Source: Bugula neritina (taxonomy: Eukaryota; Animalia; Bryozoa). Taken from it: 36,750 nt of DNA. The position numbers were made by a program, and so were the translations under genes. The stretch spans positions 1 through 36,750 of the forward strand of contig CAXIUT010000207.1 in NCBI GenBank assembly GCA_964035545.1. Reading direction: 5' to 3'. The notes below the pieces were generated by a model. It worked only from the letters and a program-made list of their open reading frames with translations. It was not told the DNA's origin and ran no database searches. Below, one piece after another: positions 1 through 36,750 of this stretch (positions are counted from its first letter, which is position 1; each line of letters begins with the position of its first letter).

Positions 1-83
1 CCCAACCCCAACCCCAACCCCAACCCCAACCCCAACCCCAACCCCAACCCCAACCCCAACCCCAACCCCAACCCCAACCCCAA
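1..83 (+). repeat. Left telomere, (CCCCAA)n
   Basis: Perfect C4A2 repeats at the window start, beginning CCCAA. C-rich strand at the 5' end is the canonical left-telomere orientation. Confidence 0.98.
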
Positions 84-155
84 AAAATATTAATATCAGC
101 TATAGTGTGTTATACTTACTTCATAATAGTAAATCATTGATAATAATAAATTAAA

Positions 156-787
156 TCATTTCTATATTTGCGAGTAGTTATTGAAGAAAAGTCTGGTAGA
201 GTCACTTTAATATTTTTATCCATTTTTCAAGATAGCATTTGACTGTATTTCCCAGCTAACAAAGTCTTCTTCTCTTGTTATCTATTCAAAAGACTTCATC
301 TTGAATATTTGTTTTTGAAAAGCCAATGAGAAACAAACTCTTCCTTTGGCTTTTATTTTAACTGCCAGTTGCTTTAGAAGTTTTATAAAAATTAAAAATC
401 TTACTCCACACTATCGATACTCAAAATATTCTATATAATTATAGTAGTTTTACCTCCAAAGTAGTCTTCTACATTTTATATCAGAATCATACCAAAATTT
501 GGATGACTTTATTGGAGGTGTTTCCAAATAAAAGAAATCAAATCATCTGTTGATTCCAAATACACAAAATGAATTTTTTTTAATATACTTGTTTTTAGCT
601 ATTCTTTGTAACCAAACTATGTTGAGTTTTTTAGTCTTTTATTTCTAATGACGATGCAGTTAGAAACTATTTCTGTTGGACTTTGGTTTTTTGTTTTTTA
701 TATGATTTTAGATTACTAGTAGCAGTGCTTGAAAGTGTAAGTTCTTAAGAGAGAAGTGTTGTCAGAACCCGCCTTGAATATAAACAT
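156..787 (-). CDS. Hypothetical protein (TAR=Glu); probable frameshift in the A8 run near 575 and possible intron
   Basis: ATG at 787 (MFIFKAGSDNTSLL...). A second frame runs to TGA at 156. No recognisable domain. Confidence 0.35.
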
Positions 788-882
788 TATTTATCAAATT
801 ATTATATATCTAATATAAATAGTCATTTTATTAAACTCTTATTAAATATAAAAATACAAAAGAAAAGAATATCAAAAGAAGG

Positions 883-1356
883 TCATATTTCTGGATAGAT
901 AAGTGCTTATTATCTAAAGACTTCTAAAGGAAATATCTTGCCTCCTTCTTACAAATACTTAGGATAGTGGTATATTTAAGGAGCTCTCCATTCTTCTCTA
1001 ATCTTTACTATTTCTTATAAACTTAAGTATCTAGCACATTGACTTTCATCATCTGCTACTGTTTTTGGTTTTTGATATTGATCTTTAGGCTATCCATAGT
1101 AGATAACTCTAAATGCTTATTTACCGAAGTTAACTTGGTCGATTGAAAGAAGACCTTTTATTTATAGATCGATTGAAGCTTATTCTTTAGTTTATCTGAT
1201 GGCAGCCTGAAGATGGTTTTAATACTTTTATAAAGCACCTCCTGGAATCCACCACTTGCCTGTTCTTTCTTGAACGCAGAGATATTTGTTATCTTTGTTG
1301 CGGCAGATAATAAGAGAGTATCTGCCAATTTCTGTTAATTTACTGGAGAGTGACAT
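883..1356 (-). CDS. Nudix hydrolase, 157 aa
   Basis: WWIPGGALEKYENHLQAAIRETKEEASI matches the Nudix box GX5EX7REUXEEXGU, with most of the conserved E positions encoded by TAA. Open from ATG 1356 to TGA 883. Confidence 0.92.
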
Positions 1357-1420
1357 TGAAGATTCAATATTATTGATAATTATGATAAATTCAAATTAAA
1401 TAAAGAAGTTACTTATTGGA

Positions 1421-4400
1421 TCAAATACTATCTTTTTGACATAATGAGCGTTTAGGGCTTTAAAGTGGAATTAAAGATGCTATTTCAACTTATTTTTATC
1501 TAGATTTTGACAATGATTTTAATTATTGTAATAATCTTTTTGGACTTTAAAGGTCACTCTTCTGATCTCTGCTTTCAGTCTAAATGCTCAATGCCAATCC
1601 ATTTTGGTTATTATGAAGAGTAATTTTATCTTTGAGTTGCTTTTTCAATTGAATAATATATGCCTAATCAATTCCTTTTGACATTTCTTCATTAACTAAG
1701 GAGGTCTAATCCACTATCTATTTGCTAAGTTCTTTTTTTTCGTTTGGTTTAAATTTAAAGAGAATGATCATTATCAAGTTGAAGATAAGAGCAATAAAGA
1801 GAATAGCTAAGAGGAGTATAGGTGCATAGCTAGTCAAAATAGTTGTATCTTATGAATCTTTGGTTATTAAACAATATGTGTATATACCTGTAATGGATAA
1901 GATAAAGATACTGTTAGTAATTGGTCTAATGTTCTATTCATATGGACGAATAAGGATTTAAAGTATCAGCCATATACCACTAAGAGATAGAACAATATAG
2001 AGGCTAAATTCATTTTCCCAGAGGAATCCAATAATCAAACTAATGACCATTCTGAAAAGAATGACCAAAATATACCAATTTTGAGATACTTTTCCTTTTT
2101 TGAAAAAAAGATTTGAACTATCCAAAGTTTTTCTCAAAACAAATGAACAGAACTGAATAGAAGATTATCAATATCTAGAAGAGACCTCCCATTGCTATCC
2201 CTACTATCTTTTGATCATCGAATGAGATACTTAACCCAAGGGATACTCCTAGGTGAATTTGAACAATGAGTAAAGCACATAATATCCACTATTTTAGAAA
2301 AGAGTAGGCTTTGATTCTCCATTCTTTAACCTTTTTAAAACTAGCTACTAAACGAATTATCAGACCTATTAAGAAGGTAAGAACAATAATAATAAACGAA
2401 ATGAAAAAGTTCGAAAAGAATGAAGCTTTGAAGTATATCTACTATACTCTTTGAAATAGATTGTCTGAAGAATTGTCAGGGATAAAGTTACTGTAAAAGT
2501 TAACTATCTTCAAGTGTCGAAGAGGAACCATCATCAGCTATAATTTTTCTAGAAGCAACAAGCAGGAATAGGCAAGTTGGAATATCAATAATGCTTATAT
2601 TCCCATAAGTTTACTGACAAAGATCATCGAGAAAAGCCACAGAGCAAGAGCTAGGATAGCTACAGTCCAAACTGCATATTCTATCTTTTAAGCTGTTTAA
2701 TACTACTAATCAGAATATACTTTGAGGGCAAGGTTGTTAGTAGTAGTTTATGGAAGAGATGCTCTAGTTACAGGCATATAGAAGTATGCTGGTATCGCAG
2801 GAGGTTCAAAATCTATCGAGAGATCCATATTATTCAAAGAGGTTTCATAAGTAAAGGTCATTGATACATCACCAGAATCTCCATTGTAAGTAGTGTTACT
2901 GGTAGCAACTGGAAAGTTTGGAATGAAAACTGCATTGAAATCAAGCAGAGATAATTACTGAAGGGCAGGTTTAAAAGAAGCTTTAAGATATACTGTGTTA
3001 GAATTTTAGTCTTTGATGACCGACAAAACATCAATTTATATTGTCCCTGAATAAGAGCAAAGAGAAGAGGAGTTTGAAGTTCCTCCGACACAAGTGTAAT
3101 CAGTTTCAACAGTGCAGTTTGAAGAACAGCCATCTCCATCAATTTGATTGCCATCATCACATTATAAGTTGTAGAGCAAACCATCTCCACAAACCTAAAT
3201 GCAGATGGAATTATCCAGGTAGAAAAAAGAATTACATTCAGTACATATCGAATCAGAAAAGCAATCTAGGCATCCAATTGCATGACATTTTTAGCAGACA
3301 GACATTGAGTTGATAAATTATCCATAAGTACACTCGCATTAATTGGTAGTTAAATTTAACTAGAATCCAAAAGTTGGATCACAAGAAGTGCAACCATCAG
3401 TATTACAGTCAAGACATCCAGGCATAGCTCCACATAACTAGCAATCAGTTCCATTAACGAACATTCCTTCTTAGCAGCCGCATTCATTGTTAATAAGGGT
3501 AAAGTTGTTGAAAGTATCACAGATATCACAGATCGAAGAGGAAGAACATCTGAGACAACCAGTCATACAGCTAAGACATGTAGTTGGATCTTCTTGGTAA
3601 TATTGAGGTAGACAGACACAATTTCCTTGGTCAAGAGTGAAGTTAGTAGTGCAGCTGAGACAAAGGGTCTAAGAAGCACAGCTTTGGCATGCAGTAGAAA
3701 GACTTGTATTACAAAGAAGACAGTCACTACCATCAAAGTAATAAGTTACCATACATTTGCATAGGTCACTATTAGAAGGATCTGTTTAGAAGAAAGAAGC
3801 ACTATCACAGAGTAAACATTGGAATGGTGTACTGGTACTACATGTCAGACATCCAGAGTTGTTAGATGGACAGAGAGGCATTTCTTAACAAGTACTATTA
3901 ACACTAAGATAATAACCTGATATGCAGATGCAACTAGGAGAAGAAGGATCTTGCATGAAGTTGGATAAAGAGTCACACTAACACTGTTGACTACTGCTAT
4001 TTAACACATAATTAGTTGTTATTGAACAGTTGAGGCAAATTGAACTCGAAAGACATTGATAACAGCCAACAAGAGGACATACTACTGGAATGCTGAAGCT
4101 GTCAAGGTAATATCCAGGAGCTGCTGAACAGCTATCATTCAAAAGTATATAATTCGCTATTAGATCGCATGAGGTACATTCAATATCAGATAGACAAGTT
4201 TGACAACCTGGCATGACTACTGGGCAACCTACAGGAGTATTTGAATTGGGAGTTGTCCAGTTAAGATAATAGCCTACATCAGCTAGACATTCATTAGTTG
4301 AAGAACTAAAGATGTAGTGATTGGTTGAATTGCAGCCTAAGCATAAGCTAGAACTAGAGCAATAGGTGCAACCTTGATCTATTAAAGCTGAACTACATGC

Positions 4401-5399
4401 TTTGAAGTTATTTGTATTTAAATTGATACTATAGCTGAGAATAGTATCTCCAATGAAGTCAGTGAATATAATTCCAACATAAGTCAAACTTTGACTAACG
4501 ATGTAGTTGTATGCGAGGGTATTGATGCCTTCAAAAGCGATTGTGCAGATTCCAATGAAGCAGGCAACTCTAGGAAAATCAGGGTAGCTTTTTTTGAAAC
4601 CAGGAGTAGTAAGACCTGTAGCTAATCGAGGGTGACTGTTACCTGGACTTGATTTTCCACTTGCTACGAAGTAAGGGAAGGAGCCAAAGTGACCTGTCCA
4701 GAAACTGAGTTGAGAGGATCTGATTTGATTTGAAGAGGAAAGAAAACTTTTTACTTCCATCCATTTTTAGTATTGATCCCAGTTGGTTGAATATTTTTTA
4801 TGAGGAAGTACATTAAATGTAGAATATAAAAGTCCATAAATATTATTCGCTATAAAATCTTGAATAATAATAATCTTTCCTCTGACTTAGCCTAATATTG
4901 GATTTTGAGTAGTTGGTTCCCAGATAACATCAAGATAGTTGTTGTGATAGCTCTGATAAGTTTCTTAAAATGTTCTGGTATTCCCCGAAGGATTATATTA
5001 TTCCACAATATGAAGAAGAATTGTCTAAGTAGGGTACGACTGCAAAAAACTTTTAACGGTTGATAATACTGAATCTAAATCAGCATTCAGGTAGACCAGC
5101 CTATCATGGACAGTAAATGTATCTTTGTAGTGTCTGCATCTAATGTCAAGAGGTCTCATTCCCATTTTCATTTGGTTCGTGAGAGAGTTGCTTTGAGTCT
5201 GAAAAGCATCTCCCCAAGTTCCTTGTCCCATACTGGAGTGGGAACCAATAAGAGAGATCTATCTGATGGGAACTCCATCATCCAGATTGCTCATCCAAGA
5301 GGCATTGAATTGGTTGGACGCTTCATGATTATAAAGTTGTTGTGGGTAGACGATGCAAAGTAGAAAGAGAATGGATGTGAGGATTATGAGGGATAACAT
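1421..5399 (-). CDS. Membrane protein of ~1325 aa: signal peptide, bacterial-type PI-PLC X domain, Cys-rich (furin-like CxxC) repeats, CGDG/CDDGN repeat, multi-pass TM C-terminus
   Basis: MLSLIILTSILFLLCIVYP signal peptide; PI-PLC motifs WMSNLDDGVPIREISLIGSHSS, GMRPLDIRCR..VHD and FLQSYPTETILLHIVE; CGDGLLYNLECDDGNQIDGDGCSSNCTVE; many hydrophobic helices from 2700 to 1750. One frameshift is needed at the T7/A6 homopolymer near 2095-2109. Confidence 0.85.
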
Positions 5400-6693
5400 T
5401 AAACAATTAAATATGTTGAAGTAAGAATATTATTAAGATATTATTAAAGAAAACAAGATTATTGATAAGGTCAAAGAATAATAAATAAATAAAAAATTAA
5501 CTAAAAAATATTCTACAGTTTAATTAACTATTATATTTGAGATAGATTTTAAGGCTCAATAACCTTTCAATTTTTATAAAAATTAAATCATATTTTAGAT
5601 GATTAATATCAAGTTTATGAATAAATTTTCAAGGAGCCGTTTTTTAAATTTAAATTCAATTTGATAAATAATTAAGAATTATCTTTCAAGCCTAGATGAA
5701 AAATTGACGAATAAAAGGTTTAAATGTTTTTATAAATTTAAGAATTTAAAGTCGAAAGAAAAAAATACTTCTACTAAAGATGTTAAAAAACTTTTTATTT
5801 TAGATTCTTTATTGAATTACTTCATGAAAAATAAATCATTAAAATACCAGGTAGCTATGTTGAATATGACGGCAAATATCTTTATCTTGAGTTAAATTAG
5901 AAAAATTAGAATATGAGAATCAGAAATAGAGAGAAGAAAATTTATTACACAAACAGTAAGGAATCTTTTAATGATAATATTTTTAAAATTATAGGTAATT
6001 ACAAAATCATAAAAAAATATCTTATCAAAGAATAAAATAAAATAAAATAAAAACGATGAATAATTTTAATGAACGGAGTGTTTTTAATGACTAATAATTT
6101 TGATTTAATAATAATCAATCAATCAAGATAAAATTAAAAATTAACAACTAAAACTTTGATAATTTAGATTTTCACAATATTATCTCTAAGATAAAAAATG
6201 ATTTTATTCAAGAATTCAAATAAAATAACTTAACACTGTTTATTATAACTATGATAAATACTAAAGACAAATTTCCTGAGATAAGTAATAATAAGTTGAT
6301 ATTGATATTAAAAAGATATTGGCATCATTAAATTCTTTCTAATGAGTGGAGATCATTAATTTACAAGTTTAATCACAACAAAAAGACTATCTAAAACTAT
6401 TTAAATGATGATAGAATTTGTATAGAATAAAGAAAAATACAGAAAGATACAGATCTTAAAAACATTATTAATTAAAATTCTTTTTGACCTAGATAAAGAT
6501 CTTTTTTTCACAATAATATTTATTATTACTGAAATATTTTATTCATTTTTGTGGTTTAAATGATTAAAATATGAATTAATATTATAAATAAAGTGCTAAA
6601 TTGGATTGAGGATAGTTTCTGGGAGTTCCGCTGTTAAAATATGGTTTATTTGAGTTTCTTGGATTAAAAATTATTATTTTTTAATAGGATATC

Positions 6694-7227
6694 ATGAGTA
6701 GATCTGCAGCTAAACAATCTGCCAGTTCAGTCAAGGCACCAAGCAAGCCTGCCTCTTCCGCATGGAAGGACCGTCTCAATGCTTAAGACTACGAAGAACT
6801 CAAAAACACCTTTGAAGTCTTCGATGAAGATCATAGCGGAACCATTGATCCAGAAGAAATCAACAAAGTCCTTGAAGAATTAGGCCTCGACAGAAGAAGC
6901 CCCTATGTGCTTACCCTAGTCAATGCTCTTAAGGATAAGGGACGTCCCATCCACCTCGAAGAGTTCATTGACATTGTTGGAAACTATGTTGGAGAATGCA
7001 AGAGCAAAGACGGACTTAGACGTGTCTTCAAGAACTTTGACAAGGATGATAATGGAGTTGTTGACTTCTAAGAGTTCAAGGCTATGGGCAAATACCTCAA
7101 GGAAGGTATCAATGATGACGACATTCTTTAGATGATGCACAGCACTAGCATCAATCATAAAACCTCAACCAACGAAGGATTCACCTTCGATGAGTTCTAC
7201 ACCGTTGTCTCCAAGTTCGCCAAATGA
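6694..7227 (+). CDS. Spasmin / centrin-family EF-hand Ca2+-binding protein, 177 aa, intronless
   Basis: MSRSAAKQSASSVK...FEVFDEDHSGTIDPEEI...FKNFDKDDNGVVDFEEF...DDDILEMMHS...FTFDEFY. Two canonical EF loops and two degenerate ones. Codon usage looks like a highly expressed gene. Confidence 0.9.
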
Positions 7228-7447
7228 ACCTGATCGACCCATTCATTATAAATATTATTCATCCTATCATTAAGCATCAACTTATCATCTTCACCCTTTC
7301 AAATAATTTACTCCCATTTCAAGATTTGAATTTCTCAAAAGTGTTTCTTTTATTCCATTGTTAAAACTTGTTGGTAGTTTATAATTAAACGTTAACCTTA
7401 TAATTATTTATGCTTTTTTGAGGTTTTGTATAATATTCTATTTCGAT

Positions 7448-9012
7448 ATGAGCAGAACAACTACAACGCTTGCTGATTTTTAAATCATAGGTAAACTTGG
7501 AGACGGTTCCTTTGCCGAGGTCTTCAAAGCTAAACGCAAGTAGGATGGTCTATTCTACGCCATCAAAAAAGTAACTCTCACATCATCCAGATTAGAATGA
7601 CTAGAATCAAATAAAAAGATAGATAAAACGCACTTAACTAAGTCAGAATCTTAGCCTCGGAAGAAGGTCCAAATATTATTGAGTTCAAATAAGCATTTTA
7701 TGATTATTCTAATGCAACTCTCTGCATAGTAATGGAGTATGCTGAGAAAGGAGACCTCCTAAAACTCATTCATACCCATGCAAAAAAGAATAATAAAATA
7801 TAGGAGTCATAAATATGGAAAGCTATGGTTCATATTAGCAATGGTCTCAAGTGCTTGCATGACAAAAAGATAGTTCACAGAGACCTAAAAGGAGCAAATG
7901 TTTTTATTACTGAGTCAGGCACTTACAAACTGGGTGATCTCAATGTATCCAAAGTTATTAAAGATAATCTAGCAAGGACACAGACTGGAACTCCTTACTA
8001 TGCAAGTCCTGAAGTTTGGAAGGACCAGCCTTATGGTACTAAAAGTGATATTTGGTCTTTAGGATGTGTACTCTACGAGATGGCAGCTCAGAGACCTCCT
8101 TTTACTGCCAATGATATTCAAACGCTCTACAAAAGAGTTATGACTGGCTACTATCCCAGGATACCAGCCTGTTATTCAAATGATCTTTCTGAGACAATCG
8201 GGTGGCTTTTGAAACTGAATCCAAAAGACAGACCTTCAGCTTGTTAACTTGTTCAAAATACTATGGTTCAGAACCATTACTATGAAGAAGATTGGAATTA
8301 ATTTGAATGGAATACATCGTTATTATCTACTATTAAGCTTCCTCAAAGAAACTATCAGTTGATAAATGAGATCCTTCCTGAATCTCAGTATCACAAAAAA
8401 GAAAAAAGATAAAGTTCAAAATAACAGACGGCTGTTAACAGTTTTTTCAAATAAAAACAAAATATATATAATGTTTAAAAAGACTACAGTCAATCAAGAT
8501 TAAAAGCTAAAAGCACATATAATCCTATTAAACAAATAACAAAATAAAAACCTCTTAATACTGAATAAAGATAGAGAATAGCATCTTCCTATAAACCAAG
8601 TAACTAAACTGACCAAAGATAAAGAATGTCGTCATATTGTCATCCTAATTATCCCAATAAACAAAAATAAAACATATCTAACTACCAGAAAGAACGAGTA
8701 GCTTCATACTGCCAACAATAATCATCAATCAATAAAATATCTATTTTCAGATAAAATCAAAATAAACCTAAAATATCTAAAAAGGTTGAAGAAAAGATAA
8801 AATCTCCTGTTATCTAAAAAAAATAAAGAAAAATTGGAGATTCAGTTGTCCAGTCGAGATCTACTACTCAAACATGCAGAAAAAAAGTATAAAGTTTGAT
8901 GAGTAGGATAGGCCCTTCTGGTACAGATAGAAACAAATAGAACTTCAGAAGAATAGGCGCACAGATAGTTAACAATGCAATCAGAAAAAGAACCTTCATA
9001 GATGCCAACTGA
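7448..9012 (+). CDS. NIMA-related (NEK) Ser/Thr kinase, 514 aa; intron 7571-7590
   Basis: GKLGDGSFAEV, YAIKK, NALNEVRILAS (E=TAA), HRDLKGANVF, KLGDLNVSK, TQTGTPYYASPE; low-complexity tail to TGA 9012. Confidence 0.95.
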
Positions 9013-9147
9013 CTGATATTCTTTCATTTTCCATAAAATAAATGTTACTATTGATTTATCTTTAAAATAAGAGTTATCCAATATCCATTATTTCATAAAT
9101 AAGAGGTCGAGAACTAAGAAATGATAAGTTTTATGTATTGATTATGA

Positions 9148-9511
9148 TCACTGAGCGGAAGGCTGCGCGGGTAACGATCCTCCGTCTGTATAATATATTC
9201 AATACTCTATTCGTATTCAGCCTACAACTTAATCCAATCCTCCAAAACCATTTAGAACTCCTAGAAAACTAAGTTATGAGTCAAACGGTTTCTTCGAGGT
9301 GCATACTCCACGAAATAGTTCTTATGCGATGATAGCTCTTAGACTGAACGGTTGATGGCGATTCCAGTCCTGAATGATAAGTGAAGTACCAGTAGTGAGG
9401 CATCCAGAGAAGAGTGCTCATTCCAAGAGCCAGTTTGAAGTCTCTTCCGAGATAGTCATCGTAGAGTGATTTGTAGAACCAATATCTGTTTCTGAACACG
9501 ATACTGCCCAT
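9148..9511 (-). CDS. Small single-TM protein (107 aa) resembling a ciliate mitochondrial respiratory-complex (complex IV-type) subunit; introns 9370-9389 and 9186-9205
   Basis: Removing two 20-nt GT-AG introns gives MGSIVFRNRYWFYKSLYDDYLGRDFKLALGMSTLLWMPHYWTGIAINR...PRRNRLTHNLVFEEFEMVLEDW. The family assignment is from recall and needs BLAST. Confidence 0.65.
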
Positions 9512-9543
9512 CCAACAATTAATATAGATAATAATAGACAGAA

Positions 9544-10959
9544 TCACGAAGTGTTCTGAGTCTTAGCGCTTTTGAATTTATTTATTGCATTTAAACTATT
9601 AGCAATGGCCTCAGACACCTTCTTCTGTAACTAGTTAGTCTTGGCCACCTTTGTCTATCCGCCACTCTTGAAACTAGGATTAGTATCAGTCGTAGAACTA
9701 CTTGCAATTCCTTTCTCGCTCATAAATAAATTTTATCTAACTTTTTGATTCTTTGGACTCATTTCTAATTTGTTTCCTTGAAAATTTATTGATTCTTTAT
9801 GCTTTAATTGCATTTTAGGTTTTTATCTTGGCTAGCTTTAAACTTCTAAAGAAACTTCTTAAATCTGATTAGGAGGAGATGATATTATAGTGTTAGATTT
9901 AGGAGAATTCATAATTGCAAGATTAGGCGTCCCTCTGATAGTTGCTCGAGGTGAAACAGGTATCATTTTAGTTTCTCCGTCTTCAGCCTAGAGTACATTT
10001 AGAAAATCTTGAACATAAAGCTCTCCAGAAGTTTTCATAGTTTTGTATTATTTGTATTTGACTGCCTAGAATCTAGCAAATTTGTCATTAGGACTGAACA
10101 ATCTTTTTGTTTCTCCCTACCTTTCAACTACCATAGCTGGAACTCCATTAATATAGAAAGAAGAAGTGGCAAAAGATTTTTTGTATTACTGTTGTTGGAT
10201 TACTTCAAGTTGATTATTATTTCCTTTTTTCTGGATCTTGTTTATGATGTTAACTTCTTTTTGAATTATCACATTTTGAACATTCTTTATTGACTTCAAA
10301 GTACCTTTGTTCTATACTCCTGATTGAACTAAAGCTTGTTATTTTGGAACATCTGAACAAAGATTAGCTTTTCCTTTCTCTATAGCTTCTAATATTTTTA
10401 AAATTTTTGTGTTTTATTTCTTCTAAGGGATTGATAACTTCGATTGAACTTGATTTTTAACTGCAGATTTCTTATCAATATATCCTTGAAGTTGCTGTCT
10501 AATTTGTTCTTTATATTTCTTCTTTAAAGAAAGCTTATCCACATTGGCTTCTACTTCAAAGCTAGGGTCTAAAAAGAATTTAGCATCTCCTCCATCACTC
10601 ACTCCCATATTCTATTTACGAAAAGATGTGATGATACCTCTGTCAGCTAAATACCTAGAAAAAAGAATTAATCGCTGCTCGTAGTTTTCAATGAACTATC
10701 GACTCACTGAAACATACCACTTTTAAAGAGCAGTTGCAATGTACTCAAATAAGAGGTAGTAATCATTGTTCTACTCTTGTGCACTTTCCAACTTAATGAG
10801 GCAATCATGCTTGAGAGCAGCTTGAATTCTTGCTTTTTGAAGTTGTTTGTCGTTTTTGGGTATTAATTTTCTAACAAGGTGTTTGTTAGTTGAGTTTTGT
10901 TCTTGGAGGATTCCAAAAGGGTATTATTTATCGATGGTAAGAGTGGGTCCCTTCCACAT
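9544..10959 (-). CDS. Degenerate kinase-like (pseudokinase) N-terminus plus low-complexity tail, ~471 aa
   Basis: LKHDCLIKLESA and YYLLFEYI resemble kinase subdomains IV-V. No GxGxxG, HRD or DFG. Span from ATG 10959 to TGA 9544 is a multiple of 3; the middle was only partly translated. Confidence 0.6.
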
Positions 10960-11312
10960 TAATAATTATCAAAATGAAAATAAAGGTAAAAGCTGCCGAT
11001 TAAATATCTCCTTTTATTCTGATAAATAATACCTCTATAAATTCTTCAATAACTATCTTTACCACAATATAAGAAATATATCTACTTTCCTTATTCCAAT
11101 TTTTAAAATATGATATCTAACCTTAATATTATCTTCTAAAATAAAAACACAAATAATTTACTACTATATTATTCGATCAGATTGTTCTAATCATCTATAT
11201 TTATAAAATATTGATGATAATTGATTCTAAAATGTGTGTTATTTTGTCTTGAGTTAGAATTTGTCTTTAGTGGTATTTTGTAGTGTTTAGAGTTATATTG
11301 TAACTTATTTAA

Positions 11313-13961
11313 ATGTAGAGAAGAGAAACAGAGATTATATCAGGGACTGATATGAACCTAGTTAACGATGTCGAGATGCAGTACTACTAAGTCCTCAAGG
11401 TTCTTATAGATCCAGAATTATAACCTCTAAAAAGCAGAATAACAGTATCTATTCAATAACTTAGATGCTTTATAACAATCTAACTTAGCATCTGGAAAGC
11501 GAGTAAAATCATCAAAGGAAATGTAAAATGAATAAAAGTGATATTGACAACTTTGCTACTCGTATTGCTAGTTGTCAAAAGGTGGTCTAATAGGAAGGTC
11601 AACAAGCAGACAACATCAAAAAAGATCTATAAAAACTACAAATATAAACAGAGTAGCTTAAGAAAAAAGAGGTTGATGCTAAAGATCTACTCAATAGGCA
11701 TAAGTTACAAATGAGTATAATATAAAAAGATTGTGTGAAAGGGTTAGAATAAATATAGATCAGACAATAAAATGAGTAGAATTAGTTGAAAAAGAAATTA
11801 GATTAACAACTGAAGATCAAAGATTAGTTGCAAAGTAAACAAACTTCATTGATGAACCAACAAAAATATGGTATTTAAGAAATATCTGAGTTACAGAAAA
11901 AGCATTCTTAGATTAATATTAAGATAGACGATTTGAGATAGAAGATAAAATAAATCGAAGAAAGAGATTCAAAGTAGAAAAAAAATAATGATTCTAAAAA
12001 ATCTACACTGAATAATGCTAAAATATAAAAAGATAGTTTAAAATAAGCAAAAAGACAACTTGAAAAAGGAATAGCATAGCTAGATAAATAAATATAACAG
12101 ACAGCCTAAAACCTAAAAAACTAAAAAAAGAACAAAGACGAACAGCACAGGTCAAAAGTTAAACTATAAAAACAAAAAGAGCAATACTAAAAAGACTACA
12201 ACAGAAAGGTAGATTAAGTACAGAAATTTTAGTCAACTATGAATGAAAGAAATTAATAGCATTCTAGCAAATAATAAGAATATCATGATTTATTGAAAGC
12301 TAAGGTAGATGTATAGAGATAACATTAACTGGCAAAAGCACTAAGAAATCAAATACTCACTTAAAATTAATAACTTAACAGGTAGAAGTCACATCTTATA
12401 TAAATTAAAATAATATAGCAAGAACAACTTGAAAAACTTATAACATAAAAATAGAAGAATAAAGCTAGGATTAATTAATTTTTATCTAAAAAGTTATAAA
12501 AAGATAAACAGTGGAAAAATAGTGAGGCTAAATAAAGATAAATAGAGTTTTTGAATTTGTAATAAGTAAATAAACTAAAAAAGATAAAGAATTAGGTGAC
12601 AAGTTATCAGATAGAACATTAGAAGTTATCGAAAGTGTTAGAACAAATAAAGAAAGAACAAGAAAAATATGGAATAGAAGCATCACATGCTCATTCTAAG
12701 TACTATCAAACTTTATAAGAGTTAAAAATAAAAAATACTCAAATTCAAAATCTTCAAAGATAAAATCAATAAGTTTAAAATAAATGTAAACATCAACAAA
12801 ATTTATATGAAGCTGTGAGAAGTGATAGAAATTTATATTCTAAAGATTTTCTTAAATCAAAAGATTAGATAAGTGAACTAAAAAAGAAGTATAAGAGAAT
12901 GACCTATGCTGTCTAGCAACTTAGATAGTAAATTAAAAATAAAGATCAAAAATTGGTTGAACTTGATAAAGACTATAAAAAAGTAGAGGCTTAAAATGTA
13001 AAAATCAAAGCAGATAAAAATAGAGCAAAAGCACAAATCCAATCAAACTAAGAAGTGATAAAAAATCAATAGAATCATATCAATCACATGAAGAAGATCA
13101 TTCAGGCAGCTAAACAACAAAAAGCAAAGCAACAAAAAGACTATGATATGGTAAGAAACTAAAGAGATATATTAGGAACTCAATTGATCAAAAGAAATCA
13201 TGAACTGTCTATCCTGTATTAAAAAATAAAGTTGTCTAATTCTAATCTGATTAAAGGCAATATCTATTGTCAACAAAAATCAAAAGAACTTAATGATTTT
13301 AAACTTAAACTCGCTACACTGAGAAATTAGTATCTATCGATTGATTCACAAATTAGATGTATTGATTAGCTTAAAGCTTAAATCAGTTTTAAATAAAAAT
13401 AACTACTCAATCAAAGAGCTAAAGTAAAAGCTCTTCAAGACTAACTATAAAACCCAATGAATGTCCATAGATGGAGAAAACTAGAAGCAACTGATCAATA
13501 AAATTATTAAAGAATACTTAAAATACAAACCCTTCAAAGGTATCTTTTATTTTATTCTTAGACGACTCATCTCCAAGACTTAAGAAGTATAAGCCAAATA
13601 AAATTTGATCAGAGATAAAGAAAAACTCTTTTTAGAACTAAAAAATGTATTAGCTAGGCAACCTGGATCTGAAATTCACGAACAGTTGATTAAATACAAG
13701 TAGGCTTTGAAGTAGAAGACTGGGCAGATGAAAAAGATGAAGAATGAACTGTAAAATGCTCATGATGAGATGAACAGAGTAAGATTCGAGGTGGATAGAA
13801 TAAAGAACGATATGGGTAAAATGAAGAGAGAGTATTTCTAGTTAAGAGAAGCTAGTGAGAAAGAAGTTCTTAATGAAAGAAATCTCGCTCATTAAATGGC
13901 AAATGTCAACAATGAAAAACCTAGTTTAGCAGACATGAACATCTCAACACTTAAAAAATGA
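11313..13961 (+). CDS. CFAP58: Cilia- and flagella-associated protein 58 (CCDC147), ~868 aa; introns 11445-11464 and 13540-13561
   Basis: Long coiled coil with VRSDRNLYSK, RDILGTQLIKRNHEL, LENPMNVHRWRKLEATD, KIQTLQRRLISKTEEV and LARQPGSE. Confidence 0.88.
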
Positions 13962-14028
13962 TAGAATCAGTATTATCATAAAATAGAAAATATTACTATC
14001 TTTACTTCTATAATATATAAGATCGTTG

Positions 14029-14111
14029 TTGGGATTGGGGTTGGGGTTGGGGTTGGGGTTGGGGTTGGGGTTGGGGTTGGGGTTGGGGTTGGGGTTGGGG
14101 TTGGGGTTGGG
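14029..14111 (+). repeat. (TTGGGG)n tract: right telomere of segment A, now internal in the window
   Basis: Degenerate start TTGGGATTGGGG, then perfect repeats ending TTGGG; begins 67 nt after the CFAP58 stop. Confidence 0.97.
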
Positions 14112-14113
14112 AA

Positions 14114-15184
14114 AAGAAAAAAGTTGGTTTCAGTTAAAAAGCCACCGTTATGCATAATTTACATGATAAGATTAAGTAGTCATAATAGTCAGAATCAGAA
14201 AGATAAACATATATCAAAAGAACTCCTATTCTCAAGAACAAAAAAACTTTTAGCACCTTTAGAACCAACAAAAATAAAATAGATCAGCTATTTAGATCAG
14301 TTTACTAAAAAATAAACATTCAAAAACCAAAAAGAACAAAAATAAAAAGCATGATTAAAGGTAACCTAAATTTCAAAAAATAAAATCAAAAAGAATAAAT
14401 CCCATAAAATATAATAGGAACTCTTTATCGGCAAAATATAAAAAATTATAGCCCTTACCTATCAGCTCTCCAACAAATTTAAGCAGAACCAGGTATTAGC
14501 ACTCTCTAAAAGGAAAAAATATCGAATCTTTGTCATATAGGAGCTGCTAAATAATATTTAATAACAAAAAAATATTCACAAGGACCTATCTATAGTCGAG
14601 TCAACATCCAAATCAGACCATATATGCAATAGAAAATGTATGAATAAGTCAAGAGTAGAGAGCAGAAATATGACAATGTAGTTTTTATTCCTTGCAATGA
14701 TTTGGCTCTTAGTTTCAATCCCAATAACTACCCCTAAGAACTCAGCTATTCTATTGGAGATAAAGAATTTTAGTGGACAATTCGTAGTGTAAACTCAATA
14801 ATTTAAAAAGAATATCTCAATTATAAATCTTCAAGTATCCAAATGTTTTCAGATTCTCTACTTACTAAAATAATACTAGTTTCTATAGTTTTTTGAGTTT
14901 TCTTTTTCTTCTTATTCTTGCTAAAAGTATTTCTTTCTAACTTAGGTATATTTCCAGTGATATTTGTTTTCATATTAATTTGGATTTTTTTGTCAAGCTA
15001 CGACTGCAAGTAGAAGTTGTAGTCCATAGTTCGTTCAAAAAATGTAACAACAACTATTTTATAAAAAATACAAATCTTTTTCTAGACAATAAATACAGAA
15101 CAAACCGAATGGCGAGTGGGTGAGGACTTCTATTGGCTACAGATACATTTTATAAAAAGGAAAAAAATAGTTTTAAGAAGATGA
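14114..15184 (+). CDS. Hypothetical protein, probably 5'-truncated at the telomere junction; 3' end uncertain
   Basis: A TGA-free frame runs from the junction (KKKVGFSEKATVMHNL...) for more than 250 codons. Candidate short intron near 14927-14945. Confidence 0.4.
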
Positions 15185-15210
15185 AATAGTATATTTAACT
15201 AGATAAGTGA

Positions 15211-18200
15211 TCATTTTTTGGATTATTTACGTTTTCTCATTTTTCTGATAGATATCATTTCTAGTGTATTTTCTTTAATAACTTTTCTTTTTTTACCAGT
15301 TTTGCCCATAAAGTATTCTTCCTCATCTTATCCAGAATCGCTATTGTTCCAAGAACTAAATCTTTGTTTTAAAATTTATGTTCTTTTTTTCTTCTTATTT
15401 TATATTTTCGATATTTAATCTGATAAATTTGGATCTGTCTTGATATCGACTACCTTTCTGATTTTTCTGATATGAATGTTTCTGTTGAGAAGCTAGCTTA
15501 ACTAGCTGAGCTGTTCAGTTGGTATTAGTTTAAGAGAAGATGTGTACGATTAGTTATAATTTTGTTTGAAATGATTTATTAGAGTGTTGACTTGTTTTGG
15601 TAATTCATCTGAAAACTAATCTGGAAATTCAATTTTGATGTAGAGATCGTTTAATTCTTTCTAATAATCGCTAGGAATTTTGAGTTAGTTTGGTTGGTTT
15701 CTTAGCAAGTAGAGTACTATGGTTAATATATGATGTTTTTTATTTGAGGGAATGTTTTAAAATGTTTTTTGGAGGATGAAGAGTAAGGTGCAGGCATCTT
15801 AGGCTGGGAATGATAGAAGTTATGTAAAATATAGAATTTATTATATCTATATTGTTTGTTTTAGAATGGCTTTGAGGATAAGTTTAAAGTTGATTGCTCT
15901 GATAAAAATCAAAGGATTTTCTTATATTAATTCATTTTTCATAAAAATATTTACTATTTATACTGTTATTTTATGTGCTTATGTAATATGAACTTAATTC
16001 AATTGCTAATTATGTCTAATGAATATTCTTTGTAGAATAATGATAGTATTAGACAGATTGATTAGATTCTTTTAAAGCATTTATTCAGGGAAGTAGACGA
16101 AGTAGCTGTAGGCCTAGATCATCATTTCAGTTACCAAATTTACCATTAATTTATCATCTTACTAACATTCTTTATTTTCATCTTTTAAACATTTTCTCTG
16201 GATCAAATCTGCGAGTATATACACTTATTTTTAATCAAATTACCAATTAAAAAAATACACTTTAGTTTTCTGTAAAAACCCTAGCAGCTCTTTAGGAACA
16301 AAAGAACGACACTACAGTAAGAGATCTACTATCATGAATATATAGGCAGCCATTTGGCAGTTACATGCTACCTAAAATAGATCTACTAATGACCACAACA
16401 AATCGTATAGTTCTGGGTGATCGATGCAGTATTCTTATTGTTAGGCTATTTAGCAGCAGACAGAAAGAAAGTTTATTGCTTCGCTTTCTGAAGCTTTTAC
16501 ACTTGGATTTTTCAAAGATTACTATACGATGGCGAATTGATGGGGCAGTTGTTATAGTATGTATTTGACCATGTTTATTAAAAACTAGCTATCAAAGTAG
16601 TTGATTTTTTAGGATATCAATCTTTAAAGAATAACCCATTTGTATCTATGACTGCCTAAATCAGAGAAGCGGTTGATGAATAAGGTAATTACGTTTTGAG
16701 AAAACATTTATACTTTTAAATTGACCAAAAACTAAATAACAAATACTTATTCTGAAAAACTCATTTTGTTTTAAATAGATTTAACCATAAAGTATTCCAA
16801 ACCATCTCTAGTGATCGAACCTTATTCAACATAAATAAGCATAGCAAATATAAAACTTCTTATAAACTTATCTTCTAAATCTATATAATCAGCTAGCGAA
16901 GGCAACAGTTAAGAATCGATCTTTGATTTGTTTGACAACTTGTTACACAAAATAAACAGTCCTACTTCTATTCGAGAATTCCAATTTCTTACGGTTTATT
17001 GTATCTCAGTTATTAACTATTATTCTTTTATGAGTAGCATTCTTATCAGGTAATCGATGAATTCTTCATATCCATTGATTGAATCGTACATTGTTTTTAA
17101 GACAGATGATATTATTGAAAGAGGTGTTAGTCTGTTTCTATTCTAGAAGCAGTCATCGAGATCTTCTAGACATTATTCAGGATCTTAAAAGAATAGTTCT
17201 CTAGATTATCCTATAAAACTTTTAATAAAAGGAATAATAATTTATATTGTTATTTTTTATGCCATTTTTAATGATATTCCTTCTTTTTAGATAATGCAGC
17301 CAATCAGTCCAATAAAATATTTATATCCGAATTAAAATTGTCGTATGATTTCATTTTAATTATTTTTTAGTTATTCTATTTTTATTCTTAGAGAATATAT
17401 GATCGAAGATAGTGTTTTTATATTTATTAGTCTTACTTCTTACTAGTACTAAAGCTAACAAGATGATAGGATGACCATATGCACTACATAATATAATAAA
17501 TACCTTCAGATGCTAATGTTTTTATTGTATGCAATTCTGCAAATTATCTTCTGCTTCTATAAAACATTATATCACGCAATTCTGAACCCTACTCATAAGC
17601 AGGAGCACCATAGTTGTAAATAAATTATAGTTGTTTGTGGAAAGCCAATGTTTTACCTATCTCAACTAGTGCTGGCAAATACATGTCATTCAATCTGTCG
17701 ACTATTTCCTGCCAAAACTTCCAAACCTTCCGAACCAAGCAAGCATTGTCTTACATATTCTATTCATTTACTACGAATTAGTGGATAGTAAAAAATGTGC
17801 TAGTCAGATATTTGAAATAGTACTAATCGACTCCTTTTTTATCTAATAGCTCTTTTGATAAAAATATTAGAGTTTCATATATTTGTGTCTTTTACTGAGG
17901 CCATTCAAAACTTACTATCATTGACTTTTCTAGGAGGACTGGGATGTCGAGAATGATGGGTTCATTGTGTTTTTTTTATTTTGTTATTTATTTTATTTTT
18001 TAGACCAGCATACCTATAGTTCCCTCGAATATGGCGCTAAATTCTATATAAGACAAAAGGTACCTTATCCATGAAGTTCTAGTGCTCTTTGGAAGAGAAT
18101 ATGAAAGAAATATTTGGCTGATATAGGTATTTTGAAATTCATGATGTTTTTGAAGAGAAAGAGAGTGATGAATTCGAAGTCTTATATTTTTTTTTTGAAG

Positions 18201-18355
18201 AGATGAGCGATGATGGCAGCAGCTTTTTGTCTAATTTATTCTGAATAGAAAGATATATTACTTGAGAGTTGATGAAGTTCAAGTGCTAGCTCGAGACTAG
18301 GTATAATTTACTTGCTATTTTATCGATACTTTGGTTGTTGTTTGTAGATTTACAT
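15211..18355 (-). CDS. Large helical-repeat (HEAT/ARM-like) hypothetical protein with an acidic/basic tail; 5' exons approximate
   Basis: Continuous TGA-free minus frame from ~17200 to TGA 15211. Probable N-terminus MEIYKQQP...KEIRQKAAAIIAHLF with a 21-nt intron. The 17250-18150 part is not fully resolved. Confidence 0.55.
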
Positions 18356-18665
18356 TTTTTTTTGAACTATATGCTCATACATGTCGTTTATTTGATTCTA
18401 GAGGTTTAATATTTTTTGATTAAAATAGTCTTGAGGATCCTAAACACTAGTTATCATCGATTTTAGTATTGATATATAATATAAATTGACTATTTATAGC
18501 ATTCGATTTAATAAAATAGACAAATATAACTACAAGTAAATCATTAATCTAAAAAATGGAGAAAACTAAATATTTGATTTAATAAAGCAGCTATTCGATC
18601 TCTCATTCTAGATAATATTAATTCCATTGATAATAATTAGAAGCATATTAATAACCTTCTATCTT

Positions 18666-19576
18666 ATGAGCATTCATCACAGTACAAACAAATCGAATCA
18701 TTTACCTCTCCTCATTCACCTCCGCAAAGACAAAAAATATTTCTATAACCAGCCCAGCCAGCAAAATTCACTCAAAAAAGATCTAGATCATATCATAGCA
18801 TCGCTCGCCACCTCTACCCCCACCTGCCAATAAAAACTAAACATCAAACATAAACAATATATAGCTAGAAAACTATAACTCAAATCGAAATATAGTTCTA
18901 AATAAAATTAGGTGGGACATATGTAAAGCAAGATGTTAAAGGCAGAACTGGGCAAATATATATAGAAATTAGGGTAGGGTCAAAATGATTCCTAAGGAGA
19001 TTATTCATAGTTTGTACGGTTGAGTAGGGAGAGTCAAGATTATCTAGAATACTATCTTAAAAATCATTTCAAACAGCAAGAGTCATTCGATAATATTCAT
19101 TGCACAGGTATATCATCTCATATGCAGATAAATCAGTTCTTCTGTCGCTTATCAAAAATAGCTACTCGTGTCTCACTGATAATCCTCCAGAAATAGCGCA
19201 AAGAATCATGTTGAGTCTGAATATCAACCCTCTCAATGACTTCCATTTCGTTACTTGGAACACTTTTAGCAAATTGAAAAAACTTGCCTCCCTGCGTTCC
19301 CTCAAAACTTAAAACAGAAAGTTTTTGATCAACTACTTCTTCTCCAATAGAACTATCATCACCAGAGATGATTTCTGGATTATAGTTGGTACTGTTATGA
19401 GAAAGTTACAAAAAGTAGTCAACCAAAACAATGCGTAGCGTCTAATTGATCGAGTGAGAGAAGTTTGCGACCATTTAGTGCCTGAGCAGATGGATAGAGG
19501 TCAGTTTTAGCAGATGTTGATGTCGAATATATTTTTTTTGGGGGAGCAGTTGGTGCAGTTGATTTTTCGGATGTGA
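18666..19576 (+). CDS. Hypothetical protein, 296 aa, possibly with degenerate EF-hand-like helices; intron 19108-19127
   Basis: ATG to TGA is in frame after removing gtatatcatctcatatgcag. Motifs FVTWNTF, IITRDDF and MDRGQF. Confidence 0.6.
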
Positions 19577-19618
19577 TAGCTAGTGATCAGAGTATATAGT
19601 CATATTCATAGTATATGT

Positions 19619-19903
19619 ATGAATTAATTAATTGAACCTGAAGGCGACTAAACGCTAATGAATGAGGAATAGTTCAAAGGTCAATTGTAGTTGGTTAAAA
19701 CTCGAATATGTCCTGATTGCGGTATGCTTCTCAACTCGTAGTATTCAGCAACAGCTGTCACGATGTGTTGTTCATTGCTATTATGTGTGGGTTTGGCTTG
19801 TTGGGTTCCTTGTGTCCTGGATTCTTGTCAGAAGTTGGTTCTTCGATGCTAGCATTGCTAAAAAACAGTGATGGAAATAGAACCTCACTGTCTTTGTTTT
19901 TGA
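19619..19903 (+). CDS. LITAF-domain zinc-ribbon protein, 94 aa
   Basis: RICPDCG...TMCCSLLLCVGLACWVPCVLDSCQKLVLRCEHC: CxxC, hydrophobic Cys-rich segment, then a second CxxC. Confidence 0.75.
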
Positions 19904-20078
19904 TAACTTATCTATTTATTCAATACTTTTATCCTTATTTATTAAAATATTTTTTTGGTAATAAGAACATAAACAATCTGACTATGTTCCTGTCATGAGA
20001 TAAATAAGATAGATCTGGAGCGATAATATTTCTGAATAATAATTTGATCATCATCATAATAAGAAATATTAAAACATA

Positions 20079-21766
20079 ATGCAACCAAATTATACCCCAT
20101 CTCAACAATTCAGAAGTTCCTATGGTTTTCCAGTCCAATAATCCTACATCCCTCGCATTCCTACCAAAGGGTTTCCCCAACAGCCATCGCAACAGTCCAG
20201 ACACGAACAATTAGGAAATGCCATCAAAAACCTCTAAAATAAAGGAGAAGCAGTGTAAAGTCCTATTCGCAAGAAGATGCCAATAGGAGAAGGAAGTCCA
20301 GTGGTTCCAGGAGTAGAGACAAAAGCATTAATGTAAAATAAAGTTAAAGGTCAAAGATTACACACTAATGGATAAAGCCATGTTTAGTAGTCAGGAACAG
20401 AATAGTTCCTTAGAGTGTCTTGCAATAACGTGTTAAAGAAATTTGATTCTACTCATTCTACACATAATTTAGGCAGTAGTTTAAGAAATACAACACATTT
20501 TAATCCTCTAAATAAATTTCCTAATAATGCTAATCAACTCAAAAAGTCAGCCTAAGGAACTAACAACTTCAAAGTCAATCAAAACCCAAATAAAACACAA
20601 ATACAATAAAGTAGTCAATTTTCTAATTTCCCTCAATCAGAACCTCAATAAAAATCAAAAAACAGTACCAGCTATATCTCAAAAACACCTACAAAACTCT
20701 TTGGTGATAAAAGATTAGATCAAAGTATCAAAGTTACATCAAAAACTCCTGTCAAATATAAAAATGTATTTGAAAATCCTAATAAAATATCTGGAATAAG
20801 CAAAGAATCAACATAGACAGGAGATAAAAAAACATTTAAATCACTCAATTAAATAGTATAGTTAAAAGCTAGATAAAAAAAGATGATATAAACTAATAAA
20901 TCACCTAAAAAATCATCTAAAATCATCAATAACTTCTAGATAGGTACTACCCTAGGTAAAGGAAAGTTTGGATAAGTATTTTTAGGTAGACATCATGATG
21001 CAGGGTTTGTTGTGGCTTTGAAAAAGGTTGTTAAAAGTAAAGTAGTCTAGTATAAAATGGTTCAACAATTTAGTGATTAAATACGTCTTCATTCCAGCTT
21101 ATAACATCCTAATATTGTCAGATTTTATGGTTGTTTTGAGGAATCTAATGATATTTATCTAGCAATGGAATACATGAATGGAGGAACTCTTTTTGATTAT
21201 TTGAACTAAGTAAGTTATCTAAGTCTCAGATAAACTGTTGATTATCTTAGAGATATTATTGAAGCTCTAGTTTATATGCATTAAAAATCTATAGCACATC
21301 GAGATATCAAACCATAAAATATCGTTGTTTCTTCGGAAGGTGTAGCCAAGTTATGTGATTTCGGGTGGTCAGCAGTAGTCTAAACTTCAAGAAAAACATA
21401 TTGTGGTACTCTCTAGTATGTTCCTCCAGAACTACTGTAGAAAAAGAATTATGATACATCAGTAGATATTTGGTGCATTGGAGTACTTACTTACTAGTTG
21501 CTGATGGGAAAAGTACCATTTGAGGGCGAGAAAAGAAATGAAATAGCTGAGAAAATAGTAAATGTAATTATATATTAATAAAGGTTGACAAGTTGAAGCT
21601 TGAATATAGTAGTAATATCGTTCCATAGGCTAGATAGTTTATTGAGGCATTAGTTCAAAAAGATCCAACTTTACGTCCGAAGAGTAATGATTTACTGAAA
21701 TATAAACTGTTTAGTTTGTTTCCTTCAAAAGTAGGTAAATCAGGCGCTTCAAAGAAAGCCTTTTGA
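20079..21766 (+). CDS. Aurora-like Ser/Thr kinase, 555 aa; intron 21564-21583
   Basis: NFEIGTTLGKGKFGEVF, VALKK, LEHPNIVRFYG, HRDIKPENI (E=TAA), KLCDFGWS, TYCGTLEYVPPE and TYELL (E=TAG). Confidence 0.92.
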
Positions 21767-21928
21767 GTTAAAATATGCAAGTGATCATTATAATATACAG
21801 ACTATTTAGTCTTTATCACCAGATTGGTCTAATATTAATAAAATAATTATTTTGATAGATTATGATAGTTAATGGTTAATTTGATTTATTTATATTGAAT
21901 AATAACGAATTATAAGTCAAATAGAAGC

Positions 21929-22943
21929 ATGTCTGGCAACAGAAATCGAATCAATCAGTAGCAGAGTATAGATTAATTGATGTAGTGAAGGAATCTAACA
22001 AGATAATGAAAAAAATAGGACAAATCAAAGAAGTAGTATCACCTATAAATACTAATCCTAAACTTAATTCGGCGCAACATGAAAGATGGTCGCAATATCT
22101 ACCTGCATAAAATACACATCAATCTATTTATCAAAAATAAGATCATAAATGGGATCATTATCGATTATCTTTATAGCAAAAACTCTAAAAGCTATTCAAA
22201 TAATAAAAGCAATTGCTTAAATAACGTCATTTTAGTCGTTCTAATGGACAGAGTAGAAGCGGACAAGAGCAAAGACCAAAGGTAAGAATGATAATAACAA
22301 GGATAGTAGTGGGCAGTCATATATTGGATCCAAAAGTATCGACAATATGTAAAGAAAAATACGATTATTAGTACATTTTAATATATCTTAGTAAGAAAGA
22401 TATCGACTGGAAGAACAAATGAAGGGAAAACCCAAAGATGTGAATAAAAGTCAAATAAAACAATAGCAAGAAACATTTAATAATACGAGAAATAGAGTGT
22501 TATCTCATGGGTAGAGAAAATCATCGATTAAAAAAGGGAAATAGATAGAGTAGAAAGGATAGAAATAGAAATAATTGTAAATGTAAGTGGAATAATTGAA
22601 ATATTAGATATATTAGGTCAAAAAAAGTAATAAAAAAATTATATAAAAAATGGAATAAAGAAAATAAAAGAAACAATATAAAAAAAGAACTAAAGAAATA
22701 TTGCTTAATATCCTACATAAATTAGAATTCATCAATTGTTAAGTGAGTAATAATAAAAAACAAAACCATAAAAGATAAGCAAAAAATAACACAAGCAAAA
22801 TGGAAAGACAAGCTGAAGAACTAATGAAATAATTTTAGATTTTGAAGGTTCAGTATCGGCATCTGGACGAGGAGAAGAAAAGAGTCGAAGTGAGGCAAAA
22901 TGATATATAGGAAAAGATGAAGGTGATCAGAGGTGAGAAATGA
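21929..22943 (+). CDS. Coiled-coil hypothetical protein with three 20-21 nt introns
   Basis: Frame is restored by removing gtatagattaattgatgtag, gtaagaatgataataacaag and gtacattttaatatatcttag. E/K-rich; ends TGA 22943. Confidence 0.6.
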
Positions 22944-23005
22944 TGATATAATATGATGGTTGATGAATGTGGTATTGAAGATAATAGATATTAGTATTAT
23001 AAAAA

Positions 23006-23079
23006 TGGTCATGGAGGGGATCGAACCCTCGACCGTTGCGTTATTAGCACAACGCTCTAACCAACTGAGCTACACGACC
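23006..23079 (-). tRNA. tRNA-Ile (AAT)
   Basis: GGTCGTGTAGCTCAGTTGGTTAGAGCGTTGTGCT-AAT-AACGCAACGGTCGAGGGTTCGATCCCCTCCATGACCA forms a cloverleaf with A and B boxes, followed by a T5 Pol III terminator. Confidence 0.96.
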
Positions 23080-23157
23080 TATCTGATATTAGCTTTCTTA
23101 GTCTTGCTTAATGTTTGATTCATGCTGGCTCCTTGTTGATAATTGATTAATAACTTT

Positions 23158-23389
23158 ATGAGCGATGTAAGTCCAGACTAATCTAGAATAAAGACCTTAA
23201 AACTATGCCTGTCAGACAATACCTCGATAACACTGTTGTACCTGTCATGCTGCAAGCTATGACCTAATGTGCAAAAGAAAGGTACGATATATATCATTCA
23301 GACCTGCCAATCCGATTGAATTTATTGCTCAATATTTACTATAGCACCAAGATGGTCAAAAAGGAGCACCAGCAAAAGACAAATAGTGA
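23158..23389 (+). CDS. DPY30: Dpy-30 motif protein, 63 aa; introns 23167-23186 and 23282-23301
   Basis: [39 protein letters not shown]. Confidence 0.88.
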
Positions 23390-23560
23390 TTTCTAAAGCT
23401 TATTTAGCAACTTTGTCAAATATTTTATCAACCAATATTCTGTCTTTAAAGTAGGCAGTTACAAATTGTATCACTTTGGTGTCTGATAATTAGAATAATA
23501 CTAAGAGTATTAATGATAGTATTGATTAGTAAATATGATAAGATAACAGGTGCTAGAGTA

Positions 23561-24142
23561 TCATGAGAAGGAGGTATTCGATAGAGAAACGGCTTTGTTG
23601 GCTAGTTCGAGGAAAGGTTTTTCGACATTGGTATTGAAGGCTGCTGATACTTAGAAGAAATCTAATCCTAATTTTTTGGACATTGTTTATCCTTCTTAAG
23701 TTGTAATTTCTTTTGAATTTTTATGTTAACTTTTAGCTCCCACCAAAACTCCACTCAAACTGTTCTTGTTATTAAGTTTTTTAACTTTATCCAGACATCT
23801 TAAACTATTTTTAAGACTATCCTGATTAGTACAGTCATAGACAACCATTACTAGATCAGGATTCTTACTCATTCCCAATACAACTGACTCGTAGTATTAA
23901 TGTCCACTGAGATCAAAAAGAAATAATTCAACTGTTATATTTTTGTCATTGAATGGTACCAGTTTAGAGTGAATTTAGGCAGCTTGAGTCTAAATGAGAT
24001 AGATGTACCATGTTGTAGTCACTGGTAAACTGATAATTCTTTTTGGCATAGGACTGTACAAGGGTTGACTTTCCTGAGGCAGCATCTCCTAAATCATAAT
24101 ATCGTTACCTATGACAAGTACTTTAACTTTCTTTTTGTTCAT
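23561..24142 (-). CDS. IFT27: IFT27/RABL4-like small GTPase, 180 aa; introns 24089-24108 and 23990-24008
   Basis: VLVIGDAASGKSTLVQ, DYNMT, VELFLFDLSGHEYY, MVVYDCTN, FFEVSA, VEKPF. No C-terminal prenylation Cys. Confidence 0.8.
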
Positions 24143-24204
24143 TGTTCAAATCAATTTTAAATATGCTTTATGAAACCTCATCTAATACAAATACAAATAA
24201 TATC

Positions 24205-24450
24205 ATGAATAAACTCAGTCTCAAACATTTCCTACTCAAAGCACAAACCTTATCTCTCTATCGATAGTTTATCAAAAGAGTCAAATTGATACCTCTGGGA
24301 CAAGATAGAGAGGACACTTATCAACAAATTCGAATGGGATTTTAAAAATATCGATAAATAAGTGATATCAAAAAAATATAGTATCTTATTGTTACAGGAA
24401 GAAAACAACTCAGTATGCTTACTTCTCTCACTGCCAATTATCAACAATGA
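24205..24450 (+). CDS. LYR-motif protein (LYRM2-like), 81 aa
   Basis: LSLKHFLLKAQTLSLYREFIK...IRMGFEKYR...IEYLIVTGRKQL. Confidence 0.82.
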
Positions 24451-24487
24451 TACTACTTTTATCAATATATTTATCCCAATTGATATC

Positions 24488-26703
24488 TCATAATTCACTA
24501 TCAAGTTCTTCTCTTGGCTTATCTTTTTGTTTTATTGGATCTTATGGTTCTTGGGGCTTTTAGTTTTCAGATAGGTCAATTAAATTCATCTATTTCTGTT
24601 CTTATTGGTGGCCTTCTAGGTATATGATTTTGGGATTGCCTATTTCAGCTGTAAAAGCTAAATTTTTTGAAAAGAAGTGAGAAAAAGCTTCTTCAACATG
24701 ACTGCCTAAATATGATTCTACTATATCTTTCTTTTTCTTATCTATGAAATCAGCTAGTTGAGGTTCTTTGATGGTTCCTTATTCTGATCTCAAAATTAAT
24801 CTGGTTTGATTGATTCCTCTCATCATATTGAAGAAACAAGTAGAATTATCTCCAGTTCCATTTAATTTCTTTCTGAATTAGTGATGCCATTCATTGGAAT
24901 CACACTATCCATAGCTGGTCCCTGCTTTCCAGTGATCCATTTGGCTGGTCCAGTAAACTTCAGATGTGATTTTATGTTTAGCGATAGATGCGCCAACTGA
25001 TGATCCAGATACGAAGTTGAATGTATATTCTTTAAAGAAATAATCCCAAAGTATAAAAGCAGGTGATATTGTCTCACTGTTAAGGTTGTTATTCCACTTC
25101 TCTAGTAGAGATACTATCTGATCGCATTCTTTTCTGATCGATTCATCAGGGAAGAATGAAAATTTTACTTTACGGTATATGTTTATCATCAGTTCTTTTC
25201 TTTTTTTAACTAAAGGGTCAGTTTGTAAATTCATTACGAAATCATATAAACTTTCAAGTGTTAACTTTTTATCAGAAGTTGCTAACTTACGACGGGTATC
25301 TATCAAAAATTGTTCTTCAATTGGGTTCATAATTTACTTTTTAAGATAGCTGTGTTGGTTAATTGAAGTAAGATGTGTATTAGCTACAACTAAAAAGTTT
25401 CTTTTGAAGTTTGATATCCATTTTTATTTACTTGGTTCTGGAGCACCAGCTAAATCAGGGTAAAGGAAGTATGAGGGGTGTCTTTGGAAGCAAATATATT
25501 GAAAGACTCCTGAATTATTAGTTAAAACAAGAGAATTAAAAGGAAATTCAAGTTACTTATCTGTTTTTCCTTCATTAATGATCAAATCAAAAAGATAACT
25601 AAAAATAACTCTAACTTTCTTTTATTTTTAATGCCATCTAGCAATATATTATGACACTTTGCCTCCATCTTGAGATTCATGCTTATCATATAGAGTTCCA
25701 TAACTTGAATGAACAAATTTACATTCAGATGCTTACTCTCCTTTTATCTTTATACTTAAACTAACATTTTGAAGTTTGATCCAAGTTTAACTTCCATGAT
25801 GGAAAAACTTGTTACCTAAAGTCTATATCTGTTCAATATTCGATCTATCTACTAACACTCCAGTAAAGGCCCAACTCACCTTAAGAGAACTACCTGCAAG
25901 TAGAAGAGGTACTCCAGGGATAGTATATGCAAAAATATTGCCTGAAGGGTGAGTAAAGGTTATCGGTAGGAAGATCTTATCAAGTAAGTTTTTATTTTCA
26001 ATATATTGCATAAGAATTGGTTTTTTTGATTCTGTTACTAATCCAGTGCCAGCAAAGACAAGATTTTTTTTGAAGAAGGTAATAATAGGGTGTAAAAAGT
26101 CTCTGAACATGAGTTTGTCAACATAGTCATAGAACTGATTAGAAAATAATTTGTCAAGTCTGAGTCGAGCTGCTGTTTGTTCTCCATCCATCCATGCATT
26201 AGGTCTTTCAGCCTCATAGCCTAAAGATGCTCTGATTTTAGCTCTTATCCATTCTAGTAAATAGTCATGCTGAATCATAAATCTATAGAATCTCCAAATG
26301 GCATAAACTCCTTCTACTGGATCAGTTCCTTCAGGAAGACATCCCTTTATTCCAGGAGCATACTTCTCAACAATAGGATCAATATCGGGAATAGATTATT
26401 TCTATTCTGTTTGTTACTATTACTCTTCTTCCTCTTCTTAGTCTTAATCAAAGGTATCTTGTCCATCTAGCTAGTTAGTAAAGTACCTTTATTGACAAAC
26501 TGTCTGATATAGCAATCTATGTCTCTAAACTACTTTCCATATATTTCTGATAGCTGTCCAGTTGCCAAACGGTATAGCAATTCAATGGGGAACTATTTAC
26601 AGTGTGATTAGGCTAGTTCTTCAAAGGATGAGACAGTTTTGATGGAAGAAGTAGACCAAGTTAAGAGTAAAACTACAGCTAAAAGGAATATTTTTGAATT
26701 CAT
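24488..26703 (-). CDS. Penicillin acylase (peptidase S45, Ntn-hydrolase)-like secretory protein, ~731 aa, catalytic motifs degenerate; 20-nt intron near 26466-26485
   Basis: Signal peptide; LLYRLATGQLSEIYG..DCYIR resembles the alpha subunit; TESKKPIL...TIPGVPLLLAG..VSWAFT..VD resembles the beta subunit. Ends ...LDSEL then TGA. Confidence 0.7.
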
Positions 26704-26802
26704 TCAAAATTATATAATGACACGTTAGTTCTTATATCCTTTTATTATGGACTTAATCTTTAATTCAATTTTAAAATAACAATAGATTCATATGTTTACG
26801 GA

Positions 26803-27417
26803 TCACTTCTTTACGTTTTAGACTAACCAGCCCAATCCCTCTTACAATCCTTCTTGGGTCTTAGCAGAACAAGCTGTTATAGTCCACTTGCGATCGCCCA
26901 ACTTCTCAACTCTCAATTCCTTCAATATCTATCTCAATATTTGTTTACCTCATCTGGTTGCAAAGCTTGGACAAGGTCTTGTTTATTAGCGAAGATAAGA
27001 ACTGGTACACCTGCAAGTTATTTTTCCTATGTGACTAAAGACTTACTAATAATAATTTTTAGAGTTATTATCCAGCTTCTTTGACTCTTTTTGTATCAGC
27101 AGAATCGATGACATAAACGAGAGCATCAGTATTTCCAAAGTAGTTACCCCAATATTCTCTGAGAGCTTTTTGTCCTCCGATATCCCATACGTTTAACTTG
27201 AATTTATCGTGGGTTAGATTTTTGATATTGAAGCCTTGGGTGGGAGTGATGGTGGAGATATCCTGAATAGAAGTTGTAGTACTTAGTTGGAGAGAGATTT
27301 GAGGATGGTAGTTTTACCTGCGTTGTCGAGTCCGAGGACAAGAATTCTGAGTTCTTCTTTTTTGTTTTTTCTGAGATTTCTAAGAATTCCAATGAGTCCG
27401 CCTGCCTGCGTTGACAT
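26803..27417 (-). CDS. ARL3: ADP-ribosylation factor-like 3, 184 aa; three 20-nt introns
   Basis: [55 protein letters not shown] and [10 protein letters not shown]. Confidence 0.93.
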
Positions 27418-27556
27418 CTTTTAAAATATTATGGATTTAATTATTTACAACTAACATTTATTACATCACTAACGAAATATGAAACAGCAACCTAATCATC
27501 TATTTTAATATATATCTTATTCTCTACAATGTCAAACTTATCAATAATCAATTTGA

Positions 27557-29026
27557 TCACTGAAATAATTTCTTTTACCTTCCTGATTTCAACATTCTTC
27601 GATCGTAACTTTTTTATAACTGAAATAATTTCTACTACAATATTCTTCTTTTTCTTTACTTCTCATTACCTTTCTAAACGTTTTCATAATAATTTTTAAA
27701 TCCTGATACATCTCCTATACTTGTACTCTTGTTTGATAACTGTCTACTATCTGAATTACTAATTATCTTTGGTCTAAAAGTACACTATTTAACTTAGTCA
27801 TACTCTGTTTACTTCTGATATCTTTATGCTTTTTCCATTACTTTTCTTTTTATATTTTGTTGACTTTTTGCTCTTTTAGTTACTGTCATTGCTTTGCTGC
27901 TTTCATTGATTTGTGGCTTGTAACTTGGTGTTTTTCTTTAAGGAGTTTTGCAACGATGGACTTTGGTTGGAAAGTTGTTCAACTACTTTGAAATAACATT
28001 AATTGATGGAGTAAAACTATATTTAGAATATACTTGATTGTCTAACTCCTCCATTTTTTAATTTTTTTTGATAATAGGCACACTATGTAATCTATGTATT
28101 TTATCTACAAAAGTTTCATACTGTCTATCTTGAGTAATCAATTAAGAAAGTGCATTGATTCGAGGTTGATAAGTACACTAATCATCAGTAGATACCATAT
28201 GACTATTTTTACTTTGCGGATCAGATATGATGTAGTCATTGATGGTAGGAGTAAAAGTAAGTTATTTTTATTGATCTTTGATATATTTTTCTTTGATTTT
28301 ATCTAATTTGATTTATCTGTTTTTATAATCTTAAAATAATCGATCAACTATATTTACCATTCTGTTTTTATTTTGTTATTTTGATGTTTTGTTGATAGTA
28401 GGAGTAAAAGAGTATTATTTTTATTATCTTTATGCTAATAATTTTTTATGTTTTCTTTGTTCTTTTATTACCTTTTATAAACGAAGATACAAAGGTTACA
28501 AATCTATTTTTTATTTATTCAAAATAGATTATTTTTATGGATTATATGGTACTAACTGTTTACTCATAAATTATTAATTCTATTTCTAGATAAATTACTT
28601 TGATCTTTACAGCTGTTTTGATCTTCTTTTTTAAGCCTATTAATAAAGTCTATCAAATATTAGCGACATAGATTATCTGGATTGTATTCCATTGACAGTA
28701 ACAGGTTAAAAAGTAAGTTGTTTTAATTATTTTTATTCCATTTTATATCGTTTTTATGCTCTTTTTTGATTTCTATCTCGATTGTCTTTTGTCAAATTTT
28801 ACCACTGCTATTGTTTAGATCTATTTATGTTTTACCACTCATCAGGATATACAGCAAACGGAATGCCATGTACTTCAGGTTTGAACTTAAACCTTTTGGT
28901 TGTCTATTCTTTTATTTCCTATTGATGTCGACACCGACTAGTAACAATGCTATTTAATGACGATGTTTTGAATCGAGAAGTTATTGACTGATTGGTTGGA
29001 TAGTTGGTGAGATGGGATGTGAACAT
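27557..29026 (-). CDS. Hypothetical coiled-coil protein with (T/S)FxP and (D/E)RLY repeats, ~489 aa
   Basis: Motifs LTFEP, IFDRLYEEA, SFTPTINK and SYKPQINE. ATG 29026, TGA 27557; internal frame not fully verified. Confidence 0.55.
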
Positions 29027-29221
29027 GGACTATTTCAAAATTTAATAATCTATTTGGAATGGTTTAATATTATTCAAATAAACACAATATTCAAATAACC
29101 AACTAAAAACCCCTATTAGAGATATAAATGTCATATTTATGTTGATAGCAAAGAGTTACTAATAAAATGGGTAATATTGAAGAAATTTATGTTTATGATA
29201 AAGTTGCAGTTAAATTTAAAA

Positions 29222-30112
29222 ATGAGCAGGATATACCAAACCCGCGGATCGACTACTCGACACTCCAATCGCACCTTCGGCTAAGATCTCACCAACGTCA
29301 CTCATCTGCATCATAAGCAATCGACCTACACAAAAAAGAACTCATTTTGCTGCGACTGGCTCACTAAAATACCATAGTTCAGACCATACATATCATAAAT
29401 AACATAAATTACCTAGCAAGATAACTATATCAAATAAAACTATATGGCTTGGCAGTCAGATATTAATATTTGTATGCGGTAGATGTTAGTTAGTTGGATG
29501 GTGTAGATCTATCAGTTGCTTAATCTTAAAAAGGAAACTCTTTATCTAGCGGTATTTCTTTTAGATAAGTATAGTCATTGTAGATATGTAGCGAAAGATA
29601 GGTATCAGTTGTTGGGAATTAGTGTTCTTTTTGTAGCAGCTAAGTATTAATAAATTAAAACGCCCAGATTAAAACATTATGTAGAACAAGTCAAACTAAT
29701 TCATACCGGTTAACAAATATTGGAGATGGAAAGTCTTATACTCACTGCTTTGGCTTTTAATATCAAAATATGCACAAACTTACAAGCTATCACATAAAAT
29801 CTACAATATCTTTCTAGTGATTCTATCAGATCGAAGGCAGTGTTTTACATACTTGATCTAACTCTAATAAGTTATTAATTTTGTCAGATTAAGCCGATTG
29901 TGCTCAGCTGGGCTGTGATTATCTTTGCTGGTAAGAAGAATGGGAATAACTAGGTGAAATAAGAAGAGATAGTATAAAATTTTGGAGTGAATAAGATAGT
30001 ACTTAAGGAGACAATAAGTTTATTGGGTTAGTTATTTAATAAGAGAAGATGTCCATAATTTAAAGAAATCAATAAGAAACATGAAAAGTAACTGAAACAA
30101 CTATTTTACTGA
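29222..30112 (+). CDS. Mitotic (A/B-type) cyclin, 296 aa
   Basis: D-box-like RTFGEDLTN; cyclin box MREMLVSWMVEI, ETLYLAVFLLDKY, QLLGISVLFVAAKYEEI (EE = TAA TAA) and ILEMESLIL. Confidence 0.93.
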
Positions 30113-30175
30113 TAATTGATAGCATCCTATTACTATATTTATTAATTGTTATTTTCATTATGATGTTATTTTGAA

Positions 30176-30257
30176 TGGGGTTGGGGTTGGGGTTGGGGTT
30201 GGGGTTGGGGTTGGGGTTGGGGTTGGGGTTGGGGTTGGGGTTGGGGTTGGGGTTGGG
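30176..30257 (+). repeat. (TTGGGG)n tract ending segment B
   Basis: About 82 nt of perfect repeats ending TTGGG; begins 63 nt after the cyclin stop. Confidence 0.97.
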
Positions 30258-31213
30258 AAGAAAATAAATGAAAATATATTTATTATTTTATGGTTTACAA
30301 ATAATAAATTAATTAAGAATAGTAGAATATGTCTAATTATCAAGTTTATTTTTAAATAGTTAAGTAGAAACTGCCATTGTTCTTTTGTTAGCTTTCTTTA
30401 TTTTACCAGCCGTAATCTCTATCTCTGTCATTGGCATTAGTTTATTCACTATCTTGTCTGAGAACTTTAGTTAGTTACAACATTGTAGTAATGATTATCT
30501 TTGAAATTACTGTAAAAATTATGTAATTGCAACATAAAACTTCTTCCATTATTCAGGATTTTCTTACTTGAGACGCAAATATTCAAGTATTAAGTTTATT
30601 TTACTGATTTAGCGATCTAGGGCACTAATTCTATAAAATGATGGTCGCTATTTCTCCTCTTACATTCTTTTTGCTTCCCTATATACCTCTATTTTTTATT
30701 TAAAAGAAAACTATATTCCCAAAATATGACTAATATTTATGCTAAAAAGCTAATTCAACAAATTATTTCCACAAGATACAAAAAACAATTTTTTCATGAT
30801 AGTATTTTTATTAAAATGACCTAGTCCATTTGAAAAGGGTAAACGTCTTGAAAATACAACCTTTTTTTCAACAATAGCAGAAAACTTTCCTCCATAAACC
30901 CAAAATTAATCACTCGACATTTCAGTTCGAGAGTAAATTTTAGAACCTCTAATAGTAATAGTCCCTAAATATAATGAGAGGTACCCAGTTGAACCTAAAG
31001 AATTGTTTAGATGAACTTTAAAGTTGATTCATTTTACTCTTAATTGTCCAAATACTAGGCTGGAATGACTTTGAACTCATAAACAACGATTTGTTCAACT
31101 CCGTGAAGAAAAGGAATGTATTTCTGAACTTACTTCGACTTTAGATTGAGATTGATGGTCTAAGAACATAGTTTGAGGCTTCTACCTTTTATTTCTGAGT
31201 TTTCACTTTTCAT
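30258..31213 (-). CDS. Divergent protein derived from the Piwi N-domain, 3'-truncated at the telomere junction; intron 30965-30984
   Basis: About 310 codons without TGA. LHGVEQIVVYEFKVIPA, RGSKIYSR and IMKKLFFVSCG align with Piwi LNGINKIVVFSVKVTPA, RGFNIFSR and IMSRLGYMEIG. Phase-1 20-nt intron at the homologous position. Confidence 0.7.
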
Positions 31214-31818
31214 ATTGAGTCAAATGAAATCCCAAGAAAGATGGGAGCATTTATAGTGCAGTCAAAGTGTTTGCTAACATCGGAATTTTGCTATATTTTA
31301 GCTATCTTTGCTATTTTTTATAAAATGAACACAAAAACAAGAGTTTCATCTAGGTTGGAACAACAAGCCAGATCCCTTAGATTTCCTCCAAATCAAGAGC
31401 TATCCTTGGGTAGAAACTACGGCTTGAGCAAAAGTTTGTCTGAGTCACAACTCAAGAGATAGGAGATCTTCATGGATAGCTGGATGACTAACTTCAAGTC
31501 AAGAGACTCTACTGACTCAAAAAGCCTCAATCTCTACTTCTCATACTTTTTTCAGTCAGAATCAAGAGTTTGAGAAGGAAATGTTAACTTTTTTTGGCAT
31601 TGTCTCCGAAATGATGCACCAACAATTGCATTGGTTCTTCTTCATTTTTCAAACTGAGAAATATGGACTCGAAAATCAATCTTCAGGTCAAGCAAAAGGT
31701 TTCCTCAACCAGTTAAAAGTCTTCTGATCTCTCACCTTTTCTTGTTAACTCTTTATTATCATTGATCTTTAACTATTATTATGAATATTGTAAAACTGAT
31801 AACTATGCTAACAATTTG
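31203..31818 (+). repeat. Subtelomeric ~615-bp block, copy 1
   Basis: Direct repeat of 36051-36664 with about 10 differences, counted by eye. Confidence 0.95.
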
Positions 31819-31898
31819 AAATAAATATGAAACTTATATGTTGTAAAATTCTAATAATTTATTATGAATTTATGTAATTAAAATACTATTTACTTTTA

Positions 31899-31979
31899 GG
31901 GGTTGGGGTTGGGGTTGGGGTTGGGGTTGGGGTTGGGGTTGGGGTTGGGGTTGGGGTTGGGGTTGGGGTTGGGGTTGGG
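31899..31979 (+). repeat. (GGGGTT)n tract ending segment C
   Basis: 81 nt of perfect repeats ending TTGGG. Confidence 0.97.
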
Positions 31980-32414
31980 ATTAGAATGCTGATTAAATAA
32001 TTCAAATATGAATATTTTTAAAAATTAAAAACTTTCTTGGAGATAATTGTTTTATTTTTATCAGTATTTTGTTTAAAAATAGACTTAAATCATAACAACA
32101 TATTCGAATGGATTATTTAATTTAAAAATAGTAATTAAAAAGAGTATCTTAAGCATTTCACAATTCTCATCTTAATAATTATTTCAGCTGTTTAAGAATC
32201 AAAAATCGAAATATTTTAGATTTTAATCAAATAGTTAAATAGATATTAGATATAAAATATTAACCGTATGCATTATATTTATATAAAATTCTATCTGATT
32301 CAAGTTTACTTTTCCTGTCAGAAATAAATAATTCAACAAATTACTAAAGGTTACTTCAAATTCTAACAAAATTCTTTAATTACAAGAAGCTTTTTCTATT
32401 GAAATCATGCTTGT

Positions 32415-33031
32415 CATCAAATATTCTTTAAACGATAAAAAGAAGTGGTTGGAAATTCTAATGTTTAGTACTTATTAGTTGTAGTATAAACAAACGAATT
32501 GATTCTATTTTTTACAACATTCCAGCAAAAAATTTGAAAAAAATTTATCTTTCTTCTGATTATATCAATAATTAAGGAATAAAAGCCCTAGTCAAATTCA
32601 AATTCTAAAATCTTCAAACTCTATTTCTTTCTAATTTATGCACTACAACAGACTGTTTGAAACTTCTAAAAAAATTACTACTCCTTTATTGTTTCTGGGA
32701 ATTATTTATCAAAAAAAATTTAGCTATCAGCAGTTATGTAAATAATTAACTTTTCTTTTAAAATTAAGACTAAATAACAACGATTCTTAATGTTTTAGTT
32801 ATTCATGTATAGACTTTCGTTGTTTCTGGATGTATTTACCACATTTTGCTAAAATAAAGACGAGCCTTCATTGTAAGCAAAATATAATTATTAGATCTGA
32901 GAGAGGTAAACCATTTTTGAGTGATCAGATGAACTCAAAAAATGTAGTAAAAATGTTGAATATTTATTAATATCCTAATATTCCTCGTCATAGTATACTT
33001 TTATGAAGAAATGATTTCTTTTATTTCTCAT
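32415..33031 (-). CDS. Possible hypothetical protein
   Basis: About 200-codon TGA-free minus frame from ATG 33031 (MRNKRNHFFIKVYYDEEYEDINKY...). No recognisable domain. Confidence 0.25.
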
Positions 33032-33698
33032 ATTACTAACTTCATTTAAATATATAGATAATTGTTAATTTATTTTATTTCAAGTAAATCTTTATTTATA
33101 AAATATAAATTTAATTTTAGATAATTAGATTTGTAGTATTTGGTCAAAATTAGTCTATATTTTTTGATATTTTGCTCAATAATATGCTGAATTTTGATTT
33201 TATCTTTGAATCAAAATTTAATATTCTAATTATAATTTGAGATTAAACATCTTATTGTGGATAAATAAATATTTATCTAAACCTCTATTTTTAATTTTTA
33301 ATTTTTGCTTATCAATATTATGTATATTTAAACTATTCTAATAATTCTCATAACTATCAAATGTAACTTATTTAATATAAATCGAACAAAAAATAAGTCT
33401 ATCAATGTGGAAATATTCGGGTTTATAGCAATAATTTTATTCATAAAAACACTAATTAATTAAGCATGTTCATATATCGTTAGTAGAAGTAAAAATTGTA
33501 AAAATAACTTTAATTTTTTAAAAAATGATCTTAAGTCTCTTTAAATTATCTTATTACCTATCATTTTTGAATCCTTCATCTTTTTTGTTTTATGTCCATA
33601 GATGTCTTATTCAAAATCAATAAAATAATAAAATAAATTTATTGATTAAGTTTGAATTTACAATAATAAAATAAGTTTAGAAATATGGGTTCAGATCA

Positions 33699-36061
33699 TC
33701 AGATGAAGTATGGCTTGTTTGCAAGGGATTCAGCGACTGGAACTCCACCTAGCACTTCAGCGTTGAATCTTGCACACTTTTTGGCATACTGTAGGATCGA
33801 AGGAATCTTGATAGAACCACTCCAGTTCACATAGTTGAAGCACTGACTGAAAATGAGCTCTTGTAGGTGTCCTTCTTCCAACTTGCTATCATTGTAGATC
33901 ACTTTGTAGTGGTTTGGTACCACTGATCCTTTGTTTGACTGTTGACTTACAATAAAGAAGTCGTAGTTTTTGCTGACCACACAACTATTGACAAGAGTTC
34001 CAGGTGGGACATTCTTGATGTTGCCTTCTTGACCAGAAAAGAATCTCTAGCTGTTTCTGAGGTTAACCATCACAACACATAGTTTCATGTTGACGTGGTA
34101 TGAGCTGTTGACTTTTCCAACTAAACTTTGCAAAAAAGTTATTGGAATTGATTGATTTGATCTCCAGGCGTAGCATTCATGAAAATAATCAACTCTGAAG
34201 GTGCATTTTTGTTTCTACCCACATATCCAGAGATGCATTTTTCACAAATATTCAACAAATCATTGAACTTGCTTTAGTTTCCTTGTGTCCTTTTAGTTGC
34301 AGAAACAAGTAAGGAGAAAGTGGAGTTGATAGTACCACAACCAGCCATCATGGAGACATTACCTTTTGAAGAAGTATCGATGCCAATCAACATAGTCCCT
34401 CCTAGCATATTCATCATATCTTCTTGATAAGAAGGGACCCAAAGTATGTTTCCACGCTTAGCTATCATCTGCAGAAGTATTTTTGTGTGAATACTCTGTC
34501 CTCCGTTCTTTTTTCTCAAAGTGTTATCTGTTACAAACTGAGTCAATACAGGCATCTCCTGTTTAGCATCCAAGGTAACCAACTTTAATTTGGGATAGTT
34601 GTTTTTCATGTTGGCAGGAATAGCTACGATTAGCATATTAGCTTCAGTATATTGTTTAAGAGCACGCTAGATACCACTAGTGAAGTCCCGATCAGAGAAA
34701 TTCTTCTGAAGTAAAAATTTGTTGAGAATTAGTTATGCCTTTAAATTGCGAGCAGTTTTTTCAATAGTGTCGACATCTGACTAATCTAGCTTGACTTTCC
34801 ATAGACAATTACACAGTTGATTGCATGTCGAGCTGAGAAAACTGGTTGGTTGAAGAGGGAAAAGAAAGCCTATTTACCCTTCTAAATAAAATTGTTTTTG
34901 CCCAATTCAAGTGAAGGGTTACTGATTTGTTTGGTCTGATATTTATTCATTTTAGCTTTCAAGTTGATTCCTATATCAGCTAAACTTTTCACTTAGTTGG
35001 CCTTATCAATTTCCTTCATAAATCCATCGATTTCTCTATATTTATCTTGAGGAGATAAAATAGTAGCCTGACTAATACTTTTTCTCCTATTCTCGTCGAA
35101 GTCATCAGGAATTCCAGTCATCAGGCATAGTTCAGGTACAAGCAGGCATTTGTCTTCAGTATCGTTTTGTTCTCTTCGTTTGATTTTGTTTTCAGCTCTT
35201 AAAAGTGGTTGGCCTTCATTTTTGATGGAAATTTGGTATTTCTTGAGGTAGTAGTCTTTCATGGATCCATGCTATTTCATATTCACATCATTCACACTCT
35301 GAAACTCAACATCCAACACCCGATAGAATCTGCACTTTCCATAGTTAGTCATTATTATCGTATTGATTAGAGCATTTTTGACTTAATTGCGTCTGTCCTA
35401 CTTTTCCTTGCTTTTATGTATAGCATATAAGTTGTTAATTTCGTCCAAAACAGTAGTACTTCTGACTATCTTTCTTGCAGAGTCCACTCTGAGAAACATA
35501 CTTTTTTCACACTCAGTAAAACTAGAAGAAAACCCCTTGAACATCTTTAGCTTGTCTATAGTTGACTGCTTATCAGCATGGAAGTATTTCCCAGTTTGAC
35601 CAATTTCCATATAACCAAGACGACTCATAATTCCACGAAGACTAGTATTCAAGAATTGTAAGAAAACAGTAGGCTTAGAACCAACATCAAATACCTTTCT
35701 CTGAGAAATAGTCAAAGTATAGCCAGAATTACACGCCTAGAATTGCTTCTACTTGCCTTCCTCACGGGAGAATATATTGAAACCTCGAAAGACAGGCTTG
35801 GCTAAATAGAGACAAAGGTACTTATTCTCTTCTCGACCTAGGGTCGAATCCTTCAAACAACTGAGATCGAAGCTTTAAGTTGTCTTTCTGGATGGCCGGA
35901 GTCACTTTCACACTGAACACTACGATCTTGTTTATTCCGTTGAGGGTGGCTTCGAAGTGGTTTGTTGTGATCTAGACTGACCTGAACTTGGAAGCATAAG
36001 GGCCTTTGGGGCGTGGGGGCAACGCCAGCAACTTACTAAATTTCGAGTCCTCACTTTACAT
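33699..36061 (-). CDS. Piwi-clade Argonaute (N-PAZ-MID-PIWI), ~780 aa; intron 35802-35821; three apparent 1-nt deletions
   Basis: ITTNHF, MTNYGKCRFYRV, DYYLKKYQISIKNEGQPLL, LVPELCLMTGIPD, KILLQMIAKRG..LW, MLIGID, NVPPGTLV, DFFIVSQ...GSVVPNHY and NWSGSIKIPSILQYA. Frameshifts near 35850, 34775 and 34130. Confidence 0.93.
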
Positions 36062-36664
36062 ATTGAGTCAAATGACATCCCAAGAAAGATGGGAGCATTT
36101 ATAGTGCAGTCAAAGTGTTTGCTAACATCGGAATTTTGCTATATTTTAGCTATCTTTGCTATTTTTTATAAAATGAACACAAAAACAAGAGTTTCATCTA
36201 GGTTGGAACAACAAGCCAGATCCCTTAGATTTCCTCCAAATCAAGAGCTATCCTTGGGTAGAAACTACGGCTTGAGCAAAAGTTTGTCTGAGTCACAACT
36301 CAAGAGATAGGAGATCTCATGGATAGCTGGATGACTAACTTCAAGTCAAGAGACTCTACTGACTCAAAAAGCCCCAATCTCTACTTCTCATACTTTTCTC
36401 GGTCAGAATCAGAGTTTGAGAAGGAAATGTTAACTTTTTTTGGCATTGTCTCCGAAATGATGCACCAACAATTGCATTGGTTCTTCTTCATTTTTCAAAC
36501 TGAGAAATATGGACTCGAAAATCAATCTTCAGGTCAAGCAAAAGGTTCCCTCAACCAGTTAAAAGTCTTCTGATCTCTCACCTTTTCTTGTTAACTCTTT
36601 ATTATCATTGATCTTTAACTATTATTATGAATATTGTAAAACTGATAACTATGATAACAATTTG
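36051..36664 (+). repeat. Subtelomeric ~615-bp block, copy 2, directly upstream of Piwi
   Basis: Direct repeat of 31203-31818. Telomere is added at ...AACAATTT|GGGG. Confidence 0.95.
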
Positions 36665-36750
36665 GGGTTGGGGTTGGGGTTGGGGTTGGGGTTGGGGTTG
36701 GGGTTGGGGTTGGGGTTGGGGTTGGGGTTGGGGTTGGGGTTGGGGTTGGG
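36662..36750 (+). repeat. Right terminal telomere (TTGGGG)n
   Basis: About 89 nt of perfect repeats to the window end, ending TTGGG. Confidence 0.98.

Follow-up and report, generated by a model that had tools for sequence, protein, structure and literature searches.

Tandem duplicates can evolve in concert through non-allelic gene conversion. Ciliates have many Piwi paralogues, such as the Twi proteins of Tetrahymena and the Ptiwi proteins of Paramecium. In Oxytricha, germline segments are reused in several somatic chromosomes, and short duplications yield alternative segments whose evolution outpaces that of the shared segment (PMC4684698). In Blepharisma, alternative telomere addition sites occur along macronuclear contigs, as summarised in PMC13685798.

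The window analysed in the present study, a whole stretch of 36,750 nucleotides, is a ciliate macronuclear chromosome carried along in the genome assembly of an animal. Its genetic code is of the peritrich type, where TAA and TAG (TAR) encode glutamate and TGA is the stop codon. Two units of the same orientation are of interest: a Piwi-like frame followed by a 0.6-kb upstream block (unit U3, block copy 1) and, beyond a spacer of about 1.8 kb, a full Piwi gene followed by a second copy of the block (unit U4, block copy 2; Table 1). The sharing of this block by Piwi and a decayed twin is real and probably ordinary. It is explained best, with moderate confidence, by an old tandem duplicate of part of Piwi with its upstream block, the latter homogenised by gene conversion.

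Public sequencing runs (X1, X2, X3 and X5) were compared as k-mer (Logan) contigs, and loci holding Piwi relatives were taken from related ciliates (L049/L050, L052-L056 and L057). The window contains about one indel error per 500 bases. The only Rfam match of the window and the block was one tRNA outside the block, and exact-product look-ups for the window proteins found none on record.

Table 1. Coordinates of the features of units U3 and U4 in the window
Feature	Position	Strand	Remarks
Internal (GGGGTT)13 tract, unit U2 / U3	30177..30254		Ends TTGGG
U3 exon 2	30255..30964	-	236 codons, no TGA; no stop before tract
U3 intron	30965..30984	-	20 bases, GTACCT...TTTAG, phase 1
U3 exon 1	30985..31213	-	ATG at 31213-31211; Piwi-like N terminus
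Upstream block, copy 1	31197..31818		Core 31325-31740 with 36-39% G+C; cross-species conservation peaks at 31250-31340
A+T-rich extension past block	31819..31898		80 bases; after copy 1 only
Internal (GGGGTT)13 tract, U3 / U4	31899..31976
A+T-rich spacer	31977..33698		20.5% G+C; without credible reading frame
Piwi exon 2	33699..35801	-	Stop TGA 33699-33701; one letter missing from window after 34122, another after 34773
Piwi intron	35802..35821	-	20 bases, phase 1; orthologues split exons likewise
Piwi exon 1	35822..36061	-	ATG at 36061-36059; window lacks one letter after 35849
Upstream block, copy 2	36045..36664		Carries two one-letter deletion errors in window
Terminal GGGGTT tract	36664..36750		Contig's end

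The two copies of the upstream block

The block copies, which stand 4.85 kb apart, are 98% identical in the window (98.1% over 627 bases by blastn), in agreement with the first-pass annotation. A search of the whole 216-Mb assembly found the block at just two places, both in this contig, one joined to Piwi and one to U3. The repeat comprises the segments 31197-31469/36045-36317 (99%), 31470-31564/36317-36411 (97%) and 31565-31818/36411-36664 (99%), with one-letter gaps at 31469 and 31564 and seven substitutions (copy 1/copy 2: 31210 T/A, 31228 A/C, 31527 T/C, 31551 T/C, 31554 A/G, 31702 T/C and 31808 C/A). Both gaps are errors of copy 2, since the Piwi-linked X2 record 10 and X1 record 3 are gapless against copy 1. 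With assembly errors removed, the true identity of the copies is estimated at 98.9-100%. Assembly errors may account for some of the seven substitutions, and others look real, as at 31551 and 31554, where X1 record 3 bears the letters of copy 1; the Piwi-linked X2 contig departs from copy 1 by three differences, among which the copy 2 letters at these two positions are presumed. Most block k-mers are common to both copies at summed depth in X1; because Logan contigs lose rare variants, this copy collapse is no proof of block identity.

In copy 2, the identity extends up to the telomere tract. Copy 1 is followed by the A+T-rich extension, the first ~14 bases of which seemingly also follow another block copy in public runs. 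Contigs of X1, X2 and X5 run on beyond 31818; those of X1 and X5 carry T at 31820, and X5, with a loose end at 31832, enters other sequence after that position. By these contigs, the block is not terminal in every case and possesses a second internal edge.

Two reading frames of the block were not taken as protein-coding: the 83-codon frame starting at 31325 lacks an ATG and has an upstream TGA in relatives, and the second frame has lost its ATG in L057. The Pfam search of the block's frames gave nothing significant, the protein search with its 79-residue frame gave no candidates, and block words had no exact match among metagenome contigs in two scans. Codon scores in the block lean slightly to the plus strand.

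The orthologous block adjoins the orthologous Piwi gene in L057 and L052-L056, and no block was found upstream of the Piwi gene of the distant relative (L049/L050). The window block is 72-74% identical to the blocks of L057 and L052-L054, and the Piwi-containing alignments of the window with its relatives give 75-78%. Between species, the block is thus conserved to about the same degree as the Piwi coding sequence, which indicates functional DNA, coding or otherwise; the conserved stretch of 90 bases immediately before the Piwi start codon may be a regulatory element. The paralogous blocks are at least 98.9% identical as against 72-78% for orthologues, so the identity within the genome is far younger than the species split.

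The full Piwi gene and the Piwi-like frame

Copy 2 leads into a full Piwi gene, as had been reported: 781 codons form one open frame once three read-supported missing letters are restored. The letters absent from the window after 34122 and after 34773 are present in every run covering each place (3-4 of 4 runs). The protein has a PAZ domain (PF02170, E 6.2e-10, over the curated cut-off) and a Piwi domain (PF02171, E 2.1e-9 and 1.4e-23 on two pieces), the latter in agreement with the whole-assembly scan; it is of standard length, and other ciliate data sets contain close relatives of it. An alignment with six full-length relatives revealed that the catalytic Asp-Asp-His triad is incomplete, the residues being D (GIDTSS), A (FMNATPGD) and H (PNHY). 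The RDG aspartate is replaced by A in U4 and its closest relatives. This D-A-H composition, as read from the alignment, concerns the predicted slicing activity and not the membership in the Argonaute/Piwi family.

The frame of about 310 codons noted earlier downstream of copy 1 has 313 codons, with no TGA and 21 TAA/TAG codons, and its 20-base intron shares alignment column and phase with the Piwi intron. The U3 protein is 28% identical to Piwi over 79 residues (blastp, E 9e-7), and the Smith-Waterman comparison gave z=13.4 against shuffles. The likeness is confined to the first ~115 residues, the remainder being unrecognisable; the "clear colinearity" with Piwi claimed before therefore holds for about 115 of the 313 residues and fails for the rest. 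The Piwi ancestry of the U3 start, as proposed earlier, is supported; the gap-free stretch, described as 22 residues long, has 79 residues. Nothing similar was found past residue 115, and the PAZ, MID and Piwi domains are absent. The N-terminal similarity of U3 reached significance against U4 only; a profile of distant Piwis built without U4 did not separate U3 from shuffles, though the same place was aligned. By these comparisons, U3 is to be regarded as a Piwi derivative and not as a family member. The 46% DNA and 28% protein identity of U3 and Piwi coding sequences indicates that their divergence is far older than the block identity.

It seems rather doubtful that U3 is a working gene encoding a short Piwi-N-domain protein, a decoy or a regulator, under Piwi's control region. 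The frame of exon 2 contains no TGA, where each of the other five has 3-6 (shuffle P=0.008, about 0.01), codon usage is gene-like over the first ~150 codons and the intron is intact, all of which would suit such a role. However, the coding signal fades after codon 150, no stop codon precedes the tract, and X2 seemingly carries only a version of U3 that differs by more than 3%. In addition, Pfam gave no hit on the stop-free U3 pieces, the protein search with a 51-residue piece gave no candidates, and relatives were found neither in a large protein collection (shared-word search) nor in the related loci. The last ~105 bases of exon 2 have 15% G+C and resemble a 3' tail. The idea that the frame resumes beyond the tract as a Piwi C-terminal half was rejected, as the DNA left of the tract represents other genes with nothing Piwi-like. 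If U3 did work, selection for co-regulation would favour homogenisation of the block, which is compatible with the other explanations.

The switch point

The earlier claim that identity switches at the start codon is borne out: block identity ends within ~30 bases of both ATGs, and U3 and U4 are unalignable left of 31197. The first 23 coding bases of U3 and Piwi are ~74% alike, and the colinear coding block 46% alike. The switch near 31228/31229 is sharp, with a 32-base zone of 94% identity. Both differences specific to U3, at 31210 and 31228, fall in the last 32 bases of the block, where U4 matches the relatives; their placement suggests layered tract edges.

The join of U3 to the block was found in X1 record 2 and X3 record 16, from two independent studies, with 0 differences each, and that of Piwi to the block in X2 record 10. 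That the assembly is at fault, or that two highly divergent alleles of a single locus were misplaced in tandem, is highly improbable. The frequency of indel errors, the suspect telomere tracts and the match of U3 to the X1 type and of U4 to the X2 type would agree with it, but the contiguity of either coding region with the block in these three records would not, and the tandem order is backed by X2 record 13. Alleles would also have both flanks in common, and U3 and U4 have one; the option of hyper-divergent alleles put forward by the first-pass annotation fits poorly with two copies in cis.

Telomere tracts and linkage of the units

In the window, telomere repeats come after both blocks. As many as 170 other internal tracts of the assembly end in TTGGG, like the tract at the left end of U3. 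X2 record 13 spans the place of the tract between U3 and U4, with 103 letters between the flanks at 31887 and 31991, spaced 103 apart in the window, and connects the end of copy 1, with its extension, to the left end of U4. It is probable, judging by this contig, that the internal tracts overlie ordinary sequence, in which case U3 and U4 would be tandem neighbours; their cis linkage across the tract we infer from this k-mer contig. Random end-to-end ligation as the source of the tracts was rejected, there being 0 junctions of G4T2 to C4A2 and 194 tract-to-unique junctions. The joints 30297->35031 and 33121->30295 in public contigs were also rejected, as low-complexity short matches with almost no added depth. 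The "chromosome ends" of this assembly are doubtful and, on the favoured reading, should not be read at face value. The description of the block as a chromosome-end cassette is not upheld, since the tracts probably cover ordinary sequence, and since in two runs the contigs extend beyond the block.

The depth in X1 is 4.9 for U3 and 14.8 for U4, which reflects either a second haplotype devoid of a window-like U3 or the existence of U3 and U4 as separate molecules. Small separate macronuclear chromosomes, with one end copied over outward from a crossover in the start-codon region by break-induced replication or by somatic recombination in the polyploid macronucleus, are rather unlikely. This roughly threefold difference, the telomere repeats after both blocks and the identity of copy 2 reaching the tract are in line with such molecules. 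On the other side stand the probable overlay of the tracts on ordinary sequence, the passage of X1, X2 and X5 contigs beyond the block and the same join in samples of different studies, which must be heritable or at least long-lived.

Origin of the shared block

Alternative DNA splicing, in which one germline block would be joined to the Piwi and U3 bodies during macronuclear development, is unlikely. It fits the Oxytricha pattern (PMC4684698), and the sharp switch and the summed k-mer depth in X1 are compatible with it. Nevertheless, both copies lie in one contig, with the independent X2 contig linking the copy end to the left end of U4, the copy-specific letters at 31551 and 31554 are run-backed, and the 32-base zone offers no clean pointer. 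Germline segment reuse is, moreover, known in spirotrichs and Chilodonella, and is not known in ciliates with the TAR=Glu code. The narrower reading, that one germline block puts a slicer-deficient Piwi and a Piwi-N-domain-only protein, a possible antagonist, under one control region, is very doubtful; if true, it would extend alternative DNA splicing beyond its known lineages. A shared germline segment, or expression of U3, would bear on the diversification of the ciliate small-RNA machinery.

Of the options listed by the first-pass annotation, promoter or subtelomere gene conversion comes closest to the favoured reading, with conversion placed in the upstream block. According to this duplication and conversion scheme, the arrangement of block and Piwi would be ancestral, and an old duplication would have covered the block together with the 5' part of the Piwi gene or more. 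The U3 coding copy would then have diverged near saturation, keeping recognisable Piwi in its first ~115 residues only, and non-allelic gene conversion would have kept homogenising both blocks. Of the conversion tract, one edge would lie in a short sequence of the start-codon region, conserved in all copies and species, and the other ~14 bases beyond 31818. What is observed directly comprises the repeat, the paralogy, the comparison across species and the joins supported by reads; conversion as the process and the functional state of U3 would be interpretation.

Comparison with known systems

Like the Twi and Ptiwi families of Tetrahymena and Paramecium, U4 represents a standard-length PAZ and Piwi protein; unlike them, U4 and its closest relatives have the second catalytic aspartate replaced, and U3 is devoid of PAZ, MID and Piwi. 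In Blepharisma, too, telomere-bearing molecules stop at numerous internal sites within longer assembled chromosomes (PMC13685798), but here the contig sequence itself contains full-length tracts, almost all of them of one polarity.

The alternative processing of germline segments in Oxytricha trifallax likewise places an identical segment on different, faster-evolving segments (PMC4684698). In contrast, the present locus seemingly has two physical copies in cis, and the shared part lies outside the Piwi frame; the C4A2 telomeres and the TAR=Glu code also distinguish the ciliate of the window.

The locus resembles tandem duplicates under concerted evolution in having seemingly cis copies a few kb apart, paralogues much more alike than orthologues, and sharp edges with old flanks. 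It differs in that the homogenised part is the upstream block and not the coding sequence, and in that decay has left the coding partner as a remnant of the Piwi N terminus, conversion being deduced from sequence. If the duplication and conversion reading is true, the locus would offer a clean small case of concerted evolution, where a control region is homogenised while the attached coding copy decays.

Ciliate Origin of the Contig

The contig C216 is part of a 216-Mb assembly and is covered by the window in full. The Argonaute genes on the large contigs of this assembly are of the usual animal kind, and their GT-AG introns are long. C216 is ciliate DNA, as apparently are most of the other small contigs; these sequences open with CCCCAA repeats, close with GGGGTT repeats and contain about 30% G+C. 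Introns in this ciliate DNA are about 20 bases long. Where the Piwi gene has TAA/TAG codons, the relatives P0004, P0005 and P0006 have glutamate (at 6 of 10 sites, aligned by eye), so the code was read as TAR = Glu with TGA as the stop. The Piwi locus occurs in near-identical copies in public runs of three studies under three different organism labels (X1-X10), representing two or more haplotypes that differ by about 0.4%; the samples behind those runs repeatedly contain the ciliate, as an associate or a contaminant.

Features of contig C216
Feature	Position	Strand	Description
Block pair	31197-31469/36045-36317		97-99% identity (repeat search)
Block pair	31470-31564/36317-36411		97-99% identity (repeat search)
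Block pair	31565-31818/36411-36664		97-99% identity (repeat search)
Piwi gene (unit U4)	ATG 36061 to TGA 33699-33701	-	one frame, 781 codons, N at read-supported missing letters
Piwi intron	35821-35802	-	20 bases, phase 1, sole intron
U3 frame	ATG 31213 to tract	-	TGA-free over 313 codons
U3 intron	30984-30965	-	20 bases, phase 1
GGGGTT tracts	14037-14108, 30177-30254, 31899-31976		divide contig into units U1-U4
tRNA-Ile (anticodon AAT)	23006-23079	-	sole RNA gene in window by Rfam and ARAGORN
Long frame	27560-29341	-	protein with repeated F-T-P-x-I-N motif

Duplicated Upstream Block

The two near-identical blocks reported by the first-pass annotation, upstream of the Piwi-like U3 frame (copy 1) and of the Piwi gene (copy 2), are real, with 98.1% identity over 627 bases by blastn. 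The search against the assembly that it had proposed placed the block at just these two sites in C216, with no further copies in the 216 Mb. In the window the copies differ by 7 substitutions and 2 one-letter gaps. Public k-mer contigs of four runs (three studies) were placed on positions 30220-36219. Every covering run (3 or 4 of the 4) has an extra letter after 32667, 33408, 34122, 34773 and 35849 and an added ACT after 33450, and therefore the window has deletion errors about every 500 bases. Indel errors of one to three letters are located at 32667, 32711, 33408, 33450, 34122, 34773, 35849, 36317 and 36411; at those in the Piwi gene and the spacer to its left, each covering public run disagrees with the window, and three of the errors disrupt the Piwi frame and look like additional introns. 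X2 record 10, a Piwi-linked contig, and X1 record 3 are gap-free against copy 1, so both gaps of copy 2 are window errors. The copy 1 letters 31527 T, 31702 T and 31808 C are absent from all runs placed; they may be errors or minor variants, which such contigs lose. The true identity of the two blocks is 98.9-100%.

The first-pass annotation had considered that the join of U3 to the block might lack independent molecules. An assembly chimera at this site is ruled out: X1 record 2 (30524-31258) and X3 record 16 (31106-31256), which stem from two studies, pass from U3-specific sequence into the block with 0 differences. The Piwi-to-block join is carried by X2 record 10. In X1, the contig of U3 and that of U4 end 30 bases past 31228/36076, as expected of a k=31 graph that has passed the last distinguishing base. 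It is very improbable that the block identity reflects an artefact or alleles.

The core of the block (31325-31740) has a coding-like G+C content of 36-39%; the adjoining spacer has 20% and the A+T-rich extension beyond copy 1 has 11%. Related ciliates (contigs L057, L052-L056 and L051) possess an orthologous block directly upstream of an orthologous Piwi (75-83% protein identity), within one alignment. Between species the block is 72-74% identical, with islands at 31250-31340, 31370-31400 and 31580-31610 reaching 77-93%. A more distant relative (L049/L050, 59% protein identity) has different DNA upstream of Piwi. At 31210 and 31228 the relatives share the letter of U4, and U3 is derived. The ancestral arrangement is block plus Piwi, with the U3 copy being derived. 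Because the plus-strand frames of the window's block are closed or lack an ATG in relatives, and searches of protein databases, Pfam and Rfam with the block found no relative, it is taken as conserved functional DNA, which may be a leader, a promoter or a novel RNA. The 90 bases of 31250-31340 (36098-36188 in copy 2) lie 40-130 bases before the start codon of Piwi. They are 83-93% identical in related ciliates, better conserved than the Piwi coding sequence, and are a candidate for a promoter, a leader or a small-RNA element.

Piwi Gene and U3 Frame

The full Piwi annotated behind copy 2 was recovered as a 781-codon frame, pieces of which match the Pfam domains PAZ (6e-10) and Piwi (2e-9 and 1.4e-23). 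In the alignment, the second catalytic aspartate is substituted, giving D-A-H, likewise in the closest relatives. The Piwi domain (34180-34200, 34330-34350) reads FMNA.P.DQ instead of YRDG, and the closest relatives P0001, P0004, P0006 and P0007 have alanine or another residue at that aspartate. It seems likely that these proteins form a slicer-deficient Piwi subfamily. Downstream of the gene, the 1.7-kb spacer 31977-33698 (20% G+C) has no credible reading frame; it may hold a dispersed repeat, because parts of it (~32956-33523) match other, deeper contigs of X1.

The colinearity of U3 with Piwi, noticed earlier, was retained for U3 residues 36-114, which align gap-free with Piwi residues 40-118 (28% identity, E 9e-7, blastp), and for the intron, which shares its column and phase with the Piwi intron; past residue 115 the Smith-Waterman similarity does not exceed that of shuffles. 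The Smith-Waterman score of U3 against Piwi is 90, versus 28.5 +/- 4.6 for shuffles. A profile of distant Piwis excluding U4 did not pick out U3, yet aligned the same stretch. The U3 frame contains 0 TGA versus 3-6 in the other five frames (P about 0.01), gene-like codon usage is limited to the first ~150 codons, U3 and U4 share 46% identity in their coding DNA, and no Piwi-like continuation was found left of the tract. As judged from sequence, U3 is a Piwi-derived remnant. A functional role for it, a question separate from the origin of the block identity, is doubtful.

Internal Telomere Tracts

Of the internal tracts in the assembly that end in TTGGG next to unique sequence, 170 share one polarity and 24 have the opposite one, and none abuts a CCCCAA tract; these counts exclude random end ligation as their source. 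The description of the block as a chromosome-end cassette is doubtful, as contigs of X1 and X5 go past 31818 and X2 record 13 spans the tract region. The X1 and X5 contigs have T at 31820, and X5 enters other sequence after 31832; the block thus has another edge, an internal one, and does not always stand at an end. X2 record 13 aligns with the window at 31757-31887 and at 31991-32210; its two matching parts are separated by 103 letters, the same distance as in the window. Since a k=31 contig is unable to cross a perfect 78-base six-letter repeat, we infer that X2 has ordinary sequence there and that the window tract overlies such sequence as the trace of an alternative end. Full-length tracts stand inside contigs, and the 103 letters of X2 compare with the window tract plus 25 bases; where chromosomes have alternative ends, tracts of this kind may overwrite ordinary sequence.

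In X1, the depth of U3 is about threefold lower than that of U4 (4.9 vs 14.8), which fits a haplotype effect. The left end of U4 splits there into a window-like type (depth 3.4) and another (9.4), and the only piece of U3 shown by X2 differs at 3 of 82 bases. Among the other ciliate contigs, C11 (L032 5310-7553) has a 29-base tandem array immediately after an internal tract, C14 (L034 2444-9446) has a 3.5-kb tandem duplication (96%), and in C15 (L037 4309-9434) a tract and 200 N are followed by a sequence 97% identical to the 2.4 kb before that tract, as if scaffolding had joined two versions. Somatic or break-induced copying of the block between separate small chromosomes is an unlikely source of its identity.

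Origin of the Block Identity

Among the four options offered by the first-pass annotation, gene conversion is the best reading, and on balance we lean towards non-allelic conversion between old tandem duplicates, because the block identity is recent, the coding divergence is ancient, the block-Piwi linkage is ancestral, and the duplicates, 4.85 kb from each other, share one orientation. Conversion would have homogenised the block, with one tract edge in the start-codon region, which is conserved in every copy and species. The two differences specific to U3 fall in the block's final 32 bases, which would be unlikely under an even spread (probability about 0.003), and this clustering suggests layered tract edges. 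Explanations outside those considered here keep a small chance. It is rather unlikely that a single germline block is attached to both bodies, in the way described for germline segments of Oxytricha (PMC4684698).
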